Shown here: positions 1-64,000 of the stretch, in pieces | Layout: each line of letters opens with the position of its first letter | How positions within the stretch are numbered: the first letter of the stretch is position 1 | NCBI GenBank assembly: GCA_946186735.1 | Contig: CAMHOK010000001.1 | Location: forward strand, 446 to 64,445 | Direction of reading: 5' to 3' | Source: an uncultured Bacteroidales bacterium | GTDB lineage: Bacteria; Bacteroidota; Bacteroidia; Bacteroidales; Paludibacteraceae | Length of the DNA: 64,000 nucleotides | The notes under the pieces: generated by a model | What the model was told of the DNA's origin: nothing | Databases searched by the model: none | The model's input: only the letters and a program-made list of their open reading frames with translations | Translations under genes and position numbers: made by a program

Positions 1-1272
1 GTTAATGCTGTGGTGCACGTGAAGACCACTTATAAGTCGCAGCGTCAGCAGATCAGCGACCCGTGGTTGGAGTTCTTCTTCGGTCGTCCTGGTACCACCC
101 GCGAGATGCCGGCACAGACGGCAAGCGGCTCGGGCGTGATCATCTCGCAAGATGGTTATATAGTGACCAACAACCATGTCATTGACAAGGCTGACAAGAT
201 CGAGGTGGTGCTTAACGACAAGCGTGAGTTCACCGCCACCCTGGTGGGAACCGATCCGAACACCGACATAGCTCTGCTTAAGATTGACGCTTCAGACCTG
301 CCTATCATCGCTATCGGCAATAGCGACGATCTGAAGGTAGGCGAGTGGGTGCTGGCCGTAGGTAACCCGTTCAACCTCACCTCCACCGTGACGGCAGGCA
401 TAGTGTCCGCCAAGGCAAGGAACATCAATATCCTCTCTACGGAGATGAAGATTGAGTCGTTCATCCAGACCGATGCAGCCGTTAATCCCGGCAACTCCGG
501 CGGTGCGTTGGTTAATACTCATGGCGAGTTGGTGGGCATCAATACGGCTATCGCTTCTCAGACGGGCTCGTATAGCGGCTATTCGTTCGCAGTGCCTACC
601 AGCATCATGCAAAAAGTGGTGAGCGACATACGCCAATATGGTATTGTGCAGCGCGCTATCCTCGGTATCCAGATGCAGGAGATCACCGACCAGCTGCAGA
701 AAGAGAAGAACCTGCCGACGTTGCAGGGTGCTTATGTGGCTAATGTGATAGCCGATGGTGCAGCCGACAAGGCAGGAGTGAAAGAGGGTGATGTGATTAC
801 TCAGATCGACAATACTCCTATCAAGACCGGCACCGACCTGCAAGAGCAGATAGCACGCCATCGTCCGGGTGATACGGTTACGCTGACCGTTCTTCGTCAA
901 GGCAAGATGCTCACTCTCACGGCAGAGCTCACCAACCGCGCCGGTGGTACCTCGCTCGTAGAGAAAGGTGGCGATGCTCTCAAGAGCCTCGGTGCCGAAT
1001 TCAAAGAGGTGGACTCGGCAGTGGCCAACCGACTGGGTATCAACTATGGCCTTCAAGTGAAGAGTCTGAGCAACGGAAAGCTCAAGACCGCCGGCATACA
1101 GAAAGACTATATCATCCTCAAGGCCAACAACCGTGTTATCCGTTCGGAGGAAGACCTCAAAGAGGTGGTTGATAATGCTCAACAAGCCTCGCAACGCGAC
1201 CGCGTTCTGTTCCTCACTTGCTGTACCGCTAACGGAAAAGTGCACTATTTTGCAATAAATCTTGACGAATAA
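1..1272 (+). CDS. htrA: HtrA/DegP-family periplasmic serine endoprotease with PDZ domain (5' end outside window)
   Basis: Frame is open to the window edge. Trypsin-like catalytic motifs TNNHV, DIALLKI and GNSGGAL are followed by a PDZ-like C-terminal half. Confidence 0.9.
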   Translation, partial: VNAVVHVKTTYKSQRQQISDPWLEFFFGRPGTTREMPAQTASGSGVIISQDGYIVTNNHVIDKADKIEVVLNDKREFTATLVGTDPNTDIALLKIDASDLPIIAIGNSDDLKVGEWVLAVGNPFNLTSTVTAGIVSAKARNINILSTEMKIESFIQTDAAVNPGNSGGALVNTHGELVGINTAIASQTGSYSGYSFAVPTSIMQKVVSDIRQYGIVQRAILGIQMQEITDQLQKEKNLPTLQGAYVANVIADGAADKAGVKEGDVITQIDNTPIKTGTDLQEQIARHRPGDTVTLTVLRQGKMLTLTAELTNRAGGTSLVEKGGDALKSLGAEFKEVDSAVANRLGINYGLQVKSLSNGKLKTAGIQKDYIILKANNRVIRSEEDLKEVVDNAQQASQRDRVLFLTCCTANGKVHYFAINLDE

Positions 1273-1296
1273 TTTGGTCAATTAAAAAATATTTAC

Positions 1297-1304
1297 TACT
1301 TTTG
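1297..1304 (+). promoter_or_regulatory. Bacteroidota -7 promoter box TACTTTTG upstream of rpoD
   Basis: Matches the TAnnTTTG consensus, 74 nt upstream of the start codon. Confidence 0.5.
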
Positions 1305-1377
1305 CGCGCTAAATTCGGGTTGGAGGCTACTCTCGCCCGAGTTTGGTGTCCTAATAAATTCATAAAAAACTGATATT

Positions 1378-2241
1378 ATGAGACAATTGAAGATCACCAA
1401 GTCGATTACTAATCGAGAGAGTGCCTCTCTTGACAAGTATCTGCAGGAGATCGGTCGTGAAGACCTGATTACGGTAGAGGAAGAGGTAGAGCTCGCGCAG
1501 CGTATTCGCAATGGTGACCGCAAGGCTTTGGAAAAACTTACTCGCGCCAATCTTCGTTTTGTCGTATCTGTGGCTAAGCAGTATCAGAATCAGGGTCTGA
1601 GTCTTCCTGACTTGATCAACGAGGGCAATCTTGGTCTGATCAAAGCAGCAGAGAAGTTTGACGAGACGCGTGGTTTTAAGTTTATCTCGTATGCAGTTTG
1701 GTGGATTCGTCAGAGTATTCTTCAGGCTTTGGCCGAACAGGCTCGTATTGTTCGATTGCCTCTGAACCAGGTGGGTTCAATCAACAAGATTAACAAAGCA
1801 TTTTCGCGCTTCGAGCAAGAGAACGAGCGTAAGCCTTCTGCCGAAGAGTTGGCTGACGAGTTGGATATCCCCGTTGACAAGATTGCCGACACTTTGAAGA
1901 TGTCGGGTCGTCATGTCAGTGTTGACGCTCCTTTCGTGGAGGGTGAAGACAACAGCCTGATAGATGTCATGGTCAACGAAGATTCGCCTAATGCCGACCG
2001 TGGGCTTATCAACGAGAGTCTGGCTACCGAGATTGATCGGGCGCTTGAGACCCTCACCCCCAGAGAGGCAGACATCATCCGTAAGTTCTTTGGCATCAAA
2101 GTGCCGGAGATGACCTTGGAGGAGATAGGCGACGAACTCAACCTCACGCGTGAGCGTGTCCGCCAGATTAAAGAGAAAGCTATACGACGGCTCAAACAAA
2201 ACCCGAGAGTAAATAGTTTGCTCAAGCCTTATCTGAGTTAG
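1378..2241 (+). CDS. rpoD: Primary RNA polymerase sigma-70 factor (Bacteroidota SigA/RpoD, 287 aa)
   Basis: Sigma regions 2-4 are recognisable ([46 protein letters not shown]). Confidence 0.95.
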
Positions 2242-2281
2242 AAAAATCTGCCGGACCAATCGGTACGATTTTGGTGTGTTA

Positions 2282-2315
2282 GAGGCTCCTTTTAGCGAAG
2301 GGGCTTCTTTTTTTT
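2282..2315 (+). terminator. Rho-independent terminator after rpoD
   Basis: 10-bp stem GAGGCTCCTT/AAGGGGCTTC (two G:U pairs) followed by T8. Confidence 0.7.
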
Positions 2316-2357
2316 ATGAAAAAAGACTTGAAATTTGCACACTACGAAAAAAAAATG

Positions 2358-2365
2358 TAACTTTG
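2358..2365 (+). promoter_or_regulatory. -7 box TAACTTTG
   Basis: TAnnTTTG match 28 nt upstream of the 2393 start, preceded by an A-run. Confidence 0.5.
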
Positions 2366-2392
2366 CCGCGCTTAATAAAATAGTGTTTTCAA

Positions 2393-3247
2393 ATGAGAAC
2401 AAAACAGACAATTAGTTTATTGATTTTGCTCCTTGCTTTTGCGGCTAATGTGGGAGCTGAAACTTACAGAAGCGGAGGCTTAACTTGGTCATCTACTATC
2501 AATGGTAGAGGTCTTTACGGCCGTATGAATAAGCTCTCGAGACACACCATAGCTCTGCGTATCTCCCCTAACTTTTATTCAGGTGATGTTGAGTTGCCCG
2601 GCAATATCTTCACCGGTCATAATGATCCTAACATGGACTATGTGCCTGTCGGCGACAACTCTTTCCTCAGCCAGGTAGGCTTTGGCGTGGCTTTGCAATA
2701 TACCTATCGTCAGAACACTTTTTTGGCTTATCGTGTCCAAGTGATAGGCGGTACGATGCGCGGTAAGTCGCAGTTTACTCGTCATCGCATCAACTCTGCA
2801 GGTCAGGAGTCCGACCCGCTGTTCGACCGTCAGTTCTCATCGATGTTTACAGAGTATAGTGTCGGTATAGAGTTCTATCCTATACCTTCTGCCGGTTTCT
2901 TCCTGTATGTGGGAGCAGGCGGAACGACCAGCTTCATCACGCGTAATTTCAATAAGTATATTGAGAACGATTGGGGCTTGAAAGATGATAAGGTTGTTTG
3001 TACTGTGCCCACTATTCCCGTGGGTCTGGGCTATAAGATAGATATGGGCAGCTTCCAGCTTGGCTTTGAGGTTATGTGGCATCCGGCTGTAGTTGATGTG
3101 AAGAACATGAACCTTGACGGCTGGGAGTCGGGCTATAGGTCGAGCGATGGCATCATCCGTTATCCGACTCTTTCTTCAACCAACCGTTTTACCGATAGTT
3201 TTGCTGAGATAGGCATAAGCTTCGGCTATCGTTTGCCGATTCTATAA
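2393..3247 (+). CDS. Putative outer-membrane beta-barrel protein with signal peptide
   Basis: N-terminal signal peptide (LLILLLAFAANVGAE), alternating hydrophobic strands and an aromatic-rich C-terminus (ISFGYRLPIL). No specific family recognised. Confidence 0.55.
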   Translation: MRTKQTISLLILLLAFAANVGAETYRSGGLTWSSTINGRGLYGRMNKLSRHTIALRISPNFYSGDVELPGNIFTGHNDPNMDYVPVGDNSFLSQVGFGVALQYTYRQNTFLAYRVQVIGGTMRGKSQFTRHRINSAGQESDPLFDRQFSSMFTEYSVGIEFYPIPSAGFFLYVGAGGTTSFITRNFNKYIENDWGLKDDKVVCTVPTIPVGLGYKIDMGSFQLGFEVMWHPAVVDVKNMNLDGWESGYRSSDGIIRYPTLSSTNRFTDSFAEIGISFGYRLPIL

Positions 3248-3255
3248 TCTTAGGT

Positions 3256-4482
3256 GTGGCGAACAAACGGAAAATAATCAACGATCCTGTTTTTGGGTTT
3301 ATCACAGTCCCGGGCGACTTGGTGTTCGATGTGTTGCAGCATCCGTATCTGCAACGATTGAACCGTATCCGTCAGCTGGGTCTGTCTTTCTTCGTGTACC
3401 CCGGAGCTCAGCATAGTCGTTTTCTTCATTCTTTGGGTGCCATGCACCTTATGCAGGAGGCTATAGCTGTCCTCCGTCAGAAAGGGATAGACATCTCTCA
3501 TCAAGAGGGTGTGGCAGCAGCAGCTGCTATCCTTATGCACGACATAGGGCATGGTCCTTTCTCGCATGTGCTTGAGCATACGCTGGTGGAGGGACTCTCA
3601 CACGAAGACTTGTCGCTGCTGCTCATGAAGAAGATCAACGAGCAGATGGGCGACAGACTGGACATGGCAATAAGTATCTTCAAGGATGATTATCCTCGCC
3701 ATTTCCTTCACCAACTCATCTCCTCGCAGCTCGACATGGACCGCATGGACTATCTCTGTCGCGACTCTTTCTTCACAGGTGTAACCGAAGGGTCGGTGGC
3801 ATCGGCAAGAATACTAAAGATGCTCAACGTGGTGGACGATAGGCTGGTGGTGGAGCAGAAAGGGATATACTCTATCGAGAAGTTCTTAGTGGCTCGCCGA
3901 CTGATGTATTGGCAGGTCTATCTGCATAAGACATCGGTAGGAGCCGAGCAGCTCTTGATAAAGATACTCAAGCGTGCTCGCGAGTTGGCACATAGGGGAG
4001 TGGAGCTTTGGTGCTCACCGGCACTACATTTCTTTCTCTATCACGACGTTTCGGCACAAGATTTGTTCTCAGATGAGAGAGTGTTAGAACGTTATGTGTT
4101 GCTTGACGACTCAGATATCTTGTCGGCAGTGAAGTCGTGGATGTCGGCGCCGGATGTGGTGCTCGCAACGCTAAGCTCGCTCTTCACCAATCGCCAACTC
4201 TTTAAGGTGCGTATGCTCGAGGAACCGATAAGAGAGGCAGAGAGGGAAGAGATGCGTAGCACTTATCAGCAACGACTCAAGGTGGATAAACAAGATGCAG
4301 ACTATTTCTTCGACGAATATTCGGTATCAAAAGATACCTACTCAGTCCAAGACGATTCGATAGCCATCATGTTCTCTAACGGAGAGATAAAAGATATATC
4401 AGAGGCTTCCGACATGCTCAACATGCAGGTGTTGACCAAGCGTGTCATTAAGCATTACCTTTTTTATTACAGACTTCAGTAA
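3256..4482 (+). CDS. HD-domain phosphohydrolase (dNTP triphosphohydrolase-like)
   Basis: HSLGAMH...[12 protein letters not shown]...[11 protein letters not shown] motifs are typical of the HD superfamily. GTG start. Confidence 0.8.
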
Positions 4483-4493
4483 ATATTAGTATT

Positions 4494-5504
4494 ATGACTT
4501 TTACAGCACAACAGATAGCAGCTTTTCTCAATGGTGAGATAAGAGGAGACGAGTCGGCTCAAGTGAGCGATGTCAGTTCTATTGAGCACTCTGAACCATC
4601 AACTCTGTGTTTCATCGGAGAAGACAAGTATTTACCTTTGCTTGCTCAGACCAAGGCGAGTGTGGTGCTCGTCTCGCGTCACTTACATTATGAGGGTCAG
4701 ACTCCTGCCACTCTTATCTTCGTTGATAATGCTCGTGGTGCGATGGCTCAACTCTTGGAGTTGGTAGCTCAGACCATCAACCCTCGCCGCCGTGGCGTGG
4801 AGCAGCCTTGCTTCATCGCTGAGGGGGTAGAGATACCGGAGGATGCATACATAGGTGCTTTTGCCTATATAGGTAAGGGCGCGAAGATAGGTGCGGGAGC
4901 GCAGATCTATCCGCAGTGTTATGTGGGTGAGAACGTGAAGATAGGCGACAACACCATACTCTATGCAGGCGTGAAAGTGTATTACAATTGTGTTGTTGGT
5001 AACGACTGTATCCTTCATTCAGGAGCTGTGGTGGGAGCTGATGGCTTCGGTTTTGAGCCGGACGCACAAGGTGTTAACAAGAAGATACCTCAGATAGGCA
5101 ATGTCATCATCGAGGACGATGTGGAACTCGGTGCCAACACCTGTGTTGACCGTGCTATGATGGGCTCAACTGTCGTTCATCGTAATGTCAAGGTTGACAA
5201 CCTGGTTCAGATAGCGCACAATGTGAGCGTCGGGGACAGCACTTTCCTATGTTCGCAAGTGGGTATAGCCGGTTCTACCTCTATCGGTTCGCATTGTATT
5301 CTCACAGGGCAGGTAGGTGTTGCCGGACATATACATGTCACCGACAACTGCATCTTCGGAGCACAGACGGGCGTGGCAGGCTCGATTGACAAACCCGGCA
5401 TGTATCAGGGCTCGCCTGCTATCGACGCTAAACTATGGAGAAGAGCTATCATAGGCTTTAAGAACCTGCCGGAGATGATGAAGATAGTGTATAAGAAGAA
5501 CTAA
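4494..5504 (+). CDS. lpxD: UDP-3-O-acylglucosamine N-acyltransferase
   Basis: Left-handed beta-helix hexapeptide repeats with an LpxD-type N-terminal domain. Sits in lpxD-lpxC-lpxA synteny. Confidence 0.9.
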
Positions 5505-5521
5505 ATGAAAACAACAGATAT

Positions 5522-6421
5522 ATGATGAAACAAAACACAATACAAAACGAGTTCTCTTTCTCGGGTAAAGGGTTGCATACGGGGTTGATGATCAACGCTC
5601 GTTTTCTGCCTGCCGAGGAAAATTTCGGCATACAGATATGTCGTGTTGACCTGCCTTCGAGACCTACTCACCGTGCTCTTGCCGAGTATGTGACAGAGAC
5701 CTCTCGTGGTACGGTGCTTACCTATGACGAGTGGCGTGTGTCAACCGTAGAGCATGCCTTGTCGGCCCTTTATGCTATGGGAATAGATAACTGTCTTATC
5801 GAGGTAGATGCTCCTGAGATGCCTATACTTGACGGTTCGGCCAAGTACTATGTAGAAGCTATTGAGCGTGTGGGTATCAAGCACCAGGACGCACCTTGCG
5901 AAGAGCTTGAGATTGTTCAGACGATAGAGTATGAGAATGAGAGTACCGGCACTAAGATTGTTGTGGAGCCGGCTGAGCGTTTATCGTTGGAGGTAACTAT
6001 TGATTTTCAGTCGGAGGTGCTGTCGTCGAGTACCGCTGTTCTGTCTTCTCTTGACGATTATGCACTTGAGATAGCGCCTGCTCGCACTTTCTGTTTTGTC
6101 AGAGAGGTAGAGCCACTGCTTAAGTTAGGCTATATCAAGGGCGGCGATCTGAAGAACGCTATTGTCATCTACGATGAACAGATGAGTCAGGACGCTTTCG
6201 ACGGCATGGTCAAAGCGCTCGGACAAGACCTGCAGCGCGATGCTTCGGAGTTAGGTTACCTCACACCCCTGCAACTGCCTAACGAACCCGCACGCCATAA
6301 ACTGCTCGACCTCATAGGCGACCTCTCTTTGGTGGGCAAACGCATCAAAGGGCACGTGAAAGCTTATCGCCCGGGACATACATCAAACACTAATTTTGCC
6401 AAACAACTAAGAACATTATAA
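5522..6421 (+). CDS. lpxC: UDP-3-O-acyl-N-acetylglucosamine deacetylase, stand-alone (no FabZ fusion)
   Basis: LpxC motifs are present (GKGLHTG, TVEHALSAL, HKLLDLIGDL, RPGH). The ORF stops after about 299 aa, 9 nt before lpxA. Confidence 0.9.
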   Translation: MMKQNTIQNEFSFSGKGLHTGLMINARFLPAEENFGIQICRVDLPSRPTHRALAEYVTETSRGTVLTYDEWRVSTVEHALSALYAMGIDNCLIEVDAPEMPILDGSAKYYVEAIERVGIKHQDAPCEELEIVQTIEYENESTGTKIVVEPAERLSLEVTIDFQSEVLSSSTAVLSSLDDYALEIAPARTFCFVREVEPLLKLGYIKGGDLKNAIVIYDEQMSQDAFDGMVKALGQDLQRDASELGYLTPLQLPNEPARHKLLDLIGDLSLVGKRIKGHVKAYRPGHTSNTNFAKQLRTL

Positions 6422-6430
6422 ACATACACA

Positions 6431-7210
6431 ATGAAACAACCGTTAGCATATATCCATCCTGAAGCAAAGATACATCCTTCAGTTATTATTGACCCTTTCG
6501 TATGTATTGAAAGGAATGTAGAGATAGGTGAGGGTACTCGCATTGGTTCTAATGTGACCATCTGTGAGGGTACTCGCATAGGTAAGAACTGCAATATCTT
6601 CCCCGGTGCTGTTGTGGGCGCTATCCCCCAAGACCTTAAGTTCAATGGTGAGGAGACGCTTGCCATCATTGGTGACAACACTACGCTTCGCGAGTTCGTT
6701 ACCGTTCATCGCGGCACCGCATCAAAAGGTAAGACGGTGATAGGCAACAACTGCCTGATCATGGCTTATTGTCATGTGGCACACGATTGTCGTTTAGGCA
6801 ACAACATCATCATGTCCAACTCCACTCAGTTGGCAGGAGAGGTGGTGGTTAACGACTATGCCGTTATCGGAGGCGGTACTCTGGTGCATCAGTTCACTCA
6901 CATAGGTGCTCATGTGATGATACAAGGCGGGTCTAAGATCAACAAAGATGTGCCTCCTTATATCACGGCAGCTCGCGATCCTATCCAGTACTGTGGTGTC
7001 AACTCTATAGGTCTGCGCCGTCGCGGCTTCAGCAACGACCAGATAAGAGCCATACAAGATGCTTATCGCGTCATCTTCCAGTCGGGCTTGAATGTGAGTC
7101 AGGCTATGGAACGCATAGAGGCAGAGCTGCCCAGTTCAATTGAGCGCGACGAGATCATCCTCTTCGTGCGCAACTCGCCGAGAGGTATCCTTAAAGGTTA
7201 CTTAGACTGA
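6431..7210 (+). CDS. lpxA: Acyl-ACP--UDP-N-acetylglucosamine O-acyltransferase
   Basis: Hexapeptide-repeat N-terminal part plus the LpxA helical C-terminal domain (NSIGLRRRGFS). Confidence 0.9.
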   Translation: MKQPLAYIHPEAKIHPSVIIDPFVCIERNVEIGEGTRIGSNVTICEGTRIGKNCNIFPGAVVGAIPQDLKFNGEETLAIIGDNTTLREFVTVHRGTASKGKTVIGNNCLIMAYCHVAHDCRLGNNIIMSNSTQLAGEVVVNDYAVIGGGTLVHQFTHIGAHVMIQGGSKINKDVPPYITAARDPIQYCGVNSIGLRRRGFSNDQIRAIQDAYRVIFQSGLNVSQAMERIEAELPSSIERDEIILFVRNSPRGILKGYLD

Positions 7211-7241
7211 GAAAGATATTTCTTAGATTAAGCAAAGGTTT

Positions 7242-9266
7242 TTATACAATCTGCAGATCGACCTGCTTGCGATCGAGATTGACATCTACTATACGCACTA
7301 CAACGGAATCACCTAAGGTGTATTTAGTTGTGGTGCGTTCGCCGTATATACAGTAGTTGTCTTCGTCATAGACGGCATAGTCGTTGCTGAAGATGAAACG
7401 CAGCGGAACGAACCCCTCACAGAAGTTGTCATCGAGCTGGACATATAGTCCGTGCTCGGTAACGCCGGATATATGTCCGTCGAAGACAAGTCCGATCTTG
7501 TCTTGCAGGAACTCGGCTTGCTTATATTTGACCGAAGCTCTCTCTGCCTGTTGTGCAGTCTGTTCGGTCTTAGAGCAATGGTCGCAAGCTTCTTCTAAGT
7601 CTTTGGCAAAGACGGCTACTGTGTTCTTCTTCTCCTCGAAGAGTGCTTGTCGGAGCAGTCGGTGCACCATCATATCGGGGTAGCGCCGTATGGGTGAGGT
7701 GAAGTGTGTGTAGTAGCGGAAGGCGAGTCCGTAGTGTCCGATGTTCTCGGTGGAGTAACAAGCCTTAGCCAAAGAGCGTATGGTGAGCGTCTCTATGAGG
7801 TTCTGCTCGGCTTTGCCTTGAGCCTGCGAGAGCAGAAGGTTGATGTTCTTGGTGATAGTCTCTTTGCGGGTCGATTGTGCCTTGAACCTGTAGCCGAAGC
7901 GTTGTATGAAGCGGCCGAGCGACTCTAACTTGTCGGGGTCGGGCACATCATGAATACGATAGACGAACTCTTTCTGTTTCATTGTCTCTGCCACGGTCTT
8001 GTTAGCAAGAAGCATGAACTCCTCGATGAGGTTGTTGGCGTCGGTCTGCTCGCGTAGGAAGACAGAGACAGGTTTACCTTGTTCGTCGATCTGGAAGCGC
8101 ATCTCTTCTCTCTCGAAGCGTATAGCCCCTTTGTCGAAGCGTTGTCGGCGCAGTGTCTGAGCCAGGCGGTTGAGCGTGGTGAGAGCTGTGCGGAGTTGTT
8201 CGTTGGTCTCTTCTTCGGGGTGAGTGAGTCGCTCCTGAACCTCGTCGTAGTTGAAGCGTCGAGAGGAGCGTATGACGGTCTGTCGGATGCGCTGCTGTAA
8301 GACATGTGCTTGGTCATCGAGCAGGAAGATGACCGACAGACACAGCTTGTCCTCGTCGGCTCTGAGAGAGCATAGCTCATTGCTCAGATGCTCGGGGAGC
8401 ATAGGTATGGTGCGGTCCACTAAATAGATAGAGGTGCCGCGGTGATATGCTTCTTTATCGATATCGGAGCCGGCAGCAACATAATGTGTTACATCGGCAA
8501 TATGTACTCCCACCTCGTATATCTGTTTCTGTGTCTCTTGCTTCGTAAGCTCGGTGTCGTGAGTCGGCTCTGAGGGCTCAGTGAGAAGTCGGAAAGAGAT
8601 GGCGTCGTCGAAATCTTTGGCGTCCTTAGGGTCGATAGTGAAGGTGAGTCGGTCGCGGAAATCTTCGCGTCGGCTCAGCTCTTTGGCATTGATGTCGTCG
8701 TCGATGAGGTTGGCTTGTTGTTCCAGCTCTTCGGGATAGGAGTAGGGCAGACCATACTCGGTAAGGATAGCATGCATCTCGGTATCGTTATCACCGGCTT
8801 GTCCGAGTCGTTCAACGACCTCTCCTTCAGGTAGTCGTCGTCCGGTGCCTGCACGAAGGAGTCGGACCACCACTTTCTCTCCATCGCGTGCACCATGGAG
8901 GTGAGTTGCGCGGACAAGCACATTGTCTCTCATGCTCTTGTCGCTGATACCGCATACTATACCACCGGTGTTGGTGAGGATGATAGTGCCGATGATAGGT
9001 TGTTGTTCTTGGTCTGTAAGCCTATCGTCGTGCCTGTCTTGCTGAGTCTCGGCATGGTCGGGGTCGAGCCGATACTTGCCTTCTTTGATCTCGCGGAGCA
9101 CTCCTTGTGCAGCCATCTCCTGCATGATCTTACGCACCATTTGCTTGCCTTGATCGTCTTTGATACCAAGGTGCTTGTACATCTGGCGACAAGTGAAACT
9201 GCGGTCGGTGTTCTCGCGGAAAGCGTGCTGAATGCGTCTGACTGTTTGTTCGAAAGGAGTGTTCAT
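7242..9266 (-). CDS. rnr: Ribonuclease R
   Basis: RNB catalytic domain (DPKDAKDFDDAIS, HYGLAFRYYTHFTSPIRRYPD) with a C-terminal S1 domain. Confidence 0.92.
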   Translation of the reverse strand: MNTPFEQTVRRIQHAFRENTDRSFTCRQMYKHLGIKDDQGKQMVRKIMQEMAAQGVLREIKEGKYRLDPDHAETQQDRHDDRLTDQEQQPIIGTIILTNTGGIVCGISDKSMRDNVLVRATHLHGARDGEKVVVRLLRAGTGRRLPEGEVVERLGQAGDNDTEMHAILTEYGLPYSYPEELEQQANLIDDDINAKELSRREDFRDRLTFTIDPKDAKDFDDAISFRLLTEPSEPTHDTELTKQETQKQIYEVGVHIADVTHYVAAGSDIDKEAYHRGTSIYLVDRTIPMLPEHLSNELCSLRADEDKLCLSVIFLLDDQAHVLQQRIRQTVIRSSRRFNYDEVQERLTHPEEETNEQLRTALTTLNRLAQTLRRQRFDKGAIRFEREEMRFQIDEQGKPVSVFLREQTDANNLIEEFMLLANKTVAETMKQKEFVYRIHDVPDPDKLESLGRFIQRFGYRFKAQSTRKETITKNINLLLSQAQGKAEQNLIETLTIRSLAKACYSTENIGHYGLAFRYYTHFTSPIRRYPDMMVHRLLRQALFEEKKNTVAVFAKDLEEACDHCSKTEQTAQQAERASVKYKQAEFLQDKIGLVFDGHISGVTEHGLYVQLDDNFCEGFVPLRFIFSNDYAVYDEDNYCIYGERTTTKYTLGDSVVVRIVDVNLDRKQVDLQIV

Positions 9267-9302
9267 GATGATGAAGTGAGTTTAGAGTATTCTTTGTCTT
9301 TG

Positions 9303-9310
9303 CAAAGATA
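9303..9310 (-). promoter_or_regulatory. -7 box TATCTTTG for rnr
   Basis: Minus-strand TAnnTTTG match 37 nt upstream of the rnr start. Confidence 0.5.
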
Positions 9311-9329
9311 CGAGAATTCTTCTGAATGT

Positions 9330-9393
9330 GCAAACAAAAAAGTGAAACAGAAGCGCTGCACTGTCAGACTAAAGTGTCTGATGGTGCAGCGCT
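9330..9393 (-). terminator. Rho-independent terminator of the riboswitch-controlled lipoprotein operon
   Basis: Outer 10-bp arms AGCGCTGCAC/GTGCAGCGCT flank an inner stem. On the minus strand this is followed by a T-rich tract (CACTTTTTTGTTTG). Confidence 0.7.
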
Positions 9394-9443
9394 TTGTTGG
9401 TTAAGTGTTCTACTATCCGTTGATAGACGGAAGGGCTACTCTT

Positions 9444-10235
9444 TTATTTGGCAACGTTCTTGGTAACGGTCAGACCGTCGAGAGCGAAGTAGGTAGGAGT
9501 GTTGAAGTAGGTCTCGGTGCCGTAGGTTACTACATCGGTAGTCTCCATGTCGAAGGTGATACCGTAGCACTCTCCCAGAGCCGACAGGTCAACTTTCTCC
9601 CATGCTTCGTTGATGAACGACTTGCCATCGCGGAAGTCAGCGAGGTAGTACTTAACCTCTTGACCTGCTATCACTTCGTACTTCTCGTTAAGAGCTTGGA
9701 AGGTGAGGGTGAAGTAGTCGCCGGCAGCAAAAGCACGGGCATAGTCATCGCCTTCTTTGATAGCGGCAACAGCCGATGCTACATTGTTTACATACACTTG
9801 TTTGGGAGTGTATGCGCCGTCGAAGCGGATGTCAGCGGTGCGATAGCGAACGCCGTTATAGTAGTAGTCGCCCCAGTAGCAAACCATGTAAGGCTTGCCT
9901 GCACCTGCTACAGCACCCTTGGCAGCAGCCGACTCAGCAGGATAAGTAGTAGCTTGGTCGTTCTTGCTGATGGTGAAGCCCATGTAGTAAGGATACATAT
10001 TACCTGCATACTCGCTCTCGTCAGCGAAGTGCTGGAAAGAATAGACTTGCGATACGATGTAAGGCACGGTCTTGTCGTAAGTGCCGTTCCAGATACCGTC
10101 TGCATCATATTCAACGGTTGCAGGAGTGGTTGATTGACTAAGGTCAAGAGTGATGGTTTGTTTCTTTTCTTGACCGCAACTTGCGAATAGAAGCGCAACG
10201 GCTACTATTGCAACAGAAAAAAGACTTTTTTTCAT
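9444..10235 (-). CDS. Lipoprotein resembling the DUF4465 family
   Basis: Lipoprotein signal MKKSLFSVAIVAVALLFASCG. The central YMGFTISKNDQ...AKGAVAGAGKPYMVCYW pattern recalls DUF4465. It is the second gene downstream of a cobalamin riboswitch. Confidence 0.6.
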   Translation of the reverse strand: MKKSLFSVAIVAVALLFASCGQEKKQTITLDLSQSTTPATVEYDADGIWNGTYDKTVPYIVSQVYSFQHFADESEYAGNMYPYYMGFTISKNDQATTYPAESAAAKGAVAGAGKPYMVCYWGDYYYNGVRYRTADIRFDGAYTPKQVYVNNVASAVAAIKEGDDYARAFAAGDYFTLTFQALNEKYEVIAGQEVKYYLADFRDGKSFINEAWEKVDLSALGECYGITFDMETTDVVTYGTETYFNTPTYFALDGLTVTKNVAK

Positions 10236-10274
10236 GATTGTTGTTAGTTGTTTTGATTATTGGTTATATGTAAG

Positions 10275-11150
10275 TTATTTGTTTGTTGTCAGTATTTTTA
10301 CGCCTGCCACTTCGGTGCTCAGCTCGCCTATGTTATCATACACTTCATCCACAGCGGTCATTATTCTTATGAAGTCGCAGTAGTCTAATCTCACGCTGTT
10401 GCCGTGGTCGTCAACAGCCCAGTCGAGGTCGAAACTGATGCCGTCGGCATCGCTGTTAGGTTTGTTGTCGGCATATCCGTAGTCGAGCACTTTCTGTGCG
10501 ATAGTGCCGTTGAACACCTGGTGGTGTGAGGCGAGACAGGTGCCGGAGACGGTGATGACGGTATCTTCTATCCACTCAGGGAAATAGGGTTGTGTATGGA
10601 AGCGGTTGCGCAGGGTGGTGTCGCTCTTGTGCCATGTCTTGGTGTAGTGGTGGCGGGTGAGCGGGTTGTTGTATTCAGAGCCTGCCAACTCATACCACTC
10701 GTCGTCGGGTAAGGCGTTGTTGTTGAGGTCTTGACTGACATACACTATGCCCGGTTCGCTCGACCCGTATTCTGCGTTCGATTGCATCAAGAAAGCGTTG
10801 CCTAAGACTTGGAAGTCGTAGGCTGAGGGGCGGTTGTTCACTTTCTGCCTGAAGCAGACGGTTACATACCCACCGAAGCCTCCTAAGGAGATGAGTGAGT
10901 TGGTGTTGAGAGCTTCTTGTGCTTTGCGGCACATGTCAGCGTGTGTGTCGCCCTGTTCGTAGGTAGGCATAATATTGACGAACTGCCCCATAGCCGGACA
11001 ATACTCTATGACCATGAGCGGTTGTTCGTCGGCGGGCTCTTCTCCGTGATGTGGCTTAGAGCAACCCACACACAAAAGGACAAGCGCTAACGCACTCGCC
11101 ATAAGACACCTAAAGAGCTTTCGTTGTGTAATAGTCAGTTGTTCTCTCAT
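10275..11150 (-). CDS. Putative cell-surface lipoprotein, first gene of the B12-riboswitch operon
   Basis: Signal/lipobox-like ALALVLLCVGCSK. Lies directly downstream of the riboswitch. No specific family recognised with certainty. Confidence 0.55.
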   Translation of the reverse strand: MREQLTITQRKLFRCLMASALALVLLCVGCSKPHHGEEPADEQPLMVIEYCPAMGQFVNIMPTYEQGDTHADMCRKAQEALNTNSLISLGGFGGYVTVCFRQKVNNRPSAYDFQVLGNAFLMQSNAEYGSSEPGIVYVSQDLNNNALPDDEWYELAGSEYNNPLTRHHYTKTWHKSDTTLRNRFHTQPYFPEWIEDTVITVSGTCLASHHQVFNGTIAQKVLDYGYADNKPNSDADGISFDLDWAVDDHGNSVRLDYCDFIRIMTAVDEVYDNIGELSTEVAGVKILTTNK

Positions 11151-11184
11151 GCTTTATGTCTCCTATCCTCGGGAGCCAATAAAA

Positions 11185-11372
11185 CTCAATGATGGCAGGT
11201 CTTCCGGCTTGTGATGCTTGCTCTTGCCTTCCCATCCGCTGTTTGGCGGACAGTGGCTTGAGACTTAGAGCAAACGTTCAATCACTTACGGCTGCGGGAC
11301 AGCGCAGGAGTCGCACCTGCTTCCCATCTTAGTCAGTCGTGCTCGATGAGACGACTGAAACCACCATATCTT
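11185..11372 (-). promoter_or_regulatory. Cobalamin (B12) riboswitch
   Basis: The minus strand reads ATGGTGG...GGGAAGCAGGTGCGACTCCTGCGCTGTCCCGCAGCCGTAAG...GCCACTGTCCGCC...AAGCCGGAAGACCTGCCATCAT. The last element is a full B12 box (plus-strand 11195-11211). P1 pairing ATGGTGG/CTGCCAT is possible. Confidence 0.85.
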
Positions 11373-11396
11373 ATCGTTAATCTTAAACGACGCGGC

Positions 11397-11404
11397 AAAG
11401 ATAC
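11397..11404 (-). promoter_or_regulatory. -7 box TATCTTTG driving the riboswitch leader
   Basis: Minus-strand TAnnTTTG match about 25 nt upstream of the aptamer. Confidence 0.5.
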
Positions 11405-11554
11405 TGCTTTTTTTTCGTTTGAGCAAAAGAAGATGAATAATTATGTTATTAGGAAAAGATTAGGGCAGCATTAGTGTTGCTCTAAGCGTTTATGCCATGT
11501 CGGAGCAAAAACCTACTTTCGCAGTGCCAAACGGGGACTAAAGACGAAAAAGAG

Positions 11555-11761
11555 ATGAAACATATTCAACTCCTTGGCGCCATTGTGATGTGCGTGTTCG
11601 GCATGGCTCTGCTTGCCACAAGTTTTTTTGTTCCTCCTATGGGGATTATTGATCCCAGTGCTCTCGCCGCTTTTGCGGAGATACTCTCATTCAGTGGTGC
11701 CATCATAGGCATCGACTATAAGTATAAGAAGAAAGCGGACTCCTCGTCCGATAATTATTAA
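11555..11761 (+). CDS. Small 2-TM membrane protein with charged C-terminal tail (holin-like architecture)
   Basis: 68 aa from the ATG at 11555. Two hydrophobic helices (LLGAIVMCVFGMALLATSFFV, ALAAFAEILSFSGAIIGI) precede a KYKKKADSSSDNY tail. The upstream part of the 89-aa ORF is probably not translated. Confidence 0.5.
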   Translation: MKHIQLLGAIVMCVFGMALLATSFFVPPMGIIDPSALAAFAEILSFSGAIIGIDYKYKKKADSSSDNY

Positions 11762-11779
11762 CCTTAAAAGCAGACAGAC

Positions 11780-12295
11780 ATGACATGCTTAACATTGCTT
11801 CGGCGCGTTTTTACATCGAAGGAGACGGTAGGCACTCTCCTTCTTGATGACACTGAGCTCTGTTCGACTATAGAGCCCCCTGTTCGTCCTACTTCTCAAC
11901 ATCCCAAGGGCGCTATACCTATGGGTTGGTATGAGATGAGTGTTACCCATTCGCCGCGTTTTTCTCGTGCTCTTCCTTTGCTTCGGTTGGTTCCGGGTTT
12001 TGAGGGTGTGAGGATACATGCGGGCAATAGCAGCCGAGATACAGCCGGCTGCGTGCTTGTGGGCGAGTTGCCGGAAAAGGCTTGGCAAGAACCGGTAGGA
12101 GAAGGTAGGTGGCGACTGTTAGAGTCAAGGAAGACAGAGACCGGAGTAACTGAACTTATTAAACAACTATTGAGAGATGGACAAGTATATCTTTATATTA
12201 CTGATATTGAGCGGCACAATGCTGAGTTGTGCAAGAGTACCCAAGAGTGTCATAGCTTCCTCAGACGCTATGCAGTCGCTGCACCACTCGGATAG
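11780..12295 (+). CDS. DUF5675-like protein (possible peptidoglycan-active enzyme)
   Basis: Pattern TVGTLLLDD..C.T.E...KGAIPMGWYEM..THSPRF...LPLLRLVPGFEGVRIHAGNSSRDTAGCVLVGE is as I recall for the phage/bacterial DUF5675 family. The H-x9-GC spacing is reminiscent of YkuD-type His/Cys active sites. Confidence 0.6.
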   Translation: MTCLTLLRRVFTSKETVGTLLLDDTELCSTIEPPVRPTSQHPKGAIPMGWYEMSVTHSPRFSRALPLLRLVPGFEGVRIHAGNSSRDTAGCVLVGELPEKAWQEPVGEGRWRLLESRKTETGVTELIKQLLRDGQVYLYITDIERHNAELCKSTQECHSFLRRYAVAAPLG

Positions 12296-12545
12296 CCTTA
12301 TGCTCTTCGACAGTGTGTTGATAGTGATTGACGGAGATAAGGTATATAAGGAGCATACGCGTACCACCTATAATCTTCGCAAGAGCGACAAAGAGCAAGC
12401 TGTCCGGACCGAGGCTGTCAGACAAGACCAGAGCCACCATGGTTGGCGATGGTGGTTAGTGATAGCAGTGATAGTGTTAGCGGTGATAGCGATAGTCGTT
12501 GTGGCACTATGGGTTATCCGTCGTCTGAGATTGTTGTACCGTTAG
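12177..12545 (+). CDS. Protein with N-terminal lipoprotein signal and C-terminal TM anchor (unimolecular-spanin-like architecture)
   Basis: N-terminus MDKYIFILLILSGTMLSC. C-terminus WRWWLVIAVIVLAVIAIVVVALWVIRRLR. Overlaps the 3' end of the DUF5675 ORF in another frame. Confidence 0.45.
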   Translation: MDKYIFILLILSGTMLSCARVPKSVIASSDAMQSLHHSDSLMLFDSVLIVIDGDKVYKEHTRTTYNLRKSDKEQAVRTEAVRQDQSHHGWRWWLVIAVIVLAVIAIVVVALWVIRRLRLLYR

Positions 12546-12974
12546 TCCTATATCGCTGACACCTTTGAGCCTTTCGTCGCGCATGAGGTGTCGGATACTC
12601 AGAGAGCAACTATCGTTTCGCAGGAAGCGGTAGTTGCTTTTGTATAAGACGGGCATCTCGTATAGTCTGCCGTTATGGCTGCCTAACCATTGTCCTCGTT
12701 GGTCTGCCAGATAGAACTCAATAGTGTCGGTCAAGGTGCTGTCGATGTTCACCTCGAGCCAGATGTTCTGATAGGGGTAGAGGTTGGTGTGGCGCATGAA
12801 GAGAAGCAGGTCATAAGCGGCGATGGTGTCGGGCAGGAAACAGAAGGTGACGACGGTGTCAGCATCCCAACCGGCAAGCGGAAGGTTATGTCGAGACGAA
12901 TAGATGGTCCTCGGGGTGCAGGCAGAGCACAACAAGACTAATGAAAATAGAGATATATAGAAGATTTTTCGCAT
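12507..12974 (-). CDS. gldH: Gliding-motility/T9SS-associated lipoprotein GldH
   Basis: Lipoprotein signal LVLLCSAC. Conserved YPYQNIWLEV and FYLADQRGQWLG segments. Typical synteny downstream of PSP1 and holB. Confidence 0.75.
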   Translation of the reverse strand: MRKIFYISLFSLVLLCSACTPRTIYSSRHNLPLAGWDADTVVTFCFLPDTIAAYDLLLFMRHTNLYPYQNIWLEVNIDSTLTDTIEFYLADQRGQWLGSHNGRLYEMPVLYKSNYRFLRNDSCSLSIRHLMRDERLKGVSDIGLTVQQSQTTDNP

Positions 12975-12977
12975 GTC

Positions 12978-14069
12978 TTATCTGTTTTTCTTTGCCTTGC
13001 GTTTCTTGTCGAAGCGTGTGAGGTCGTCTTGACCTACCACATTCTTGTAGTCGATTTCGGGTATGAGGTTGGCTTTCTTGCCCGACAGCTTGGCAGGTTT
13101 CTCTCCTTTCTTGTTCATCTCAATAATCTTCCACGCTTCTTCTGAGCTTATCATCTGCAGGTTAGCGGGGAAGGCGGGAGAGGTGGAGTAGGTCAGTTCG
13201 CCTCTAAGAGGGTTAGATGAGAAGAGGAAATAAGTGCCTTCGAGTGTCTCGAGTTGGATATCTTTGCTTGGCATCTTGCTCAGTGCTTCTTGATATTGGT
13301 CGAGTTCGTAACTCAGGCAGCACTTGAGTTTGGCGCATTGTCCTGCGAGTTTCTGCGGGTTGAGCGAGAGGTTCTGTGTGCGTGCGGCGGCGGTGCCTAC
13401 TGAGTAGAAGTTGCTCAGCCAAGTGGTGCAGCACAACTCTCTACCGCAAGGTCCGGTTCCTCCTATTCGTCCTGCCTCTTGACGGGCACCTATCTGCTTC
13501 ATCTCGATGCGTACACGGAAAGTCTCGGCATAGACCTTGATGAGTTGACGGAAATCAACGCGTTGGTCTGCAATGTAATAGAAGATAGCTTTGGTGCCGT
13601 CGCCTTGATACTCCACATCGCCTATCTTCATCTGCAGTCCTAACGATTGTGCTAATTGTCGGGCTCTGATCATCGTGTCCTGCTCTTTGGCTTTAGCCTC
13701 TTCTGCCCTTTTGATATCGTTCTCGGTGGCGAGTCGGTAGATCTGTCTGACCTCGTACCTATTGAGGTCGATACGGTTCTTGCGCATCTGCAGCTCCACC
13801 AGCTTGCCGGTGAGAGTAACTGTTCCTATGTCGTGTCCGGGATTGGCTTCTACGGCTACGATGTCGCCTTTCTCGAGGTCGAGCATCTGCTCGTTGCGAT
13901 AATAGCCTTTGCGGGTGTTCTTGAACTGCACCTCAACAAGCTGGCTCTTCTGCATGTCATCAAGGTCGCTCAGCCAATCGGTAACAGGAAGCATCTGGCG
14001 CGAGTTGCATCTGCAACCGCGGATACCATATTGGCAGGTGCCGTTATTAAGTGTGTAGTTGTTGTTCAT
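12978..14069 (-). CDS. PSP1 domain protein (RicT/YaaT-like)
   Basis: PSP1 C-terminal domain with a Cys-rich segment (GPCGRELCCTTWL...CAKLKCCLSYE). Confidence 0.85.
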   Translation of the reverse strand: MNNNYTLNNGTCQYGIRGCRCNSRQMLPVTDWLSDLDDMQKSQLVEVQFKNTRKGYYRNEQMLDLEKGDIVAVEANPGHDIGTVTLTGKLVELQMRKNRIDLNRYEVRQIYRLATENDIKRAEEAKAKEQDTMIRARQLAQSLGLQMKIGDVEYQGDGTKAIFYYIADQRVDFRQLIKVYAETFRVRIEMKQIGARQEAGRIGGTGPCGRELCCTTWLSNFYSVGTAAARTQNLSLNPQKLAGQCAKLKCCLSYELDQYQEALSKMPSKDIQLETLEGTYFLFSSNPLRGELTYSTSPAFPANLQMISSEEAWKIIEMNKKGEKPAKLSGKKANLIPEIDYKNVVGQDDLTRFDKKRKAKKNR

Positions 14070-14086
14070 GTTGTTTGTTATTAATT

Positions 14087-14132
14087 TCTAACAGCGCAGC
14101 GGTCTAACCTCTAACAGCGCAGCGGTCTAACC
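14087..14132. repeat. Intercistronic tandem repeat array, 2 x 23 nt (TCTAACAGCGCAGCGGTCTAACC)
   Basis: Two perfect tandem copies. The holB stop codon (14127-14129) lies inside copy 2. The array ends 18 nt before the PSP1 start. Confidence 0.95.
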
Positions 14133-15269
14133 TCTCTTTATTAACAAGATCATTTGCAGGCTCAGGTCGAAGAAGATCATTTTTGCGTTTCCGTTTTGTT
14201 CTATCTGTCGTTGAGCGAGCGTTAGTTGTTGCATTATCTGTTCTACATTATGCTCGTTGATGAAGGGTGCGAACTTCGAAGAGAACTGTTGTTCGGCGTT
14301 GGTCATGTAGTTGATCTTGGGTTGTTGGTAGTTAGCTATGAAGTTCTCTCTTACGAGTCGTTGTGCATATTGCAGGAAGGCTTTTTGTCGTTCTCTGCCG
14401 AAGGTGGAAGCCGCCATCTCTTCGCTCCATTTTTTCATATCGAGCAGTGCATCCACTTGTTTTTTGTGTCCCACGAGCCACGCGTTCCGCATGAGTCTTT
14501 GGAAGGAGGCGAACATGCGGTTGTTGTCTTCGGAGGTATTGATTGTCTGCAGAGCCTTGAGCCAACTGCCGGCTGCTATATGTGCTACGGCTTGGCTCTC
14601 CTCCGTGCTTATGTTGAAGCGTTGGTTGAGTGCGGTGGCTATCTGCTCTTCGCTGAGCAATCCGACGGGTCGTTGTTGTACGCGCGAGAGGATAGTGGGT
14701 AGCAGCTGGTCGGGCTCTTCGGAGACGAGGAGGAAGATGGTTTTCTCGGGCGGCTCTTCAAGTATCTTAAGCAGTTTGTTGGCGGCGGTGGTGTTCATCT
14801 TCTCCGGTAGCCAGATGATCATCACTTTGTAGCCGTTGCCATAAGCTTTGAGTGATAACTTGCGCAGTATCTCACCGCTCTCTTTCTCGTAGATCATCCC
14901 TTGTTTGGTCTCCACTCCGAGTTTGATGTACCAGTCGTTGAGGTCGAAATAAGTCTTTTCGAGTATGAGCTGTTGGAAGAGTGGTGCGAAGGTGTCGCAT
15001 ACTTCACCTTTCTCTACTATAGGGAAGACGAAGTGGAGGTCGGGGTGTTGCAGTTTGCTATATTGCAGGCATGTCGGGCAGTGTCCGCAAGAGTCGGTGT
15101 CGGTAGGGTGTTCGCATGCCATATATTGGGCATAGGCAAGTGCCAGTTGCATCTTCCCCACGCCTCTGCTTCCGGTGAAGAGTTGTGCATGTGCCACTTG
15201 TCCTGTCCTCAGCGATTGCCGGAGGGCTTGTTTGACATCTTCTTGTCCTATGACATCTTTAAACTGCAT
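14127..15269 (-). CDS. holB: DNA polymerase III subunit delta'
   Basis: AAA+ clamp-loader motifs HAQLFTGSRGVGK, the Zn-module C..C..C, and SRVQ (SRC-like). Confidence 0.85.
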   Translation of the reverse strand: MQFKDVIGQEDVKQALRQSLRTGQVAHAQLFTGSRGVGKMQLALAYAQYMACEHPTDTDSCGHCPTCLQYSKLQHPDLHFVFPIVEKGEVCDTFAPLFQQLILEKTYFDLNDWYIKLGVETKQGMIYEKESGEILRKLSLKAYGNGYKVMIIWLPEKMNTTAANKLLKILEEPPEKTIFLLVSEEPDQLLPTILSRVQQRPVGLLSEEQIATALNQRFNISTEESQAVAHIAAGSWLKALQTINTSEDNNRMFASFQRLMRNAWLVGHKKQVDALLDMKKWSEEMAASTFGRERQKAFLQYAQRLVRENFIANYQQPKINYMTNAEQQFSSKFAPFINEHNVEQIMQQLTLAQRQIEQNGNAKMIFFDLSLQMILLIKRG

Positions 15270-15293
15270 GTGGTATATGTAAGAGTTGTTGGT

Positions 15294-15875
15294 TTAATCG
15301 ATGAGTTTCATCACTTCGTTGCGTGTCTCGAGTCGGTTGAAGGCGCCTGTGAAGTCGGAGGTAACGGTGAGCGAGTGCTGTTTCTGTACGCCACGCATCT
15401 GCATGCACAGGTGCTCGGCTTCTATCACTACGATGACGCCGAGCGGGTCGAGGGTGTTCTGGATACACTCTTTGATTTGTGTGGTGAGTCTTTCTTGCAC
15501 TTGCAGTCGTCGTGCGAACACATCCACTACGCGGGCTATCTTGCTCAGTCCTGTTATCTTACCGTTAGGTATGTATGCCACATGTGCTTTGCCGAAGAAT
15601 GGCAGCAGGTGGTGTTCGCATAGCGAGTAGAACTCTATATTTTTGACTATCACCATCTGTTGATAGTCTTCTTCAAAAAGAGCGGAGCGAAGGATAGCTT
15701 CGGGGTCTTCGGCATAACCTTTGGTCAGATACTGAAGAGCCACCCCCATGCGGTGCGGTGTCTTCTTCAAGCCTTCGCGATAGGGGTCTTCTCCTATGGT
15801 CTTGAGCACATCGGTGAACTTATCTTCTAACGCTTCAGTGACGGCTATGTGTGGTGTGAATGCTTGCAGGTCCAT
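15294..15875 (-). CDS. folE: GTP cyclohydrolase I
   Basis: [20 protein letters not shown] and the QERLT motif. Confidence 0.93.
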
Positions 15876-15883
15876 GTTGATTT

Positions 15884-15921
15884 TGATTATTCCATTACTG
15901 TTTGATTATTCCATTACTGTT
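15884..15921. repeat. Perfect 19-nt tandem duplication (TGATTATTCCATTACTGTT x2) spanning the SPOR gene stop codon
   Basis: Copy 2 contains the last codons and the stop of the 15906..16331 gene. Copy 1 fills most of the spacer to the folE start. Confidence 0.95.
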
Positions 15922-16331
15922 ATCTTGTCTCTAACGACATAGGTGTCGCCTTGCAGGTCCGGCAGGCGTGTGATGAGATCTTCTTTGAGCAGTTGTGCAT
16001 CTTCTTGTGTGCGAAAATCGCCTATACGCACTTTCCAGAAAGGCGGGTTATAAAGTACATAGATGTTCTCGCTCAGGTTCATCTCTTGCAGCCTTTTCTC
16101 CAGAGCAAAGGCTTCGGCTTTGGCTGTCTGTTGGCGATTAGACGAGAAGATCTGTACTCGGTAGCCTTGTATCTCTACTGCTTGTCGCTCGCGTCCTTCT
16201 ATCTTGTCGTTGATAAGACGGGTGATGGTTGAGTCTTGATGAACAATAACGCGTGGCATGTCGCGCAAGATGTCTTGTGCCATCATCAGTGATGACACAC
16301 ACAGAAGGGTTATTATGAATGTTTTTCTCAT
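15906..16331 (-). CDS. SPOR domain protein
   Basis: Signal peptide plus a C-terminal SPOR-like repeat (YRVQIFSS...FWKVRIGDFRTQEDA). Confidence 0.75.
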   Translation of the reverse strand: MRKTFIITLLCVSSLMMAQDILRDMPRVIVHQDSTITRLINDKIEGRERQAVEIQGYRVQIFSSNRQQTAKAEAFALEKRLQEMNLSENIYVLYNPPFWKVRIGDFRTQEDAQLLKEDLITRLPDLQGDTYVVRDKITVME

Positions 16332-16340
16332 TGTGTCTAT

Positions 16341-16398
16341 CTAACTTCTAACAGTGAAACGGTCTAACAGTGAAACGGTCTAACAGCGCAGCGGTCTA
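16341..16398. repeat. Intercistronic tandem repeat array, 3 x 16 nt (CTAACAGTGAAACGGT x2, CTAACAGCGCAGCGGT) plus partial units
   Basis: Read directly from the sequence. The next partial unit (CTA) is the stop codon of the uridine-kinase-like gene. Confidence 0.95.
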
Positions 16399-18129
16399 AT
16401 ATCTAAACGAGCTTCCTCCGACGAACTCGCGTAGCAGCGATGTTGGCGGTATTGCTTTTTCGGAGATGGGCACGAAGTATTGCAGGAACTTGAGCATGCG
16501 GTGTGCCTCGGTATATTCTTCGCAGAACTTAGGCACCTCGGCAAGTATGCGTTCGGCATGTCTCTTGAGCACCGACAGTTCGAAGAGCAGAGCGGAGTTG
16601 AACATGACGTCGGCTTCTTCTTGGAAGGGGTAGATCCATTTTTTCTCGCCTCTCTGTACGCTCTCGTATCTGGCTATGGTCTCTCGTGCCGAGTAGTTAC
16701 GATAGCGGTAGTCTCTGACGATGCGTCTGAGCAGTCGGGTGTCGGTGGTGGGTATCCAGTTGTGGTTGTCGAGGTTGATGGTGGTTAGTGCCGACACATA
16801 GATCTTGAAGGTGGCTTCGCGCGGCATGTTAGGCATGAGCGAGGGGTTGAGGGCATGTATGCCTTCGAGGATGATGACGGTGTTGTCTTCTATCTGCACC
16901 TTGCGTCCCACCCATTGGCGTTTGCCGGTCTCGAAGTTATACTCAGGTATGTCTATCTCTTTGCCTTGTAGCAGGTCGTTCATCTGTTCGCGGAACAGAG
17001 GCAGGTCGAGCGCGTTGATATCTTCGAAGTCATATTCGCCATTCTCGTCTTTAGGTGTGTCCACACGATTGACGAAATAGTTGTCCATAGAGATGACCAC
17101 GGGCATTATTCCGTTGACGCGCAGCTGTATGCGCAGGCGTTTGGAGAAGGTGGTCTTACCTGACGATGACGGACCTGAGATGAGCACGAACTTAGGTCTG
17201 CCGTTCTCGCGGTTGGTGATCATGTCGGCAATCTGTGCCACTTTCTTTTCTTGCAGGGCTTCAGAGAGCTTGATGATCTCTTCCACTTTGTTGCTCCGGC
17301 AGATGCGATTGAAGTCGCTCACGTCGCGTATGCCCAGCAGCTTGTTCCAGCTCAGATACTCGCTGAAAGAGTTGAACATCTTGTCTTGAACGATGGTATC
17401 TTCCAGCTTGACGGGGTTCTGACGGTCGGGTATGCGTATGAGCATGCCGTCGAAATACGGTTCGATATCGAAGATGCTCAGATAGCCGGACGAAGGCATG
17501 AGTACTCCCATGTAATAGTCGATATAGTCGCCCATGGAGAAGTATCGGCAATAAGGCATACCCAAGGTCTCGAAGATACTGCCGTCTTCTTCAGAGCGCT
17601 CTTTGAATAGCTTCATCACCTCCACAGTGCGCTTCTCTTGGTTGATGATTGGGCGGTCTTCGGCAATGATGTCAAGCACCCGCTGCTTGATATCCTTGAT
17701 TATCTGCTTTGTGAGAGGTATCTGCTCACCTTTCTCGCCTTGCAAGGTGCAGTAGTAACCCTTGCATATAGGGTGTTCGATGCGCAGGTCGGCTCCCGCA
17801 TACAACTCTCTGATGGCGCAAGCAATGACCATGCTCAATGTTCTTACATAGCAACGCATACCGCTCGGGCAACTGATATCAACAAACTCAATATCCTTGG
17901 GCCGATAGATGAGGAAATGGAGGTCTTCTAATTTGTAGTTGACATGGGCAGCCACCACCTTGTAAGGCAGAGAGAGACCTATGAGTTGGTAGATCTCCAA
18001 GAGTGAACTGCCGCGTGGCACTTCGTAATACTGCTTGTTGTTCTTGCAGTAGATAGTGACGGTCTGTGTTTTAGGCATTGCGGATAGTGTCTTGTTGACT
18101 TCCACATCCGAGGGGAAAGTAGGTTGCAT
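16396..18129 (-). CDS. Uridine kinase-family nucleoside kinase with N-terminal TGS/ThrRS-like extension
   Basis: P-loop ISGPSSSGKTTFSKRL and a Udk-like C-terminal half. The ATG at 18129 is preferred over the TTG at 18138. Confidence 0.75.
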   Translation of the reverse strand: MQPTFPSDVEVNKTLSAMPKTQTVTIYCKNNKQYYEVPRGSSLLEIYQLIGLSLPYKVVAAHVNYKLEDLHFLIYRPKDIEFVDISCPSGMRCYVRTLSMVIACAIRELYAGADLRIEHPICKGYYCTLQGEKGEQIPLTKQIIKDIKQRVLDIIAEDRPIINQEKRTVEVMKLFKERSEEDGSIFETLGMPYCRYFSMGDYIDYYMGVLMPSSGYLSIFDIEPYFDGMLIRIPDRQNPVKLEDTIVQDKMFNSFSEYLSWNKLLGIRDVSDFNRICRSNKVEEIIKLSEALQEKKVAQIADMITNRENGRPKFVLISGPSSSGKTTFSKRLRIQLRVNGIMPVVISMDNYFVNRVDTPKDENGEYDFEDINALDLPLFREQMNDLLQGKEIDIPEYNFETGKRQWVGRKVQIEDNTVIILEGIHALNPSLMPNMPREATFKIYVSALTTINLDNHNWIPTTDTRLLRRIVRDYRYRNYSARETIARYESVQRGEKKWIYPFQEEADVMFNSALLFELSVLKRHAERILAEVPKFCEEYTEAHRMLKFLQYFVPISEKAIPPTSLLREFVGGSSFRY

Positions 18130-18152
18130 ATAAGACAAGATTTATGAATTTG

Positions 18153-18160
18153 CAAAAGTA
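18153..18160 (-). promoter_or_regulatory. -7 box TACTTTTG for the nucleoside kinase gene
   Basis: Minus-strand TAnnTTTG match about 24 nt upstream of the ATG at 18129. Confidence 0.45.
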
Positions 18161-18215
18161 CGAAAAAATTCGGAAATAGACAAGCTCTGTTTTTTAAACT
18201 TAAGTTTTCGGCCTC

Positions 18216-19016
18216 TTACTCGTTGAGTTCATGTTGTGTACCTAAGGGTCGGTCGGGGTCGTAGATCCATCCCCATTTATTGAAGTACCGGCACATATTA
18301 ACTATATGTATCCATAGCATTTTCAAGCTTTTATATGAGGCTTGTTCGTGGTGGTGAATGATGGTTTGGTAGGGATAGAAGAGGGTTTGATAATGTTGGT
18401 TGAGTCGTCTTGTGAGGTCGATATCTTCGGGGTACATAAAGAAGCGTTCGTCGAAGAGTCCTACTCTTCTGAGGGCTTCTACTCTGAGTAGCATGAAGCA
18501 GCCGGAGAGGTATGGCACTTCCATTATATGGTCGTAGCCTGAGGAGCGCATCTCAAAGCGGTTTCTCATGTCTCTTCCGATAGACTTAGGTAGGAAGCGG
18601 CGTGCGAAGAGGTCGAGTGGTGTGGGCAGTTGTTTGCACAGGTATTGCACGGAGCCGTCGGGATAGAGGACTTTAGGTGAGAGCAGTGCGACAAACGGGT
18701 GTCGGTTCATGTAAAGGACCATGTCTTCGAGAGCTGAGGCGGTGAACTCAACATCGGCATTGACAACGAGGTGGTAGTCAGCGCCTTGACTGACGGACTC
18801 GCGCAAGGCGATGTTGTGGGCTTTGCCGTAGCCTAAGTTGGCATTGTTGAAGCGGTAGGTCACCTTCTCCTCAGTTAGTGATGAGAGGTAAGGGGAGGCT
18901 TTTGGGGAGTTGTCGATGATAAAAACACGCCTTACCCATTCCATCGGCAAGACGGTGTTGAGAAGGCGTTGTATCTGATCTTCGGGGGTGTTATATGTTA
19001 CTACCGAGACATTCAT
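18216..19016 (-). CDS. Glycosyltransferase family 2
   Basis: GT-A fold N-terminus (VSVVTYNT...IIDNSP) and DxD-like region. 4-nt overlap with the upstream GT gene. Confidence 0.8.
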   Translation of the reverse strand: MNVSVVTYNTPEDQIQRLLNTVLPMEWVRRVFIIDNSPKASPYLSSLTEEKVTYRFNNANLGYGKAHNIALRESVSQGADYHLVVNADVEFTASALEDMVLYMNRHPFVALLSPKVLYPDGSVQYLCKQLPTPLDLFARRFLPKSIGRDMRNRFEMRSSGYDHIMEVPYLSGCFMLLRVEALRRVGLFDERFFMYPEDIDLTRRLNQHYQTLFYPYQTIIHHHEQASYKSLKMLWIHIVNMCRYFNKWGWIYDPDRPLGTQHELNE

Positions 19017-19771
19017 TTCTTATATTTGAGCACTCCGTTGATAGCCCAATGTGTTAAGTAATAGAGACTTTTTATCACCGATAGTCCTTCGGCTTTGCGA
19101 TAGACAAGGTATTGCGGGCGGATCATCTTTTTCTTGTTGTGTGAGACGGAGGAACTGACGATGCGATAGGCTCCGAGTATCTTTTGGTTGCCGTAAGCCA
19201 CTCCTGCTTTTTTTATTATCTCGAGCCAGAAGACATAGTCGTCGCGCAGCGAACGGAACTCCTCACGCAGATAGATCTTGCCGTGGGGCTGAGTGTCGTA
19301 GAGGGCAGTGAGACAAGTGATGGAGCAGGTGCGCAGCAGGTCTTTGTAGGTTATTTTCTCGGGAGGATAGAAGGGGCTGAGGATGTCATTGCCATTGGCA
19401 TCGATGCGCCTATGTGCTCCATAGACGAGCACCGTCTGTTTCTCTTTCATCAGGCTCAGTTGCCACTCGAGGAACTGCGGCACCCAGATGTCGTCAGCGT
19501 CAAGCAGGGCTAAGTAGCGTCCTTGAGCTCGGCGTATGCCGTTGTTGCGGGCGGCAGCACTGCCTGCGTTGGCTTGAGAGAAGACCTTGATACGGTTGTC
19601 GCGGGAGGCATAATCGCGGGCTATGAGCTCGCTGCGGTCGGTGCTACCATCGTTGATGATGAGCATCTCCCAATCGGTATAGGTCTGAGCAAGAACACTC
19701 TCGATGGTCTCACTCAAAAAGCGTTCGCCGTTATATAGAGGGGTGATGATACTTACTAAGGTGTCTTTCAT
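19013..19771 (-). CDS. Glycosyltransferase family 2
   Basis: VSIITPLYNGERFL...INDGSTD...LDADD motifs. Confidence 0.85.
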   Translation of the reverse strand: MKDTLVSIITPLYNGERFLSETIESVLAQTYTDWEMLIINDGSTDRSELIARDYASRDNRIKVFSQANAGSAAARNNGIRRAQGRYLALLDADDIWVPQFLEWQLSLMKEKQTVLVYGAHRRIDANGNDILSPFYPPEKITYKDLLRTCSITCLTALYDTQPHGKIYLREEFRSLRDDYVFWLEIIKKAGVAYGNQKILGAYRIVSSSVSHNKKKMIRPQYLVYRKAEGLSVIKSLYYLTHWAINGVLKYKK

Positions 19772-19804
19772 TGCTTTTTGGTATATGCTTCAGTAAAGTA
19801 GCGG

Positions 19805-19812
19805 CAAAGATA
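19805..19812 (-). promoter_or_regulatory. -7 box TATCTTTG internal to the glycosyltransferase cluster
   Basis: Minus-strand TAnnTTTG match 34 nt upstream of the 19771 start, in the only real intergenic gap of the cluster. Confidence 0.45.
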
Positions 19813-19843
19813 CGATTTTATTTTGTATCAACCAAATTTGCAA

Positions 19844-20575
19844 TCATTCTTTTCTTAGCTTATAAGCGATAGCGAAGCCTATGACATGTCTGAGCACCAC
19901 CACCCGGCTCCATATCTTTGTCCATAGACTGCGGCGGCTTCGGTGCCAGATGTTTTCTGCGAGGTTGGTGTGTGCCAGGTCGTGTCGCCGATAGATGATG
20001 TAAGGCTTGTCGAGGAAATAAGTCTTGCCTATGATCTCGGCTACGAGTCCGAGCCAGATGTCGTGTCCTATCTCGTCGGTCTCGGGGAAAGGCAGAGCAG
20101 CCTCCACCACTCGGCGGCGCATAGCCATACAAGCACCGAAGTAAGTGTTGTTCAGCGAGTTCTTTATTATACCCTTGCCTGAGTGATAGAAAGTGAAGAA
20201 CGAGTCATTAAACACATGTAAGTCTTTGTCTGCCAGTTGGCTATCGTGCACCACGAGGTCGTACTCTTGCAGTGCTTCAAGGCAGGCCTCTACCTTACCC
20301 GGCAGCCACACATCGTCTTGGTCGGAGAGGAAGACAAAGTCGCCATGGGCATGACTCAAGGCATTGAGGAAGTTCCATTTGAAGCCGTGTCGAGTATTCA
20401 GACAGATGACTATCCGCGGGTCGTTGAGCGAGCGGATGATGTCGAGTGTGTGGTCTTGCGAGCCATCGTCAGACACTATCACCTCGTCGTCAGAGCTGAG
20501 TTGAGGGAGGATAGAGCGTATCTGCTGTTCGACATACTTCTCTCCGTTATATGTGGCAATGCAAACACTGATCAT
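19844..20575 (-). CDS. Glycosyltransferase family 2
   Basis: ISVCIATYNGEKYV...VSDDGSQD...SDQDD motifs. The start at MISVC (20575) gives an ATGA overlap with the upstream gene; the longer ORF start is rejected. Confidence 0.8.
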   Translation of the reverse strand: MISVCIATYNGEKYVEQQIRSILPQLSSDDEVIVSDDGSQDHTLDIIRSLNDPRIVICLNTRHGFKWNFLNALSHAHGDFVFLSDQDDVWLPGKVEACLEALQEYDLVVHDSQLADKDLHVFNDSFFTFYHSGKGIIKNSLNNTYFGACMAMRRRVVEAALPFPETDEIGHDIWLGLVAEIIGKTYFLDKPYIIYRRHDLAHTNLAENIWHRSRRSLWTKIWSRVVVLRHVIGFAIAYKLRKE

Positions 20576-21591
20576 GACTGAAGCGAGAGGTTGATGGTTT
20601 GATATTGCTGAGCTATCTGTTCCCACGATGTCGGCACATTGTTCTTGACATACTCTTGCGAGCGTTCTTGCCACTTATCGAGAGTATGTGTATCTTCTAA
20701 GAGAGAGAGAATGGTCCGGGCAGCTTTGTCGGTGTCAGCGAGTGGAAGGAGCCGTTCTTGTTCGGAGGTGGTGAAGGGTCCTTTGTTGCTCACCACCACG
20801 CAGCCGTTGACGGCGGCAGCAAGGAACGAGCCTCGGCGCTCCGACAACCCGTCAGGGTAGGGGAGGTATGCCACTTTGGTGTGGTTGAGCATGGCTGCCA
20901 CCTCTTCCTTGGTCTTGTCGCCGATATACTCTATACCCTTCTCGTTGAGCCGGTTGAGCATGGCTGCTCCATAGTCGGCCGTTTCTTTCTGTGTCTGTCC
21001 CATGACATAGACCCGACAGCCTTTTCTTTTCTCACGCAACTCGGTGGCAACAGAGAGAAAGTCTTCCAGTCCTTTGTTAGGTCGGATGAAGCCGAAGAAG
21101 CACACATCCCACTCTCGCTCAGACATAGGCTTGAGCTCGGCAACAACGGGTATGTTTGAGTTGATCTTGATGATGGCTGTTCGTCGCAACCACGGGTTGC
21201 GCCGGCGGGCAGCATCGCGTTCGAACTCGGTGGTGAAGATGACGGTGGAGGCTATGAGAAAGAGCAGGGTCAATGCCAGCTTACCTTTCCAACCCAACTG
21301 CGAATATTCGTGTATGGTGAGCACGAGTCTTCGGTGAAGACAGAGCACGGCATAGAGAGCAAGCAAGTGGGGCGTGAGGTGCGTGGAATAGCCCATGGTG
21401 GGGTATTGCAGGTTAATGACCTTGTCGGTGGTCCGCTTGAGTTGACGGCACAGCTGACGGAGGTTGCTCATCTGCCAGTTGCGCTCATAGAAAAGATGGA
21501 AAGAGCTGCCGGTGGGTGTGGAAAGGATACATTGAGTGTAGTCGCCTACACCGCAGCGCTCGGGTGGATATGTGCCGGTGATGATTAGCAT
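20572..21591 (-). CDS. Glycosyltransferase family 4 (GT-B fold)
   Basis: N-terminal PPERCGVGDY and C-terminal ...AYLPYPDGLSERRGSFLAA motifs are typical of GT1/GT4 enzymes. Confidence 0.75.
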   Translation of the reverse strand: MLIITGTYPPERCGVGDYTQCILSTPTGSSFHLFYERNWQMSNLRQLCRQLKRTTDKVINLQYPTMGYSTHLTPHLLALYAVLCLHRRLVLTIHEYSQLGWKGKLALTLLFLIASTVIFTTEFERDAARRRNPWLRRTAIIKINSNIPVVAELKPMSEREWDVCFFGFIRPNKGLEDFLSVATELREKRKGCRVYVMGQTQKETADYGAAMLNRLNEKGIEYIGDKTKEEVAAMLNHTKVAYLPYPDGLSERRGSFLAAAVNGCVVVSNKGPFTTSEQERLLPLADTDKAARTILSLLEDTHTLDKWQERSQEYVKNNVPTSWEQIAQQYQTINLSLQS

Positions 21592-21595
21592 AAGG

Positions 21596-22789
21596 TTAGC
21601 GTTTGCGTTTCAACTCATCTTGATAGAGGTCGAAGACATACTTGCGTTGCTCGTAGGTATGGGTCTTCTGCACGAGGAAGTTCTCGTAGTCATATAGTAT
21701 GTTGTTCGACAGGTTGTGCATCTTTATGACGATGACGGTGCTGATGAGGATGGCGAAGACTGGGGCTGTTACTCGGTCTAAGTACTTGAGCAGCATGGGG
21801 TACATCACCCAGCAGCCAAAACTGAACAGTGCTCCGAAGCGTGTGATGAAGATGTCGAACTCATAGCCATAGAGGCAGATGAGCACGAAGATGGTCATGG
21901 CGTTGATATAGATGAGCAGTGGTTTATCATCGCTGATCATGCGGTGCTGAACGAAGAGTACGAGCAGGAAGGCGATGGTGCGTTCTATATATCCGAGGGT
22001 GAAGCCGTAAACGCGACTGAAGATAGCGTTGTCAACATAGTTGAGCACACGCTCTTGCATCTCTTCGGGCATGAAGTGTGCCACTTGGCGGATGATAAGG
22101 CTTACCGAAGGGAGACCGAACAGGTAGATGATGTTTCCCACTACGAAGAGTGCGAGCACAACGAGCAAGGGCATACGACGGTGTATGAAGAAATAGCAGG
22201 GTGCGAGCACTATGATAGACCAGTGGAAGGTGAGAGCAAGAGCAAAGAGAAGATAGTGTTTTAGCCATTCTCTTGACTCTATATACCTCAGTGAGTAGAG
22301 GAAGATGAGCAATCCCTTGACATTACGCATGAGGTCGGTCTCGAAAGTGAATCCGTAGAAGACGAAGAACACGGCGAGAGCGAATACGAAATACTTATGT
22401 GTCACGCTGTGCTTGAGGAAAGCGTAGAGTAGCAGAGCATCGATGAGTGTGGAGAAGAAGACGAGGAAGTTGTAAGCGGCTTGCCCATGCAGACCGACGA
22501 GGTCGGTGATGGTGAAGAAGAAAGAGATGTATATGTTCCACCCGGGTTCGTTGAAGGTCCACTTGTGAGAAGTGAAATCTTTGAGCGGCACGGCGTTGAT
22601 GAAGTCGCGATAGTAGTTGGTCCAGTCCCATCCGATGAAGCCTCGACCGCCGATGAACAAGATGAAAAGCACAATGGAGAGTATGCTCAAACAGCGTTGG
22701 CTCTTCTCGGTAAGCGGAACAGCAGTCTGGAGCAATGCCAACAACAGCAGCACCAAGATAAAAACTATGTAAGGAAATGAGTAAGACAT
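21596..22789 (-). CDS. EpsG-family polysaccharide polymerase-like membrane protein
   Basis: About 10 predicted TM helices. The GRGFIGWDWTNYY segment is typical of EpsG/Wzy-like proteins. Embedded among GT genes. Confidence 0.7.
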   Translation of the reverse strand: MSYSFPYIVFILVLLLLALLQTAVPLTEKSQRCLSILSIVLFILFIGGRGFIGWDWTNYYRDFINAVPLKDFTSHKWTFNEPGWNIYISFFFTITDLVGLHGQAAYNFLVFFSTLIDALLLYAFLKHSVTHKYFVFALAVFFVFYGFTFETDLMRNVKGLLIFLYSLRYIESREWLKHYLLFALALTFHWSIIVLAPCYFFIHRRMPLLVVLALFVVGNIIYLFGLPSVSLIIRQVAHFMPEEMQERVLNYVDNAIFSRVYGFTLGYIERTIAFLLVLFVQHRMISDDKPLLIYINAMTIFVLICLYGYEFDIFITRFGALFSFGCWVMYPMLLKYLDRVTAPVFAILISTVIVIKMHNLSNNILYDYENFLVQKTHTYEQRKYVFDLYQDELKRKR

Positions 22790-22793
22790 AGCT

Positions 22794-22828
22794 TTTCAAC
22801 TTTCAACTTTCAACTTTTCAACTTTTAC
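22794..22828. repeat. Short tandem repeat TTTCAAC x3 + TTTTCAAC at the GT2 stop / EpsG start junction
   Basis: Read directly. Encodes the KVEKLKVES C-terminus of the 22796..23704 gene on the minus strand. Confidence 0.9.
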
Positions 22829-23704
22829 ATGTCGTAGTCGGTATCTCCAGAACTCTTGTTTCTGTTTGTTGGCAGTGAGAGTGAAGAACAAGAGTCGGAG
22901 CAGGCAGTTGAGCGTAAGTATAGCGTCTGCCAGACGATGTTCGAGCCGTGAGGTTGTCTTGTTCAGATAGGTTTGCCTTGAGGGCATCATGTAGGTCTGT
23001 CTCTCGAGCATTGAGCCGATGGTCTGACTCTCAAGGTGGCAGATGTGTGCTTGTGGTACACTGATTATCTTATATCCATGGCGTCGTATGCGGTAGCACA
23101 GCTCTGTCTCTTCGTAGAAGAGGAAGAAGTCGTCGGAGAAAGGTCCCACCTGCCGGATGACCTCTGCTCTTGTCATCAGGTCGGCACCGATGATATATCC
23201 CACCTCTTTGGGTCGGCCGGTGTGGTTAAACTTGAGCGAGGAGCGGTGTCGGAGCCTGAGCCATAGGTTCGACCATAGCTCGTTCCATTCCATCCTTGCT
23301 CCGGGCAGCAGCGGCCAATAAGAGAACTGCTCGGCACCTTGCGCGTTGCTCAGGTTGCCTCCGCATGCGCCTACCTCAAGGTTAGCGTCAAGGAAATGTG
23401 AGAGCACACTCACGGCATCGTTGAGGAGCCGAGTGTCGGGATTGAGGAAGAAGAGGTGTCTGCCTCTTGCCTCTCTTATACCTTCGTTGTTGGCGCGTGC
23501 AAAGCCTAAGTTGTCATCAAGTCGGATGAGACGAAGGTTGTAGGTCTGTTGAGCGTCAAGTAGCAACGAGAGGTCAGAAGAGTGGTTGTCAACCACGATC
23601 AACTCATAACTCACCCCTTTGGTTAAGTCAACAACCGACCTCACTGCCTCAACAAGCAATGCAGACGCGTTGTAATTGACTATTATGATACTTACATCTA
23701 TCAA
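22796..23704 (-). CDS. Glycosyltransferase family 2 (TTG start)
   Basis: VSIIIVNYN...VVDNHSSD...NPDT motifs. No in-frame ATG near the N-terminus. Confidence 0.8.
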   Translation of the reverse strand: MIDVSIIIVNYNASALLVEAVRSVVDLTKGVSYELIVVDNHSSDLSLLLDAQQTYNLRLIRLDDNLGFARANNEGIREARGRHLFFLNPDTRLLNDAVSVLSHFLDANLEVGACGGNLSNAQGAEQFSYWPLLPGARMEWNELWSNLWLRLRHRSSLKFNHTGRPKEVGYIIGADLMTRAEVIRQVGPFSDDFFLFYEETELCYRIRRHGYKIISVPQAHICHLESQTIGSMLERQTYMMPSRQTYLNKTTSRLEHRLADAILTLNCLLRLLFFTLTANKQKQEFWRYRLRHVKVEKLKVES

Positions 23705-23751
23705 GACCTAAAGGGATGAGGGTGAGTTTTTCTCTTGTCTGTATTTACAAA

Positions 23752-23794
23752 TTACGAATTACTACAGCTCCTCAGAGCGGTTAGTAATTCGTAA
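23752..23794 (-). terminator. Hairpin downstream of rpsP
   Basis: Perfect 13-bp arms TTACGAATTACTA/TAGTAATTCGTAA with a 17-nt loop, 22 nt after the rpsP stop. The T-tract is weak. Confidence 0.5.
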
Positions 23795-23815
23795 GATGTA
23801 ATCAGCAGAAACGCT

Positions 23816-24346
23816 TTATTCAGCCTGTGCTTCAGGTGCGGCTTCTTGTGCAGCCTCAGCAGCTTTTTGTGCTTCAGCCTCTAAGAGAGCTTGCTTCTTC
23901 TGAGCTACTTTCTGAGCGATAGCTTTGTTGGTCTCTTGCTCTTGCTGGAGGGCTTTGCGTTGAGCAGCTAATTTCTTGTCGGCTTCCTCTTTCGAGATCT
24001 TACCGAGTTTCTGATCTTTCTGTGCCTTCCAAGCATCGAAACGACGCTGTGCTTCTTCCTCAGAGAAAGCGCCTTTCTTCACGCCACCGCAGAGGTGCTT
24101 CATGAGCATAACGCCCTCACCTGAGAGGATGTTGCGAACGGTGTCGGTCGGTTGAGCACCTACACCTATCCAATACATAGCGCGGTCGAAATTGAGGTCA
24201 ACCGTTGCAGGGTTGGTGTTAGGGTTGTAAGAACCAATGCGTTCAATGTACTTGCCATCGCGAGGAGCGCGGCTGTCGGCTACTACGATGTGGTAGTATG
24301 CATAGTCTTTATGACCATGACGAGCCAAACGAATCTTTGTTGCCAT
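23816..24346 (-). CDS. rpsP: 30S ribosomal protein S16 with long Lys/Ala/Glu-rich C-terminal extension
   Basis: [42 protein letters not shown]. The start is set at the internal ATG (24346), not the 204-aa ORF start. Confidence 0.92.
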
Positions 24347-24441
24347 AAATGTGTTGTTTGTTTTGCGCCGATAACACGGCATAGTTACTACTATAGGGGT
24401 CAACCCGTGACCCTTAACGGGCTTTTTCACGAAAAGCGCGG

Positions 24442-24449
24442 CAAAGATA
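24442..24449 (-). promoter_or_regulatory. -7 box TATCTTTG for rpsP
   Basis: Minus-strand TAnnTTTG match, leaving a leader of about 95 nt. Confidence 0.5.
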
Positions 24450-24529
24450 CAACTTTTATTTCATTCAACAAAATTTTCTTCGATTGAAAGGTGAAAACAT
24501 GAGTTTATTGCAGTTTAAGAAAAAATGTG

Positions 24530-24537
24530 TAACTTTG
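24530..24537 (+). promoter_or_regulatory. -7 box TAACTTTG for ychF
   Basis: TAnnTTTG match 44 nt upstream of the start. Confidence 0.5.
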
Positions 24538-24580
24538 CGCTCCGAAAAGAAAAACAGTAACAAAATAATCATACATAATA

Positions 24581-25687
24581 ATGTCGTTGAAATGTGGAAT
24601 AGTGGGACTCCCCAATGTGGGTAAGTCAACTCTTTTTAATTGTCTTAGCAATGCTAAGGCGCAGTCAGCCAATTTTCCTTTCTGCACTATAGAACCGAAT
24701 GTGGGTGTTATCACCGTACCTGATGAGCGCCTCAATGTGTTGGCTCAGATATGTCATCCGGAGCGTGGCATCATTCCTACCACGGTGGAGATAGTGGACA
24801 TAGCCGGTTTAGTCAAAGGTGCGTCGAAAGGTGAGGGATTAGGTAATAAGTTTCTTGCCAACATCCGCGAGACGGATGCCATTCTGCATGTGCTTCGCTG
24901 TTTTGACGATGACAATGTTGTTCATGTTGACGGTTCGGTTGACCCTGTTCGTGACAAAGAGATTATTGATGCTGAGTTGCAGCTCAAGGACCTGGAGACA
25001 GTAGAGTCGCGCATACAGAAATGTGAGAAGCAGGCTCGTGCGGGTCAGGACAAGCAGGCGCAGTTGGCGTTGGGTGTCCTTCTTAAGTTCCGTGAGGCGC
25101 TCTCGGAAGGTCGTTCGGCTCGCACCGTGGTGTTAGACAACAAAGACGAAGAGCAGGTGGCACGCGAGATGTTCTTGCTCACTCGTAAGCCTGTGCTCTA
25201 TGTATGTAATGTGGACGAAGCGTCTGCGGTGAGCGGCAACAAGTATGTGGAGCAGGTGCGTGAGGCTGTGAAGGACGAGGATGCTCAGGTGCTGGTCTTG
25301 GCAGCGAAGATAGAGTCGGAGATAGCTGAGTTGGAGACTTATGATGAGCGTCAGATGTTCCTTGAGGAGTTGGGCTTGGAGGAGTCGGGTGTCAACCGAC
25401 TTATCAAAGCGGCATACTCACTGCTTCAACTGCGCACATTCCTCACAGCGGGAAGCGACGAGGTGCGCGCCTGGACTTTCCGCGAAGGTATGAAGGCACC
25501 GCAGTGTGCGGGCGTTATCCATACCGACTTCGAGAGAGGCTTTATCCGTGCTGAGGTCATCAAGTATCAGGACTTCGTGGAGTTAGGAGGTGAGAGCCAA
25601 TGTCGTCAGGCAGGCAAGCTGTCGGTAGAAGGAAAAGACTATCTGGTCAAGGACGGCGACATCATGCACTTCTTGTTTAATGTATAA
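24581..25687 (+). CDS. ychF: Redox-regulated ribosome-binding ATPase YchF
   Basis: [16 protein letters not shown]1 motif and the C-terminal TGS-like domain ([11 protein letters not shown]). Confidence 0.95.
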
Positions 25688-25698
25688 TCCGGATAACT

Positions 25699-26679
25699 AT
25701 GGAAACATTAATGAGTAATATGTGGATTGTGGCAGCAATCATGTTGGTCGGACTTGTCTTGCTTGTCAAGAGTGCCGATTGGCTTGTTGATGGTGCGTCA
25801 GCTCTTGCTAAGCGTTTTGGTATAAGCGACTTGGTTATCGGTCTGACGGTAGTAGCTTTTGGCACATCGATGCCTGAGTTCGTGGTCAACATGGTATCGG
25901 TGGCAGACGGCGTAACCGACTTGGCGCTAACCAACATACTTGGTTCAAACATCATCAACACCTATGTTATATTAGGTGTCACGGCACTGATCTATCCTAT
26001 TGCCACGCAGAAGCGTACACGCGATTTCGATCTGCCGCTTGGTATCATTGCCGGTTTGGCAGTTATTATGATAAGTGTGATATCTCCCATGTTGGGTATG
26101 CCTGATGGTATCAACAGATGGGGTGGAGTGGTTTTGCTTGTGATCTTCATCATCTTCATGCATCTTACTATGCGTCATGCTAAAGACCATACTGACGAGC
26201 TTGAGACTTCCACTTATTCTTCGATGCCCCTATGGCGTGCTATCATACTCATATTGGTAGGTCTGATTGGTTTGGTCGTAGGAGGTGAGATGATAGTGAA
26301 GAGTGCGGTTAAGATAGCTGTGCAGTTGGGAGTGAGCGATGCCATCATCGGTCTGACGATAGTAGCGTTGGGTACCTCGCTGCCTGAGTTGGCTACCTCG
26401 GCGGTGGCTGCCTTCAAGAAGAACTCCGACATAGCCATAGGCAATGTGGCAGGAAGCAATATCTTCAATGTGTTCTTTGTATTAGGTATGAGTGCCACTA
26501 TCCGTCCGTTGCCCGACTACGACAATATGATGCTTGACTCGGTGATGGTAGCTTTGGGCAGTATGCTGGTATGGCTCTTTGTCAAGATCTCGCATAAGCG
26601 CGAGCTGAACCGCTGGGGAGGAGTGTTGCTGCTTATCGTTTATGGAGCATATCTGGCATACCGACTGACACATGTGTGA
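25699..26679 (+). CDS. Ca2+/Na+ antiporter (CaCA/YrbG family)
   Basis: Two alpha-repeat motifs (GLTVVAFGTSMPEF and GLTIVALGTSLPEL) in a protein of about 10 TM helices. Confidence 0.88.
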   Translation: METLMSNMWIVAAIMLVGLVLLVKSADWLVDGASALAKRFGISDLVIGLTVVAFGTSMPEFVVNMVSVADGVTDLALTNILGSNIINTYVILGVTALIYPIATQKRTRDFDLPLGIIAGLAVIMISVISPMLGMPDGINRWGGVVLLVIFIIFMHLTMRHAKDHTDELETSTYSSMPLWRAIILILVGLIGLVVGGEMIVKSAVKIAVQLGVSDAIIGLTIVALGTSLPELATSAVAAFKKNSDIAIGNVAGSNIFNVFFVLGMSATIRPLPDYDNMMLDSVMVALGSMLVWLFVKISHKRELNRWGGVLLLIVYGAYLAYRLTHV

Positions 26680-26755
26680 GGTGGCGATAAGGATGGCGGA
26701 TGACAAAGATAAGTACTTTTTTCAAAAAAAATTTGCGTAATTGAAAGAATTGGCG

Positions 26756-26763
26756 TACCTTTG
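26756..26763 (+). promoter_or_regulatory. -7 box TACCTTTG for rpmH
   Basis: TAnnTTTG match 92 nt upstream of the rpmH ATG. Confidence 0.45.
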
Positions 26764-26854
26764 CAGCCGCTTTGAAAAAATACGTATTTTAATCAACCCA
26801 TCCGCCGGTAGCCGGTAGTTGAACTATAGGTCCGGAGGGCAAAATCTTACAACA

Positions 26855-27013
26855 ATGAAAAGAACATTTCAACCAAGTCAGAGAAAAAGACGTAATAAAC
26901 ACGGCTTCCTCGAGAGAATGGCTACAGCCAACGGCCGCCGAGTATTGGCAGCACGCCGCGCTAAAGGTCGCAAAAAACTGACAGTAGCAGACGAAGGTCG
27001 TCATAAGTATTAA
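26855..27013 (+). CDS. rpmH: 50S ribosomal protein L34
   Basis: [22 protein letters not shown]...GRKKLT. The internal ATG is chosen. Confidence 0.95.
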
Positions 27014-27044
27014 TAATATTCACTTATGTCTCTGTTAGGCAAAC

Positions 27045-27077
27045 GGGAAAAGAGCGTCGGCTCCTTTCCCATTTTTG
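27045..27077 (+). terminator. Rho-independent terminator after rpmH
   Basis: Stem GGGAAAAGAGC/GCTCCTTTCCC (one mismatch), GTCG loop, then ATTTTTGT. Confidence 0.75.
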
Positions 27078-27122
27078 TATGTTAGCAACCTGAAGGAGAC
27101 AACGAACCAATCATTTTTTAGT

Positions 27123-27458
27123 ATGCAGACAACAAGACAACAGAAAATAGAGCGATTGTTGCAGAAAGACTTAGGTGATATCTTCCTGAGTTTTGCGCGT
27201 CGTTTAGGCGGAACGCTCATCTCGGTGAGTGAAGTGCGCGTATCTCCCGACTTGTCGATAGCTCATGTCTATCTGAGCATCTATCCTCAGGACAAGGTGG
27301 CACCTACCATGGAGCTGATTGAGGAGAACCACGGCGCTATCCGTGGCGAGATGGGAACACGCGAGAGACATCAACTCCGTATCATACCGGAGCTGCATTT
27401 CCATATCGACCCCACACTCGACCGCATGGATCGTATCGACCAGTTGCTCAAGCAATAA
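27123..27458 (+). CDS. rbfA: Ribosome-binding factor A
   Basis: RQQKIERLLQKDLGDIF...VSEVRVSPDLSIAHVYLS pattern. The internal ATG is chosen. Confidence 0.88.
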   Translation: MQTTRQQKIERLLQKDLGDIFLSFARRLGGTLISVSEVRVSPDLSIAHVYLSIYPQDKVAPTMELIEENHGAIRGEMGTRERHQLRIIPELHFHIDPTLDRMDRIDQLLKQ

Positions 27459-27486
27459 TCATACATGAACGATCAACGAACACACA

Positions 27487-28698
27487 ATGCCGCTTAGTTG
27501 GAAAATAGCATGGCGTTATCTGTTTGCCAAGAAGAAGCATAATGCTATCAATATTGTCTCGATAGTGTCAGCTTTGGGTGTGGCAGTAGCTACGGCGGCG
27601 ATGGTGTGTGTGTTGTCGGTGATGAACGGTTTCTCGATGGTAGTAGAAGAGATGTTCTCTTTGTTCAACCCCGATCTGAGGATAACGACAACGACGGGTC
27701 AGTCGTTCGACGGCCATACCGCTGTTTTTGACTCTATTGCTCAGATGAGCGAGGTGAGTGTGTTCTCGGAGACGATAGAGCAGACGGCTCTGGTGCAGTT
27801 CTCGGGTCGTCAGCTGACAGCCACCGTTAAGGGTGTGGACGATAAGTTCGAGCAGCTCACAGGCATCGACAGCATCATCATCGACGGCGACTACGAGGTG
27901 TATGATGGTGCTTTCTACCGTACGGTGATGGGACGGGGACTTGCCAACCAGATAGGTATAGGTGCACATTTTGTATCGGGCATGAGACTATATGCTCCCA
28001 AACGCTATGAGAAAGTGAACATGCTCAACCCAGAGAGCTCGCTCAACAGAGAGAGCGTGTGGATATCGGGTGTGTTCGCTGTCAATCAAGTTGAGTATGA
28101 CGACCGATACATGCTGGTGGATGTGGAGCTGGCACGGCACTTGTTCGATTTCGCTCCTACAGAGGTTACTGCCATCGAACTGGGTGTGAGAGACGGTGTG
28201 AAGGTGAGTGAGGTTGCCAAGCGTATCGAGAAGCTGTTAGGCAACGACTATCAGGTGGCCGACCGCTATCATCAGCAGGAGGATTTCTTTCGTATATACG
28301 AGATAGAGAAACTGCTCACCATCCTTCTTCTTGCGTTCATCATACTCATAGCCTCGCTCAACATCATCGGTGCCTTGTCGATGCAAATGATTGACAAGAC
28401 AGAGGATATACGCATCTTCCGGACCATGGGCTTAGACCTGCAAGGCATAAAGCGTGTGTTCTTCTACGAAGGCTTTCTTGTCTCGATGCTCGGTGCGTTG
28501 GTAGGAGTGGTGGTAGGTGTGGGTGTGTGCTTGATACAAGAGTTTTTCGGCATCATCAAGTTGGGCAATGGCAGCGACTATGTCATCTCTGCTTACCCTG
28601 TGGATGTGCAGACGCCTGATGTGCTGCTTGTCTTGCTCATCGTCTTGCTGATAGGTATGGCGGCAGCGTATGTGCCGGTCAGATCGCTGCGCTGTTAG
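27487..28698 (+). CDS. FtsX-like ABC transporter permease (LolE-like)
   Basis: MacB-like N-terminal TM helix, periplasmic domain and a C-terminal FtsX 3-TM module. Confidence 0.8.
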   Translation: MPLSWKIAWRYLFAKKKHNAINIVSIVSALGVAVATAAMVCVLSVMNGFSMVVEEMFSLFNPDLRITTTTGQSFDGHTAVFDSIAQMSEVSVFSETIEQTALVQFSGRQLTATVKGVDDKFEQLTGIDSIIIDGDYEVYDGAFYRTVMGRGLANQIGIGAHFVSGMRLYAPKRYEKVNMLNPESSLNRESVWISGVFAVNQVEYDDRYMLVDVELARHLFDFAPTEVTAIELGVRDGVKVSEVAKRIEKLLGNDYQVADRYHQQEDFFRIYEIEKLLTILLLAFIILIASLNIIGALSMQMIDKTEDIRIFRTMGLDLQGIKRVFFYEGFLVSMLGALVGVVVGVGVCLIQEFFGIIKLGNGSDYVISAYPVDVQTPDVLLVLLIVLLIGMAAAYVPVRSLRC

Positions 28699-28723
28699 AC
28701 CGTTGCGCTGTTAAAGGTTAGAG
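28683..28723. repeat. Intercistronic repeat array of the same family, opposite-strand orientation (ATCGCTGCGCTGTTAG, ACCGTTGCGCTGTTAA, AGGTTAGAG)
   Basis: Unit 1 encodes the last residues (SLRC) and the TAG stop of the permease gene. The array ends 4 nt before the next ATG. Confidence 0.9.
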
Positions 28724-28726
28724 ATT

Positions 28727-29314
28727 ATGAAAAAAGATATAATATTGATAATATGTGCTCTGTTGCTTTTGTCGTGTGGTAAGAGCAGGCAGGTGGAGAC
28801 GCCGAAAGATGAGGTGCTTGATAAGGGCTTTATCACTTTTTTCGGACAGTATTATGCCGAAGAGGGGGTGAAGAAGAATGTGTTTGAGATAGATGTCTAT
28901 TCGCCCGACATCGTTATTGACGAGAACATGCGTGTGTCGGGTCATGGCACCAATGTTTATATCTCCGACTTGTTTGTTGACACTCTTTCCACTCGTTTGC
29001 CTGCTGGTGAGTATCACTCTTCTGCTGATGCTGAAGACTCCGCTTTCTTGCGCGGCATAGAGCTGGAGGGTCATTATAGCGGAGCTTATGTCCTTACTCT
29101 GGAGCAGTCGGGCAGTTATCATGTTGCGCTTGTTGATACGGGCACGGTGAGCGTCAGTTATGTTGGCGACACCACCGTTATTGATTTCAACCTTGTGCTC
29201 TCAGGCAGACCTAAGAGCACTTATAAAGGTCAGTATAGGGGTAAAATTCCATACTTGGATGGCAGAAAAGTTGGAAGACATATTAAAGGAGTATCACACT
29301 TATCTAAGACTTGA
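28727..29314 (+). CDS. Hypothetical lipoprotein
   Basis: Signal/lipobox ICALLLLSCG. The 3' end overlaps the xerD start by about 56 nt. Confidence 0.5.
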   Translation: MKKDIILIICALLLLSCGKSRQVETPKDEVLDKGFITFFGQYYAEEGVKKNVFEIDVYSPDIVIDENMRVSGHGTNVYISDLFVDTLSTRLPAGEYHSSADAEDSAFLRGIELEGHYSGAYVLTLEQSGSYHVALVDTGTVSVSYVGDTTVIDFNLVLSGRPKSTYKGQYRGKIPYLDGRKVGRHIKGVSHLSKT

Positions 29315-30173
29315 GAAGTCGCTCTCAGCCAATTCTATTGAGGCTTACGAGCGCGACTTGAGTAAGTTGGTGGCATACTGCGAGAAGTGCGGTTTGGATG
29401 TGGTAACGCTCAACTTAGAGCAGTTGCAAGACTTCGTCTATTCCGACCTTGGCAGGACCGACTCGACCCGTTCGCAGGCTCGCACTCTGTCAGGCATTCG
29501 CTCTTTCTATCGTTTCCTTCTCTATCACGATAAGATCCTCACTGACCCTACCGAGCTCTTGGACATGCCTAAGATAGACATGCATATACCCGAGGTGTTG
29601 ACGGTGGAGGAGATAGACTCGATGGTGGCACAGATAGATGTGAGCCGGTTTGACGGTCAGCGCAACAGAGCTATCATAGAGATGCTGTACGGCTCCGGAC
29701 TACGCGTGTCAGAGTTGTCGAACTTGAAACTGAGCAATATGTATCTTAACGATGGCTATATGCTCGTTGAGGGTAAGGGTAGCAAGCAAAGACTGGTGCC
29801 TATATCACCGGAAGCGGAGAAACAGTTCAAGTTGTGGTTGGAGTTCAGGTGCCATCTGCCCATTCAGCCGGACTATAAAGATTATGCTTTCCTTAATAGG
29901 TTCGGCAGACGACTGAGTAGGATCATGGTGTTTAATATCATCAAGCAGTTGGCAGAGCAGGCGGGCATCACCAAGAACATCTCCCCTCACACTTTGCGTC
30001 ATTCGTTCGCCACACACTTGTTGCAGAACGGTGCTGACCTCAGAGTCATACAACAACTGCTCGGACACGAGTATATAACGACCACAGAGATATATACTCA
30101 TGTTGATATACAAGACCTCAGAGAGGCTATCATTAAGTATCATCCTGCAAACAAAAGACAAGAAAAGAGATGA
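29259..30173 (+). CDS. xerD: Site-specific tyrosine recombinase XerD
   Basis: N-terminal SAM-like domain (YLRLEKSLSANSIEAYERDL) and catalytic HTLRHSFATHLL...LLGHEYITTTEIYTHV. The internal ATG is chosen. Confidence 0.88.
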   Translation: MAEKLEDILKEYHTYLRLEKSLSANSIEAYERDLSKLVAYCEKCGLDVVTLNLEQLQDFVYSDLGRTDSTRSQARTLSGIRSFYRFLLYHDKILTDPTELLDMPKIDMHIPEVLTVEEIDSMVAQIDVSRFDGQRNRAIIEMLYGSGLRVSELSNLKLSNMYLNDGYMLVEGKGSKQRLVPISPEAEKQFKLWLEFRCHLPIQPDYKDYAFLNRFGRRLSRIMVFNIIKQLAEQAGITKNISPHTLRHSFATHLLQNGADLRVIQQLLGHEYITTTEIYTHVDIQDLREAIIKYHPANKRQEKR

Positions 30174-32570
30174 AAAAGGCGTTGACGATAATCATGTTGT
30201 TGTTGCTTGCAAACATCGGTTATGCTCTTGAGACCGTTGTTGTGGGCGATGTGTACGACAAGCAGACTCTCCAACCCATTGAGAACGCCAATGTCTATTT
30301 CAAGGGAACGAAGATAGGCTGTGCTACTAACGATGAGGGCACTTTCCTTGTTCGTGCCGACTTAGACAAGAGTGCCACTCTGATAGTGTCGGCTGTTGGT
30401 TATAAGAAGAAACGGTTTACTATAGAGCCCGGTAGTCAGTCGGGCATACAGGTAGAGCTGGAGCAGTCGAACGCTATGTTGACCGACCTGCTCGTAGTGC
30501 CCGGGGAGAATCCCGCTTTGGCGCTGATGGAGAGAGTGAGACATCGTCGATTGATCAACGACCTTAGCAATAACTCCGCCGTGTCGTACGAGATGGCAGA
30601 AGAGCGGCAGTTGTGGATAAGTCGTATCAACAGCAATCATCTGCGTCGGCGTCTGTGGAAGAACCTGAGCCTACAGATGATCACCGCATCCGACTCTACT
30701 TATCTGCTTCCAATGATGGTCTCTGAGCGCCGCTATCGGAGACAAGGACGCGACTTCACACCCATCACGCAGGCACAGACACAGTCGGTGGTCCTGACCG
30801 ATGATAACCTCTCGGCTATCATTGATGTGATGAACGAACCGCTTAACTTCTATCAACAATCGCTCAGCATCTTAGGCAAGCAGTTCATCAGTCCGCTCTC
30901 TTCAATGGGCAACAGCCACTATGACTATTATTTAGCAGACTCAGTAGAGCATGCAACGGGCAAGCTTTACGAGGTGCATTTCCGTAGTAAGAATCCTTAT
31001 ACCTACACTTTCAATGGCACTTTGCTCATCGACTCCGCCTCTTGTGCCCTTCGTGTGGTGGACGCCTCTGTGCCCTCAGAGGTGGCAGTCAACTACCTGC
31101 GCTCCATGCGCGTCTATCAGTCGTTCGCTCAGGACAATAGTCTGGCAGAAGAGTTCTTCTCCACCTCATTCGATGTGGCGGCACATATAGACACCACCAA
31201 CCGAGTCTTTCCTGCCGCTCTTATCCTCAGACACCTCAAACAACCTAACATAGAGGAGTCGGAGACGGAAAGAGCGGCTCAACCTTTCCATCACCAACTG
31301 CTTGCCGGAGCCGATTCGCGCGAGGAGCAACAGCTGATGGTGGATAGTATGGCAAAGACTTATATCGACTCTCTCAATCATGAGCCGATAATGAAGATGG
31401 CTCGGTATGTGGCTTATGTGTTCACCACCGGTAACCTGAGCACCGGCACTTGCATAGATGTGGGCAATGTGGTGGAACTGATTGGTGGTTTCCCGTTCGA
31501 GGGGTTCCATATAGCCTTACCTTTTGCCACCAACGAGAAGTTGTGGAAGAATGTGGAGTTGTCGGCTTATCTCGCTTACGGCTTCAAGGACCACGCATAT
31601 AAGGGTAAAGGACAGATACGCGTCAAGTTACCTACCGACAGACGACATCTGTTCGGAGCCTATTATTGGGACCATTACAACAACTCAGAACTCAGTCCGA
31701 TCTATTTTAAGATGCGTGAGAACGATATCTTCTACGGCGATAAGGACTTTATGTATATGATACTGGAGTCGGTGCTATATACAAAGACCGAGACTCACAC
31801 TTATGCTCGTCAGAAAGAGTTCAAGGTGTGGAGCGAGAACGAGTGGAACGACTATCTGTCAACCACTTTAGATGTGAATGTGGGCAAGCTTGGCTATGGT
31901 TCGCCTATGGTGGGTTACAACCAGATGCCTATGTTTCCATGAGACGAAGGTTGATTTCTTCATGCGTCGGCACTATGGTCATAGTCGTTATCCCGTTGTG
32001 CATTTCTTGGCAGAGATGGGCAGCTATAAGACCGATGCGATGCGCTATGACAGGATGTATGGTCGATTGTCGTTGCTGGTGTCGCAGACGGTAGGCCTGC
32101 AGATGTTCGGTAAGCTGGACTATAGTGTGGTAGGAGGAGTGGTGCTGGGCAAGGTGCCTTATCCTTTCCTTGAGACTTTTGCGGGTAACCCCACTTTCGC
32201 CTACGATAGGTATAAGTTCTCTCTGATGGACCATTATCAATATGGTGCCGATCGTTTTCTTTACGGTTTTCTCACCTGGGACATGCAGGGTCTGCTTTTC
32301 AACCGTATCCCGGGCATTCAGCGTCTTCACCTCAGAGAGCTCATAGAAGCCAAGATAGCCTGGGGCATGCTCAGCGATAAGCATCGGCAGGTGGTGCCAT
32401 TGCCCGAAGGGATGAGCTCGCTCAGAGTGCCGTATGTGGAGTTGGGTGTGGGCATAGGCAATATACTGCAAGTGGCAAACGTGTTTGCCGTCTTCCGCTT
32501 GACACACAACACACCGGCAGATAACGCCCTTCCATGGTGGGGAATACGCGTTTGCTTCTCTTTTATGTAG
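30170..32570 (+). pseudogene. DUF5686/carboxypeptidase-regulatory-like domain outer-membrane protein, interrupted by a frame change near 31930-31945
   Basis: ORFs 30170..31942 (590 aa, CarboxypepD_reg-like N-terminus VVVGDVYDKQTLQPIENANVYFKGT) and 31878..32570 (230 aa) together match a single protein of about 820 aa. The frames differ by +1. Confidence 0.65.
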
Positions 32571-32631
32571 TCGTTTTAAGAGAAATTTGTATTTTTCTTA
32601 AGAATAGTTGTAAATATTCGGATATTTTTAT

Positions 32632-32639
32632 TACCTTTG
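32632..32639 (+). promoter_or_regulatory. -7 box TACCTTTG for the AraC-family gene
   Basis: TAnnTTTG match 37 nt upstream of the start. Confidence 0.5.
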
Positions 32640-32675
32640 CAGGTCGATTTTTAAGAATAACTAAAATTTAGACCT

Positions 32676-33515
32676 ATGCAAGAGATACCTTTGTTGGATT
32701 GTCCTTCACCGTTCTTGGTTGGTGATGCCAGTGGTAAGATAATGAACGAGTATGGTCGTTTCCCGTGTAAGATCAAGTGTGGAGTGTATGCTTTCATGGT
32801 GCGCGGTCAGGCGTCAGCAACCATCAATATCACCCGATATAATTTTAAGGAAGGTGATGTGTTGTGGTTGGAGTCAGGCAGTTTCTTGCTCATACATGAG
32901 TTCTCGGACGATGCTCTGGTCTATTATTTGCTTTTCTCATACGATTTTCTTGAGAAGAGCACTTTCCGTCATCGTGTTACCTTGTCCACCATGGAGTTGC
33001 ATAATCCTATCTTCCATACCGACAAAGAGGTGTCGGCTGTGATTGAGAAGGGTTTTGATATGCTTTTTGGTGCCGTCAATCTCAAGCAAGACATACTCAC
33101 TCCGGATGTCATGGTTTATGTCTATCAGATTATTGAGCATCTGCTTATTGAGAGTGCTCGTCGGCATAAGAGCATAGTGGCTAAGCCTCAGGTAAGGCGT
33201 ACGGAGATCTATCACGAGTACAACGACCTTGTTCTCAAGCATTACTCAGAGTGGCACCATGTGTCGGAGTACGCAGAGGCTATGCACCTGACTCTTCCTC
33301 ACCTCTGTTCGTCTATCAAGGCGGCATGTGGTAAGACGGCAGGCGAGCTGATTGATGAGGCCATCATCACTGATGCGAAAGCTCAGCTGAAGATCACCAA
33401 TCATCAGATCAAGGAGATAGCTCTGTCGTTAGGTTTTGAGAACGTGGCTTTCTTCAATCGGTTTTTCAAGGCTCATACCAACATGACTCCTCGCGAGTAT
33501 CGCAACAGCGAATAA
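32676..33515 (+). CDS. AraC-family transcriptional regulator
   Basis: Cupin-like N-terminal part and a C-terminal double HTH (IKEIALSLGFENVAFFNRFFKAHTNMTPREYR). Confidence 0.88.
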   Translation: MQEIPLLDCPSPFLVGDASGKIMNEYGRFPCKIKCGVYAFMVRGQASATINITRYNFKEGDVLWLESGSFLLIHEFSDDALVYYLLFSYDFLEKSTFRHRVTLSTMELHNPIFHTDKEVSAVIEKGFDMLFGAVNLKQDILTPDVMVYVYQIIEHLLIESARRHKSIVAKPQVRRTEIYHEYNDLVLKHYSEWHHVSEYAEAMHLTLPHLCSSIKAACGKTAGELIDEAIITDAKAQLKITNHQIKEIALSLGFENVAFFNRFFKAHTNMTPREYRNSE

Positions 33516-33556
33516 TTCCTTTTAGCAGCGAGGAGTCTGTACGACAGCGAAGAGTA

Positions 33557-34663
33557 TTATCTGAGGTCGCTTAAGATAGAGTCAGCGGCAGCTGTAGGTG
33601 CGTCTTTCTTGCCGAGTTGTTCGCGCAAGAGAGCGTAGTTGTTGAGCATGGTCTGTCGGTAAGCCGAGTCGTTGAGTAGTCGAGACGTCTCGGCATACAC
33701 ATTGTCTTCGGTGAACTCATAGGCGAGCAGTTCGCGTATCACTTCTTTACCCATGATGATGTTGGGTAGGGTGAAGTGCGGTATCTTGAAGAGGAGAGGT
33801 CTGATAAGATTGAGCACATGCCCGAAAGCGAGGTGATAGACTGCCACTTGCGGGCAACCGATGATGGCTGTCTCGAGGGTGGCGGTGCCGGAATTGACGA
33901 TAGCTGCCTGAGCTTGCTGCAAGAGGGAGTAGGTGTCGGTGGTGAGACTGACGGTAGCAGACATAGATGTCTGAGAGATGATTGTCTCATAGACCGAACG
34001 GTCGATGCTCGGTGCTTGTGCCACAACCAACTTATATCCGCTGAAGCCTGAAGCGGCTTTTAACATCTTCCCCAGACATTTATCTATCTCATGTTTTCTT
34101 GACCCGGGCAGTATGGCTATGACGGGTTGGGTTGGCTTATTGGTGCCGGCTATGGGCGCCAAGGCTGTTGCCGTGGGGTTACCCACATACTCGGTGTGGT
34201 AGCCGTAGCGCTCGTAGAAAGCGGGCTCGAAGGGGAAGATAGTGAAGACCTTCTGTGAGTAGCGGGCTATGCGATGTATGCGCCATGTCTTCCATGCCCA
34301 TACCTTTGGCGGTATGTAATAGTAGATGCGTGTGTCAGGCAGGTGCTTGCGGCAAAAACGGGCTATACGCAGATTGAACGAAGGGTAGTCAACGAGGATG
34401 AGTGCGTCGGGTCGTTCTTTCAGCAATGACCGATGAGCCAACGAGAAGTTGTGTGAGATCTTAGGAAGGTGTAGGAGCACATCAACAATACCCATGTATG
34501 CCATCTGCGAGTAGTGGAGAAGCACAGAACAGCCGGCTTGAGCCATCTTGTCGCCACCCATGCCCACGAAAGTGCTGTCAGCGTCTCTTGCCTTGAGTGC
34601 TTCGATGAGTCGCGCGGCATGCATGTCGCCCGACGCTTCGCCTGCTATGATGAAATATCTCAT
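33557..34663 (-). CDS. lpxB: Lipid-A-disaccharide synthase
   Basis: MRYFIIAGEASGDMHAARLI N-terminus and GT19 family features. Confidence 0.92.
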   Translation of the reverse strand: MRYFIIAGEASGDMHAARLIEALKARDADSTFVGMGGDKMAQAGCSVLLHYSQMAYMGIVDVLLHLPKISHNFSLAHRSLLKERPDALILVDYPSFNLRIARFCRKHLPDTRIYYYIPPKVWAWKTWRIHRIARYSQKVFTIFPFEPAFYERYGYHTEYVGNPTATALAPIAGTNKPTQPVIAILPGSRKHEIDKCLGKMLKAASGFSGYKLVVAQAPSIDRSVYETIISQTSMSATVSLTTDTYSLLQQAQAAIVNSGTATLETAIIGCPQVAVYHLAFGHVLNLIRPLLFKIPHFTLPNIIMGKEVIRELLAYEFTEDNVYAETSRLLNDSAYRQTMLNNYALLREQLGKKDAPTAAADSILSDLR

Positions 34664-34677
34664 TACTTAGTTGCAGA

Positions 34678-34953
34678 TTAGAAGGTTAGACCGATGGCGA
34701 GTAAGACATAGGGTATGGCACCTAAGATGATACCTTTGGCCAGCCTCCATGTCTCCATGGTGTAGAACACGAAGAGCAGAGCCATGTTTGGGAAGACGCT
34801 GATGATACACAGCTTGGTGAGTATATGCTTGGCCATCTCCCATTCGTCGAAGAGCCAGAAGAGGTTGTTCTGACGGAGGTAGATATATGCGATGAGTGCG
34901 GGCAGAAGGAGTCCGAGCAAGATACCTATCCAATATTTATCGAAGCGTTGCAT
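34678..34953 (-). CDS. Small integral membrane protein (3 TM), conserved position between surE and lpxB
   Basis: Hydrophobic helices. Tight junction with surE (its start is adjacent to the surE stop). Confidence 0.5.
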   Translation of the reverse strand: MQRFDKYWIGILLGLLLPALIAYIYLRQNNLFWLFDEWEMAKHILTKLCIISVFPNMALLFVFYTMETWRLAKGIILGAIPYVLLAIGLTF

Positions 34954-35673
34954 CTATTTGGCGGTCATGTCGATAGTGGTAGGTGAGATAGCGACGAAGC
35001 CGTGAGCGAGAGCCCACTCGTCGGTATCTTGGGCTTGCGGTTCGTGGTTGACAAAGACGCCTTGCAGTTGGTAGTAAGGCTCACCGTTCTCATCGATGAA
35101 CTCGGCTATCTCTTTCTCCCAATGCGAGCGTGCATGTCGTGTGAAGCGTATGCCTTTGAGTTCGCCTATGGGTGCATTGATGTTGTAGCACACTCTGTCG
35201 GGGAACCCGCGTTGGAGCAGTTGGTTGACGATAGGTATGATGAGCGGCTGCAGGTGAGAGAAGTCGGCGTCGGGATGGTGGTCGCAGAGTGAGAACCCGA
35301 TAGAGGGTATACTCTGTTCGCAGCCCACGAAGCAAGCTCCCATAGTACCTGAATAGATCACATTGACGGCGGCGTTACTCCCGTGGTTGATACCGCTCAG
35401 GAGCAGGTCGGGACGGGTGTCCTTGTAGATGATGTTCACCGCTAACTTGACGCAGTCGGAGGGGGTGCCGTTGGTTATATATACATCTCTGGTGGGTGTG
35501 TGCTCGATGAGTCGGAGGGTCATGGGGCGGTCCACGGTGATGGCATTAGACATGCCTGAGCGCGCTCCGTCGGGAGCCACCACGGTAACATGTGCTATCG
35601 TCTCCATGGTCTGAGTGAGGGTCAGTATGCCTTTCGATCCCCAACCGTCGTCGTTAGTGATGAGTATCTCCAT
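34954..35673 (-). CDS. surE: 5'/3'-nucleotidase SurE
   Basis: ILITNDDGWGSKGI and GINHGSN motifs. Confidence 0.92.
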   Translation of the reverse strand: MEILITNDDGWGSKGILTLTQTMETIAHVTVVAPDGARSGMSNAITVDRPMTLRLIEHTPTRDVYITNGTPSDCVKLAVNIIYKDTRPDLLLSGINHGSNAAVNVIYSGTMGACFVGCEQSIPSIGFSLCDHHPDADFSHLQPLIIPIVNQLLQRGFPDRVCYNINAPIGELKGIRFTRHARSHWEKEIAEFIDENGEPYYQLQGVFVNHEPQAQDTDEWALAHGFVAISPTTIDMTAK

Positions 35674-35678
35674 GTGCT

Positions 35679-37052
35679 TTATTCGGTAACCATGTCCATA
35701 ACTCTCTTTGCCAGCTCTTCGGCATGTTCGAGGGTGTGTGCTTCGGAATAGACGCGTATGATAGGCTCGGTGTTAGACTTACGCAGGTGTACCCATCCGT
35801 CGGCGAAGTCGATCTTGACACCATCGCGTGTGTCCACTTGTTCGTGCTTGAAAGCCTCTTGCACTCTCTGTAGCACCTTGTCCACATCCATCCCCTCGCT
35901 GAGGTCGATACGGTTCTTAGAGATGAAATAGTTGGGGTAGGTCTGTCTTAGTTGACTCACTTTCATCTTCTTGTGTGCGAGTAGGCTGAGGAAGAGGGCT
36001 ATACCTACGAGTGCGTCTCTGCCGCTATGGCAAGCGGGGTAGATGACACCGCCGTTACCCTCACCGCCGATGACGGCGTTGACACGGCGCATCTGTGCAA
36101 CCACATTGACCTCGCCCACTGCGGCAGCCGAGTATTGCATGCCATGCTTGAGGGTGATGTCACGAAGGGCACGAGTGGAAGAGAGGTTGCTCACAGTGTT
36201 GCCGGGGGTGTGAGACAAGACATAGTCGGCAACGCTGACCAGAGTATATTCCTCACCGAACATCTCACCATCTTCTTGGATGATAGCTAAGCGGTCAACA
36301 TCGGGGTCAACAACGAACCCTACATCCATGCCGCCCTCTTTCATCTTCTCGCTTATCTGAGTGAGGTTCTGCGGTATGGGTTCGGGATTGTGTGCGAAAT
36401 GTCCGGTAGGCTCGGTGTTGAGCTCTACTATCTTCTTCACTCCCAGAGCCTTGAGTATGGCGGGTATGGCCAGTCCGCCTACCGAGTTGACGCAGTCGAT
36501 GGCAACGGTGAAGTCGGCTTGTTCGATAGCATGGCGATCAACCAACGGCAGATCGAGCACTTTCTGCACATGATAAGGCAGGTAGTCTTTGTGGCTGACG
36601 GTGCCCAGCTCATCGACCTGAGCAAAGCAGAAATCTTCTCTCTGTGCTATATCAAGCACTTGTTTGCCCTCTTTGTCGGTGAGGAACTCACCGTCCTGGT
36701 TGAGCAGTTTGAGTGCGTTCCACTGCTTGGGGTTATGCGAGGCGGTGAGGATGATACCTCCTGCCGCTTTCTCACCGGTGACAGCCAGTTCGGTTGTAGG
36801 GGTGGTGGCAAGACCAATGTTGACAACATGGTAACCCATACCTATCAGAGTGCCGCAGACAAGCATGTCAACCATCTCACCGGAGATGCGTGCGTCACGA
36901 CCGACAACAATAGTCTTGTTGTCGGGAATCATTGCTGCTCGCTGTGTGGCATAGGCTGCCGTGAAACGGACGATATCAACGGGATTGAGACCTTCGCCTA
37001 CCCGTCCGCCTATCGTTCCGCGTATGCCGGAAATAGATTTAACAAGTGACAT
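35679..37052 (-). CDS. glmM: Phosphoglucosamine mutase (Bacteroidota type)
   Basis: SGIRG, active-site TASHNP, and DPDVDR metal-binding loop. Confidence 0.88.
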   Translation of the reverse strand: MSLVKSISGIRGTIGGRVGEGLNPVDIVRFTAAYATQRAAMIPDNKTIVVGRDARISGEMVDMLVCGTLIGMGYHVVNIGLATTPTTELAVTGEKAAGGIILTASHNPKQWNALKLLNQDGEFLTDKEGKQVLDIAQREDFCFAQVDELGTVSHKDYLPYHVQKVLDLPLVDRHAIEQADFTVAIDCVNSVGGLAIPAILKALGVKKIVELNTEPTGHFAHNPEPIPQNLTQISEKMKEGGMDVGFVVDPDVDRLAIIQEDGEMFGEEYTLVSVADYVLSHTPGNTVSNLSSTRALRDITLKHGMQYSAAAVGEVNVVAQMRRVNAVIGGEGNGGVIYPACHSGRDALVGIALFLSLLAHKKMKVSQLRQTYPNYFISKNRIDLSEGMDVDKVLQRVQEAFKHEQVDTRDGVKIDFADGWVHLRKSNTEPIIRVYSEAHTLEHAEELAKRVMDMVTE

Positions 37053-37065
37053 ATTTTTAGATTTT

Positions 37066-37122
37066 AGAGGTTAGACCGCTTTGCTGTTAGACCGCTTTGC
37101 TGTTAGACCGCTTCGCTGTTAT
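37066..37122. repeat. Intercistronic repeat array, 3 x 16 nt (ACCGCTTTGCTGTTAG x2, ACCGCTTCGCTGTTAT) plus GAGGTTAG prefix
   Basis: Same family, but here inverted relative to the direction of the flanking minus-strand genes. Overlaps the stop codon of the 37119..37673 gene. Confidence 0.9.
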
Positions 37123-37673
37123 CTTTTTATTCGTATCTTCAGGTCGTAGCCGTAGGGTGTGACGGTCGATTGTTCCTGACCTGTACCTGAGAAGCCGAGT
37201 TTGCTGGGGTTGATGATCTTAGCCTCTGCTCCGTTGTAGGTCATCATCAGTACAGCCGCATGCCAGCCCTGACATGCATTGACATTGTCGGTGAGGAAGG
37301 TGAACTCTACGGGATAGCCGCTGTCGGCAGTGGTCCAGTTGCTTAAGGTGTCAGGGTTGAGGTCGAGGGTGTAGCGGCGGTAGCGTAAGACGATTTTGTC
37401 GCCGCTGGTAACAGCCTCTGAGGCTGTGTCGCCCTGGGCTACAAGATGGAAATAGAGGTTGTCGTAACCAAACTGGGTCATGTCTAAATAGTCTTTCTCG
37501 CCCCATTGGTCGGGCACCTCGTGTATGACGTTGATATGGTTACGCTTGATATAGTCGGCAATAAGAGCCTTCTCTGCTTTGAGTTGGTTGGCATAGGTGT
37601 TCGATTGACAACTCGAAGCGATAATGACAATTGGCAAGAGAGCCAAGAAAGGAAGTATCTTTTTCATATTCAT
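37119..37673 (-). CDS. Lipoprotein (DUF4827-like, FKBP-fold suspected)
   Basis: Signal/lipobox IVIIASSC. The C-terminal half resembles an FKBP-type beta fold. The assignment is tentative. Confidence 0.45.
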   Translation of the reverse strand: MNMKKILPFLALLPIVIIASSCQSNTYANQLKAEKALIADYIKRNHINVIHEVPDQWGEKDYLDMTQFGYDNLYFHLVAQGDTASEAVTSGDKIVLRYRRYTLDLNPDTLSNWTTADSGYPVEFTFLTDNVNACQGWHAAVLMMTYNGAEAKIINPSKLGFSGTGQEQSTVTPYGYDLKIRIKR

Positions 37674-37677
37674 GTTT

Positions 37678-38205
37678 TTATTCGTGTGTTTGAATGTCGA
37701 TGATGAGGTTGGTATAGGGTGGTATGATGTCGTTGCCTGCTTGGTCGTAAGCCAAGTACCAAGGAGCTATTATTCGTGCTTTCTCTCCGTGTCTCATGAG
37801 CAGTAGTGCTTCGTCCACGACAAGTGTCTCTTGCCGTTTGCCAATGACGATGGTGGTGTGTATGTCGCTGAGCAGACGGCCTTGCAGGTCGTACTCTCTG
37901 AGGCTCAGCTCCACCGACTCGTTGTTCAGGAAGCGTGGCAATGAAGAGCGTGAGGTGATCTGATACCAGAAGCCGAGGTCGTTCAAGACAAAAGTGGAGT
38001 CTTGCGTGGTCATGAACTGAGTGATCTCACGGTCGGTGGCTTCAACTAACTGGCGGCGAGCGTTAATCATAGCAACGGCAGTGGTGTCTTCCGAGCGCTT
38101 GTTAGACGGCAACTGAGGCCGCTGACGATGGCAGGAAGCTAAACATGAGCATAGACTCACAAAGGTAAGGATGTAAACAATCGTTCTCATAAGCCTACTT
38201 AGCAA
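37678..38205 (-). CDS. FKBP-like peptidyl-prolyl isomerase domain lipoprotein
   Basis: Signal LTFVSLCSCLASC. C-terminal GEKARIIAPWYLAYDQAGNDIIPPYTNLIIDIQ resembles the FKBP C-terminal signature. Confidence 0.5.
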   Translation of the reverse strand: MLSRLMRTIVYILTFVSLCSCLASCHRQRPQLPSNKRSEDTTAVAMINARRQLVEATDREITQFMTTQDSTFVLNDLGFWYQITSRSSLPRFLNNESVELSLREYDLQGRLLSDIHTTIVIGKRQETLVVDEALLLMRHGEKARIIAPWYLAYDQAGNDIIPPYTNLIIDIQTHE

Positions 38206-38281
38206 CTGACCGCAAAATTACAAAAAAATCTTTAATCGTGCAAAGTTGAGGGCTATATTTTGTTGTTTGGAAAAATTATAG

Positions 38282-38289
38282 TACTTTTG
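38282..38289 (+). promoter_or_regulatory. -7 box TACTTTTG for the acyl-CoA ligase gene
   Basis: TAnnTTTG match 39 nt upstream of the start. Confidence 0.5.
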
Positions 38290-38327
38290 TGGCGGAATAA
38301 TAATATAAACACAATTATAAAGCAATT

Positions 38328-40223
38328 ATGACAATCATTGATTTCGTAGAGAAATACACCAAACAATTCTCAGAACATACTTTTCTTCGCGAGAAAGTTG
38401 ATGGCAAGTGGGAAGAGACCACTTTTGCTCAGACTCGCGAACAAGCACACATCATAGGTGCCGGACTGATGAAGCTCGGTCTGAAGAAAGGCGATAAGGT
38501 GGCGCTGCTCTCAGAGGGGCGCAACCTATGGATAACGGGCGAGCTGGGTATCTTATATGCCGGTGCGGTTAATGTGCCCTTGTCGATAAAGCTTGAAGAG
38601 TCTAACGACCTGCTTTTCCGCATCAGACATTCTGATTCGCGGTTCGTGATGGTATCTAAGTATCAGTTGCCTAAGGTGCGTAAGATCATTGACGACGTGC
38701 CCAACGTGGAGAAGGTGATAGTGCTTGATGAGATAGAGGATTTAGGCAAGAACGAGATAACGATGAGCCAGGTGATGGCTATGGGTAAGGAGTTCTTGAA
38801 AGAGCATGAGAGTGAGTTTGTCGCTCGTTACAGTTCAGTCGGCGATCATGACTATGCCAATATCTCTTATACCTCCGGTACGACAGCCGACCCGAAGGGT
38901 ATCCTACTTACTCATCGCAACTACACAGCCAATGTGGAGCAGGCTCATTCGGTCATCGGTGTGGATGTGGACGATGTGATGCTCATCATCTTGCCTCTTG
39001 ACCATTGCTTTGCTCATGTGGCAGGGTTCTACACGATGATGTCGTATGGCGGCAGTATTGCCACAGTGCCTGTCGGAAAGACGCCTCTGGCTACACTGAG
39101 AAACATACCGGTAGCTATTCAAGAGATTAAGCCTCATGTCATGCTCTCTGTTCCGGCTCTTGCCCGTAACTTCAAAGCTAACATTGAGAAAGGTGTGAAG
39201 AGCAAGGGCACGACGGTGGAGAAACTATATAACATGGCTTTGGACAACGCCATCAAATACTATAAGGAGTATTACAACCAAGGCGGTAAGGATGCTTGGC
39301 GCAAACCACTGGTCGGACTGTTCGATAAGTTAATCTTCAAGAGTGTTCGCCAAGGTCTGGGTGGTCGTATGAAGTTCTTTGTGGGCGGTGGTGCGCTCCT
39401 TGATATACAGTTGCAGCGCTACTTCAATGCCATAGGCATACCTATGTTCCAAGGCTATGGGTTGAGCGAAGCCACTCCTATCATCTGTGCTAACGCCCCC
39501 GGACACGCTATCTTCGGCTCATCAGGCAGGATCGTTAAACCTCTGGATGTGAAGATATGCGATGCTGAAGGACAAGAAGTGCCTTATGGGACGAACGGAG
39601 AGATAGTTATCCGCGGTGAGAATGTGATGGCGGGCTATTGGAAGAACGAGAAAGCCACAGCCGACACTATCATCGACGGTTGGTTGCACACCGGCGATAT
39701 GGGTTATATAACGGCAGCTCACCCCAACTACCTATATGTGACAGGTCGCTTCAAATCGCTACTTATATCGTCTGACGGCGAGAAATATTCTCCGGAAGGG
39801 TTCGAAGACTCGCTCACCGACGGCTCGCCGTATATCGACCAAGTCATACTGCACAACAACCAAGACCCGTACACCATGCTCCTTGTGGTGCCCAACATGG
39901 ACGCTCTAAAGGAGTATGCACAGAAGAGAGGTGTTGACCCGCAGAGCACAGAAGGTAAGCAGGCTATGCTCAAGAAGTTGCAAGCAGAGGTGGACGAGTA
40001 TAAGAAAGGCGGAAAGAAAGAAGGCATGTTCCCGGAGCGCTGGCTGCCAACAGCTCTGGCTGTGCTGCCCGAACATTTCACCGAACAGAACCACTTGGTT
40101 AACTCAACCATGAAGATTGTTCGCGGCAAGGCTGAAGAGTATTTCAAAGACCGTATCGAATATGCTTACACCGCTGAGGGTAAGGAGCTGCTCAACGAGA
40201 AGAACATGGAAGCAATGAAATAA
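38328..40223 (+). CDS. Long-chain-fatty-acid--CoA ligase (AMP-dependent synthetase)
   Basis: AMP-binding motif ISYTSGTTADPKG, plus GYGLSEA and TGDMG motifs. Confidence 0.88.
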   Translation: MTIIDFVEKYTKQFSEHTFLREKVDGKWEETTFAQTREQAHIIGAGLMKLGLKKGDKVALLSEGRNLWITGELGILYAGAVNVPLSIKLEESNDLLFRIRHSDSRFVMVSKYQLPKVRKIIDDVPNVEKVIVLDEIEDLGKNEITMSQVMAMGKEFLKEHESEFVARYSSVGDHDYANISYTSGTTADPKGILLTHRNYTANVEQAHSVIGVDVDDVMLIILPLDHCFAHVAGFYTMMSYGGSIATVPVGKTPLATLRNIPVAIQEIKPHVMLSVPALARNFKANIEKGVKSKGTTVEKLYNMALDNAIKYYKEYYNQGGKDAWRKPLVGLFDKLIFKSVRQGLGGRMKFFVGGGALLDIQLQRYFNAIGIPMFQGYGLSEATPIICANAPGHAIFGSSGRIVKPLDVKICDAEGQEVPYGTNGEIVIRGENVMAGYWKNEKATADTIIDGWLHTGDMGYITAAHPNYLYVTGRFKSLLISSDGEKYSPEGFEDSLTDGSPYIDQVILHNNQDPYTMLLVVPNMDALKEYAQKRGVDPQSTEGKQAMLKKLQAEVDEYKKGGKKEGMFPERWLPTALAVLPEHFTEQNHLVNSTMKIVRGKAEEYFKDRIEYAYTAEGKELLNEKNMEAMK

Positions 40224-40264
40224 CACAACAATCATAATTATTAACAACTAAAAATGTAGAGTTT

Positions 40265-40996
40265 ATGAAGAAGATTACTTTCTTTCTTGGTGTGATGGTA
40301 GCTCTGTTGGCTTCATCGTGTAGTTCGGTAAAGGTATCGAGTACAGGTAAGACGCTTGAGCCGGAGATTACCACATTGCGTGCAGACTTAGACATTAAGT
40401 ACACCAAGGTTAAGGGTGTTTATGACATCAATGTGAAGAAGAACGAGCATGTTGATATCAAGGCAATGTGCAACAATGCTGTGTTCAATGCTTTGGATCC
40501 TGTGGGTGCAGATTACCTTGTAGGTCCTCAGTTTAAGGTGGATATAGAGGTTCGTGGTCGTAAGTATATAACTGTAACCGTTACAGGTTATCCTGCTTAC
40601 TATAAGAATTTCCATCAGGACGCAGAGCCTCAGTATCTGGAGTCGTATGATATTCAAGAACTCAAGCCCGGCACTCCTTACCTTGTTATCGACAAAGACC
40701 AGTATGGTGGCGTTATGGGTTATGACCTTATTGCTCCGAAGGCTCCTAAGTGCTGCGAGAAAAAACCTTGCACCATCGACCTCAACGAGACAACCGTAGA
40801 GAAGATCATCCTCAACCATAACGGCAAGGTAACCCCCAAGCCCGAGCAGGTTGTAGAGGTGCAGAAACCGACTATCACCAGCCGTATAGAGGAGAAGGTG
40901 ACAGCCGCTAAGCAAGAAAAAGCAAAGAAAGCTGAAGAGAGAAAGGCAAAACAAGCTGCAAAGAAAGCAGCCAAGCAGAACGCTAAGAAGAAATAA
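40265..40996 (+). CDS. Hypothetical lipoprotein with Lys/Ala-rich C-terminal tail
   Basis: Signal/lipobox VALLASSC. C-terminal AKKAEERKAKQAAKKAAKQNAKKK. Confidence 0.5.
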   Translation: MKKITFFLGVMVALLASSCSSVKVSSTGKTLEPEITTLRADLDIKYTKVKGVYDINVKKNEHVDIKAMCNNAVFNALDPVGADYLVGPQFKVDIEVRGRKYITVTVTGYPAYYKNFHQDAEPQYLESYDIQELKPGTPYLVIDKDQYGGVMGYDLIAPKAPKCCEKKPCTIDLNETTVEKIILNHNGKVTPKPEQVVEVQKPTITSRIEEKVTAAKQEKAKKAEERKAKQAAKKAAKQNAKKK

Positions 40997-41023
40997 AGCG
41001 GCTGACTAAGCCGATTAGTATTT

Positions 41024-41066
41024 GCGCATTGTGTAACCGAAAAGGTTATACAATGCGTATTTTTTA
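41024..41066 (+). terminator. Rho-independent terminator
   Basis: Stem GCGCATTGTGTAACC/GGTTATACAATGCGT followed by ATTTTTTAT. Confidence 0.75.
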
Positions 41067-41141
41067 TTGTCAAAAAGTAGGATGGGTAACAATAAATGGC
41101 GATTTTTGCAGACTTATGCTTGATGATACAAGAAAAAGCAG

Positions 41142-41149
41142 TAACTTTG
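41142..41149 (+). promoter_or_regulatory. -7 box TAACTTTG for the TonB-dependent receptor
   Basis: TAnnTTTG match about 62 nt upstream of the start. Confidence 0.5.
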
Positions 41150-41210
41150 CGTACAGAAATAAACGGGCATGACAAGACATAAAGAGGCTCGTTGGTGAGT
41201 TAAAATTGAT

Positions 41211-43604
41211 ATGGTTATGGCAAAGAGGATCTTACAGATATTATTCCTTTTTATTTTTTATGTAGCATCGTGTTATGCTCATGTAGTAGGTGTGGTGGTT
41301 GACCTTGATGGTCTGCCGCTGATAGGTGCCAATGTCTATTGGGCGGGGAGCAGTGTGGGTGTGAGCACTGACACGGCAGGTGTGTTCAGTATAGAGACAG
41401 TGGCAGGGAAGAAGCAGTTGGTGGCAAGTTATGTGGGCTATAAGTCCGACACTGTTGTGTGCTCATCTAATAGTCATAAGGTCGTGTTTGTGCTTGTAGC
41501 AGACCTGGAGTTGGGTGAGGTGGAGGTGTCGGAGCGTCGTGCTACCCTCATCAAGTCTCGCACCTCGGCTCTCAATGTCCAGACGCTCAATGCCGGAGAG
41601 CTGTGTAAGGCAGCATGCTGCAACCTGAGTGAGTCGTTCGAGACCTCGGCAGCCGTTGATGTGGCTTATTCAGACGCTGCCACCGGTGCTAAGCAGATCC
41701 GTCTGTTGGGTCTGGCGGGCACCTATGTGCAACTGCTCACCGAGAACACTCCGGGTATAAGAGGACTGGCGCAGTCTTTCGGCATGGAGTATGTGCCGGG
41801 ACCATGGATGGAAGCTATTCAGGTGTCGAAAGGAACGGCATCGGTGATCAACGGATATGAGTCAACCACGGGTCAGATCAATATCGAGTATCTCAAACCT
41901 AAGTTGCAAGACCCGCTTACCATCAATCTCATGCTCAACAGTGAGCTGCATAGCGAGCTTAACCTTACAGGCGGTTGGCGCGTCACGCCTGAGGACGATG
42001 AGACGGACGTGACGACAGGCCTTATGGTGCATGCCGGGCTGATGCCAATGAACATGGACATGAACGGCGATAGCTTCGTTGATATGCCATCGGGCTATAA
42101 GGTCAATCTGTTGAACCGTTGGGATATCTTCAAAGACGATTATACGGGTCGCATACTCTTGCGTGGGATCTACGACCGTCGGTTAGGCGGACAACGCACC
42201 GACAATATCTTCGCTCAGACAACGCCCTCTGCTCTTTCGCCCGCCCCTTATCTTATCGACCTTGACCCGCGTCGGGTAGAAGGGTTCATGAAGAACGGCT
42301 ATGTGATAGACGAAGAGAAAGAGATGTCGATAGGTATCATCACTGCCGGCTCCTATCATTGGCAGGATAACAGTTACGGTCATCGTCGCTGGAAAGCGGC
42401 TCAAGCCAATGCTTATCTGAACGCTATGTTCCAGACCTCTTTCTCAGAGAGCCATAAGCTGACCTCGGGTCTGTCGCTCAACCATGACACGTATATAGAG
42501 ACGCTTGAGGGGATATTGCCTGACGATGTGGTGATGACAGCCTTAGGTCAACCGATTGACAGATTAGATCTGAGCCGTAGGCAGACTGATATCGGTGTTT
42601 TTGCCGAGTACTCGTATAAGCTTGACGAAAAACTCTCGTTGCTGGCGGGTATGCGTGCCGACCTTATCATACGCGATAAGGTGAGAGTCATTCCAACACC
42701 GCGTTTCAACCTGCGCTATTCGCCATGGGAGTGGTGGACGATACGCGCATCGGTGGGTATGGGTTACCGCTCGCCTAATGTGCTTGCCGACAATGCTCAG
42801 TATCTGCCCACAGGGCGTCTGCTCTTCCCTGCTACCACCACCGAAGATTATGGGTTCAATCGCGCGCTGCAGACCAAAGGGCTGATGACTCCTAACATGG
42901 AGAGTGCCCTCAATGCCGGACTGAGCACTATGTTCTACATACCGATAGCAGAGCGCGAGTTGCAACTGTCGGCAGAGTATTACTACACTCATTTCTTCGA
43001 CTGCTTAGTGGCAGACGCCGAGACGGCGGGCATGGTCAGGTTCTATAACCTGAGCGACATTGATGGTGCTCGTGCTTTCTCGCATACGGCTCAAATAGAG
43101 GCCACTATGGAGATATTGCGAGGATGGACCATGACTCTTGCTTATCGTCATACCGACAGTCGTCAGACCCTCTATTCACCTTCTCAGAACGCGTATATGC
43201 TTCGTCAGAGACCTCTGCAGAACAGGTTCAAGGCTATCATATCAACCTCCTATCAGACACCGCTGAAGAAATGGCAGTTCGACTTCACAGCGCAGTTCAA
43301 CGGCTATGGCAGGATGCCGGAGTCGTTCGTGGTACCAACGGCGTCTGATCAGTACTTCGTCAGAGGAGCAGAGACCTACCATCGGTGGTACCCGCAACTG
43401 CTCGGACAGATAACCAAGTATTGGCGCACATGCTCACTGTATGTGGGGGCTGAGAACATGACCAACTTCAGGCAAGCGAGTCCTATCGTTGCCACCACGA
43501 CTCCTTTCAATAGTGCTTTCGATGCTTCTGCCGTGTGGGGACCCATCAACGGATGGAAAGTGTATGTGGGGTTCAGGTGGAACTTAGAAAGAGATGACGA
43601 TTGA
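41211..43604 (+). CDS. TonB-dependent outer-membrane receptor with N-terminal carboxypeptidase-regulatory-like domain
   Basis: Signal peptide, CarboxypepD_reg-like VVGVVVDLDGLPLIGANVYW, plug region, and a long beta-barrel ending in an aromatic-rich C-terminus (VYVGFRWNL). Confidence 0.88.
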   Translation: MVMAKRILQILFLFIFYVASCYAHVVGVVVDLDGLPLIGANVYWAGSSVGVSTDTAGVFSIETVAGKKQLVASYVGYKSDTVVCSSNSHKVVFVLVADLELGEVEVSERRATLIKSRTSALNVQTLNAGELCKAACCNLSESFETSAAVDVAYSDAATGAKQIRLLGLAGTYVQLLTENTPGIRGLAQSFGMEYVPGPWMEAIQVSKGTASVINGYESTTGQINIEYLKPKLQDPLTINLMLNSELHSELNLTGGWRVTPEDDETDVTTGLMVHAGLMPMNMDMNGDSFVDMPSGYKVNLLNRWDIFKDDYTGRILLRGIYDRRLGGQRTDNIFAQTTPSALSPAPYLIDLDPRRVEGFMKNGYVIDEEKEMSIGIITAGSYHWQDNSYGHRRWKAAQANAYLNAMFQTSFSESHKLTSGLSLNHDTYIETLEGILPDDVVMTALGQPIDRLDLSRRQTDIGVFAEYSYKLDEKLSLLAGMRADLIIRDKVRVIPTPRFNLRYSPWEWWTIRASVGMGYRSPNVLADNAQYLPTGRLLFPATTTEDYGFNRALQTKGLMTPNMESALNAGLSTMFYIPIAERELQLSAEYYYTHFFDCLVADAETAGMVRFYNLSDIDGARAFSHTAQIEATMEILRGWTMTLAYRHTDSRQTLYSPSQNAYMLRQRPLQNRFKAIISTSYQTPLKKWQFDFTAQFNGYGRMPESFVVPTASDQYFVRGAETYHRWYPQLLGQITKYWRTCSLYVGAENMTNFRQASPIVATTTPFNSAFDASAVWGPINGWKVYVGFRWNLERDDD

Positions 43605-43657
43605 TGAGAGATGATGAATGACAAAGATAAGAGATGAACGATAAAAACATAATGTAT

Positions 43658-43963
43658 ATGAAGAAGATAGTTGTTTTATTATTATCGGTACTGCTGTTGC
43701 TGCCTGTGTCGGTGTCGGCCGCCAAGCCCAAGCGCGAGAAGGCTGTGTTCCGCGTGGAGATAACCTGTCAGGGTTGCGTCAACAAGATAGAGAAGAACAT
43801 TGCTTTCGAGAAAGGAGTGAAGGACTTGTTGATTGACAAAGACAAGCAGGTGGTAACCGTTGTCTATGACCCTTCGAAGACCGACAAGACTGCTCTTAAG
43901 AAGGCTTTTGCCAAGATTCGCAAGCCCGTTCTGGAAGATTTGAGCGACAAGCAAGACAAATAA
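43658..43963 (+). CDS. Exported heavy-metal-associated (HMA) domain protein
   Basis: Signal peptide MKKIVVLLLSVLLLLPVSVSA followed by an HMA fold with the metal-binding TCQGC motif. Confidence 0.8.
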   Translation: MKKIVVLLLSVLLLLPVSVSAAKPKREKAVFRVEITCQGCVNKIEKNIAFEKGVKDLLIDKDKQVVTVVYDPSKTDKTALKKAFAKIRKPVLEDLSDKQDK

Positions 43964-44022
43964 AAACGAAGTGAGCGGCATAAAAATAATGCGACTTAGT
44001 TTTGTAGTTCAAGAAAAAAATG

Positions 44023-44030
44023 TAACTTTG
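44023..44030 (+). promoter_or_regulatory. -7 box TAACTTTG for the DUF47-PiT operon
   Basis: TAnnTTTG match 26 nt upstream of the start, preceded by an A-run. Confidence 0.5.
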
Positions 44031-44055
44031 CAACGCAAACCAATTTCAAATTTTT

Positions 44056-44709
44056 ATGTCAGCTTTAAACAGCATTTTTTCCGTTTTTCTTCCTAAAGAA
44101 GACAAGTTTTTTCCCATGTTTCGCCGTATAGGCGAGGCTATGGTAGAGGCAGCCGACTTATTCACTCAACTTATTTCAGAGACCGAGCGTCAGAAGCAGG
44201 AGGAGATATATCCTCAGATTAAAGCTATTGAGACAGAGTGCGATAACATTGTTATCGATATTTTTAACGAGCTCAACGATGCTTTTGTTTCTCCTTTCGA
44301 TCGTGAAGATATTCATGGTTTGACCAATGCTCTTGACGATGTGGTTGACCTTATCACCTCATCGTCAAAGCGTATCTTGCTATATCGTCCCAAACAGATC
44401 CCGACCAAAGCCATGCACATGGCAGAGATTATCCTTGAGGGAGCCAAGTGCGTGAGAGTGGGTATGACAGAGTTGAAGACTATCAACAAGAAACCTCATT
44501 TGGCTTTGGAGCAGTGTCAGCGTCTTCATGACTTAGAGCACGAAGGAGATGAGGTGTATGAGAGCTTCTTGCAAGATCTGTTTGAGAATGAGAAAGATGC
44601 CGTAGAGTTAGTTAAGCTCAAAGACTTGATGCAAGGTATGGAGTCGGCTACCGACAAAGAGAATTCTGTAGGTAAGGCTCTAAAGACCATAATAGTTAAA
44701 TACGCTTGA
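44056..44709 (+). CDS. DUF47 (PhoU-like) phosphate-transport regulator
   Basis: Typical N-terminus and helical repeats. 4-nt overlap with the downstream PiT gene. Confidence 0.8.
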   Translation: MSALNSIFSVFLPKEDKFFPMFRRIGEAMVEAADLFTQLISETERQKQEEIYPQIKAIETECDNIVIDIFNELNDAFVSPFDREDIHGLTNALDDVVDLITSSSKRILLYRPKQIPTKAMHMAEIILEGAKCVRVGMTELKTINKKPHLALEQCQRLHDLEHEGDEVYESFLQDLFENEKDAVELVKLKDLMQGMESATDKENSVGKALKTIIVKYA

Positions 44710-45767
44710 TTATGGTTTACCTCATTGTCATTATCGTACTTTGCGTAGGTTTCGATTTTATCAATGGCTTCCACGATGCCGCCAATAGTATAGCGACGGT
44801 TGTGAGCACCAAGGTGCTGACACCTGTTCAGGCGGTTATCTGGGCGGCCATGTTTAATTTTATAGCCTTTTTTATAGCCAAGTATCTTATTGGTTTTGGT
44901 GTTGCGGAGACAGTCCAGAAGACGGTAACGAGCGATGCTGTGGGCAGTCCGGCAGGTCTGACGATTATCATTGCGGCATTGTTGGCAGCCATCACCTGGT
45001 CGTTGTTCACTTGGTGGAAAGGTATTCCATCCTCTTCCTCACATACTCTCATTGGTGGTTTGGTAGGTGCTGCAATAGCAGCCAAGGGTTTTGCAGCCGT
45101 TCATTGGATGACGGTTGGTAAGATAGCGTTGTTTATCTTTGTGGCTCCCTTGATAGGTTTTGTTGCCGGCAATATCATCACCGTTCTGACCACTTGGATC
45201 TTCCGTCGCACCAAGCCTCATAAGATGGACAAATGGTTTCGTCGGTTGCAGTTGCTCTCGTCGGCGTTCTTGAGTCTGGGTCATGGTCTGAACGACTCGA
45301 CCAAAGAGATAGGTGTGATAGCGTGTGCGATAGTGGCATGCAGAGAGTTGGGCATAGATGTGTTGCCTCATTGGCTGATGCCTTCAGAGGAGTTGGCGGC
45401 TATAGGAGTGCCTGTTCCCGAATGGGCCGCTTTTGCCTGCTTCACCGCCATAGCTGTAGGAACGATGTCGGGAGGCTGGCGTATCATCAAGACCATGGGC
45501 AACAAGATAACCAAGATCACTCCCGTTGAAGGGTTCTGTTCGCAGACAGCCGGCGCTCTGACCATCAGTATCAGTCAGATGCTCAAGATACCCGTTTCTA
45601 CCACTCATGTCATATCAGGCAGTATAATGGGTGTGGGGTCGGTTAAGCGCCTATCAGCCGTGAGATGGGGAGTGTCGCTGGATATGATAACAGCATGGGT
45701 GCTGACCATTCCTGTCAGTGCGCTGATAGGAGCCTGTTCTTTTTGGTTAGTGAGCCTGTTCTTATAA
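44706..45767 (+). CDS. Inorganic phosphate transporter, PiT family
   Basis: GFHDAANSIAT and GLNDSTKEIG signatures. Polytopic membrane protein. Confidence 0.9.
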   Translation: MIMVYLIVIIVLCVGFDFINGFHDAANSIATVVSTKVLTPVQAVIWAAMFNFIAFFIAKYLIGFGVAETVQKTVTSDAVGSPAGLTIIIAALLAAITWSLFTWWKGIPSSSSHTLIGGLVGAAIAAKGFAAVHWMTVGKIALFIFVAPLIGFVAGNIITVLTTWIFRRTKPHKMDKWFRRLQLLSSAFLSLGHGLNDSTKEIGVIACAIVACRELGIDVLPHWLMPSEELAAIGVPVPEWAAFACFTAIAVGTMSGGWRIIKTMGNKITKITPVEGFCSQTAGALTISISQMLKIPVSTTHVISGSIMGVGSVKRLSAVRWGVSLDMITAWVLTIPVSALIGACSFWLVSLFL

Positions 45768-45778
45768 ACAATATAGTT

Positions 45779-46906
45779 ATGTTAGAGATCGTTGAAGTAA
45801 AGAGTAAGAAGCAACTGAGGCAGTTTATTGACTTTGCAAACGAGTTATATAAGGACTGTGAGAACTATTGTCCGCCGTTGTATATGGACGAGTTGGATGT
45901 GTTCGACATGAAGAAGAACCCCGCGTACGATGTGGCGGAGTCGGTTGAGTATATGGCAGTGTCAGACGGCAAGGTAGTGGGTAGGATAGCCGGTATCATA
46001 AACTATGCCGCCAACGAACATTGGCAGACGAAGAAAGTGCGGTTCGGTTGGTTCGACTTTATTGACGATGAGCGTGTGTCTTTTGCTTTGCTCGACAAGG
46101 TGGCTCAATGGGGCAGAGAGCACGGCATGGAGTGGTTGAACGGTCCGGTAGGTTTTACGGACCTTGACCATGAGGGTTTGCTCATCGAAGGTTTTGAGTA
46201 TTTGGCCCCTTTGGCTTCGCTCTACAACTACCCGTATTATATCGAGCACTTGGAGGACTACGGACTCAAGAAAGAGAACGATTGGATAGAGATGCAGATC
46301 ACTCCTCCTGCAGAGTTGCCGGAGCGCTTGTTGAGGATAGGGAAGATAGTGGAGCAACGGAGCAAGGTGCACATTGATAAGGTGAAGAATGTGAGTGAAC
46401 TGACCAAGAAGTACGGCTACTCATATTTCGATGTTATCGATGAAGCTTATCAGCGGTTGTATAATTTTCAACCTCTCACCAAGCGTCAGAAAGAGTACTA
46501 CTCAAAGGTCTATTTCCCTATACTCAATTTCGATTTTGTGAGTGTCGTTGTTAACGAAAAAGATGAGATAGTGGGTGTGGGCGTGGGTATGCCCGACATC
46601 TCTGAGGCTGTCCGCAAGTGTGGTGGTAAGCTGTTTCCTTTTGGTTGGTGGTATCTGTTCAAGGCTCTCAAGGCTAAGAAGATGGAGGCTTTCGACTTGT
46701 TGCTTATCGCTGTAAGGCCCGATTATCAGGGTCTGGGCATCAATAGTCTGATTCTCATCGACCAGTACCCGTATTTCATCAAGTATGGTATCAAGCGTGT
46801 GGAGACGACCTCTATCATGGAGACCAACTATAAGAACCAAGCCAACTGGACTATGTTCCCGCACAAGCAGCATAAGCGTCGCAGAGCATATCTCAAGCCG
46901 TTATGA
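45779..46906 (+). CDS. Putative GNAT-like acyltransferase family protein (about 375 aa)
   Basis: Start set at MLEIVEVKSKKQLRQF. C-terminal IAVRPDYQGLGINSLIL resembles the acetyl-CoA-binding motif A. The upstream part of the ORF overlaps the PiT gene and is rejected. Confidence 0.5.
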   Translation: MLEIVEVKSKKQLRQFIDFANELYKDCENYCPPLYMDELDVFDMKKNPAYDVAESVEYMAVSDGKVVGRIAGIINYAANEHWQTKKVRFGWFDFIDDERVSFALLDKVAQWGREHGMEWLNGPVGFTDLDHEGLLIEGFEYLAPLASLYNYPYYIEHLEDYGLKKENDWIEMQITPPAELPERLLRIGKIVEQRSKVHIDKVKNVSELTKKYGYSYFDVIDEAYQRLYNFQPLTKRQKEYYSKVYFPILNFDFVSVVVNEKDEIVGVGVGMPDISEAVRKCGGKLFPFGWWYLFKALKAKKMEAFDLLLIAVRPDYQGLGINSLILIDQYPYFIKYGIKRVETTSIMETNYKNQANWTMFPHKQHKRRRAYLKPL

Positions 46907-47361
46907 CCAACAAAGACGATTTATATGAATCAGCGGTTAGTGTGCTTGACCAGTATATAGAGCAGAACCGCATGCGGCACACGCAAGAGCGTTACACCGT
47001 GCTCCGCCAGATCTGTCAGTTCCCCTCGCAGTTCACTACCGAGCAACTGACAGTGTTGCGTTCTGCCGAATTGTCGCTCTCGCGGGCTACTATATATAAT
47101 GCTATTCAGCTTTTTTTGGATTGTGGACTGCTTGTGGCACATTCTTTGCGGGCAGGATCGAAGACGACAAGTTATGAGTTGGTCATACCCAAACGCTCGC
47201 AGATGATTTTTCAGTGTACCAAATGCGGGAGGGAGGTTAAGTTCGATAATAAAGCTATTGATAGGGTTATTATGGAGCATAAGTATCCCAACTTCGTCCC
47301 GAAGAACTACTCACTTTATGTCTTCGGCGAGTGTAAGCATTGTCGTCGTCCGGAACATTGA
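46903..47361 (+). CDS. Fur-family transcriptional repressor
   Basis: Winged-helix N-terminus and two CxxC pairs (CTKCG, CKHC). Confidence 0.8.
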   Translation: MTNKDDLYESAVSVLDQYIEQNRMRHTQERYTVLRQICQFPSQFTTEQLTVLRSAELSLSRATIYNAIQLFLDCGLLVAHSLRAGSKTTSYELVIPKRSQMIFQCTKCGREVKFDNKAIDRVIMEHKYPNFVPKNYSLYVFGECKHCRRPEH

Positions 47362-47389
47362 GTTAATAACTATTTAACAGATTAGGATT

Positions 47390-48067
47390 ATGGCTGTATA
47401 TTGGATAATCTTTGGTGCTATAGCGTTGGCCAGTTGGATAGTGAGCAAGTCGCTTGAGAGTAAGTTTGAGAAATATTCTCAAGTCAGTCTGCCATTGACG
47501 GGCAAGCAGGTGGCAGAGCGTATGTTGCTTGATTATGGCATCACGGATGTTACGGTCAAGTGTGTTAAGGGTCATCTGACCGACCATTATAACCCTCAAG
47601 ACAAGACCCTTAATCTGAGTGAGAGTGTCTATTCGGCAGCCAATGTGGCGGCAGCGGCTGTGGCAGCTCATGAGACCGGTCATGCCCTTCAGCATGCTGT
47701 GGGTTATGCTCCGCTTCGTCTGCGTTCGGCTCTGGTTCCGGTGGTGAGCGTGTCGAGCAAATGGATGTCGATAATACTGTTAGTGGGTATGCTGTTGTTG
47801 CAATATACACCACTGCCTTTGGAGATAGGAGTGGTGCTGTTCGGGTTGACCACCTTGTTCTCTTTTGTCACTCTTCCTGTAGAGGTTAATGCATCGCAGC
47901 GTGCTGTTAAGTGGTTGGAGGAGTCAGGTCTGACCTATGGTGAGACCACACGGATGGCTTCGTCTGCCTTACACTCGGCGGCATATACATACGTGGTAGC
48001 GGCATTGTCGTCGCTGGCAACGCTGTTGTATTATGTGTTCTTGCTTGTAGGTGGTAGAAGGAGTTAA
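47390..48067 (+). CDS. Putative neutral zinc metallopeptidase (membrane-associated, HExxH)
   Basis: AAHETGHALQH motif, N-terminal TM helix and C-terminal TM helices. The layout is typical of the Zn_peptidase_2 family. Confidence 0.8.
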   Translation: MAVYWIIFGAIALASWIVSKSLESKFEKYSQVSLPLTGKQVAERMLLDYGITDVTVKCVKGHLTDHYNPQDKTLNLSESVYSAANVAAAAVAAHETGHALQHAVGYAPLRLRSALVPVVSVSSKWMSIILLVGMLLLQYTPLPLEIGVVLFGLTTLFSFVTLPVEVNASQRAVKWLEESGLTYGETTRMASSALHSAAYTYVVAALSSLATLLYYVFLLVGGRRS

Positions 48068-48113
48068 AAATAGTAAAATATCAAAAAGATTATTGCTTTG
48101 CGGCGATAATTTT

Positions 48114-48190
48114 GGCCCCGTAGCTTAGTTGAATAGAGTGTCAGATTCCGGTTCTGAAGGTCCTGGGTTTGAGTCCCAGCGGGGTCACCA
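48114..48190 (+). tRNA. tRNA-Arg (anticodon CCG), CCA encoded
   Basis: A cloverleaf can be drawn. Acceptor stem is GGCCCCG/CGGGGTC, anticodon stem TCAGA/TCTGA, loop TTCCGGT, T arm CTGGG-TTTGAGT-CCCAG, and the 3' end is ACCA. Confidence 0.88.
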
Positions 48191-48222
48191 AACAGGTCAT
48201 GCAGACCTCAAACAGTTGAATG
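48164..48222 (+). repeat. Direct repeat copy 1 (tRNA-Arg 3' 27 nt plus 32 nt downstream), att-like
   Basis: 56/59 identical to 49932..49990. Confidence 0.9.
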
Positions 48223-48270
48223 ACTAATTTTTAGTGTTATCTTGTGATAGATAAAGTCAAAACTAATCTC

Positions 48271-49212
48271 TTAGTCGTTCTTCAGCAATCTCTTTATTCT
48301 TTCATGCAGTAATGATTTATATGCTTCTTTCTGCTCTTGAGTCAAGAAAGAGCAACTGATAGTCTCTTCCCATTTGGGTAAAACAGACGCAAATCGCTCT
48401 GCTGTGTGACGGATAAAATGTACAGGGAGGTTAGCATGTCTTGCTGCTTCTTCAAAATCGCGTAACCGGATATTGGATTTTTTACCATTTAATGTCAGTG
48501 CCATTTCCTCTTTATCCTTTGGGTTCACTATTGTCACATTCACAAGGTCATAAGCAGGTGTTAAGACATATTGTGTTGCCGGTTTATACAACGAGAAGTT
48601 TTTCAAATGCATATCGTTGTTGCCCGTCAGGAAACAAAAGATTAACAATTCGTAGAAATTCGTCAAATCCAATTGTGGGATTGCGGAATACTGAGCAATC
48701 AGTTTGGCTACTTGTTCATAACTGCTTTTGTACTTGTCCTCCGTCTTGCGTTCCGCCAGTTGGCACATATCTTCCATCAAAATCTTCTGCCCCTTTGCGC
48801 CCCGGTCGAACCGCCGGGTAATATATCCGAGACTACCGTCTGCCAGGCGGATGAGCGAATGTCGTGCAACAGGCAATCTGGCATCTTCCGCCAAGTGCAT
48901 TGTAAGGTCTTCAACTTCCGGTAAGTGTTCGAATAGCTCGGTCTGGGGCTTGAAAATATATTGTCCCCATAATCCCACAATCGTCAAGCGTTTGCTGCCT
49001 TCGTGTTCTGTCAGATTAAGCGACAACTTGGCCTGTACGCCGGTAAGAGTGGTCTGCGAACGGATGATTTCGGTTGCCAGCCGTTCCATATCCGCTTGAG
49101 TATAGTCCATGAGCGGCTGCTGTTTTATGCCGAACATCTTCTTGGCACAGGACGGATGAAAATCTATCTGTCCGGGCTTTAATTTCTTATAACAATATAG
49201 ACATTTGCACAT
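48271..49212 (-). CDS. HipA-family Ser/Thr kinase toxin lacking the HipA N-terminal subdomain (HipT-like), with Cys-rich N-terminus
   Basis: HipA_C catalytic loop GNNDMHLKNFSL. N-terminal CKCLYCYKKL...HPSC motif. Confidence 0.85.
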   Translation of the reverse strand: MCKCLYCYKKLKPGQIDFHPSCAKKMFGIKQQPLMDYTQADMERLATEIIRSQTTLTGVQAKLSLNLTEHEGSKRLTIVGLWGQYIFKPQTELFEHLPEVEDLTMHLAEDARLPVARHSLIRLADGSLGYITRRFDRGAKGQKILMEDMCQLAERKTEDKYKSSYEQVAKLIAQYSAIPQLDLTNFYELLIFCFLTGNNDMHLKNFSLYKPATQYVLTPAYDLVNVTIVNPKDKEEMALTLNGKKSNIRLRDFEEAARHANLPVHFIRHTAERFASVLPKWEETISCSFLTQEQKEAYKSLLHERIKRLLKND

Positions 49213-49217
49213 ATAGA

Positions 49218-49538
49218 TTATTCTTCTATAGGTTGTACACTAACAGCTCCGATACAATCTTTGCAGCATAGCAACAGCAATCCCATTCGGTCCAATTGGG
49301 AGATATCGCTATTACGCAATGCCACATCCAACAACCAACCTTCCGGTATCAAACCGTCAAAGAACGGATGTAGGATATTACTATCATACGCTTGTTCACG
49401 AAGAGGCAGAGTTAAACTAACAGGCTCTGCGTCTGCTCTTTCTAAATAGCGGCTATCATACGTAAAACGGTATCCTGTTTCGGTCTCCTCTAAACGTCCC
49501 GCCAAAAAATCACGGACATAGATATCAGCTTTGCGCAT
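49218..49538 (-). CDS. HipA N-terminal subdomain protein (HipS-like)
   Basis: 106 aa. The VSLTLPL...FFDGLIPEGW pattern is typical of the HipA N-terminal coupling domain. Confidence 0.8.
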   Translation of the reverse strand: MRKADIYVRDFLAGRLEETETGYRFTYDSRYLERADAEPVSLTLPLREQAYDSNILHPFFDGLIPEGWLLDVALRNSDISQLDRMGLLLLCCKDCIGAVSVQPIEE

Positions 49539-49737
49539 GGTTTTTAGGTTGAGCGGTTAGACAATAATTGAACAGGTTGAGTAGTTGATTGACCGTATCC
49601 ATACGTGCAGTCGTTTTGCCTTGTTCCAACTCACGGAGAAAAGCCAGACTTACTCCTGCTTTACGGGCCGCCTCTTCTTGTGTCAAGCCATATTGTTTTC
49701 GCAAGGCTTTGACAGTGTTTGCAATTTCTGTTCTCAT
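49525..49737 (-). CDS. XRE-family HTH protein (HipB-like)
   Basis: LRKQYGLTQEEAARKAGVSLAFLRELEQGK helix-turn-helix. 14-nt overlap with the downstream HipS-like gene. Confidence 0.8.
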   Translation of the reverse strand: MRTEIANTVKALRKQYGLTQEEAARKAGVSLAFLRELEQGKTTARMDTVNQLLNLFNYCLTAQPKNHAQS

Positions 49738-49828
49738 AGTACTACATATTATAGTAGATAATCATGTCCTGTTTCTTAAATTATACTTACGATGGTATAT
49801 AAATCTGTGTAGTTCTATCGTGTTTATA

Positions 49829-49838
49829 TACTATAGTA
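49829..49838. promoter_or_regulatory. Perfect 10-bp palindrome TACTATAGTA just downstream of the islet promoter (candidate operator)
   Basis: Read directly. A related TACTA-N7-TAGTA sits at 49740-49756 next to the HTH gene start. Confidence 0.3.
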
Positions 49839-49851
49839 GTTAAAATACGTT

Positions 49852-49859
49852 GCAAAGGT
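49852..49859 (-). promoter_or_regulatory. -7 box TACCTTTG for the hipB-like operon
   Basis: Minus-strand TAnnTTTG match. Confidence 0.4.
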
Positions 49860-49931
49860 AGTAAAATACTCGATATCCGCAAATATTTTTTGCGATTTTC
49901 CGAAGATTGTGGGTACTTTGTTCCAAAGATT

Positions 49932-49990
49932 GTGGGTTTGAGTCCCGGTGGGGTCACCAAACAGATCATGCAGACCTCAAACAGTTGAAT
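49932..49990 (+). repeat. Direct repeat copy 2 (displaced tRNA-Arg 3' end plus flank), att-like
   Basis: 56/59 identical to 48164..48222. Preceded by a duplicated 12-mer AAGATTGTGGGT (49903-49914 and 49925-49936). Confidence 0.9.
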
Positions 49991-50011
49991 GGTCGGTCGT
50001 GCGGTAAAGAC

Positions 50012-50053
50012 GAAGCATCTTCTCTGAATTTGACAAGATTCAGAGAAGATGCT
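50012..50053. terminator. Perfect 16-bp hairpin (AGCATCTTCTCTGAAT / ATTCAGAGAAGATGCT, 8-nt loop)
   Basis: Read directly. Lies between the att-like repeat and the repeat array downstream of the GH57 gene. There is no strong T-tract on either strand. Confidence 0.45.
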
Positions 50054-50054
50054 C

Positions 50055-50140
50055 TCTAATTTCTAACAGCGCAGCGGTCTAACCCCTCACAGCGTAGCGT
50101 TCTCACAGCTCAGCGGTCTAACCTCTAACAGCGCAGCGTT
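50055..50140. repeat. Largest array of the 16-nt repeat family (about 4 full units with CTAACC(C/T) short units)
   Basis: The units are CTAACAGCGCAGCGGT, CTCACAGCGTAGCGTT, CTCACAGCTCAGCGGT and CTAACAGCGCAGCGTT. The array ends 1 nt before the GH57 stop codon. Confidence 0.9.
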
Positions 50141-50141
50141 C

Positions 50142-51422
50142 TTATTGCTGTTTTCTTTTGCGCAGTTTCTTTATCTCTTCTTCGAGTTCGGCTATCTCTT
50201 TCTCTTGGTTGTTGATGGTGGTGAGCAGTTCGTTGAGTTCTTCGTTCTCGATGGTGGTAGGATATTGTTCGTCAACGAGTTGCAGGAAGTCGGAGAGGAT
50301 GTTCATATAGTTGATGAAGGCATCGTAAGGCGACTCGTAAGGTGAGCCTTCGACATGTTGGTGGCTCATGTAGTGGAGATAGGTGATGTCTTGTAGTACG
50401 AGCCAGTCAGCCTTGAGTCGTTTGTCTTGGCAGAGGTGTACTCTCTCGCTCACGGCATAGAGTTTATTGAGGGCTTCTTGTTGCAGGTCGTTGCCATTGT
50501 ATGCAGCAAGGTCTTTGGCTTCTCCTGTCCATGTGAGAGCGTAGGGTACGCTTACGGTACCTGAGACGGCTATCTTCTTGCTAACCTCGGCAGGTGTGAG
50601 GAAGCCTATCTCGCGTTCGAGGGCATAGAAAGGCAGAGCTTTGAGGAAGTCGAAGATACCTGTCTGAGCGTTCTGTCTGATACCGAAAGTCTCGGCTCCG
50701 AGCCAGATGTTTACCACCTCTTCTTCGTTAGGCAGTTGGCTTATCTGCATGGCATAGCGTTCGGCATCCATGGGGTAGTTTTTCCAAGCGGGGTCAGAGA
50801 AATGGAAGGCGAGCTCATCGCTGAGTTGGTTGTTGCGGAGCAGCACTTTGAGCTTGGGCGAGAGGGCGGAGTTATATACATAGTTAGGTGATTTCCATGA
50901 CAGTATATGTTTGGCTCCTTCGGTCATTATAGTCTTATATCCCATTTGGTTGACTGTCTCGCCTATCTCGTCGGAGTAGAGCAGTTCGGTGTTCCATACG
51001 GTAGTGGGTTTGACTGAGAAGAGGTTGTTGAGTTGCTGAGCATGCTGTTTGAGTTGTGCTTCGAAGTCGGCTTTGTTGTACTCGGCAGCGAGTGAGTGTG
51101 CATAGGGTGTGAGTACGAACTCCACACACTTGGTGGCGGCGAGCTCTTTGAGGCAGTCGATCATCTCGGGTGCGTACTGTTGGAACATGTCGATGAGCAG
51201 TCCTGAAACCGACAGAGCGCAGTGGAACTTCTGGTGGGACATGCGTATCATGTCTGCCAATGTGCGGCAGAGTGGCAGATAACTGGTCTGGACGAGCCAT
51301 GAGATGTTATCTTCGGTCTGCATGTCGTCGTAGTAGTAATGGTCTTGTCCGATGTCGAAGAAACGATAGCGTTTGAGCACATACGGAGCGTGCATCTGGA
51401 AGCAAAAAGATATATTTTTCAT
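50142..51422 (-). CDS. Glycoside hydrolase family 57 (alpha-amylase-like) with C-terminal coiled coil
   Basis: The N-terminus FCFQMHAPYVLKRYRFFDIGQDHYYYDD is typical of Bacteroidales GH57 proteins. Synteny with GT4 and debranching-enzyme genes. Confidence 0.8.
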   Translation of the reverse strand: MKNISFCFQMHAPYVLKRYRFFDIGQDHYYYDDMQTEDNISWLVQTSYLPLCRTLADMIRMSHQKFHCALSVSGLLIDMFQQYAPEMIDCLKELAATKCVEFVLTPYAHSLAAEYNKADFEAQLKQHAQQLNNLFSVKPTTVWNTELLYSDEIGETVNQMGYKTIMTEGAKHILSWKSPNYVYNSALSPKLKVLLRNNQLSDELAFHFSDPAWKNYPMDAERYAMQISQLPNEEEVVNIWLGAETFGIRQNAQTGIFDFLKALPFYALEREIGFLTPAEVSKKIAVSGTVSVPYALTWTGEAKDLAAYNGNDLQQEALNKLYAVSERVHLCQDKRLKADWLVLQDITYLHYMSHQHVEGSPYESPYDAFINYMNILSDFLQLVDEQYPTTIENEELNELLTTINNQEKEIAELEEEIKKLRKRKQQ

Positions 51423-51520
51423 ACTTTTTCCTCCGCTTCTTGTGAAGCAATACGGATGGAGGGGTTCCGTTTTTTATATTATTATTCTGTTTATCTTAGG
51501 TGTTGTGTTCTCAGCTTTGT

Positions 51521-52777
51521 TTATCTGCCGATCACTTTGTCGTAGATAGCTCTCACTTTGAGTCCGGCGTCAGCCCATCGTATGTTGTTGACCTCTTCTC
51601 GTCCGAGAGTGCTCAGTGAGTGGTACATGGCGGGGTACTTGACGATAGCATAGATAGCGTCTGCCATAGCATCGATATCCCAGTAGTCGGTTTTGATGGC
51701 GTGTGTGAGTATCTCGGCGCATCCTGACTGGTGTGAGATGATGCTGGGGCATCCTACTTGCATGGCTTCGAGTGGTGAGATGCCGAAGGGCTCGCTGACG
51801 GATGGCATGATATAGACATCTGACTCTGCCAACATCTGTTGCACCTGTTTGCCTCTCATGAATCCCGGGAAATGGAAGCGGTCGGCGATGCCGCGTCGTG
51901 CGACGAGGTCGATCATCTCTTGCATCTTGTCGCCTGAGCCTGCCATGACGAAGCGTACCCCTTTGGTCTTGGCGAGCACACGAGCTGCAGCTTCGACGAA
52001 GAACTCGGGTCCTTTCTGCATGGTTATACGGCCGAGGAAAGTGACAATCTTATCCTTGCGTTCGTGCTTAACGAACTCTTCGGGATGAGCCAAGGGCTCG
52101 ACGGCATTGTGAACGGTAGATACCTTATCGGGGTTGATACCGTATTTCTCGATGACTGTTCGTCTTGTGAGGTTGCTCACGCACATTATATGGTCGGCAG
52201 CGTCCATACCTCTTTTCTCAATAGCGAAGACGGTAGGGTTGACATTACCTCGTGAGCGGTCGAAGTCGGTGGCATGCACATGTATGACGAGCGGTTTGCC
52301 GCTTATCTGTTTGGCGAAGACTCCGGCGGGGTAGGTGAGCCAGTCGTGCGAGTGGATGATGTCGAAATCGAGGCTATGAGCGAGCACCGAAGCCACGGCT
52401 TCGTAGTTGCCTATCTCTTCCAGCAGGTTGTCGGGATAGCGTCCGGAGAAGCCCACACAACCCAGTTCATCGGTACCTATACGGGTGTAGTCATAGTGAA
52501 TACCGTTGCGCAGGTGATAGTACTCTTCGGGCGACATCTTGCCTTCCATCTGTGAGCGTACTTTGTCGTAGGGCACATCTTTCCATACGATAGGTACGGA
52601 GTTGGCTCCGATGATGCGAAGGAACGATTGGTCTTCGTCGCCCCATGGCTTGGGTATAACGAAGGTTATGTGCATATCCGGCTGCTGCGCCATGCCACGC
52701 GTGAGACCATAGCTGGCGGTGCCAAGTCCACCGAGGATATGAGGCGGGAACTCCCAACCAAACATTAGTGCTTTCAT
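51521..52777 (-). CDS. Glycosyltransferase family 4 (glycogen synthase-like)
   Basis: GWEFPPHILGGLGTA N-terminus and the PSVSEPFGISPLEAM (E-x7-E) motif. Confidence 0.82.
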   Translation of the reverse strand: MKALMFGWEFPPHILGGLGTASYGLTRGMAQQPDMHITFVIPKPWGDEDQSFLRIIGANSVPIVWKDVPYDKVRSQMEGKMSPEEYYHLRNGIHYDYTRIGTDELGCVGFSGRYPDNLLEEIGNYEAVASVLAHSLDFDIIHSHDWLTYPAGVFAKQISGKPLVIHVHATDFDRSRGNVNPTVFAIEKRGMDAADHIMCVSNLTRRTVIEKYGINPDKVSTVHNAVEPLAHPEEFVKHERKDKIVTFLGRITMQKGPEFFVEAAARVLAKTKGVRFVMAGSGDKMQEMIDLVARRGIADRFHFPGFMRGKQVQQMLAESDVYIMPSVSEPFGISPLEAMQVGCPSIISHQSGCAEILTHAIKTDYWDIDAMADAIYAIVKYPAMYHSLSTLGREEVNNIRWADAGLKVRAIYDKVIGR

Positions 52778-52822
52778 GTTATCTTCTATTGATGTTTAAT
52801 TACTGATTATTGTTTAGTCTCT

Positions 52823-54796
52823 TTATTGTTCTTGCTCAGAGGCTTGTTTCTCTTTTTCTTTCTCTTGTACTGTTTTCATCACAGAGATGACGGCGGCCAC
52901 TGATGGTGCGTACGACATGCCTCCGTGTCCTTTGTATGGAGGGTTACCGTCGTATATCTCATTGAGTGTACCGATACACAGTTCTGACATCTCCACCTCG
53001 AAGCCCACGAGCATACGCTCCATGAAGCCTATGCCGCTGAGCTTGTAAACTCGCATATAAGCGTTGGCGTATGCCATGATGGTCCATGGCCATACGGGAC
53101 CATTGTGGAAGTTGTGGTTGCGCTCTTGTTCGCCTCCCACATAGACGGGTCTATATTCGCCGCTCTTAGGTGAGATGGTGCGGAGTCCTCGTGGTGTGAG
53201 CAGCTCTTTGGTGCAGATGTCCACCACTGCTTTCTGCTGTTTTCTGTCGAGAGGAGAGTAGGGTAGAGCGGCAGCCCATATCTGGTTGGGTCTGACCTCT
53301 TTGTCGTGGTAGTTGTCAACGACATAGTCGTCGAGATAGACGCCGTTCCAGAAGGTGTTGACGAAGGCTGACTTGCACAGCTCTGACTGATAAGAGATGA
53401 GGTCGGCTCTATGTTCTTGTCCCATGGTGCGAAGCATGTCGGAGACGAAGCAGAGGTCGTTGTACCATAGTGCGTTGATCTCGACCACATATCCTGTTCG
53501 TGGAGTGATGGGTCGTCCATCTTCCATAGCGTTCATCCACGTGGCGGGTCGGGAGAGTCCGTCCACCCATGTGAGTCCGTTGGAGTGGAGGAACATGCGG
53601 GGGTGGCGCTGCTTGCGTATCATCTCGATGATTTCGGCGCATATCTGTCCGTATTTCTGAGCGGCTTGTTCGATACCATACACATCCGCATATTTCTGAA
53701 TAGCTCTGATGAACCAGAGCAGAGCGTCGGGTTCATCGAGTCCTTTGAGTGCTATCTTATCGGCTGTCTCGGGGTTAGCGATGAACGACTCGACCTCGTC
53801 GATGGCAGTCTTGTCCATGATAGCCTCCCAGTACTCGGGTCGGTCGATATAGAGTGTGCACGATGGCAGTGAGAAGAACTGCTCTCTTGCTGTGGGTTTG
53901 AACCAGGGATAACCGGCGAGCAGATGACACTTGTCGCCTTCGCGTTTATAGAACTGAGCGGCGGAGTTCTTGAGGCAAGCGAACATGTTGTCGCGCACAT
54001 TGCGTCGGAGCATCTCTTTATCCCAGATGGTCTTGAGGGTGCGGGTGTTGATCTCGCTGATGCCGGCAGAGAAGATGACCGACTCACCTTTCTTCATCGG
54101 CAGTTCGAACCAACCGGGTACCATCAGGTCTTCTTTATACTCGTAGCCGCGTTCTTGTTCTTTCTGATATTCGATATCTTTGTACCAGTGTGGTTCATGA
54201 GTATAGGTACATTGTTTGGAGAACTGCATGAAGAGTTGCGGGAACTCTGGATACATACGGTTGACTCTTCCGTTCTGCACCTCGTCCATGTTGCTGTTAG
54301 CACGGTCGTTTTGGTGTGTGAGTTGGTTGACGGAGCGGAAGGCGAGGAAGGGGCGGAAGCGCAGAGTGGTAGGTGAGTGTGCTTCAAGCAGTGTGTAGCG
54401 GATGAGGATACGCGGCTCGAAAGAGACGAGCAGTCGCTCTTTGGTGAGTACGACACCTCCTACACGGTAGGTGGTGCGTGCTATCACATCGCAGTCGAAC
54501 TGGCGGATATACTTATGTCCGTTGGGCGAGAAGGTTTGTTCTCCGTATTTATGAATGCCTAAGTTGAACTCGGCACCATGTTGGATGACTGTCTCGTCGA
54601 GCGAGGAGAGGAGTACATAGTTGTCGTCGCCCAGTTCGGGAAGGGGCATGACTAACTGACCATGATACTTACGGGTGTTGCAGTCAACGAGAGTCGAGCT
54701 GTTGTACACTCCGGCGCGATTGGTCCTGATCATCTCCTTGGAGAGCGAGCGTTCAAGGTTGATGAGCAGCGCTTTATCAAAATTAAGGTATCCCAT
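52823..54796 (-). CDS. Amylo-alpha-1,6-glucosidase / glycogen debranching enzyme
   Basis: GDE N-terminal domain plus the (alpha/alpha)6 C-terminal domain (GPVWPWTIMAY). Confidence 0.85.
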   Translation of the reverse strand: MGYLNFDKALLINLERSLSKEMIRTNRAGVYNSSTLVDCNTRKYHGQLVMPLPELGDDNYVLLSSLDETVIQHGAEFNLGIHKYGEQTFSPNGHKYIRQFDCDVIARTTYRVGGVVLTKERLLVSFEPRILIRYTLLEAHSPTTLRFRPFLAFRSVNQLTHQNDRANSNMDEVQNGRVNRMYPEFPQLFMQFSKQCTYTHEPHWYKDIEYQKEQERGYEYKEDLMVPGWFELPMKKGESVIFSAGISEINTRTLKTIWDKEMLRRNVRDNMFACLKNSAAQFYKREGDKCHLLAGYPWFKPTAREQFFSLPSCTLYIDRPEYWEAIMDKTAIDEVESFIANPETADKIALKGLDEPDALLWFIRAIQKYADVYGIEQAAQKYGQICAEIIEMIRKQRHPRMFLHSNGLTWVDGLSRPATWMNAMEDGRPITPRTGYVVEINALWYNDLCFVSDMLRTMGQEHRADLISYQSELCKSAFVNTFWNGVYLDDYVVDNYHDKEVRPNQIWAAALPYSPLDRKQQKAVVDICTKELLTPRGLRTISPKSGEYRPVYVGGEQERNHNFHNGPVWPWTIMAYANAYMRVYKLSGIGFMERMLVGFEVEMSELCIGTLNEIYDGNPPYKGHGGMSYAPSVAAVISVMKTVQEKEKEKQASEQEQ

Positions 54797-54845
54797 AAGG
54801 CAGAATTTATGATATTGTTATTTATTATCTTTTTGTTGTGTGGGC

Positions 54846-55955
54846 TTATTTGAACTCATCTTTGGTGTCAGCCACGAACTGTCGTATCTGCTGTTCGTTC
54901 TCTTTTCGGCAGATGAGCAGTACTCCTTCGTTCTCGACGACGATATAGTTGTTGAGTCCTTCGATGACCGCCATCTTACCGTTCTCGAGTGTAACGAGGT
55001 TGTTAGCAGCGTTGTAGAAAGCGGCTTGTGAGTGAAGAGCGACATTGCCTTGTTGGTCTTTGTCAGACAACTCGTAGAGTGAGCCCCATGTGCCCACATC
55101 TGACCATCCGAAGGCAGCGGGTATGACCCTTACGTTCTCGGCTTTCTCCATGATACCATAGTCGATAGAGATATTGTCGCAGAGAGGGAAGTGTTGGTTG
55201 ATATAGTCTTGTTCGTTATCGGTTCCGATAATCTCTTTGCCGTCCTCGAAGTGTTGCCATACAGATGGCAGGAACGTTTGGTAGGCATCGATGATGGTTT
55301 GGAGGTTGAAGACGAACATGCCTGAGTTCCACAGATAGTTGCCGTCGGCAAGGTACTGCCGTGCTGTTTGGATGTCGGGTTTCTCTCTGAACCTAAGAAC
55401 TTTATATGCTTCTTTGTTGATGCCGAGCGGTTGTGTCTGCTGAGGTATCTGTATGTATCCGTATCCTGTCTCGGGTCGAGTAGGTGTCATGCCGAGAGTG
55501 AGTATGTGGTTGTTGTCGGCTACATAGTTGAGTGCGGTGGTGAGTGTTAGTTGGAAGGCATTAGTGTCGGTTATGAGATGGTCGGCAGCGGCAACGAAGA
55601 TGTTGGCCTTATTGAGGGGTTTGTGTTGCTGCGCGAGGGTAGCTCTGATGCGTGCTATGGCGTATGCCACGCAAGGTGCGGTGTTGCGTCGGCAGGGTTC
55701 GGCGAGTATCTGTGCGGGTTGTAGCTGAGGTATCTGTTGGAGCACTAACTGTCGGTATGCTTTGTTGGTGACGACAAGGATGTTGCTCACGGGCACGAGA
55801 GGGAGGGCGCGTTGGACGGTCATCTGTATAAGCGACTGTCCGGTGCCGAAGAAGTCGAGGAACTGTTTGGGTTTGTGTTCTCTCGAGAAGGGCCAGAAGC
55901 GACTTCCTATGCCGCCTGCCATTATGATGAGGTAGTTGTTGTCGGTGTTTGTCAT
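54846..55955 (-). CDS. manC: Mannose-1-phosphate guanylyltransferase
   Basis: IIMAGGIGSRFWPFSR nucleotidyltransferase motif. The length of about 369 aa is typical of the Bacteroidales enzyme. Confidence 0.82.
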   Translation of the reverse strand: MTNTDNNYLIIMAGGIGSRFWPFSREHKPKQFLDFFGTGQSLIQMTVQRALPLVPVSNILVVTNKAYRQLVLQQIPQLQPAQILAEPCRRNTAPCVAYAIARIRATLAQQHKPLNKANIFVAAADHLITDTNAFQLTLTTALNYVADNNHILTLGMTPTRPETGYGYIQIPQQTQPLGINKEAYKVLRFREKPDIQTARQYLADGNYLWNSGMFVFNLQTIIDAYQTFLPSVWQHFEDGKEIIGTDNEQDYINQHFPLCDNISIDYGIMEKAENVRVIPAAFGWSDVGTWGSLYELSDKDQQGNVALHSQAAFYNAANNLVTLENGKMAVIEGLNNYIVVENEGVLLICRKENEQQIRQFVADTKDEFK

Positions 55956-55970
55956 GGTGATAGTCGTTTA

Positions 55971-57308
55971 TTATTCCCACATAAGGCTATTGAGTTGTCC
56001 TCGATAGACATCAGAGAGCATCTGTCCGTTGTTTTGTCCGCCGATGATATAGATATATCCGTCGTTGACGAAGACGCTGTGTCGGTGTCTTTGTTTGTAT
56101 GTCTGAGGTAGTCGGTTGTGTGTGGTGTCGGGTAGTTGGAAGGTATAACCTTCGTTGTTAGACACCATCAGGTTTTCTTGCAGTTTGTTTTTGTCGTCCA
56201 CTCCGCCGAAGAGGAAGATTGAGTAGAGATAAGGAACGATAGCATGTTGTGCGATGGGTTGGTTTTTGATAGCGGTGCTATAGTCAGCCCATCGATAAGC
56301 GTTAGTGTTGGTTATTTTCTCGAGTCCCCATCGTGTGTTGAGCATGTTTCCTTTCTTGTCGTACCCGCCCATGACGAAGGCTCGTGGTCTGAGGCTGGCA
56401 TTGTCGTAGGTAGTGGCGGCGAAGTCGGAGACGGGGAAGTTGTCGGGCAGAGGTGTGTCTTGTCGTTTCCACTGTTTGCCATCTTTAGAAGTGGCGATAT
56501 AGTAGTTGTCGGATGTTTTATCTTTGGCCAGGGCCCATATTGAGTCTTCGAACTGGAAGTATAGGTTCTCGATGGTGAAGGTCTCGGCAGAGATGTCGTT
56601 GGCTGTCCATGTGAGTCCGTCAGGAGATGTATAGACCTCGTCTGATGCGGCACATATCACTTGCTTGTCGAGGGCGAGCACTCGTCTGGGGTCGCACTTG
56701 ACGGGCATGTGTGAGGTCTGTTGTGTCCACGTAGCGGCGTCGGGTGAGGTATATGTGTAGGTCTCGAGTCCGTCGTTGATGAGCAGGAAGAAGGTGGAGT
56801 TGAAGTAGAAAGCTTTCTGTTCGCCGTTGCGCAGGTTAGTGATACTTTCGGTCAGTTGTGTCCACGAATAGAGATAGGGGTCCACCTTATGCACATTGAC
56901 GAAGATCTTGTACCAGCGGTGTGTTGACAGGTCGCTGGATATGACATGCAGCTTGACCGGCCTTGGCTCGAAGTTTATGGTGTCGTAGCCTTTGAGTTCG
57001 ATGGTGTCGCTGTCGGAGATGAGAATGGCGGCAGCGGGTGTGGCCTTGAAAGTGAAGGCGGGTATGACTCGGTCTATCCTTGTGAGGTAGTCGAGCGAGT
57101 CGGAGTTATAGACGAGTCCGGTGTCGCTGAGCTCTTCGATAGTGAAGTCTGCATATTTGAGTCCGGGTATGGTGTCGTTAGCACGGAAGGTGAGCGATGC
57201 GAGAGTGGCATCGGACGAGAGTACGGGCTTGTTGTTGGTCGTTGTTGTACACGAAGCGAGCCCTAAGAGAGCAAGCAGGGTGAGTAATATGTATGAGTGT
57301 TTGAGCAT
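55971..57308 (-). CDS. Lipoprotein with Kelch-like beta-propeller repeats
   Basis: Signal/lipobox LLGLASC. Repeated GG-containing blades (FVMGGYDKKGN, IFLFGGVDDKN, IYIIGGQNNGQ). Confidence 0.55.
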   Translation of the reverse strand: MLKHSYILLTLLALLGLASCTTTTNNKPVLSSDATLASLTFRANDTIPGLKYADFTIEELSDTGLVYNSDSLDYLTRIDRVIPAFTFKATPAAAILISDSDTIELKGYDTINFEPRPVKLHVISSDLSTHRWYKIFVNVHKVDPYLYSWTQLTESITNLRNGEQKAFYFNSTFFLLINDGLETYTYTSPDAATWTQQTSHMPVKCDPRRVLALDKQVICAASDEVYTSPDGLTWTANDISAETFTIENLYFQFEDSIWALAKDKTSDNYYIATSKDGKQWKRQDTPLPDNFPVSDFAATTYDNASLRPRAFVMGGYDKKGNMLNTRWGLEKITNTNAYRWADYSTAIKNQPIAQHAIVPYLYSIFLFGGVDDKNKLQENLMVSNNEGYTFQLPDTTHNRLPQTYKQRHRHSVFVNDGYIYIIGGQNNGQMLSDVYRGQLNSLMWE

Positions 57309-57331
57309 CTTATAAATATTGTGGGTTGGTT

Positions 57332-57934
57332 TTATTTGATGATGTTGGTTTCAGTAACGATGATGTCCATGTTCTTGTCTCGGAAGTTGTGTGGTAGTGT
57401 GGTGTCGATAAGCTGATAGTCGTATCCTACTCCCATCTTTTTTGCTTTGTTGTTTTTGTTGAGGAATCGGTCGTAATATCCTCCTCCTCTTCCGAGTCGA
57501 TGTTTGAGGTGGTCGAAAGCCACGGCCGGTATGATGATGAGGTCGATAGGTCCTTTGTAGGCTTTCCCTTGCGGTTCGGGTATGCCGAACTTGCCTCTAT
57601 GCAGTTCTTGTTTGGGTGCGAAAGGTTTGACTTCGATGGATGTGCGGTGTACGACAGGGAGGTAGAAGTGTTTGGTGTCGGCATATTGTTCGACAAGTTT
57701 GATTAGGTCCACTTCGTGTCGGATGGGGTAATAGAGCATTATGTGTTGTGCTTGCTGGAAGATGTCGGTTTGTTCTATCTGTTGTCTTATTTTTTCTGAG
57801 CGTTGTTGCACATCCTCTCTGCTCATTATTCGCCTGCGTTGCAATATTCTTTCTCTCACTCTTTCTTTTTCCTTTTTTATTCGTCTTGAAGGAAAGAGGT
57901 TAAGCAGGTCGTGGAAGGTATATCTGAGTGTCAT
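57332..57934 (-). CDS. 5-formyltetrahydrofolate cyclo-ligase
   Basis: IIPAVAFDHLKHRLGRGGGYYDRFL signature. Confidence 0.88.
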   Translation of the reverse strand: MTLRYTFHDLLNLFPSRRIKKEKERVRERILQRRRIMSREDVQQRSEKIRQQIEQTDIFQQAQHIMLYYPIRHEVDLIKLVEQYADTKHFYLPVVHRTSIEVKPFAPKQELHRGKFGIPEPQGKAYKGPIDLIIIPAVAFDHLKHRLGRGGGYYDRFLNKNNKAKKMGVGYDYQLIDTTLPHNFRDKNMDIIVTETNIIK

Positions 57935-57963
57935 GGTTTGTGAGTGGTTGTGGGTTGGTGTTG

Positions 57964-58728
57964 TCAGTCTCGTCCGAAGTCGATAGCCGGTGATTGTGCC
58001 AGTTGTTTTTTGAGCTGTTCATCGGACTCTTTGGTGAGAGGTTTTTCTCCTGTTCGGTAGTAGTATATCACTCCGTAGCTTTTGCAGCAGCATAGTCTCT
58101 CGTAGGGCAGTCGGTCGCGGAAGTAGGTCTCCACTTGGTTCCAGATGTCGAGAATGATGACATCGGCTTGTTGTCGGAGCGAGCCCATATCTTCGTAGGA
58201 GCGGTTGGCTGTTTTGTTGTGCATCTTTTGTGTTATCTGATAGTCTTTGAAGATATCGTAGTGCACTTTGACTTTGGCGATGGTTGGGTTGTAGATAGGG
58301 AAGCCTCCTGCTCGTGTTCGCTCTGTCTCTCCGTCGATGATGTTTTGTCCCCATACGAGCAAGTCTTCTTCAGATGAGAGGTCGGGCAGTATATGGTTGT
58401 TGACATCAAGTTTGTAGAGTGCTTTTTGTTCTTTGTTGATGTCTCCTCTGATGACGGCAAGGTTGAGCACTTGAATGAAGTGAGATATATACATTCTTGC
58501 GTTCTGTACTATATGTCTGTATCTTTTGTTTGCCGATACTTTCGATTGGAAGTTTTGGTGGTATTGTGTTACTTGGTTCTCGAAGGTGATGAGGAATCGT
58601 CTGGCTTCGTTGAGTGTTCTGTAGGTGAGCACTTGTTCGGTGAAGTCGGCTTCGGAGGCGCGTTGAACGGCAGTCTGCAGTGCGTGTAGTCGTGCCTGGT
58701 CGGTGTTGGGTAAACGGCGGTAGGGCAT
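57964..58728 (-). CDS. Conserved hypothetical protein
   Basis: 254-aa ORF with no antisense competitor of comparable quality, tightly packed in an operon-like array. No motif recognised. Confidence 0.5.
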   Translation of the reverse strand: MPYRRLPNTDQARLHALQTAVQRASEADFTEQVLTYRTLNEARRFLITFENQVTQYHQNFQSKVSANKRYRHIVQNARMYISHFIQVLNLAVIRGDINKEQKALYKLDVNNHILPDLSSEEDLLVWGQNIIDGETERTRAGGFPIYNPTIAKVKVHYDIFKDYQITQKMHNKTANRSYEDMGSLRQQADVIILDIWNQVETYFRDRLPYERLCCCKSYGVIYYYRTGEKPLTKESDEQLKKQLAQSPAIDFGRD

Positions 58729-58751
58729 GATATTGACTGTTTTAGTTTATA

Positions 58752-59708
58752 TTATTTTTCTCTTTTCATCAGTTGTAGTGCGATGTGTCGGAGTTGTTGG
58801 AGCTGTTGTGGAGCGGCGTTGAGCAGGTTGAGTTGTTCAAGAGCGAGTGAGGTGTAGTGTTGGATGATGTTTTCTGTTTCGTCTTGGATGTTAAGTGCGT
58901 TGTAGATGTCTCTGACGGCTGTTATCTTCTCTTGAGCGTTGATATGTGTGTCAGCGAGGAGGTTGTTGAGTTGTTCTTTTTGTTGTTGATCAGCTTTCTC
59001 AAAGGCTTTGAGCAGGAGGAAAGTCTTCTTTGCTTCGAGTATGTCGCCTCCTATGGGTTTGCCGAAGGTCTTTTCATCACCATAGGTGTCGAGCAGGTCG
59101 TCTTGCAGTTGGAAAGCCAGTCCGATGTTTATCCCGTAGTTGTAGATGTAGTCTAAGTCGTCGTGTCTGGCATCAGCGAGGAAGGCTCCTATCTGCAGTG
59201 CGGTGGCGATGAGCACGGCAGTCTTTTTCTCGATCATGTTGATGTATTGGTCGATGCTGACGCTTTTGAGTTTTTCGAAGTCCATGTCCAGTTGTTGTCC
59301 TTCGCATACGGCTGATGCCATCTTATTGAACATCCGAATGACTGAGGGTTGTTTACTCTCGCTTATTTGTGCCAGATAGGAGTAGGCTTCGATGATCATC
59401 GTGTCTCCTGAGAGTATGGCGATGTTGGTGTTCCATTTGCGGTGCACGGTAGGTCTTGAGCGTCGGAGGTCGGCGTTGTCCATGACATCGTCGTGCAGGA
59501 GAGTGAAGTTATGAAAGATCTCGATGGCTAAGGCGGCATTGTCGGCATCGGTGTTTTTGGCGGAGCCATACATCTGAGCTGCGAGCAGCAGCAGGTTGGG
59601 TCGCAACCTCTTACCTCCGTTTTGCAGGGTGTAGGCTATAGGCTCGTAGAGCGAGTAGGGCTCGCGGTGCCAATCGATGGATGATAATATCTGTTCGAAA
59701 TCGTTCAT
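58752..59708 (-). CDS. Polyprenyl diphosphate synthase
   Basis: First and second Asp-rich motifs LLHDDVMD and QLQDDLLD. Confidence 0.88.
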   Translation of the reverse strand: MNDFEQILSSIDWHREPYSLYEPIAYTLQNGGKRLRPNLLLLAAQMYGSAKNTDADNAALAIEIFHNFTLLHDDVMDNADLRRSRPTVHRKWNTNIAILSGDTMIIEAYSYLAQISESKQPSVIRMFNKMASAVCEGQQLDMDFEKLKSVSIDQYINMIEKKTAVLIATALQIGAFLADARHDDLDYIYNYGINIGLAFQLQDDLLDTYGDEKTFGKPIGGDILEAKKTFLLLKAFEKADQQQKEQLNNLLADTHINAQEKITAVRDIYNALNIQDETENIIQHYTSLALEQLNLLNAAPQQLQQLRHIALQLMKREK

Positions 59709-59715
59709 AAGTTGA

Positions 59716-60690
59716 TTATTTGAAGGAGTCTTCGATGATGTCGGTGAGCACCTCTGTAATGTTGAGGTTAGCGGCTCTTACCTGTTGTGGAATGAAGCTG
59801 GTGGCAGTCATTCCGGGGGTGGTGTTGATATCCATCACTTTAGGTATGCCGTTCTCGATGATATAGTCGGCACGGATGATTCCGTGTGCACCGATGAGGT
59901 CGTAGATACGGTCGGTGAGTTGTTGTACGCGCTGTGTCATCTGCTCGGAGATGCGGGCGGGTGTTATCTCATCGGACTCGCCATAGTACTTGGCAGCGTA
60001 GTCGAAATATTCGTTCTTAGTCACCACCTCGGTGAGTGGGAAGATGACGGAGTGTTGTTTGGTCTTGTACATGCCGCAGGTCACTTCTGTTCCTTGCATG
60101 AAGGCTTCGACGATCACTTCCTCTCCTTCGTTGAAAGCGAGTGAGATGGCGGGTCGTATCTGTTCGGGAGTCTTCACTTTGGTGCATCCGTAGCTGCTTC
60201 CTCCTGTGTTAGTCTTGATGAAGCATGGCAGTCCTACTTGTTGTATTATCTGTTCGTCGGTCATGTCGTCGGGATGTCGGAGCAGGACGGAGGTGGCGAT
60301 GTCGATGCCGAAAGCTTTGAGGAAGTGGTTGCAAGTGAACTTATTGCAAGTGAGAGCTGCAGCGAGTACGTTACAGCATGAGTAGGGCAGGTGCAGCATG
60401 TCGAAATAGCCTTGCAGTTGTCCGCTCTCGCCGGGTATGCCGTGGATGGTGATGTAGGCGTAGTCGAAATGGATGGTCTGTTGGTTGAGAGTGAAGGAGA
60501 AGTCGTTCTTGTTGACATCTACTGTTGTGTTGTCTGCAAGGAGCACTTTCCAATCAGCGGCTCTCATGACCACTATATATAGGTTGTAGCGTTCTTTATC
60601 GATGAAAGAGTAGAGTCCTTGTGCGCTGCGGAGCGACACCTCATGTTCGCTCGACTCGCCTCCTGCCACTATTGCTATTGTTCGTTTCAT
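59716..60690 (-). CDS. ddl: D-alanine--D-alanine ligase
   Basis: IAIVAGGESSEHEVSLRSA N-terminus and ATP-grasp C-terminal part (INTTPGMT). Confidence 0.92.
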   Translation of the reverse strand: MKRTIAIVAGGESSEHEVSLRSAQGLYSFIDKERYNLYIVVMRAADWKVLLADNTTVDVNKNDFSFTLNQQTIHFDYAYITIHGIPGESGQLQGYFDMLHLPYSCCNVLAAALTCNKFTCNHFLKAFGIDIATSVLLRHPDDMTDEQIIQQVGLPCFIKTNTGGSSYGCTKVKTPEQIRPAISLAFNEGEEVIVEAFMQGTEVTCGMYKTKQHSVIFPLTEVVTKNEYFDYAAKYYGESDEITPARISEQMTQRVQQLTDRIYDLIGAHGIIRADYIIENGIPKVMDINTTPGMTATSFIPQQVRAANLNITEVLTDIIEDSFK

Positions 60691-60744
60691 AGTTTGGTTG
60701 AATTTGTTTTGTGTTTGATTGTTGGTTTTATGTTTGTGTTTGAT

Positions 60745-61428
60745 TTATTGTCTTTTTAAGTTGAGTTTGTAGCCTCTGCCTCTGAGTCCTTGTATTTGTA
60801 TGTCGGGGTCGTCTTCGAGGTAGTGTTTGATATGGTTGACATAGACGCTCAGTGAGCGTTGTGCGAAATAGCTGTCGGTTTTCCACACTCGCCTTAGTAT
60901 GAATCGTTTTTCCACCACTTTGTTGATGTTCTGAGCGAGCAGAGCGAGCACTTCGTTCTCTTTGACGGAGAGGTGTTGGCTTTGTGTGTTGTGTGATAAT
61001 GTTTGTGCTTCGGTGTCGAGAGTGAAGATGCCTATCTGCATTTTTGTCTGTTGTCTTCGGAGTGCGAGTTGTGGTCGTCTGAGCCAACTGTTTATCTTAC
61101 AGACGAGCACATCGATGTCGTATGGTTTGGTTACGTACTCATCGGCTCCTGCCCTATAGGCTTGGCATATATCTTCTTTCTCGTCTTTTGATCCGATGAC
61201 GATGACGGGTAGTGTCTCGTCCACTTCTCTGAACTCCCCTACCAGGTGCATAGCGGCTGCGTTGTTAGCGGCACAATCGACGATAGCGAGGTCGTACACA
61301 GCTTCTTGCAGGCGTTCGATGATGAGGTCGGTATTGCTGAGGCTATCAACGTGAAAGCCTTTGCTCTTCAGGCTCTGCGAGAGGAGCGAGGCGTAGGCAA
61401 TATCGGTAGAGGTGAGAAGGATGTTCAT
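60745..61428 (-). CDS. OmpR/PhoB-type response regulator with atypical receiver N-terminus
   Basis: Receiver domain (DLAIVD, VTKP) plus a winged-helix output domain (RSLSVYVNHIKHYL...GRGYKL). The ATG at 61428 is preferred to the TTG at 61437. Confidence 0.8.
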   Translation of the reverse strand: MNILLTSTDIAYASLLSQSLKSKGFHVDSLSNTDLIIERLQEAVYDLAIVDCAANNAAAMHLVGEFREVDETLPVIVIGSKDEKEDICQAYRAGADEYVTKPYDIDVLVCKINSWLRRPQLALRRQQTKMQIGIFTLDTEAQTLSHNTQSQHLSVKENEVLALLAQNINKVVEKRFILRRVWKTDSYFAQRSLSVYVNHIKHYLEDDPDIQIQGLRGRGYKLNLKRQ

Positions 61429-61430
61429 AT

Positions 61431-61472
61431 AAAACAAAGGGTGTAAGGTGTGGTTAGGTCCACACCTTACAC
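61431..61472 (-). terminator. Rho-independent terminator after pepD
   Basis: Perfect 13-bp stem GTGTAAGGTGTGG/CCACACCTTACAC. On the minus strand it is followed by CCTTTGTTTTAT. Confidence 0.7.
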
Positions 61473-61479
61473 TTGTGTG

Positions 61480-62952
61480 TTAAAGTTGGCGGAGTGTTGC
61501 TAAGAGGAATTGGTAGAACATCTCCACTGTCTTGATGTTCACTTTCTCGTCGGGTGAATGCGGATGTTTGATGGTAGGTCCGAAAGAGATCATGTCCATA
61601 CCCGGGTAGTTGCGTGAGATGATGCCACATTCCAGTCCGGCATGGATGGTGATGATTCGTGGTTTGTGGTTGAACTCTTTCTCATAGACCTCGAGCATGG
61701 TGTGCAGTATGGGCGAGTTGATGTTAGGTTTCCATCCCGGGTATGAGCCGGAGAACTCGGTCTTAGCTCCGGCGAGTTGGAAACAACTCTCGATGATGCT
61801 CTGCAGCTCTTCTTTTCTTGACTCTACCGATGAGCGTGTGAGGCAGTAAACAGTTATCTTATATTCATCGCCATCGGTTGTCTGTCTTACTTTCTGAGTG
61901 TTGATTATTGCCAGGTTGTTGCTTGTCTCTACCACATCGGGCATCTCGGGAATCATTCTGAAGACTCCATGGGGGCAAGCAGTGACGGCGTGTATGATAG
62001 AGTCTTGTATCTCTTCAGGGACGAGCACCTCGGGCAGGTCTGTGGGTGTGACTATGAGTTGTATGCCTTCGTCCACTCCTGCATACTCGCTGAGGAAGAG
62101 GTCTTCGGTCTGTTCTGCGAGTTGTTGTATATCGTCTTCGGCGCCTTGTGGTACGGTGATGACAGCTTCTGCTTCTCTTGGTATCGAGTTTCTCAGTGAG
62201 CCTCCGTTGACGGAAGCGAGTCGTGCTTCGTAGTCAGCCACTGCCACTTTGAGGAAGCGGAAGAGCAGTTTGTTGGCATTGGCTCGTTGCAGATTGATGT
62301 CGCAGCCTGAGTGTCCGCCTTTGCATCCTTTGACAGTGACCTTGAGGGCCACATCTCCTTCGGGTACGGGTTGGGCTACATAGTCGAAAGTGAACTCTCC
62401 GTCAACGCCTCCTGCGCACCCCACATACAGCTCGCCTTCTTCTTCGGAATCGAGGTTGATGAGGGTCTTTCCTTGCAGGAACCCTCCTTTGAGAGCGAAA
62501 GCTCCGTACATACCTGTCTCTTCGTCCACGGTGAAGAAGGCCTCGAGAGGCGGGTGTTTGAGCTCTTTGTCGGCGAGCACAGCCATAGCGGTAGCGCAAC
62601 CTATGCCGTTGTCGGCGCCCAGAGTAGTGCCGTCGGCGGTAACCCAATCGCCGTCAACATAGGCGCGGATAGCGTCGTGTTCGAAATCGAACTTGACATC
62701 AGAGTTTTTCTGGGGCACCATGTCCATGTGTGCTTGCAGGATGACTCCCGGATGGCCTTCCATGCCTTGTGAAGCGGGCTTGCGAATGAGCACATTGCCG
62801 ATAGCATCACGCAAGGTGGTGAGCCCAAGCGACTTACCATATTGGTATAAGAACTCGGATATCTCTTCTTTCTTTCCCGAAGGACGGGGGATTTGAGTGA
62901 TGGCATAGAAGTTTTGCCAAACGCTCTTTGGGTTGAGGTCTTGTAGTGTCAT
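61480..62952 (-). CDS. pepD: Aminoacyl-histidine dipeptidase (M20C)
   Basis: LQAHMDMV, GADNGIG and TVDEETGM motifs of PepD-type M20 peptidases. Confidence 0.9.
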   Translation of the reverse strand: MTLQDLNPKSVWQNFYAITQIPRPSGKKEEISEFLYQYGKSLGLTTLRDAIGNVLIRKPASQGMEGHPGVILQAHMDMVPQKNSDVKFDFEHDAIRAYVDGDWVTADGTTLGADNGIGCATAMAVLADKELKHPPLEAFFTVDEETGMYGAFALKGGFLQGKTLINLDSEEEGELYVGCAGGVDGEFTFDYVAQPVPEGDVALKVTVKGCKGGHSGCDINLQRANANKLLFRFLKVAVADYEARLASVNGGSLRNSIPREAEAVITVPQGAEDDIQQLAEQTEDLFLSEYAGVDEGIQLIVTPTDLPEVLVPEEIQDSIIHAVTACPHGVFRMIPEMPDVVETSNNLAIINTQKVRQTTDGDEYKITVYCLTRSSVESRKEELQSIIESCFQLAGAKTEFSGSYPGWKPNINSPILHTMLEVYEKEFNHKPRIITIHAGLECGIISRNYPGMDMISFGPTIKHPHSPDEKVNIKTVEMFYQFLLATLRQL

Positions 62953-62981
62953 GGTTGTAGTGTTGTTAAATTAAGTCGCTG

Positions 62982-62989
62982 CAAAGTTA
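62982..62989 (-). promoter_or_regulatory. -7 box TAACTTTG for pepD
   Basis: Minus-strand TAnnTTTG match 30 nt upstream of the start. Confidence 0.5.
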
Positions 62990-63019
62990 AGAATTTTAAT
63001 TTTCATGGGCAAGCATTTT

Positions 63020-63059
63020 ACGAATAAGGCAGCAATTTTATTTTTGCTGCCTTATTCGT
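63020..63059 (-). terminator. Perfect 16-bp hairpin downstream of the HIT gene
   Basis: ACGAATAAGGCAGCAA / TTGCTGCCTTATTCGT with an 8-nt A/T loop. No clear T-tract follows. Confidence 0.5.
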
Positions 63060-63091
63060 AGATTGCAAGAAGCCTATAATCAAATGATTGC

Positions 63092-63502
63092 TTACGGCTC
63101 TTCGTCGATATAATGTGCGATAGAATTAGCTATTTGTGCCATCTCGTCGGTAGAGAGTTGCAGTTTGGGGTTAGAGAAGAGCATATCTTTCTCTGAGTTG
63201 AGTGGGACGAGGTGTATGTGCACATGGTTAACTTCCATGCCTAAGACCGCCATTCCGACGCGTTTGCAGTCGGTTGCTTTCTGCAGTCCTTTAGCCACCA
63301 TCTTAGCGAAGATTATCATGTCGGCGAGTGTTTGGTCATCGAGGTTGAAGATATAGTCTTCTTCGGGTTCCGGGAGTTTAGGAACGACGAGTGTGTGTCC
63401 TTTGGTGAGCGGGTTGATGTCGAGGAAGGCATAGAAGCGGTCGTCTTCTGCCACTTTGAACGAAGGGATGTCTCCGTTGATGATTTTGGTGAAGAGAGTC
63501 AT
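63092..63502 (-). CDS. HIT-family (histidine triad) protein
   Basis: HVHIHLVP histidine triad. Confidence 0.9.
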   Translation of the reverse strand: MTLFTKIINGDIPSFKVAEDDRFYAFLDINPLTKGHTLVVPKLPEPEEDYIFNLDDQTLADMIIFAKMVAKGLQKATDCKRVGMAVLGMEVNHVHIHLVPLNSEKDMLFSNPKLQLSTDEMAQIANSIAHYIDEEP

Positions 63503-63527
63503 GGCGTTTAGTGTTTAGAGTTTGCGT

Positions 63528-63998
63528 TTAGAGAGATATTTCGAGCACTTCGAACTCCATGAGTCCGGCGGGCACTTGTACTTTTGCCACTTGTCCTACT
63601 TTCTTCCCGAGCAGAGCTTGTGCTATGGGAGTCTTGACCGACAGTTTGCCTTCTTTGAAGTTGGCTTCGCTCTCGGTTACGAGTTGGTAGGACATGATAG
63701 CTCCGGTCTTGACGTTCTTGATCTTGACCTTGGTGAGCACCTGTACTTCTTTGGTGTTGATACGGCTCTCGTCGATGATGCGTGCATCCATGATTTTCTC
63801 TTTGAGCAGTGCGATTTTCGACTCCAGTTTGCCTTGTTCTTCTTTTGCTGCATCATATTCAGCGTTCTCGCTCAGATCTCCTTTGTCGCGAGCCTCCTGA
63901 ATGGCGGCAATAACGCGAGGACGTTCAACGCCCTCAAGATAGACGAGTTCGTCTTTAAGTTTCTGCAGACCATCTGCAGTCATATAGATATTTGCCAT
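63528..63998 (-). CDS. greA: Transcription elongation factor GreA
   Basis: Coiled-coil N-terminus with DLSENAEYDAAKEEQ and a GreA C-terminal domain. Confidence 0.93.
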   Translation of the reverse strand: MANIYMTADGLQKLKDELVYLEGVERPRVIAAIQEARDKGDLSENAEYDAAKEEQGKLESKIALLKEKIMDARIIDESRINTKEVQVLTKVKIKNVKTGAIMSYQLVTESEANFKEGKLSVKTPIAQALLGKKVGQVAKVQVPAGLMEFEVLEISL

Positions 63999-64000
63999 AA

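What the first reader, a model, noticed from the sequence alone, without database searches (positions are those of the whole stretch)
9444..11404. Cobalamin riboswitch controlling a two-lipoprotein operon with no transporter or B12-dependent enzyme
On the minus strand a TATCTTTG promoter box is followed by a well-formed cobalamin riboswitch. It has the core GGGAAGCAGGTGCGACTCCTGCGCTGTCCCGCAGCCGTAAG, a GCCACTG element and the B12 box AAGCCGGAAGACCTGCC.

The only genes before a strong terminator (9330-9393) are two predicted lipoproteins: a 291-aa protein and a 263-aa DUF4465-like protein. No btuB, btuFCD, cobalamin-independent isozyme or cobalamin biosynthesis gene lies in the transcription unit or nearby. 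In gut Bacteroides, riboswitch-linked surface lipoproteins (BtuG, BtuH) were shown to be high-affinity corrinoid-capture proteins. These two proteins could be a further, uncharacterised class of B12-responsive surface proteins that act with a receptor encoded elsewhere.
Basis: partly seen in the sequence, partly recalled or inferred. Interest (0 to 1): 0.6.

Follow-up and report, generated by a model that had tools for sequence, protein, structure and literature searches.

The report
B12-switched satellite BtuH–BtuJ capture operon
A genuine vitamin-B12 riboswitch controls two lipoproteins that both belong to already characterised Bacteroidetes B12-capture families (BtuH and BtuJ/DUF4465), and the matching outer-membrane importer lies on another contig, so this is an ordinary B12-scavenging add-on rather than a new protein class.

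Summary
Rfam's cobalamin model scores the leader at 100.9 bits against a 31.5-bit cut-off. Two co-directional lipoprotein genes follow, then a strong terminator. No btuB or btuG lies anywhere in the 64-kb window.

The reading "a further, uncharacterised class" does not hold.
- **ORF1 (291 aa)** is a stand-alone BtuH-type B12-binding domain with the architecture of B. thetaiotaomicron BtuH1. It matches PDB 8BLW_B at E 2.9e-54 and 7BIZ at E 2.5e-34, with a modelled fold TM of 0.75-0.77. Nine of 12 named BtuH2 contact residues are identical, including the whole metal site.
- **ORF2 (263 aa)** is a BtuJ/DUF4465 protein: Pfam 97.6 bits, the top nine fold hits are all BtuJ-type structures, and the NTPxY loop is kept.

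The same MAG, probably a rumen Paludibacteraceae and apparently a corrin auxotroph, carries btuB-btuG-btuH-btuJ on another contig.

The riboswitch→H→J module recurs in a few related rumen MAGs in different neighbourhoods. Its H proteins form one clade next to the H domains of BtuG-H fusions.

Published surveys already report btuH and DUF4465 genes outside btuB operons. This scan has also met riboswitch-controlled stand-alone BtuJ genes in other genomes.

Verdict: a new member of a known kind, of low-to-moderate interest.

The parts
11396..11403 (-). Bacteroidetes-type -7 promoter box TATCTTTG (TAnnTTTG)
   Evidence: Read directly. It lies 16 nt upstream of the aptamer. The same box aligns in the orthologous leaders L014 and L016. 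Promoter function is inferred.
11177..11380 (-). Cobalamin riboswitch aptamer (RF00174). It has the P6 extension with GCCACUG, and the B12 box lies at 11210-11194.
   Evidence: 100.9 bits against a gathering score of 31.5, E 4.5e-24, full-length match to the model.
11160..11175 (-). Expression-platform hairpin CUCC[CGAGGAUA]GGAG, ending 9 nt before the AUG. It is a candidate P13/L13 kissing-loop partner of aptamer loop L5 (UCCCG).
   Evidence: The loop is conserved and the stem covaries in 6 orthologous leaders; 96.6% of cells paired against 70% in shuffles, and 5 of 5 pairs change on both sides. One search shows the alignment. No terminator lies between the aptamer and the start codon. The kissing-loop role is inferred.
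10275..11150 (-). ORF1, 291 aa: a lipoprotein made only of a BtuH-type B12-binding domain (BtuH1-like). The lipobox Cys is C30.
   Evidence: PDB sequence matches: 8blw_B E 2.9e-54 and 7biz_A E 2.5e-34. The AF2 model has pLDDT 83. Foldseek gives TMq 0.77 to 8blw_B and 0.75 to 7biz, with no other significant hit. The contact residues are invariant among the orthologues.
9444..10235 (-). ORF2, 263 aa: a BtuJ/DUF4465 lipoprotein. The lipobox is LFAS|C20.
   Evidence: PF14717 at 97.6 bits. PDB sequence matches to 9fct, 9qpm, 4jqr, 4e9k and 9hmu. The AF2 model has pLDDT 86. The top 9 Foldseek hits are all DUF4465 structures. The HI-loop motif N245-T-P-T-Y249-F250 is invariant in the orthologue alignment.
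9331..9398 (-). Intrinsic terminator that closes the two-gene operon
   Evidence: dG -32.1 kcal/mol, z -6.26, and 0 of 200 shuffles fold as well. A U-rich tail follows. A second TATCTTTG box at 9311-9304 then precedes rnr.

Best explanation
This is a satellite, B12-repressed accessory operon of the Bacteroidetes Btu uptake system.

Proposed mechanism, step by step:
1. When intracellular cobamide is scarce, the leader stays open and the bicistronic mRNA is translated.
2. The mRNA yields two lipoproteins. One is a stand-alone BtuH-type B12-binding domain. The other is a BtuJ (DUF4465) jellyroll B12 binder.
3. By analogy with B. thetaiotaomicron, both sit on the outer membrane or cell surface, capture corrinoids at nanomolar or tighter affinity, and pass them to the BtuG-BtuB complex. 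In this genome that complex is encoded on another contig.
4. A FecCD-type ABC transporter then takes the corrinoid across the inner membrane.
5. When cobamide is replete, ligand binding to the aptamer probably docks aptamer loop L5 onto the conserved CGAGGAU loop of the hairpin that ends 9 nt before the AUG. This would block translation initiation.

What is shown here:
- the riboswitch;
- the family membership and fold of both proteins;
- the conserved binding residues;
- the operon boundaries;
- the presence of btuBG elsewhere in the genome;
- the recurrence of the module in relatives.

What is inferred:
- actual B12 binding;
- surface exposure;
- hand-off to BtuG-BtuB;
- the translational kissing-loop mechanism.
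For: **Riboswitch.**
- It scores 100.9 bits.
- A riboswitch sits directly upstream of the same gene pair in L014 (103.4 bits), L016 (74.5), L018 (84.4) and L020 (74.1).
- My regex also finds one upstream of the pair in L022, L023, L024 and at the second site of L025.

**ORF1 is a BtuH domain.**
- Sequence matches are and the fold match.
- Mapping the alignment (7BIZ chain index = residue number minus 100) gives identical residues at Q333/F334, N399, F401, E406, H476, D522, S582 and E584. These correspond to Q56/F57, N118, F120, E132, H185, D228, S278 and E280.
- All of these positions are invariant in 15 orthologues. Y475 is replaced conservatively by F184.
- The two changed positions (Y510 to T216, W577 to I274) are also changed in the BT1490 H domain. 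The review reports that this domain binds CNCbl (PMC13616437).

**ORF2 is a BtuJ.** The evidence is. The NTPxY HI-loop tyrosine, retained in 97% of the family (PMC13398666), is present as Y249.

**The rest of the genome fits a scavenger.**
- Contig C9 carries a TonB-dependent receptor with a Plug domain, BtuG (DUF5074), BtuH and BtuJ.
- There is one FecCD permease and one B12-binding-domain enzyme.
- No CbiC or CbiB was found in a 94.7%-complete MAG.

**Expression platform.** The hairpin covaries, and no leader terminator was found.

**Precedent.** In B. theta operon 1, one riboswitch controls only the accessory genes btuK1-btuK2-btuH1, and these riboswitches repress translation (PMC13616437).
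Against: - No binding, localisation or expression data exist for these proteins.
- The lipoprotein export signal is weak. ORF1 has 0 acidic and 1 basic residue at positions +2 to +7 after the lipidated Cys (CSKPHHGEEP). ORF2 has 1 acidic and 2 basic residues (CGQEKK). BtuJ1 has CSDDDE.
- The DE-loop tyrosine that the DUF4465 paper highlights (BtuJ1 Y146) is S154 in ORF2, and S or Q in the satellite clade.
- The canonical cluster already has its own BtuH and BtuJ, so the need for a second pair is unexplained.
- One orthologous locus (L012/L021) shows no riboswitch in front of the pair.
- The L014 orthologue uses a terminator-type platform, so the mechanism is not uniform across the lineage.
- No riboswitch was detected in the 279 nt available upstream of the C9 btuB.
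Confidence: 0.8

Rival explanations
1. The two lipoproteins stay on the periplasmic face of the outer membrane. There they would act as a periplasmic corrinoid buffer or hand-off step between BtuB and BtuF, not as surface capture proteins.
For: - The export signals are weak or atypical: 0-1 acidic residues at positions +2 to +7, with Lys residues present.
- In this genome the cluster-encoded BtuH and BtuJ have ordinary signal peptides and T9SS-like C-terminal tails. Surface display of these two domains may therefore already be covered by another route.
Against: - LES rules were derived in Bacteroides and Capnocytophaga and may differ in Paludibacteraceae.
- BtuG and the GH fusions of related genomes, which must be surface-exposed to cap BtuB, carry only 2 acidic residues in the same stretch.
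- Orthologues of ORF1 share an acidic (D/E)EP(E) patch a few residues after the Cys.
- All characterised BtuH and BtuJ proteins are surface-exposed or proposed to be so (PMC13616437).
Confidence: 0.1
2. The pair sequesters corrinoids as a store or as a competitive weapon, possibly on outer-membrane vesicles, and does not feed BtuB directly. Under this reading its separation from btuBG reflects a separate function.
For: - BtuJ1 has been proposed as an extracellular reservoir and is enriched on vesicles in B. theta (10.1101/2025.07.01.662609; PMC13616437).
- The module moves independently of btuBG and sits in at least four different neighbourhoods.
Against: - In B. theta, BtuJ1 transfers B12 to other Btu lipoproteins and is required for growth at limiting B12, so reservoir and import are linked there.
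- Repression by intracellular B12 fits an uptake function.
Confidence: 0.07
3. One reading: the two proteins form a new, uncharacterised class of B12-responsive surface proteins, distinct from BtuG and BtuH.
For: - ORF1 has no Pfam or NCBIfam hit, which is why it looked unassigned.
- ORF2's family still carries a DUF name.
Against: - ORF1 matches BtuH-domain structures at E 2.9e-54 and E 2.5e-34, with TM 0.75-0.77.
- ORF2 is a DUF4465/BtuJ protein with solved B12 complexes in the family (PMC13398666).
Confidence: 0.02

Closest known systems
BtuH1 (BT1488) and the H domain of BtuG1/BtuGH (BT1490, PDB 8BLW chain B) of Bacteroides thetaiotaomicron; BtuH2 (BT1956, PDB 7BIZ)
   Same: - It has the same ~250-residue B12-binding domain. 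Foldseek reports 43% identity to the 8BLW H domain and 33% to 7BIZ.
- The fold matches.
- The full Na/Ca-phosphate site and most corrin contacts are conserved.
- Like BtuH1, it is a lipoprotein with no extra N-terminal domain.
- It is riboswitch-controlled.
   Different: - It is not in an operon or locus with btuB. BtuH1 sits in locus 1, next to btuB1.
- It is paired directly with a btuJ gene.
- Its export signal is weak.
- Y510 and W577 of BtuH2 are replaced, as they also are in BT1490.
- Phylogenetically it groups with GH-fusion H domains, not with the PKD-type BtuH or with this genome's own cluster BtuH.
BtuJ1 (BT1491, PDB 9FCT/9QPM), BtuJ2 (BT1957, PDB 9I2L) and the DUF4465/PF14717 family
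   Same: - The Pfam domain matches.
- It is predicted to have the augmented jellyroll fold.
- The HI-loop NTPxY motif is present.
- It is a lipoprotein of similar size (263 aa against 256 aa).
- It sits as the last gene of a B12-riboswitch transcription unit.
   Different: - Identity to BtuJ1 is only about 23%.
- The DE-loop tyrosine (Y146) is replaced by Ser.
- It lacks the acidic CSDDDE export signal.
- It is encoded away from btuB and btuG.
First riboswitch unit of B. thetaiotaomicron operon 1 (riboswitch to btuK1-btuK2-btuH1)
   Same: A cobalamin riboswitch is dedicated to accessory capture lipoproteins only, with no transporter in the unit.
   Different: - In B. theta this unit lies immediately next to a second riboswitch and btuB1-btuGH-btuJ1. 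Here the unit is on a different contig from btuB and is flanked by housekeeping genes.
- The gene content differs: H plus J here, against K, K and H there.
Riboswitch-controlled stand-alone BtuJ genes noted earlier in this scan (e1-2295095)
   Same: Both are detached, riboswitch-controlled accessory B12 binders whose receptor is encoded elsewhere.
   Different: This locus has two genes, with a BtuH-domain gene in front of btuJ.

Membership tests
Cobalamin riboswitch (Rfam RF00174) | The covariance-model score reaches the curated gathering score over the full model | tested here: met
   100.9 bits against 31.5, model positions 1-189 of 189, not truncated.
Cobalamin riboswitch (Rfam RF00174) | It lies in the 5' leader, on the same strand as and directly upstream of the regulated gene, and contains a B12 box | tested here: met
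   The aptamer ends 27 nt before the ORF1 AUG. The B12 box lies at 11210-11194.
Cobalamin riboswitch (Rfam RF00174) | Ligand-dependent change of expression | not testable with these tools
Only the conserved, covarying platform hairpin supports this.
BtuH family (B12-binding globular domain of BT1488, BT1490 and BT1956) | Homology to the ~270-residue BtuH domain | tested here: met
   E 2.9e-54 to 8blw_B residues 398-657, and E 2.5e-34 to 7biz_A residues 223-492.
BtuH family (B12-binding globular domain of BT1488, BT1490 and BT1956) | The same fold, which has no other structural homologues | tested here: met
   TMq 0.77 to 8blw_B (rmsd 2.4 A) and 0.75 to 7biz. The next hit has E about 1e-2 and TM 0.26.
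BtuH family (B12-binding globular domain of BT1488, BT1490 and BT1956) | Conserved metal-site residues (N399, E406, D522, S582, E584) and corrin contacts (Q333, H476, Y510) | tested here: met
   All five metal-site residues plus Q333, F334, F401 and H476 are identical and invariant in the orthologues. Y475 becomes F. Y510 becomes T and W577 becomes I, as also seen in the B12-binding BT1490 domain.
BtuH family (B12-binding globular domain of BT1488, BT1490 and BT1956) | Surface-exposed lipoprotein | tested here: inconclusive
   A signal peptide with Cys30 is present and a lipobox is conserved in the orthologues. Position -3 is Cys, and the acidic export signal is weak.
BtuH family (B12-binding globular domain of BT1488, BT1490 and BT1956) | Binds vitamin B12 | not testable with these tools
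   This needs purified protein. No ligand co-folding tool is available here.
BtuJ / DUF4465 (PF14717) | Pfam model score above the gathering score | tested here: met
   97.6 bits against 25, profile positions 3-176 of 176.
BtuJ / DUF4465 (PF14717) | Augmented beta-jellyroll fold | tested here: met
   the top 9 Foldseek hits are all DUF4465 structures, with probability 1.0 and TMq 0.56-0.62.
BtuJ / DUF4465 (PF14717) | HI-loop NTPxY motif with the B12-binding tyrosine (BtuJ1 Y245) | tested here: met
   N245-T246-P247-T248-Y249-F250. T246, P247, Y249 and F250 are invariant in 20 homologues.
BtuJ / DUF4465 (PF14717) | DE-loop helix tyrosine (BtuJ1 Y146) | tested here: not met
   It aligns to S154. 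The position is S or Q in the satellite clade and F, W or Y elsewhere. This is one contact of many and is not used to define the family in Pfam.
BtuJ / DUF4465 (PF14717) | Binds B12 or cobinamide | not testable with these tools
   This needs purified protein.
Canonical Bacteroidetes btu locus (riboswitch - btuB - btuG core with accessory genes) | btuB and btuG lie in the same operon or locus | tested here: not met
   There is no BtuB or BtuG HMM hit in the 64-kb window. Both lie on contig C9. The locus is therefore an accessory satellite, not a btu locus in the strict sense.

The most novel reading that the evidence does not exclude
The riboswitch-BtuH-BtuJ bicistron could be a self-contained, mobile "capture cassette". 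It would be a distinct lineage that split from, or gave rise to, the BtuG-H fusion loci. It would display the two B12-binding domains as lipoproteins, in parallel with T9SS-anchored copies encoded in the core cluster. On this reading the cell has two physically different capture layers, or a periplasm-facing layer given the weak export signals, under separate B12 control.
Probability: 0.2. Interest if true: 0.45.

Novelty: new member of a known kind. Interest (0 to 1): 0.25.

Why it matters
The result assigns a function to two genes that standard annotation leaves as "hypothetical" and "DUF4465". It also shows that the BtuH domain still lacks a Pfam or NCBIfam model, so stand-alone BtuH proteins keep looking novel.

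It documents that rumen Paludibacteraceae carry the B. theta-type multiprotein B12 relay, but split across loci. One satellite pair has its own riboswitch, and the core-cluster copies appear to use T9SS tails instead of lipid anchors.

That is useful for annotating B12 economy in rumen MAGs. It also helps in choosing BtuH and BtuJ variants for binding studies. It does not change the current picture of corrinoid uptake.

Tried and rejected
- Pfam and NCBIfam on ORF1 returned nothing. The identification came from the PDB sequence search.
- My first B12-box regex was mis-specified and matched none of the 8 Rfam-confirmed riboswitches. I rebuilt it from the sequences and it then recovered all 8.
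- The simple terminator scan missed the operon terminator because of its internal bulges. Folding confirmed it.
- That scan's only minus-strand hit lies inside the ORF1 signal-peptide codons (11100-11079). It is no more than the shuffles produce, so I dismissed it.
- I looked for a truncated riboswitch upstream of the C9 btuB and found none in the 279 nt before the contig end.
- I looked for a riboswitch in front of the L012 pair and found none at E <= 0.01.
- I considered that ORF1 is a recent duplicate of this genome's cluster btuH. The tree rejects this, since the two lie in different clades.
- I considered a transcription-termination platform for the window's leader. No terminator lies between the aptamer and the AUG, although the L014 orthologue has one.
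Full report
**1. Observation**

- Rfam's cobalamin model matches 11177-11380 at 100.9 bits (gathering score 31.5), E 4.5e-24, over the full model.
- The quoted core, the GCCACTG element and the B12 box (11210-11194) can be read.
- A TATCTTTG box, the Bacteroidetes TAnnTTTG type, lies at 11403-11396. It aligns with the same box in two orthologous leaders.
- Two ORFs follow: 291 aa (10275-11150) and 263 aa (9444-10235), separated by 39 A-rich bases.
- A hairpin of -32.1 kcal/mol follows, with z -6.3 and 0 of 200 shuffles folding as well. A U-rich tail comes after it.
- A second TATCTTTG box at 9311-9304 then precedes rnr, so the unit is bicistronic.
- The neighbours are rnr, lpxD/C/A, gldH, a RicT/PSP1 protein and holB.
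- HMMs for BtuB and BtuG built here hit nothing in the 64 kb.

**2. What the proteins are**

ORF1 has no Pfam or NCBIfam hit, but it is clearly a BtuH-type domain.
- It matches PDB 8BLW chain B, residues 398-657, at E 2.9e-54. Foldseek's entry title identifies that chain as BtuG1 of B. thetaiotaomicron, which is the BtuG-H fusion BT1490.
- It matches 7BIZ (BtuH2, BT1956) at E 2.5e-34.
- An AlphaFold2 model built on 15 orthologues has pLDDT 83 and pTM 0.79.
- That model superposes on 8blw_B at TMq 0.77 and 2.4 A, and on 7BIZ at TMq 0.75. Nothing else is significant.

I mapped the BtuH2 residues named in the review PMC13616437 onto the alignment. All 12 named residues fall on the expected letters when the 7BIZ chain index is taken as residue number minus 100.
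- Identical in ORF1: Q333, F334, N399, F401, E406, H476, D522, S582 and E584. This set includes the whole two-metal site that holds the nucleotide-loop phosphate.
- All of these positions are invariant in 15 orthologues.
- Y475 becomes F.
- Y510 becomes T and W577 becomes I. These two positions are also changed in the BT1490 H domain, which the review reports to bind CNCbl.

ORF1 has only a signal peptide and a short linker before the domain. [quoted passage not shown]

ORF2 is a BtuJ/DUF4465 protein.
- It matches PF14717 at 97.6 bits against a 25-bit cut-off.
- It matches five solved DUF4465 sequences.
- Its model has pLDDT 86 and finds nine DUF4465/BtuJ chains as its top hits: 9HMU, 4E9K, 9FCT, 4JQR, 9QPM and 9I2L.
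- The HI-loop NTPxY motif, with the B12-binding tyrosine kept in 97% of the family (PMC13398666), is present as N245-T-P-T-Y249-F250. T246, P247, Y249 and F250 are invariant in 20 homologues.
- The other highlighted tyrosine (BtuJ1 Y146, in the DE-loop helix) aligns to S154.

B12 binding has been shown for BtuJ1, BtuJ2 and eight divergent DUF4465 proteins (PMC13398666; 10.1101/2025.07.01.662609).

**3. The rest of the genome**

The window belongs to a 2.13-Mb, 204-contig MAG that is 94.7% complete. The nearest named relatives of ORF1 are rumen Paludibacteraceae MAGs.
- The MAG has three cobalamin riboswitches.
- Contig C9 carries a TonB-dependent receptor with a Plug domain (737 aa), BtuG (DUF5074, 381 aa), a BtuH (413 aa) and a BtuJ-fn3 protein (535 aa) in one minus-strand cluster. 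The receptor "encoded elsewhere" therefore exists.
- Only 279 nt are available upstream of that btuB before the contig ends, and they hold no riboswitch fragment.
- There is one FecCD permease and one B12-binding-domain enzyme. CbiC and CbiB were not found. This fits a corrinoid auxotroph that scavenges.
- The cluster-encoded BtuH and BtuJ have ordinary signal peptides and T9SS-like C-termini, while the satellite pair have lipoboxes.

**4. Recurrence and origin**

The same module recurs in relatives, in unrelated neighbourhoods.
- The riboswitch → H (~290 aa) → J (~266 aa) module occurs in L014, L016, L018, L020, L022, L023 and L024.
- It also occurs at a second site in L025, directly after a canonical cluster.
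- Rfam confirmed the riboswitch in L014, L016, L018 and L020.
- L012/L021 has the gene pair but no detectable riboswitch.

The next-closest homologues of ORF1, at 50-58% identity, are the H domains of ~630-aa BtuG-H fusions in (riboswitch)-btuB-btuGH-btuJ clusters. More distant ones are ~400-aa BtuH proteins in riboswitch-btuB-btuG-btuH clusters.

A maximum-likelihood tree of 98 H domains gives the following.
- ORF1 lies in an all-satellite clade of 9 rows (SH-aLRT 99).
- That clade joins 26 GH-fusion domains and L018 (SH-aLRT 98).
- This genome's own cluster BtuH lies elsewhere on the tree.

The gene order riboswitch-(B-G)-H-J is compatible with the satellite arising by loss of btuB and the propeller part of a GH-fusion locus. 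It is equally compatible with the reverse, fusion of a satellite-type H to BtuG. The tree is unrooted, so the direction is open.

In a sample of 150 species of the family, 72 have an H domain. Four of the six other genomes of the same genus carry GH fusions. No other satellite-type copy was found in that sample. The lineage is therefore real but uncommon.

**5. How the switch probably works**

- No terminator lies between the aptamer and the AUG.
- A hairpin CUCC[CGAGGAUA]GGAG (11175-11160) ends 9 nt before the AUG.
- Its loop is conserved and its stem covaries in six orthologous leaders. In one search, 96.6% of cells are paired against 70% in shuffles. All 5 pairs change on both sides, and slid registers reach at most 59%.
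- The loop is complementary to aptamer loop L5 (UCCCG) if one base is bulged. That base is A in five of the six leaders and C in L025b.
- This is the layout of the regulatory L5-L13 kissing loop known from structurally studied cobalamin riboswitches (my own knowledge). It also fits the statement that Bacteroides cobamide riboswitches repress translation (PMC13616437).
- The L014 orthologue instead has a hairpin plus U-run after the aptamer, so the expression platform differs within the lineage.
- This whole step is inference.

**6. Comparison with what is known, and novelty**

Both families are published: BtuH in 2022, and BtuJ/DUF4465 in 2025-2026.
- More than 80% of btuH homologues share an operon with btuB, which means a minority do not (PMC8941943).
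- Only 40-55% of the main DUF4465 cluster is located next to TonB-dependent receptors (PMC13398666).
- B. theta operon 1 already has a riboswitch that controls accessory genes only (PMC13616437).
- Earlier notes of this scan describe riboswitch-controlled stand-alone BtuJ genes and T9SS-tailed BtuH and BtuJ proteins in other genomes.

The locus is therefore a new member of a known kind, in a detached two-gene arrangement that has not, to my knowledge, been singled out before.

The open points are:
- surface versus periplasmic orientation, given the weak export signals;
- the effect of the missing DE-loop tyrosine;
- why a second H/J pair is kept alongside the core cluster.

**7. Verdict**

Interest is 0.25.

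Noticed in passing
L010:3606-8318 (own genome, contig C9:20605-25317): A second cobalamin riboswitch (84 bits) precedes a 1432-aa ORF. Its only family hits are Listeria-Bacteroides/Flg_new_2 repeats and a near-threshold T9SS Por_Secre_tail (21.6 bits against 23). It has no PDB sequence match and no hit to my BtuH, BtuJ, BtuG or BtuB HMMs. A riboswitch-controlled giant surface protein with no known B12 domain is more novel than the assigned finding.
   Followed up: partly
L011:3730-10611 (own genome, contig C4:12729-19611): The third cobalamin riboswitch (86 bits) precedes four genes. They are a 404-aa ORF with no Pfam, NCBIfam or PDB match, a 551-aa DUF748-like protein, a 238-aa CobW-type GTPase and a 941-aa Fer4/Pyr_redox protein. 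None is a known B12 transporter or a known B12-dependent enzyme.
   Followed up: partly
L010:8465-11310 (own genome, contig C9): The cluster-encoded BtuH (413 aa) and BtuJ-fn3 (535 aa) have signal-peptidase-I type signals and T9SS-like C-terminal tails instead of lipoboxes. The satellite pair are lipoproteins. The same genome may therefore display the same two domains by two different anchoring routes.
   Followed up: partly
L012:63-7765, L016:2-7576, L021:103-6702: In several relatives the H-J pair is preceded by another stand-alone H protein (~368 aa). A protein of about 2200 aa follows it, carrying a DUF4465 domain and a T9SS tail. In L016 the riboswitch lies between this giant gene and the pair. 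In L012 and L021 no riboswitch was found there.
   Followed up: partly
L014:8045-8090: The orthologous leader in L014 ends in a classic hairpin plus U-run (CTTACTTCGGAAGAAGTGAG TTGTTTTTCG) instead of the CGAGGAU-loop hairpin. The same riboswitch-gene pair therefore appears to use transcriptional control in one lineage and probably translational control in another.
   Followed up: partly
L025:3831-11432: One Bacteroidales MAG (RUG225) has a canonical btuB-btuGH-btuJ cluster. It is followed immediately by a second riboswitch and a satellite-type H (302 aa) and J (496 aa). This may be an intermediate layout between linked and detached forms.
   Followed up: no
window 9304-9311 (-): A second TATCTTTG promoter box lies directly after the operon terminator and about 38 nt before the RNase R start. 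It supports independent transcription of rnr.
   Followed up: no
L052 and L066: Two contigs with typical Bacteroidales btuB-btuG-btuH-btuJ loci are labelled "Azospirillum sp. CAG:239" and "uncultured Clostridium sp." in their records. These are probably binning or labelling errors rather than cross-phylum transfer.
   Followed up: no

What the first reader, a model, noticed from the sequence alone, without database searches (positions are those of the whole stretch)
11555..12545. Orphan three-gene cassette with phage-lysis architecture (2-TM holin-like, DUF5675-like, lipoprotein-plus-C-terminal-TM spanin-like)
Three co-directional small genes sit between the B12 leader and gldH, with no other phage genes in view:
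1. A 68-aa protein with two TM helices and a highly charged C-terminal tail, which is the class II holin layout.
2. A DUF5675-like protein. Its IHAGNSSRDTAGCVLVG segment recalls the His...Gly-Cys active-site arrangement of YkuD-type peptidoglycan enzymes.
3. A 122-aa protein with an N-terminal lipoprotein signal (LSGTMLSC) and a single C-terminal TM helix. This is the topology of unimolecular spanins such as T1 gp11.

The function of DUF5675 is, to my knowledge, unestablished. The context suggests that it could be the muralytic component of a domesticated or remnant lysis module. Such a module could contribute to vesicle formation, explosive lysis, or release of a tailocin or gene-transfer agent encoded elsewhere.
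Basis: inference. Interest (0 to 1): 0.6.

Follow-up and report, generated by a model that had tools for sequence, protein, structure and literature searches.

The report
Stand-alone phage-type lysis gene trio
Three small genes between housekeeping genes of a rumen Prevotella-type bacterium are a phage-derived cell-bursting kit (membrane-hole protein, cell-wall-cutting enzyme of the untested DUF5675 family, envelope-spanning lipoprotein) that recurs as a unit across the genus; in this species it sits alone at its own site, and its present use is unknown.

Summary
The three ORFs are real and have the stated features.

- g1 (11555-11761) has two hydrophobic helices.
- g2 (11780-12295) matches Pfam DUF5675 (E 2.3e-25). 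His80 and Cys91 are invariant across 57 homologues.
- g3 (12177-12545) has a lipobox and a C-terminal membrane helix.

The trio is not a chance neighbourhood. I examined 38 DUF5675 loci from 21 of 24 genomes of the genus. A g1-like gene lies directly upstream in 33. A g3-like lipoprotein lies downstream in 25, always in the +1 frame and overlapping the DUF5675 gene in 24.

The g1 family also occurs in real phages. In lytic Bacteroides phage ARB14 it directly precedes an Amidase_2 endolysin. DUF5675 fills the endolysin slot between holin-like and spanin-pair genes in a tailed-phage contig.

In relatives the trio follows two unknown ~100-aa paralogues. It often lies near a VapE-type primase/helicase in islands where I saw no integrase. 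Here only the trio is present, at a site that no relative shares. It is intact in every conspecific contig examined.

The fold link to YkuD L,D-transpeptidases is suggestive but not significant. No activity data exist.

This scan has already reported DUF5675 lysis cassettes, an orphan trio in Flavobacteriales and Prevotella replicon islands on other DNA. This is a new variant of a known kind, of moderate interest.

The parts
11555..11761 (+). g1: 68-aa holin-like protein with two TM segments and a charged C-terminal tail
   Evidence: Hydropathy is given. It belongs to a conserved ~61-aa family found directly upstream of DUF5675 in 33 genus loci. It is 37% identical over its full length to ARB14_19, which precedes an Amidase_2 endolysin in a lytic B. 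thetaiotaomicron phage. It also hits 58 phage records, including P. gingivalis prophages. It has no significant Pfam, PHROG or NCBIfam match.
11780..12295 (+). g2: 171-aa DUF5675 protein, candidate Cys/His peptidoglycan peptidase (endolysin), with no export signal
   Evidence: Pfam DUF5675 E 2.3e-25. His80, Cys91 and Arg78 are invariant in 57 homologues. The AlphaFold2 model has pLDDT 91.5. It gives strong fold matches to viral DUF5675 proteins, including a crAss-like phage protein named 'L,D-carboxypeptidase/transpeptidase'. It has homologues in 115 phage records. Within-species polymorphism is 5 non-synonymous to 8 synonymous sites.
12177..12545 (+). g3: 122-aa unimolecular-spanin-like lipoprotein with lipobox MLSC (Cys18), a beta-prone periplasmic part without cysteine, and a C-terminal TM
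   Evidence: Topology is given. It scores 23.3 bits against an HMM of the genus family built without it. Two hundred shuffles of its periplasmic part gave mean 0.2, sd 3.6, max 12.9. In the family, 24 of 25 members keep the [AGS]-Cys column and 24 of 25 keep a C-terminal TM. Public gene calls miss it.
12177..12295 (+). 119-nt out-of-frame overlap of g2 (last beta-strand plus clade-specific C-terminal tail) with g3 (signal peptide and first mature residues)
   Evidence: The spanin-like ORF is in the +1 frame relative to DUF5675 in 25 of 25 loci. The overlap is 29-188 nt in 24 of them.
11381..11554 (.). Divergent intergenic region between the cobalamin riboswitch and g1; the promoter of the trio is unidentified
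   Evidence: Riboswitch at 11177-11380 (-). There is no perfect Bacteroidetes TAnnTTTG box on the + strand, only four one-mismatch candidates. There is no remnant of the fam0 genes that precede the trio in relatives.
12507..12545 (.). 39-nt convergent overlap of the g3 3' end with the gldH 3' end
   Evidence: ORF coordinates are. In this stretch the within-species SNPs are silent in gldH but change g3 residues.

Best explanation
The trio is a phage-derived holin / endolysin / unimolecular-spanin lysis cassette.

Predicted mechanism:
1. g1 accumulates in the inner membrane and, at a trigger point, forms holes.
2. The holes release the signal-less cytoplasmic enzyme g2. g2 is a DUF5675 protein with a His80/Cys91 active site, most likely an L,D-peptidase acting on peptidoglycan stem peptides.
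3. g3 is lipid-anchored in the outer membrane and TM-anchored in the inner membrane. Once the wall meshwork is cut, it fuses or disrupts the two membranes.

In the genus the trio is the terminal arm of a recurrent module: two unknown ~100-aa paralogues (fam0), then holin-like, DUF5675 and spanin-like genes. The module often sits beside a VapE-type primase/helicase and a DUF4248-like HTH gene, in islands where I saw no integrase.

In this species only the lysis arm is present. It is inserted between a B12-riboswitch operon and gldH at a site that no relative shares. All three frames are intact in every sampled strain.

Shown here: gene anatomy, family conservation, co-occurrence, phage homologues and their slot positions, and the conserved catalytic residues. 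Inferred: enzymatic activity, hole formation, membrane fusion, and whether the genes are expressed at all in this host.
For: - Co-occurrence and fixed order in 25 loci. Holin-like and DUF5675 genes are adjacent in 33 of 38 loci, and many of the exceptions are cut by contig ends.
- The g1 family is present in 58 phage records. In phage ARB14 the order is g1-like, Amidase_2 (E 8e-20), then an N-terminal-TM coiled-coil DUF6549 protein. In P. gingivalis prophages the g1-like gene lies after the tail genes and before a CDS annotated 'spanin'. The same holin family therefore pairs with two unrelated lysin types, which is the usual modular pattern of lysis cassettes.
- In a 48.8-kb Pam3-like phage contig, DUF5675 lies after the baseplate genes. 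It sits between a two-TM 98-aa ORF and an i-spanin-like plus o-spanin-like (lipobox VSGC) pair.
- g2 has no hydrophobic segment, so it would need a holin to reach the wall.
- His80 and Cys91 are invariant. The motifs TPxGxY / IH / TxGC align with YkuD. The PDB fold hit with the highest Foldseek probability is a YkuD L,D-transpeptidase.
- g3 has the defining u-spanin topology and no periplasmic cysteine, as described in PMC6139136.
- All conspecific metagenome contigs examined (and one search sets plus L092; at least a dozen distinct records) keep all three frames. Non-synonymous to synonymous polymorphic sites are 0:2 in g1 and 5:8 in g2, roughly pN/pS 0.2.
Against: - There are no activity data for any of the three families. 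Whether the preprint tested its DUF5675 lysin could not be established from the passages read.
- Foldseek against the PDB gave no match at E <= 1e-3. A profile search of PDB sequences found nothing relevant.
- The holin-like and spanin-like proteins match no described holin or spanin family. phrog_3268 'spanin' scored only E 0.012, over the stretch that contains the TM segment.
- The window copy lacks the upstream genes of the usual module and has no clear promoter.
- g3 is the shortest and most divergent family member. It lacks the WRDRWR and PPERYVPxFYK motifs. Its polymorphism is mostly non-synonymous, about 9:3, concentrated in the TM segment.
Confidence: 0.7

Rival explanations
1. Silent relic. 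The trio is the leftover end of a decayed island or prophage. It is no longer expressed, has no function in this host, and has simply not yet accumulated disabling mutations.
For: - The two fam0 genes, the VapE-type gene and the HTH gene that accompany the trio in relatives are missing, and no fam0 remnant or clear promoter lies upstream.
- The site is species-specific. In 24 of 24 genus genomes psp1-gldH synteny is kept without the trio.
- g3 is shortened and very divergent, and its polymorphism looks nearly neutral.
- The nearest non-conspecific DUF5675 protein is only 55% identical, so no long vertical history can be shown.
Against: - All three frames are intact in every conspecific contig examined.
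- g1 has no amino-acid polymorphism, and g2 has roughly pN/pS 0.2.
- The catalytic residues, lipobox and TM segments are intact.
- The changes in the g3 TM segment are conservative hydrophobic swaps.
Confidence: 0.3
2. Non-lytic envelope enzyme system. g2 is an L,D-transpeptidase or carboxypeptidase used for routine wall remodelling, and g1 and g3 are its membrane partners or regulators. Cell lysis is not the outcome.
For: - YkuD-like motifs.
- crAss records name the homologues 'transpeptidase'.
- DUF5675 domains also occur inside very large virion proteins (868-1251 aa), so the domain is not restricted to endolysins.
Against: - g2 has no export signal, whereas housekeeping YkuD enzymes are exported.
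- The module is scattered, multi-copy and island-borne rather than a core gene.
- Homologues of its partner g1 sit next to an amidase endolysin in lytic phages.
- The Pfam YkuD model does not hit g2.
Confidence: 0.08
3. g1 and g3 are chance ORFs beside a lone DUF5675 gene.
For: Public gene callers do not call g3. They call a 53- or 59-aa ORF on the opposite strand instead. Neither protein has a Pfam family.
Against: Both belong to families conserved at 45-63% identity (g1) and with conserved motifs and topology (g3) across 25-33 loci. g3 scores about 6 sd above shuffles against an independent HMM.
Confidence: 0.01

Closest known systems
Phage T1 lysis cassette (gene 13 holin, gene 12 endolysin, gene 11 unimolecular spanin; PMC6139136 for gp11)
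   Same: [quoted passage not shown] The spanin-like gene is last. It has no periplasmic cysteine and its periplasmic part is beta-prone.
   Different: There is no sequence relation to the T1 proteins. The enzyme is DUF5675, not a lysozyme-type endolysin. The spanin-like gene overlaps the enzyme gene out of frame by 29-188 nt. The cassette is in a bacterial chromosome with no phage around it.
DUF5675 proteins of crAss-like and other phages (annotated 'putative transpeptidase' or 'L,D-carboxypeptidase/transpeptidase'), and LysPd160, the 'C82-like' lysin of bioRxiv 10.64898/2026.04.11.717860
   Same: Same Pfam family and the same invariant His/Cys. Identity is 31-53%. Fold matches reach E 1e-13.
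   Different: The Prevotella-type clade carries a C-terminal extension of 30-40 residues that overlaps the next gene. The window copy is chromosomal.
Lysis module of lytic Bacteroides phages such as ARB14 (g1-like protein, Amidase_2, DUF6549)
   Same: The first gene belongs to the g1 family (37% identity over the full length, pairwise E 2e-12). The order is membrane protein, wall enzyme, envelope protein.
   Different: The enzyme is an N-acetylmuramoyl-L-alanine amidase. The third gene is an N-terminally anchored coiled-coil protein (i-spanin-like), not a lipoprotein with a C-terminal TM.
Host-retained lysis cassettes of tailocin clusters (R/F-pyocin holin and endolysin genes of Pseudomonas aeruginosa; from my own knowledge, not checked here)
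   Same: Phage-type lysis genes kept in a chromosome and used by the host.
   Different: Those cassettes sit beside the particle genes they serve and have known regulators. Here there are no particle genes within 10 kb, and I made no search for tailocin or gene-transfer-agent genes elsewhere in the genome.
Replicon islands of rumen Prevotella with a VirE/VapE primase-helicase and DUF5675, described as integrase-less
   Same: In at least 8 loci of relatives the same module lies 0.6-2 kb downstream of a VapE-domain protein (Pfam E 1.7e-29). In about 10 loci it lies near a DUF4248-like HTH gene.
   Different: The window has none of the replication genes. Only the three envelope genes are present.

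Membership tests
Pfam DUF5675 (PF18925) | Score above the curated gathering threshold | tested here: met
   89.1 bits against a cut-off of 26.7, E 2.3e-25, profile positions 2-91 of 114.
YkuD / MEROPS C82 L,D-transpeptidase fold | Sequence-profile membership (Pfam YkuD PF03734) | tested here: not met
   No YkuD hit at E <= 1. hhalign of the DUF5675 alignment against 16 YkuD domains gave probability 9% and E 0.0037.
YkuD / MEROPS C82 L,D-transpeptidase fold | Fold similarity to solved YkuD structures | tested here: inconclusive
   Foldseek against the PDB gave no match at E <= 1e-3. 5bmq (a YkuD L,D-transpeptidase) had the highest Foldseek probability (0.77), with E 8.9e-3 and TM 0.26. The preprint reports similarity 'with significant differences'.
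YkuD / MEROPS C82 L,D-transpeptidase fold | Catalytic His ... (S/T)-x-G-C motif conserved | tested here: met
   IH80-x9-T-x-G-C91. His80 and Cys91 are invariant in 57 sequences. The motif aligns with the IH...TxGC of YkuD domains.
Holin (class II type, functional class) | Small protein with two TM segments and a charged C-terminus | tested here: met
   68 aa, hydrophobic segments at 6-24 and 35-53, tail KYKKKADSSSDNY. The pattern is conserved in 33 family members.
Holin (class II type, functional class) | Encoded next to an endolysin in phage lysis cassettes | tested here: met
   A homologue directly precedes Amidase_2 in phage ARB14, with overlapping genes. In P. gingivalis prophages a homologue lies beside an annotated spanin.
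Holin (class II type, functional class) | Forms lethal membrane lesions that release the endolysin | not testable with these tools
   This needs induced expression and lysis curves.
Described holin families (Pfam / PHROGs) | Significant profile match | tested here: not met
   No significant Pfam, PHROG or NCBIfam hit for g1 or its relatives.
Unimolecular spanin (T1 gp11 type, PMC6139136) | N-terminal lipoprotein signal with a lipobox Cys | tested here: met
   MLSC with Cys18 after a hydrophobic stretch. An [AGS]-C column is present in 24 of 25 family members.
Unimolecular spanin (T1 gp11 type, PMC6139136) | C-terminal TM domain | tested here: met
   Residues about 94-114, hydropathy 3.5. Present in 24 of 25 family members.
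Unimolecular spanin (T1 gp11 type, PMC6139136) | Last gene of a lysis cassette, next to the endolysin | tested here: met
   Always immediately downstream of DUF5675.
Unimolecular spanin (T1 gp11 type, PMC6139136) | Sequence relation to a described u-spanin family | tested here: not met
   phrog_3268 'spanin' scored E 0.012 over residues 70-118, the stretch that contains the TM segment. Relatives give no significant PHROG hit. tblastn against phages gave only weak hits (best E 8e-5).
Unimolecular spanin (T1 gp11 type, PMC6139136) | Complements an Rz/Rz1 lysis defect | not testable with these tools
   This needs the lambda Rz-am Rz1-am complementation assay used for gp11.
Prevotella-type module fam0-fam0-holin-DUF5675-spanin | Two fam0 paralogues directly upstream of the holin-like gene | tested here: not met
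   They are absent from the window, with no remnant in 11100-11600. The only fam0-like gene of the genome is on another contig, between housekeeping genes.

The most novel reading that the evidence does not exclude
The cassette is not a relic but a host-kept programmed-autolysis device of rumen Prevotella-type bacteria. It would be triggered in a subpopulation or on phage attack, releasing vesicles, DNA or enzymes or aborting infection. The same trio with its two unknown fam0 partners would be the exit device of replicon islands that appear to lack capsid and integrase genes. That would make DUF5675, the g1 family and the g3 family a complete, undescribed Bacteroidota lysis system in which the spanin gene always overlaps the endolysin gene.
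Probability: 0.25. Interest if true: 0.7.

Novelty: new variant of a known kind. Interest (0 to 1): 0.45.

Why it matters
Lysis systems of Bacteroidota phages are poorly characterised. All three parts here belong to families with no described function.

- The comparative data give a testable assignment for each part: a g1-type holin shared with Bacteroides and Porphyromonas phages, a DUF5675 endolysin, and a u-spanin-like lipoprotein.
- They show that the holin family works with two unrelated lysin types.
- If DUF5675 is confirmed as a Cys/His L,D-peptidase, it adds a lysin class that is common in crAss-like phages, microviruses and gut or rumen bacteria.
- The stand-alone, strain-invariant copy in a housekeeping region is a simple place to ask whether bacteria keep phage lysis genes for their own use.

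Tried and rejected
- Sequence search of g2 and of its 57-sequence profile against PDB chains found nothing relevant.
- Foldseek of the g2 model against the PDB gave no significant match. The RNase E hits at the top have TM below 0.2 and are noise.
- hhalign against a YkuD alignment built from relatives' genomes gave low probability.
- Pfam, PHROGs, NCBIfam and PADLOC searches of g1, g3 and the fam0 proteins found no significant family.
- The fam0 structure model (pLDDT 77.5) had no PDB fold match, so its role stays unknown.
- There are no flanking direct repeats and no base-composition anomaly marking an insertion.
- The sigma-70 and terminator scans are uninformative for Bacteroidota.
- A programmed frameshift joining g2 to g3 was considered because the +1 frame relation is constant. 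I rejected it because every g3-like ORF has its own start codon followed at once by a signal peptide and lipobox.
- One conspecific contig (L123) seemed to lack the DUF5675 gene call. Its sequence is intact, so the difference lies in gene calling.
- One look-up failed because I cut the gldH coordinates wrongly. I corrected it in the next call.
Full report

- g1 (11555-11761, 68 aa) has two hydrophobic segments (residues 6-24 and 35-53) and a charged tail.
- g2 (11780-12295, 171 aa) matches Pfam DUF5675 at E 2.3e-25. It has no hydrophobic segment.
- g3 (12177-12545, 122 aa) has the lipobox MLSC (Cys18) and a strongly hydrophobic C-terminal helix.
- g3 starts 119 nt before the end of g2, in the +1 frame. 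Its last 39 nt overlap the end of the convergent gldH gene.

To the left lies a cobalamin riboswitch on the other strand (11177-11380, Rfam 100.9 bits). Ten kilobases on either side hold only housekeeping genes: lpxD/C/A, RNase R, gldH, PSP1, holB and folE. The assembly (2.13 Mb, 95% complete) has a single DUF5675 gene. The contigs that carry identical proteins come from sheep-rumen and similar metagenomes.

**Is the trio real?** A search of 24 other species of the genus found DUF5675 homologues in 21, often several per genome. They are 36-56% identical and lie at many different places.

I fetched the flanks of 38 such loci and searched their ORFs with HMMs built for each family.

- A g1-like gene lies directly upstream of DUF5675 in 33 loci.
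- A g3-like gene lies directly downstream in 25 loci.
- Many of the exceptions are cut by contig ends.

The g1 family is about 61 aa long and well conserved, with the motifs FGEILTFxGxxIGIDYxY.

In the g3 family, 24 of 25 members have an [AGS]-Cys column at the end of an N-terminal hydrophobic stretch, and 24 of 25 have a C-terminal TM. In all 25 loci the g3-like ORF is in the +1 frame relative to DUF5675. In 24 it overlaps DUF5675, by 29-188 nt. The overlap places the sequence-tolerant signal peptide of one protein over the last beta-strand and clade-specific tail of the other.

The window's g3 is the most divergent member, at 20-35% identity, and it lacks the WRDRWR and PPERYVPxFYK motifs. 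It still scores 23.3 bits against an HMM built without it. Two hundred shuffles of its periplasmic part reached at most 12.9 bits (mean 0.2, sd 3.6).

Similarity of g1 and of g2 to their relatives is rank-correlated across loci (rho 0.52, n = 23; the loci are not independent). This is consistent with inheritance as a unit.

**Context in relatives.** The usual unit has five genes: two paralogous ~100-aa proteins (here called fam0), then the holin-like, DUF5675 and spanin-like genes.

- A VapE-domain protein (Pfam E 1.7e-29) lies upstream in at least 8 loci, and a DUF4248-like HTH gene lies nearby in about 10.
- One locus has a divergent S24 (LexA/CI-type) peptidase gene.
- I saw no integrase or capsid genes in these flanks.
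- Six loci show a second arrangement, holin-DUF5675-fam0-fam0, without the lipoprotein.

This partly matches earlier notes of this scan on integrase-less replicon islands of rumen Prevotella. I confirmed only the gene adjacency.

fam0 has no Pfam, PHROG or NCBIfam match. Its model (pLDDT 77.5: a beta-hairpin plus three helices) has no PDB fold match. Its role is unexplained.

**The window copy.** The psp1-gldH pair is syntenic in all 24 genus genomes. None has g1, g2, g3 or the B12-regulated lipoprotein genes within 1.5 kb of gldH. No fam0 remnant lies upstream of g1. The nearest non-conspecific DUF5675 protein in a 5.8-billion-protein collection is 55% identical. The insertion is therefore specific to this species as sampled, and only the three-gene arm is present.

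All conspecific contigs examined carry the trio at the same spacing, with all three frames open. These are the ones plus the 98% variant, and they include at least a dozen distinct records.

Polymorphic sites within the species:

| Gene | Non-synonymous | Synonymous |
|---|---|---|
| g1 | 0 | 2 |
| g2 | 5 | 8 (roughly pN/pS 0.2) |
| g3 | about 9 | about 3 |

Most g3 changes are conservative hydrophobic swaps, packed into 12490-12522 within the TM segment.

The numbers are small. They argue for constraint on g1 and g2 and say little about g3.

No perfect TAnnTTTG promoter box precedes g1. Base composition and repeats show no insertion scar.

**What the parts are.**

*DUF5675 (g2).*
- His80 and Cys91 are invariant in 57 homologues, within IH-x9-T-x-G-C.
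- The AlphaFold2 model is confident (pLDDT 91.5), except for the C-terminal tail.
- Against viral predicted structures it matches DUF5675 proteins at E down to 2.5e-13. These include a crAss-like phage protein named 'L,D-carboxypeptidase/transpeptidase' and DUF5675 domains inside virion-sized proteins of 868-1251 aa.
- Against the PDB nothing reaches E 1e-3. The hit with the highest Foldseek probability is a YkuD L,D-transpeptidase (5bmq: probability 0.77, TM 0.26).
- hhalign against YkuD domains from relatives aligns the TPxGxY, IH and TxGC motifs in order, but at only 9% probability.
- A 2026 preprint classes DUF5675 as a 'C82-like' lysin domain (LysPd160) on structural grounds. I could not establish from the passages read whether its activity was measured.

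The fold link to L,D-transpeptidases is therefore a reasonable lead, not an established fact.

*Slot evidence.*
- tblastn finds g2 homologues in 115 phage records: crAss-like phages, microviruses and Vibrio phages.
- In a 48.8-kb Pam3-like phage contig, DUF5675 lies just after the baseplate genes. It sits between a two-TM 98-aa ORF and an i-spanin-like plus o-spanin-like pair.
- The g1 family is present in 58 phage records.
- In lytic B. thetaiotaomicron phage ARB14 the g1 homologue is 37% identical over its full length. It directly precedes an Amidase_2 endolysin and a membrane-anchored coiled-coil DUF6549 protein.
- In P. gingivalis prophages the g1 homologue lies after the tail genes and before an annotated spanin.

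One membrane-protein family paired with two unrelated wall enzymes is the modular pattern expected of holins and endolysins. This is the strongest argument that DUF5675 is the lysin here.

*g3.* It meets the published topological definition of a unimolecular spanin: a lipoylation signal plus a C-terminal TM, last position in the cassette, and no periplasmic cysteine (PMC6139136). It is unrelated in sequence to described spanins.

**Mechanism proposed.** g1 makes holes in the inner membrane. The signal-less enzyme g2 then reaches the wall and cuts stem peptides. g3 bridges both membranes and disrupts the outer membrane once the wall is cut. All three steps are inferred from anatomy and context, and none is shown.

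I put 0.7 on the trio being a lysis cassette by descent and design. Whether it still acts in this host is open. I give the silent-relic reading 0.3. I give a host-kept autolysis or island-exit function about 0.25. These readings concern present-day function and overlap with the descent claim.

**Novelty.** Phage-type lysis cassettes, u-spanins and the lysin prediction for DUF5675 are known or already proposed. This scan has also reported DUF5675 cassettes, an orphan trio in Flavobacteriales and the Prevotella islands on other DNA.

New here:
- the genus-wide count of the trio;
- the constant out-of-frame endolysin/spanin overlap;
- the link of the g1 family to amidase-type cassettes of Bacteroides and Porphyromonas phages;
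- a stripped-down, species-fixed copy between housekeeping genes.

I rate it a new variant of a known kind, with interest 0.45.

Noticed in passing
window 12490-12522: About 12 variable sites within 33 nt separate conspecific contigs into three haplotypes of the g3 TM segment (VIAIVVVALWVIRR, VIVLVVVTLWVVRC, VIALAVATLWVVRR). The rest of the 1.2-kb region differs by about 1%. The patch straddles the gldH stop codon, and the changes that fall inside gldH are silent in gldH.
   Followed up: partly
window 12261-12440 (-): Public gene calls for the same locus list a 53- or 59-aa ORF on the minus strand and miss g3 entirely. The conserved lipoprotein gene is therefore absent from protein databases built on those calls.
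   Followed up: yes
L026 8936-9621; L015 10785-11482; many other loci: fam0 is a pair of paralogous, basic ~100-aa proteins (consensus MAKxKPMxLIxxxSGKVCSHSDTYF...KYKTLxGYxF) with no Pfam, PHROG or NCBIfam family and no PDB fold match. The pair almost always lies next to the lysis trio in the genus. Its function is unknown.
   Followed up: partly
L060 1489-1806 (-) (G000 contig C136): The window's own genome has one solitary fam0-like gene (105 aa, E 2e-4), between an uncharacterised 253-aa ORF and a large ORF cut by the locus end (neither annotated here). It is far from the DUF5675 trio.
   Followed up: no
L072-L075, L077, L083: A second module architecture in the genus is holin-like, DUF5675, then two fam0 genes downstream, with no spanin-like lipoprotein.
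   Followed up: no
L026 7890-8726 (-): A 278-aa Peptidase_S24 (LexA/CI-type) protein is divergently transcribed from the fam0-fam0-holin-DUF5675-spanin module in one relative. This suggests damage-inducible control there.
   Followed up: no
L113 3158-4512 (crAss-like phage cr124_1): The annotated genes next to the DUF5675 gene contain many in-frame stops under table 11. The likely cause is stop-codon recoding, which has been described in some crAss-like phages; I did not test another genetic code.
   Followed up: no
window 11177-11380 (-): The cobalamin riboswitch is confirmed by Rfam (100.9 bits). It bounds the trio on the left, leaving about 170 nt of divergent intergenic DNA.
   Followed up: yes

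What the first reader, a model, noticed from the sequence alone, without database searches (positions are those of the whole stretch)
48164..49990. tRNA-Arg-anchored 1.7-kb islet carrying only a three-gene HipB / HipA-N / HipA-kinase (HipBST-like) module
The last 27 nt of tRNA-Arg(CCG) plus 32 nt of downstream flank (48164-48222) recur at 49932-49990 with 56/59 identity. This is the signature of site-specific integration into a tRNA 3' end.

The 1.7 kb between the copies looks more AT-rich than the flanks. It holds only three tightly packed minus-strand genes:
- an XRE HTH protein of 70 aa;
- a 106-aa protein equivalent to the HipA N-terminal subdomain;
- a 313-aa HipA_C kinase that lacks that subdomain.

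This gene order and domain split mirror the tripartite HipBST system of E. coli O127, in which the small HipS protein, not HipB, is the antitoxin. There is no integrase, excisionase or other cargo. The element is therefore either an extremely reduced integrative element or a toxin-antitoxin module left behind as the sole survivor of one. A 12-mer (AAGATTGTGGGT) is duplicated directly next to the right-hand repeat and could be a recombinase arm-site remnant. The target and neutralisation logic of this Bacteroidota variant are not known to me.
Basis: partly seen in the sequence, partly recalled or inferred. Interest (0 to 1): 0.7.

Follow-up and report, generated by a model that had tools for sequence, protein, structure and literature searches.

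The report
HipBST toxin-antitoxin islet at tRNA-Arg
A 1.7-kb piece of foreign DNA that carries only a three-gene kinase toxin-antitoxin system of a known family (HipBST) sits next to a tRNA gene in some strains of a rumen bacterium and is missing in another; it has no recombinase gene, and related cassettes across Bacteroidales show the same pattern of long flanking repeats made of host sequence.

Summary
tRNA-Arg(CCG) lies at 48114-48190. Its 3' half plus 32 nt of flank (48151-48222) recurs at 49920-49991. Between the copies lie only hipB, hipS and hipT. The islet has the lowest GC of any 1.7-kb stretch in the window.

A same-species contig (L004) has the empty site with one repeat copy. At least 15 other assemblies carry the same minimal islet, and none carries an integrase.

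The module belongs to the Legionella-type HipBST subclade, which is already reported as widespread in Bacteroidota. The hipS/hipT split holds in 153 of 160 related loci, so it is not a frameshift. The "12-mer arm site" is a 23-nt tandem unit with variable copy number.

Beyond the finding, 12-20% of related hipBST cassettes are bracketed by long direct repeats (21-140 nt) whose sequence differs from locus to locus, against 1-2% of shifted controls. A second locus, amidase|grpE, also has a same-species empty site.

At both loci the two repeat copies are reciprocal mosaics of resident and diverged sequence. This fits entry by recombination between the chromosome and a copy of the target carried with the cassette. 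The enzyme is unknown. The toxin-antitoxin system is a known kind; this mode of spread resembles "insertion with long target duplication" of restriction-modification genes.

The parts
48114..48190 (+). Intact tRNA-Arg(CCG), the insertion target.
   Evidence: ARAGORN. Rfam tRNA model, 58.3 bits. 100% identical in occupied and empty alleles.
48151..48222 (+). Left repeat copy: the tRNA 3' half from just after the anticodon, plus 32 nt of downstream flank.
   Evidence: the repeat finder family D1. Exact-pattern count against shuffles. The base just before the 26-nt identical block is never A in left copies, but is A in all but one of the right copies seen (L196 has G) and in the empty site.
48223..48270 (-). 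48-nt spacer between the hipT stop codon and the left repeat, at the distal end of the cassette.
   Evidence: Absent from empty site L004. Not shared with the closest cassettes in other genomes.
48271..49212 (-). hipT: a 313-aa HipA_C kinase toxin that lacks N-subdomain 1. It has an N-terminal CxxC..HxxC motif, the P-loop T54-T55-L56-T57-G58, catalytic D200 and Mg-binding D222.
   Evidence: Pfam HipA_C, E 9e-48. PDB HipT(Lp) 8ezr/7vkb, E 1e-58. Invariant residues in alignment A1. Motif counts over 158 loci.
49218..49538 (-). hipS: a 106-aa protein equivalent to HipA N-subdomain 1, the predicted antitoxin. It carries W68 at the position of HipS(Ec) W65.
   Evidence: Pfam Couple_hipA, E 1e-27. 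PDB HipS(Lp), E 5e-20, and HipS(Ec), E 3e-11, with aligned residues. PEGW is present in 155/156 loci.
49525..49737 (-). hipB: a 70-aa XRE-type HTH protein, the predicted autorepressor. It overlaps hipS by 14 nt.
   Evidence: Pfam HTH_3, E 4e-12. NCBIfam couple_hipB above its cutoff. The protein is identical in other genomes although the DNA is only about 87% identical.
49738..49897 (-). Promoter and operator region. A Bacteroidetes-type -33 TTTG / -7 TAccTTTG lies at 49853-49883. Three palindromes lie at 49829-49838, 49781-49802 and 49740-49756.
   Evidence: Sequence motifs and spacing. The region is conserved from the -33 element onward among cassettes in four different genomic contexts. Operator function is inferred from the three operators of HipB(Lp) (PMC10653801).
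49898..49937 (+). The second unit merges into the right repeat copy.
   Evidence: Family D4. Three copies in L001/L102. The unit is found only in contigs of this tRNA-Arg locus. It matches tRNA positions 48152-48168 at 13/17.
49920..49991 (+). Right repeat copy: a non-functional tRNA-like 5' part (GATTGT, CCCGGT variants) joined to a resident-type 3' flank.
   Evidence: Strain table. It is followed by the same DNA that follows the tRNA in empty site L004.
50014..50053 (.). An 18-bp hairpin. It is the native terminator shared by the convergent tRNA-Arg and GH57 genes, and lies just outside the islet.
   Evidence: Inverted repeat I3. Terminator scan. It lies 23 nt after the single repeat copy in the empty site.

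Best explanation
What it is. The islet is the integrated form of a minimal hipBST cassette that has no recombinase. The cassette consists of a promoter with operators, hipB, hipS and hipT.

How it got there. The cassette entered the tRNA-Arg(CCG) locus of a rumen Paludibacteraceae lineage by recombination. The exchange was between the chromosomal segment (tRNA 3' half plus 32 nt) and a diverged copy of that same segment that travelled with the cassette. The incoming DNA was either a circle (one crossover) or a linear repeat-cassette-repeat fragment (two crossovers). The result is two reciprocal mosaic repeats. The left copy keeps the resident, functional tRNA and gains a cassette-linked flank. 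The right copy holds the incoming tRNA-like piece joined to the resident flank and terminator.

How general it is. The tRNA is only one of many targets. Related cassettes sit between long repeats made of tRNA ends, 3' ends of protein genes, or intergenic hairpins.

What it does (inferred from the Legionella and E. coli systems). HipT is a Ser/Thr kinase toxin. HipS binds it and blocks the P-loop pocket, probably with W68. HipB represses the operon through three palindromes downstream of the promoter. Addiction, and possibly defence, favours keeping the cassette.

Shown: the anatomy, family membership, the occupied/empty polymorphism, the mosaic repeats, and the enrichment of flanking repeats. 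Inferred: the recombination route, the enzyme, and toxicity and neutralisation.
For: Family:
- HipT against HipT(Lp), E 1e-58 (single sequence) and 1e-80 (profile); HipS against HipS(Lp), E 5e-20.
- Catalytic and Mg-binding motifs are present in 158/158 and 157/158 relatives.
- The tripartite gene order holds in 153/160 loci.

Foreign origin:
- The islet has the lowest GC in the window and low GC3.
- Cassettes about 86% identical in DNA lie in three other, unrelated genomic contexts.

Polymorphism:
- L004 (flank 98.7% identical) has one repeat copy and no cassette.
- At least 15 assemblies carry the same minimal islet.

Reciprocal mosaic at the window locus:
- Left copies are an intact tRNA followed by a flank variant that changes with the cassette allele.
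- Right copies are tRNA-like variants followed by the A-type flank, which is identical to the empty site.

Generality:
- Flanking repeats scoring >=18 occur in 8/67 and 12/61 cassettes, against 10/1086 and 14/690 shifted controls. Pooled Fisher p = 4e-13.
- Repeats that lie in coding 3' ends differ almost only synonymously. In L152, 9 nt differences give 0 amino-acid differences, and the two copies end in different stop codons.

Second locus (amidase|grpE):
- Full, decayed and empty alleles all exist.
- The empty site holds one copy of the 140-nt repeat.
- The same-species copies are 97.8% and 87.8% identical to it, and their differences are confined to opposite ends.
Against: - No circular form, excision junction or recombination event was observed. 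Everything is inferred from static assemblies.
- The inferred exchange interval in the window is only about 15 nt (GGGGTCACCAAAC). That is short for RecA-type recombination and typical of a tyrosine-integrase core.
- In the window and in L080 the repeat starts in the anticodon loop, a classical integrase sublocation.
- Only one empty-site contig was found for the window locus, and it could be a secondary deletion between the repeats.
- How the first repeat-cassette-repeat arrangement arises at a new site is not explained.
- Toxicity, neutralisation and the kinase target are untested, and the target of the closest characterised homologue is itself unknown (PMC10653801).
Confidence: 0.6

Rival explanations
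1. The islet is a remnant of a classical tRNA-integrating element (genomic island, IME or prophage). Its integrase and cargo were deleted, leaving attL, attR and the addictive toxin-antitoxin module. This is a CIME-like relic that a related element could still mobilise in trans.
For: - The repeat runs from the anticodon loop through the tRNA 3' end and beyond, as in many integrase systems (discussion in PMC2853133).
- L080 shows a tRNA-Met 3' half duplicated from within the anticodon loop. L117 shows a tRNA(CAT) 3' half plus terminator.
- The exchange interval is short.
- The tRNA-like 23-nt units could be scars of earlier att sites.
Against: - No integrase lies between or beside the repeats, nor in the Pfam-scanned neighbours of other repeat-bracketed cassettes.
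- About 25 contigs of the species show only the minimal islet or the empty site.
- More than 20 other loci have only hipBST between unrelated repeats, which would need the same clean reduction many times.
- The flank 26-mer is absent from viral contigs, and hipT is nearly absent from them.
- The one hint of a larger island (L002) is a mosaic that is 100% identical over 1.15 kb to another contig of the same sample. It is probably chimeric.
Confidence: 0.2
2. The cassette was inserted by an illegitimate event that duplicated the resident 72 nt on the spot, and the two copies then diverged in place. This is "insertion with long target duplication" in the strict sense described for restriction-modification genes.
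For: - There is no mobility gene, the repeat exceeds 30 bp, and the empty site has a single copy. These are the published criteria (PMC2853133), and they are met.
- The repeat includes 32 nt of locus-specific, non-tRNA flank.
- Repeat lengths vary widely between loci, from 21 to 140 nt.
Against: - In-place decay does not predict differences confined to opposite ends of the two copies.
- It does not predict almost purely synonymous differences, with different stop codons, in coding repeats.
- These patterns need a second allele that evolved under selection elsewhere.
- This mechanism may still explain the very first insertion at each site.
Confidence: 0.13
3. The islet is ancestral to this lineage and inherited vertically. 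The single "empty" contig is a recent deletion by recombination between the repeats, so nothing here is currently mobile.
For: - Only one empty contig (L004) was found, against many occupied ones.
- L004's flank equals the right copy of L001, as a repeat-by-repeat deletion would give.
- At the grpE locus the cassette is fixed in all 10 contexts that share the exact GrpE protein.
Against: - The composition is strongly foreign.
- The islet is allelically mosaic, 90-97% identical between strains while the flanks are about 99% identical.
- Near-identical HipB and about 86%-identical cassettes lie in other genomes at other sites.
- This rival concerns timing only. It does not explain how the repeats arose.
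Confidence: 0.07

Closest known systems
HipBST(Lp) of Legionella pneumophila (lpg2368-2370; PDB 7VKB, 8EZR; PMC9325769, PMC10653801)
   Same: - Same operon order, hipB-hipS-hipT.
- HipT aligns over residues 40-309 at E 1e-58, with the catalytic Asp (D200, equivalent to D197) and the Mg-binding Asp (D222, equivalent to D219).
- HipS aligns at E 5e-20.
- A phospho-acceptor Ser/Thr sits at the S54-equivalent position (T55).
- There are three spaced palindromes upstream of hipB.
- The published subclade is already reported as widespread in the FCB superphylum.
   Different: - HipS here has Trp (W68) where HipS(Lp) has I65/M66.
- The P-loop is T-L-T rather than S-V-Q.
- HipT has an invariant N-terminal CxxC..HxxC motif that does not align to HipT(Lp).
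- The palindromes differ in sequence and are about 43 nt apart rather than 53.
- The Legionella locus is conserved across that genus, whereas this one is a strain-variable islet.
HipBST(Ec) of E. coli O127:H6 (PDB 7AB3-5; PMC6581861, PMC10627512)
   Same: - Tripartite split-HipA architecture, with HipS as antitoxin.
- The HipS Trp that inserts into the kinase pocket is conserved (W65, equivalent to W68).
- The P-loop has the form [S/T]-aliphatic-[S/T].
   Different: - The relationship is much more distant: HipT E 2e-14 and HipS E 3e-11.
- The HipT(Ec) N-terminal minidomain lacks the Cys/His ligands.
- The TrpS target of HipT(Ec) cannot be assumed here, because HipT(Lp) does not share it (PMC10653801).
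"Insertion with long target duplication" of restriction-modification gene complexes (Nobusato et al. 2000, Gene 259:99; Furuta et al. 2010, PMC2853133)
   Same: - A small addictive gene module with no mobility gene.
- It is flanked by direct repeats longer than 30 bp, of variable length and locus-specific sequence.
- A related genome has an empty site with a single copy.
- Flanking repeats are statistically enriched compared with other genes.
   Different: - The cargo is a kinase toxin-antitoxin system with no nuclease. The proposal that the restriction enzyme's own DNA breakage drives the insertion therefore cannot apply.
- The repeat copies here are reciprocal mosaics and differ synonymously, which points to recombination with an imported copy rather than on-the-spot duplication.
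- I found no report of this pattern for toxin-antitoxin systems in the library searched.
Cis-mobilizable elements (CIMEs) and tRNA-integrating islands or IMEs
   Same: - The islet is bounded by repeats derived from a tRNA 3' end.
- It has no recombination or transfer genes of its own.
- It is present in some strains and absent in others.
   Different: - No cognate integrase-bearing element for this site was found.
- The same cassette family uses many unrelated repeats, including intergenic hairpins.
- No conserved cassette-end motif is evident that could serve as a recombinase site. This was judged by eye only, on the printed cassette ends.

Membership tests
HipBST tripartite toxin-antitoxin system (HipBST(Lp) subclade) | Three-gene operon in the order hipB (HTH), hipS (about 100 aa), hipT (about 300-340 aa). 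| tested here: met
   ORFs at 49737-49525, 49538-49218 and 49212-48271 on the minus strand. The same order holds in 77/80 and 76/80 relatives.
HipBST tripartite toxin-antitoxin system (HipBST(Lp) subclade) | HipT is a HipA_C kinase that lacks N-subdomain 1 but keeps the Gly-rich loop, the catalytic motif and the Mg-binding motif. | tested here: met
   Pfam HipA_C only. GNNDMHLKN and PAYD are present, and D200 and D222 align to D197 and D219 of HipT(Lp). Both are invariant in A1 and present in 158/158 and 157/158 loci.
HipBST tripartite toxin-antitoxin system (HipBST(Lp) subclade) | HipS corresponds to HipA N-subdomain 1. | tested here: met
   Couple_hipA, E 1e-27, covering residues 5-101. It aligns to HipS(Lp), HipS(Ec), and HipA residues 13-107.
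HipBST tripartite toxin-antitoxin system (HipBST(Lp) subclade) | Closer to HipT(Lp)/HipS(Lp) than to HipT(Ec)/HipS(Ec). | tested here: met
   202 bits against 57 bits for HipT, and 75 against 47 for HipS. No phylogenetic tree was built.
HipBST tripartite toxin-antitoxin system (HipBST(Lp) subclade) | HipT is toxic, HipS (not HipB) neutralises it, and HipB autoregulates the operon. | not testable with these tools
   Inferred from PMC9325769, PMC10653801 and PMC10627512. Supporting features are W68 in HipS and three palindromes between the promoter and hipB.
tRNA-integrating site-specific integrative element | Encodes a tyrosine or serine integrase next to one att site. | tested here: not met
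   Only three ORFs lie between the repeats, and none is a recombinase. The flanks are a Zn-peptidase gene and glycogen-metabolism genes. None was seen in other contigs of the locus.
tRNA-integrating site-specific integrative element | Direct repeats derived from the tRNA 3' part, with the tRNA left intact. | tested here: met
tRNA-integrating site-specific integrative element | The same att core is used wherever the element family integrates. | tested here: not met
   Related cassettes are bracketed by unrelated sequences: recG and radical-SAM 3' ends, intergenic hairpins, and other tRNAs.
Insertion with long target duplication (criteria of Furuta et al. 2010) | The insert is under 20 kb and holds only the addictive module, with no mobility gene. 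| tested here: met
   The insert is 1697 nt and holds three hip genes.
Insertion with long target duplication (criteria of Furuta et al. 2010) | Flanking direct repeat longer than 30 bp, present once in an empty site of a related genome. | tested here: met
   The window repeat is 58-72 nt, and L004 has a single copy. At the grpE locus the repeat is 140 nt, and L222 has a single copy.
Insertion with long target duplication (criteria of Furuta et al. 2010) | Both repeat copies derive from the resident target (duplication in place). | tested here: inconclusive
   Reciprocal mosaic patterns and synonymous-only differences argue that one part of each copy was imported. The first event at each site cannot be reconstructed.
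Cis-mobilizable element (CIME) | A related autonomous element with a matching integrase and att site exists and can mobilise it. | tested here: inconclusive
   None was found in the contigs examined or in viral contigs. Whole genomes of the species were not searched.

The most novel reading that the evidence does not exclude
HipBST cassettes in Bacteroidales, and perhaps other small addictive or defence cassettes such as AbiE, AAA_14/DUF4143 and AAA-ATPase/PDDEXK_9 genes, may spread as recombinase-free units. Each would carry a captured copy of a conserved host segment: a tRNA 3' half, the 3' end of a gene, or an intergenic hairpin. Those copies would act as portable homology arms. A circle, or a linear repeat-cassette-repeat fragment, could then insert into any genome that has one copy of the segment, using the host's own recombination. 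The toxin-antitoxin system would penalise loss through repeat-by-repeat deletion. That would extend "insertion with long target duplication" from restriction-modification genes to a nuclease-free module, and would give it a concrete mechanism.
Probability: 0.35. Interest if true: 0.65.

Novelty: new member of a known kind. Interest (0 to 1): 0.42.

Why it matters
- The toxin-antitoxin system itself is ordinary. It is one more member of the Legionella-type HipBST subclade, whose cellular target is still unknown.
- The locus is a clean natural experiment. Occupied, allelically mosaic and empty alleles sit at one tRNA site, and a second site has full, toxin-deleted and empty alleles.
- Together with the 10-fold enrichment of long, locus-specific repeats around these cassettes, this makes an old question directly testable: how do toxin-antitoxin modules without mobility genes move between chromosomes?
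- It also removes the need for a nuclease in the "long target duplication" pattern seen for restriction-modification systems.
- The clade features offer specific mutants for studying HipT regulation: the invariant CxxC..HxxC at the HipT N-terminus, the [S/T]LT P-loop, and the HipS Trp.

Tried and rejected
1. L002 as evidence for a larger island at the same tRNA. Its DNA upstream of hipB leaves the window sequence. However, 1.15 kb of the contig is 100% identical to another, more abundant contig of the same sample that has a different context (L208). Only its last 350 nt of hipT plus the flank are window-type. It is probably a chimeric assembly or a recent conversion, so I did not use it.
2. 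Metagenome scan with the kinase. I used it only as an independent sample for the repeat statistics.
3. Viral contigs. The 26-nt flank core gave 0 hits, and only one viral contig carries a hipT relative. There is no phage link.
4. Empty sites for the recG locus (L152). The nearest RecG proteins (93-94% identical) come from other species with no synteny downstream, so the test was uninformative.
5. Empty sites for L165. The host gene is a VirE/DUF3874 mobile-element gene, and the best hit is 73% identical, so the test was uninformative.
6. Rfam on the window, L002, L022 and L104. Only the tRNA and a cobalamin riboswitch were found, with no RNA family in the hipB upstream regions.
7. PDB search with the first 67 residues of HipT gave no hit. 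No structure prediction was run.
8. I looked by eye for terminal inverted repeats, conserved cassette-end motifs and junction microhomology in 11 repeat-bracketed cassettes. None was found.
9. The sigma-70 promoter scan gave no more hits than shuffles did. The promoter call rests on the Bacteroidetes -33/-7 consensus, which I know from memory.
I reached them through cluster members instead.
Full report

Yes. ARAGORN finds a single tRNA in the window, tRNA-Arg(CCG) at 48114-48190 on the + strand, and Rfam confirms it.

A 58-nt pattern covering the end of the tRNA and its flank matches exactly twice, at 48165-48222 and 49934-49991. One hundred shuffles gave no matches. The gapless alignment extends to 72 nt at 89% identity, 48151-48222 against 49920-49991. 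The repeat therefore starts immediately after the anticodon and ends 32 nt past the tRNA.

The 1697 nt between the copies hold three packed minus-strand ORFs and nothing else:
- A 313-aa HipA_C protein (E 9e-48).
- A 106-aa Couple_hipA protein (E 1e-27).
- A 70-aa HTH_3 protein that passes NCBIfam's couple_hipB cutoff.

The islet has the lowest GC of any 1.7-kb stretch of the window: 0.418 against a mean of 0.491 (sd 0.021). Its GC3 is 0.37-0.49, against 0.53-0.64 in neighbouring genes. The names attached to identical proteins place the organism among rumen Paludibacteraceae MAGs.

**2. Is it an insertion polymorphism?**

Yes. I looked up contigs that encode exactly the flanking Zn-peptidase and GH57 proteins. 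This gave many independent assemblies with the same islet.

It also gave one contig, L004, with flanks 98.7% identical, in which the tRNA is followed directly by the right-hand flank and the terminator hairpin. That is an empty site with one repeat copy.

All 20 contigs that encode the exact HipS protein show the same minimal islet next to GH57. A further GH57 variant gave the same picture. No integrase or larger element was seen.

One contig, L002, seemed to continue into other DNA upstream of hipB. However, 1.15 kb of it is 100% identical to a more abundant contig of the same sample from another genomic context. I treat it as chimeric or a recent conversion and do not use it.

**3. What is the module?**

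The kinase aligns to Legionella HipT(Lp) over residues 40-309 at E 1e-58, or 1e-80 with a profile. Its match to E. coli O127 HipT is far weaker, at E 2e-14. The 106-aa protein aligns to HipS(Lp) at E 5e-20 and to HipS(Ec) at E 3e-11.

The catalytic Asp (D200) and the Mg-binding Asp (D222) align to D197 and D219 of HipT(Lp). The S54 autophosphorylation site corresponds to T55, within a T-T-L-T-G loop.

The split is not a frameshift:
- hipS and hipT are in different frames.
- The kinase family has more than 8000 members of about 310 aa.
- The hipB-hipS-hipT order holds in 77/80 genome loci and 76/80 metagenome loci.

Lin et al. 2023 (PMC10653801) already report that HipBST(Lp) homologues are widespread in the FCB superphylum. 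They also report that HipS is the antitoxin, that HipB binds three operators, and that the target is neither TrpS nor GltX. The toxin-antitoxin system is therefore a new member of a known family.

Some clade-specific details may be new:
- An invariant CxxC..HxxC motif at the HipT N-terminus, present in 156/158 loci. It does not align to HipT(Lp) or HipT(Ec).
- An [S/T]-L-T P-loop.
- A HipS Trp (W68, present in 155/156 loci) at the position of the essential W65 of HipS(Ec), where HipS(Lp) has Ile (PMC10627512, PMC10653801).

Upstream of hipB there is a Bacteroidetes-type -33/-7 promoter at 49853-49883. Three palindromes follow, centred at -96, -54 and -10.5. Conservation among cassettes in four different contexts begins exactly at the -33 element and ends at the hipT stop codon.

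**4. Is the tRNA special?**

No. The closest cassettes, 83-87% identical in DNA, lie in other genomes at sites with no tRNA. HipB proteins identical to the window's occur in two other contexts:
- At the fixed edge of a variable defence island between lepA and a CitMHS gene.
- Beside exbD, in a decayed form.

I aligned the 700 nt on either side of each cassette:
- In 8 of 67 genome loci and 12 of 61 metagenome loci, the cassette is bracketed by direct repeats of 21-140 nt.
- The same was true of only 10/1086 and 14/690 pseudo-cassettes shifted within the same loci.
- The pooled Fisher test gives p = 4e-13.

The repeats differ from locus to locus. They include tRNA-Met and tRNA(CAT) 3' halves, the end of tRNA-Ser plus its terminator, the 3' ends of recG and of a radical-SAM gene, and intergenic hairpins.

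The geometry is constant and matches the window. One copy lies 80-230 nt upstream of hipB, and the other lies 4-180 nt after hipT. I saw no shared end motif, inverted repeat or junction microhomology.

**5. How were the repeats made?**

Three observations argue against simple on-the-spot duplication followed by decay.

(a) Repeats that lie in coding 3' ends differ almost only synonymously. In L152 the last 35 codons of recG are present twice, with 9 aligned nucleotide differences and no amino-acid change. One of the changes is CGA to AGG, and the two copies end in different stop codons.

(b) The amidase|grpE locus has three allelic states:
- A full cassette with 140-nt repeats (L154, L210-219).
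- A decayed cassette that has lost hipT (L220, L221).
- An empty site with exactly one copy of the 140 nt (L222).

Within one species, the upstream copy is 97.8% identical to the empty site, with differences only at its right end. The downstream copy is 87.8% identical, with differences only at its left end. The exchange lies in the shared central part.

(c) The window locus shows the same reciprocity. Every left copy is the intact tRNA followed by a flank variant (G or T before the identical 26-mer) that changes with the cassette allele. All but one of the right copies seen carry tRNA-like variants (GATTGT, CCCGG) followed by the A-type flank found in the empty site; the exception, L196, has G there.

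Such mosaics arise when the resident site recombines with a diverged copy of the same site that is linked to the cassette. This can happen by one crossover with a circle, or by two crossovers with a linear repeat-cassette-repeat fragment. The islet is also allelically mosaic between strains, at 90-97% identity while the flanks are about 99% identical. This fits repeated recombination.

**6. What remains open?**

I cannot tell whether the exchange is done by the host's homologous recombination or by an integrase acting in trans.
- In favour of an integrase: the repeat starts at the anticodon loop in the window and in L080, and the inferred exchange interval in the window is only about 15 nt.
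- Against an integrase: none was found, the targets are many and unrelated, and no cassette-end motif is conserved.

How the first arrangement arises at a new site is also unexplained.

The window has 2 copies and L001 has 3. The unit occurs only at this locus and matches the tRNA at 13/17 positions. It looks like a decayed tRNA piece amplified by slippage, not a demonstrable arm site.

**7. Comparison with what is known**

Functionally, the module should work like HipBST(Lp) and HipBST(Ec).

As a mobile unit it fits best the "insertion with long target duplication" described for restriction-modification genes (Nobusato 2000; Furuta 2010, PMC2853133). It meets those criteria: no mobility gene, a repeat longer than 30 bp, and a single copy in an empty site. 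It differs in carrying no nuclease and in showing imported, mosaic repeat copies.

It also resembles a cis-mobilizable element, but no cognate integrase-bearing element was found. I found no report of this pattern for toxin-antitoxin systems in the library searched.

**8. Verdict**

The finding is real and mostly well read. The toxin-antitoxin system belongs to a known family. The islet is a strain-variable, recombinase-less cassette.

The most interesting outcome lies beyond the original coordinates: the recurrent architecture of long repeats that act like homology arms around hipBST cassettes. It is supported statistically and by two loci with empty sites, but its mechanism is inferred rather than shown.

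Noticed in passing
window 11177-11380 (-): Cobalamin riboswitch, Rfam RF00174, 100.9 bits against a gathering score of 31.5.
   Followed up: no
window 50061-50142: A tandem repeat (39-nt period, built of 19-23-nt units TCTAACAGCGCAGCGGTCTAACC) lies between the terminator hairpin and the GH57 stop codon. Its copy number differs between strains, and most metagenome contigs break here.
   Followed up: partly
L202 10704-11654 and L203 (sister strains); target is window 48085-48092: A 951-nt element with 23-nt terminal inverted repeats (GGGAATTATATAGAAGTTAGCAC) and an 8-bp target duplication (AAAGATTA). It carries one 287-aa ORF with no Pfam hit and is inserted between the Zn-peptidase gene and tRNA-Arg.
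   Followed up: partly
window 48271-49212 (-), HipT residues 4-22; 156/158 related loci: An invariant CxxC..(11 aa)..HxxC motif at the N-terminus of Bacteroidales HipT. It does not align to HipT(Lp) or HipT(Ec) and may be a zinc knuckle in the N-terminal minidomain.
   Followed up: partly
L101, L103, L104, L105, L107, L109 (lepA ... CitMHS_2 locus): hipBST with a HipB protein identical to the window's sits at the fixed edge of a highly variable defence island. Depending on the strain, the island holds type I RM with a shufflon integrase, GmrSD, WYL, DUF1016 or HipA_2 genes.
   Followed up: no
L080 8882-10231; L094 1957-3525; L099 11937-13759: Other small cassettes are also bracketed by long direct repeats: an AAA_14/DUF4143 ATPase, an AAA-ATPase_like/PDDEXK_9 protein (68-nt repeat), and AbiEii+DUF6577 (32-nt repeat in three copies). 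The pattern may therefore not be limited to hipBST.
   Followed up: partly
L220/L221 4076-4563; L106, L108, L110: Decayed cassettes that keep hipB and a partial hipS but have lost or truncated hipT. The toxin is lost first, while the flanking repeats remain.
   Followed up: no
L022 582-714 and L104 9172-9304: A 118-nt insert flanked by a 15-nt direct repeat (AATCTTAATAATCGG) in the region upstream of hipB. L002 has a single copy of the 15-mer. The insert looks like a miniature element.
   Followed up: no
window 49525-49737 compared with L002, L101: The HipB protein is identical across genomes although the DNA is only about 87% identical, so all changes are synonymous. This points to strong purifying selection on the repressor.
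   Followed up: no
L009, L010, L202 contig ends (window 48159-48170): Several Logan contigs stop inside the tRNA near the start of the T-arm. This may signal a further allele that branches there.
   Followed up: no
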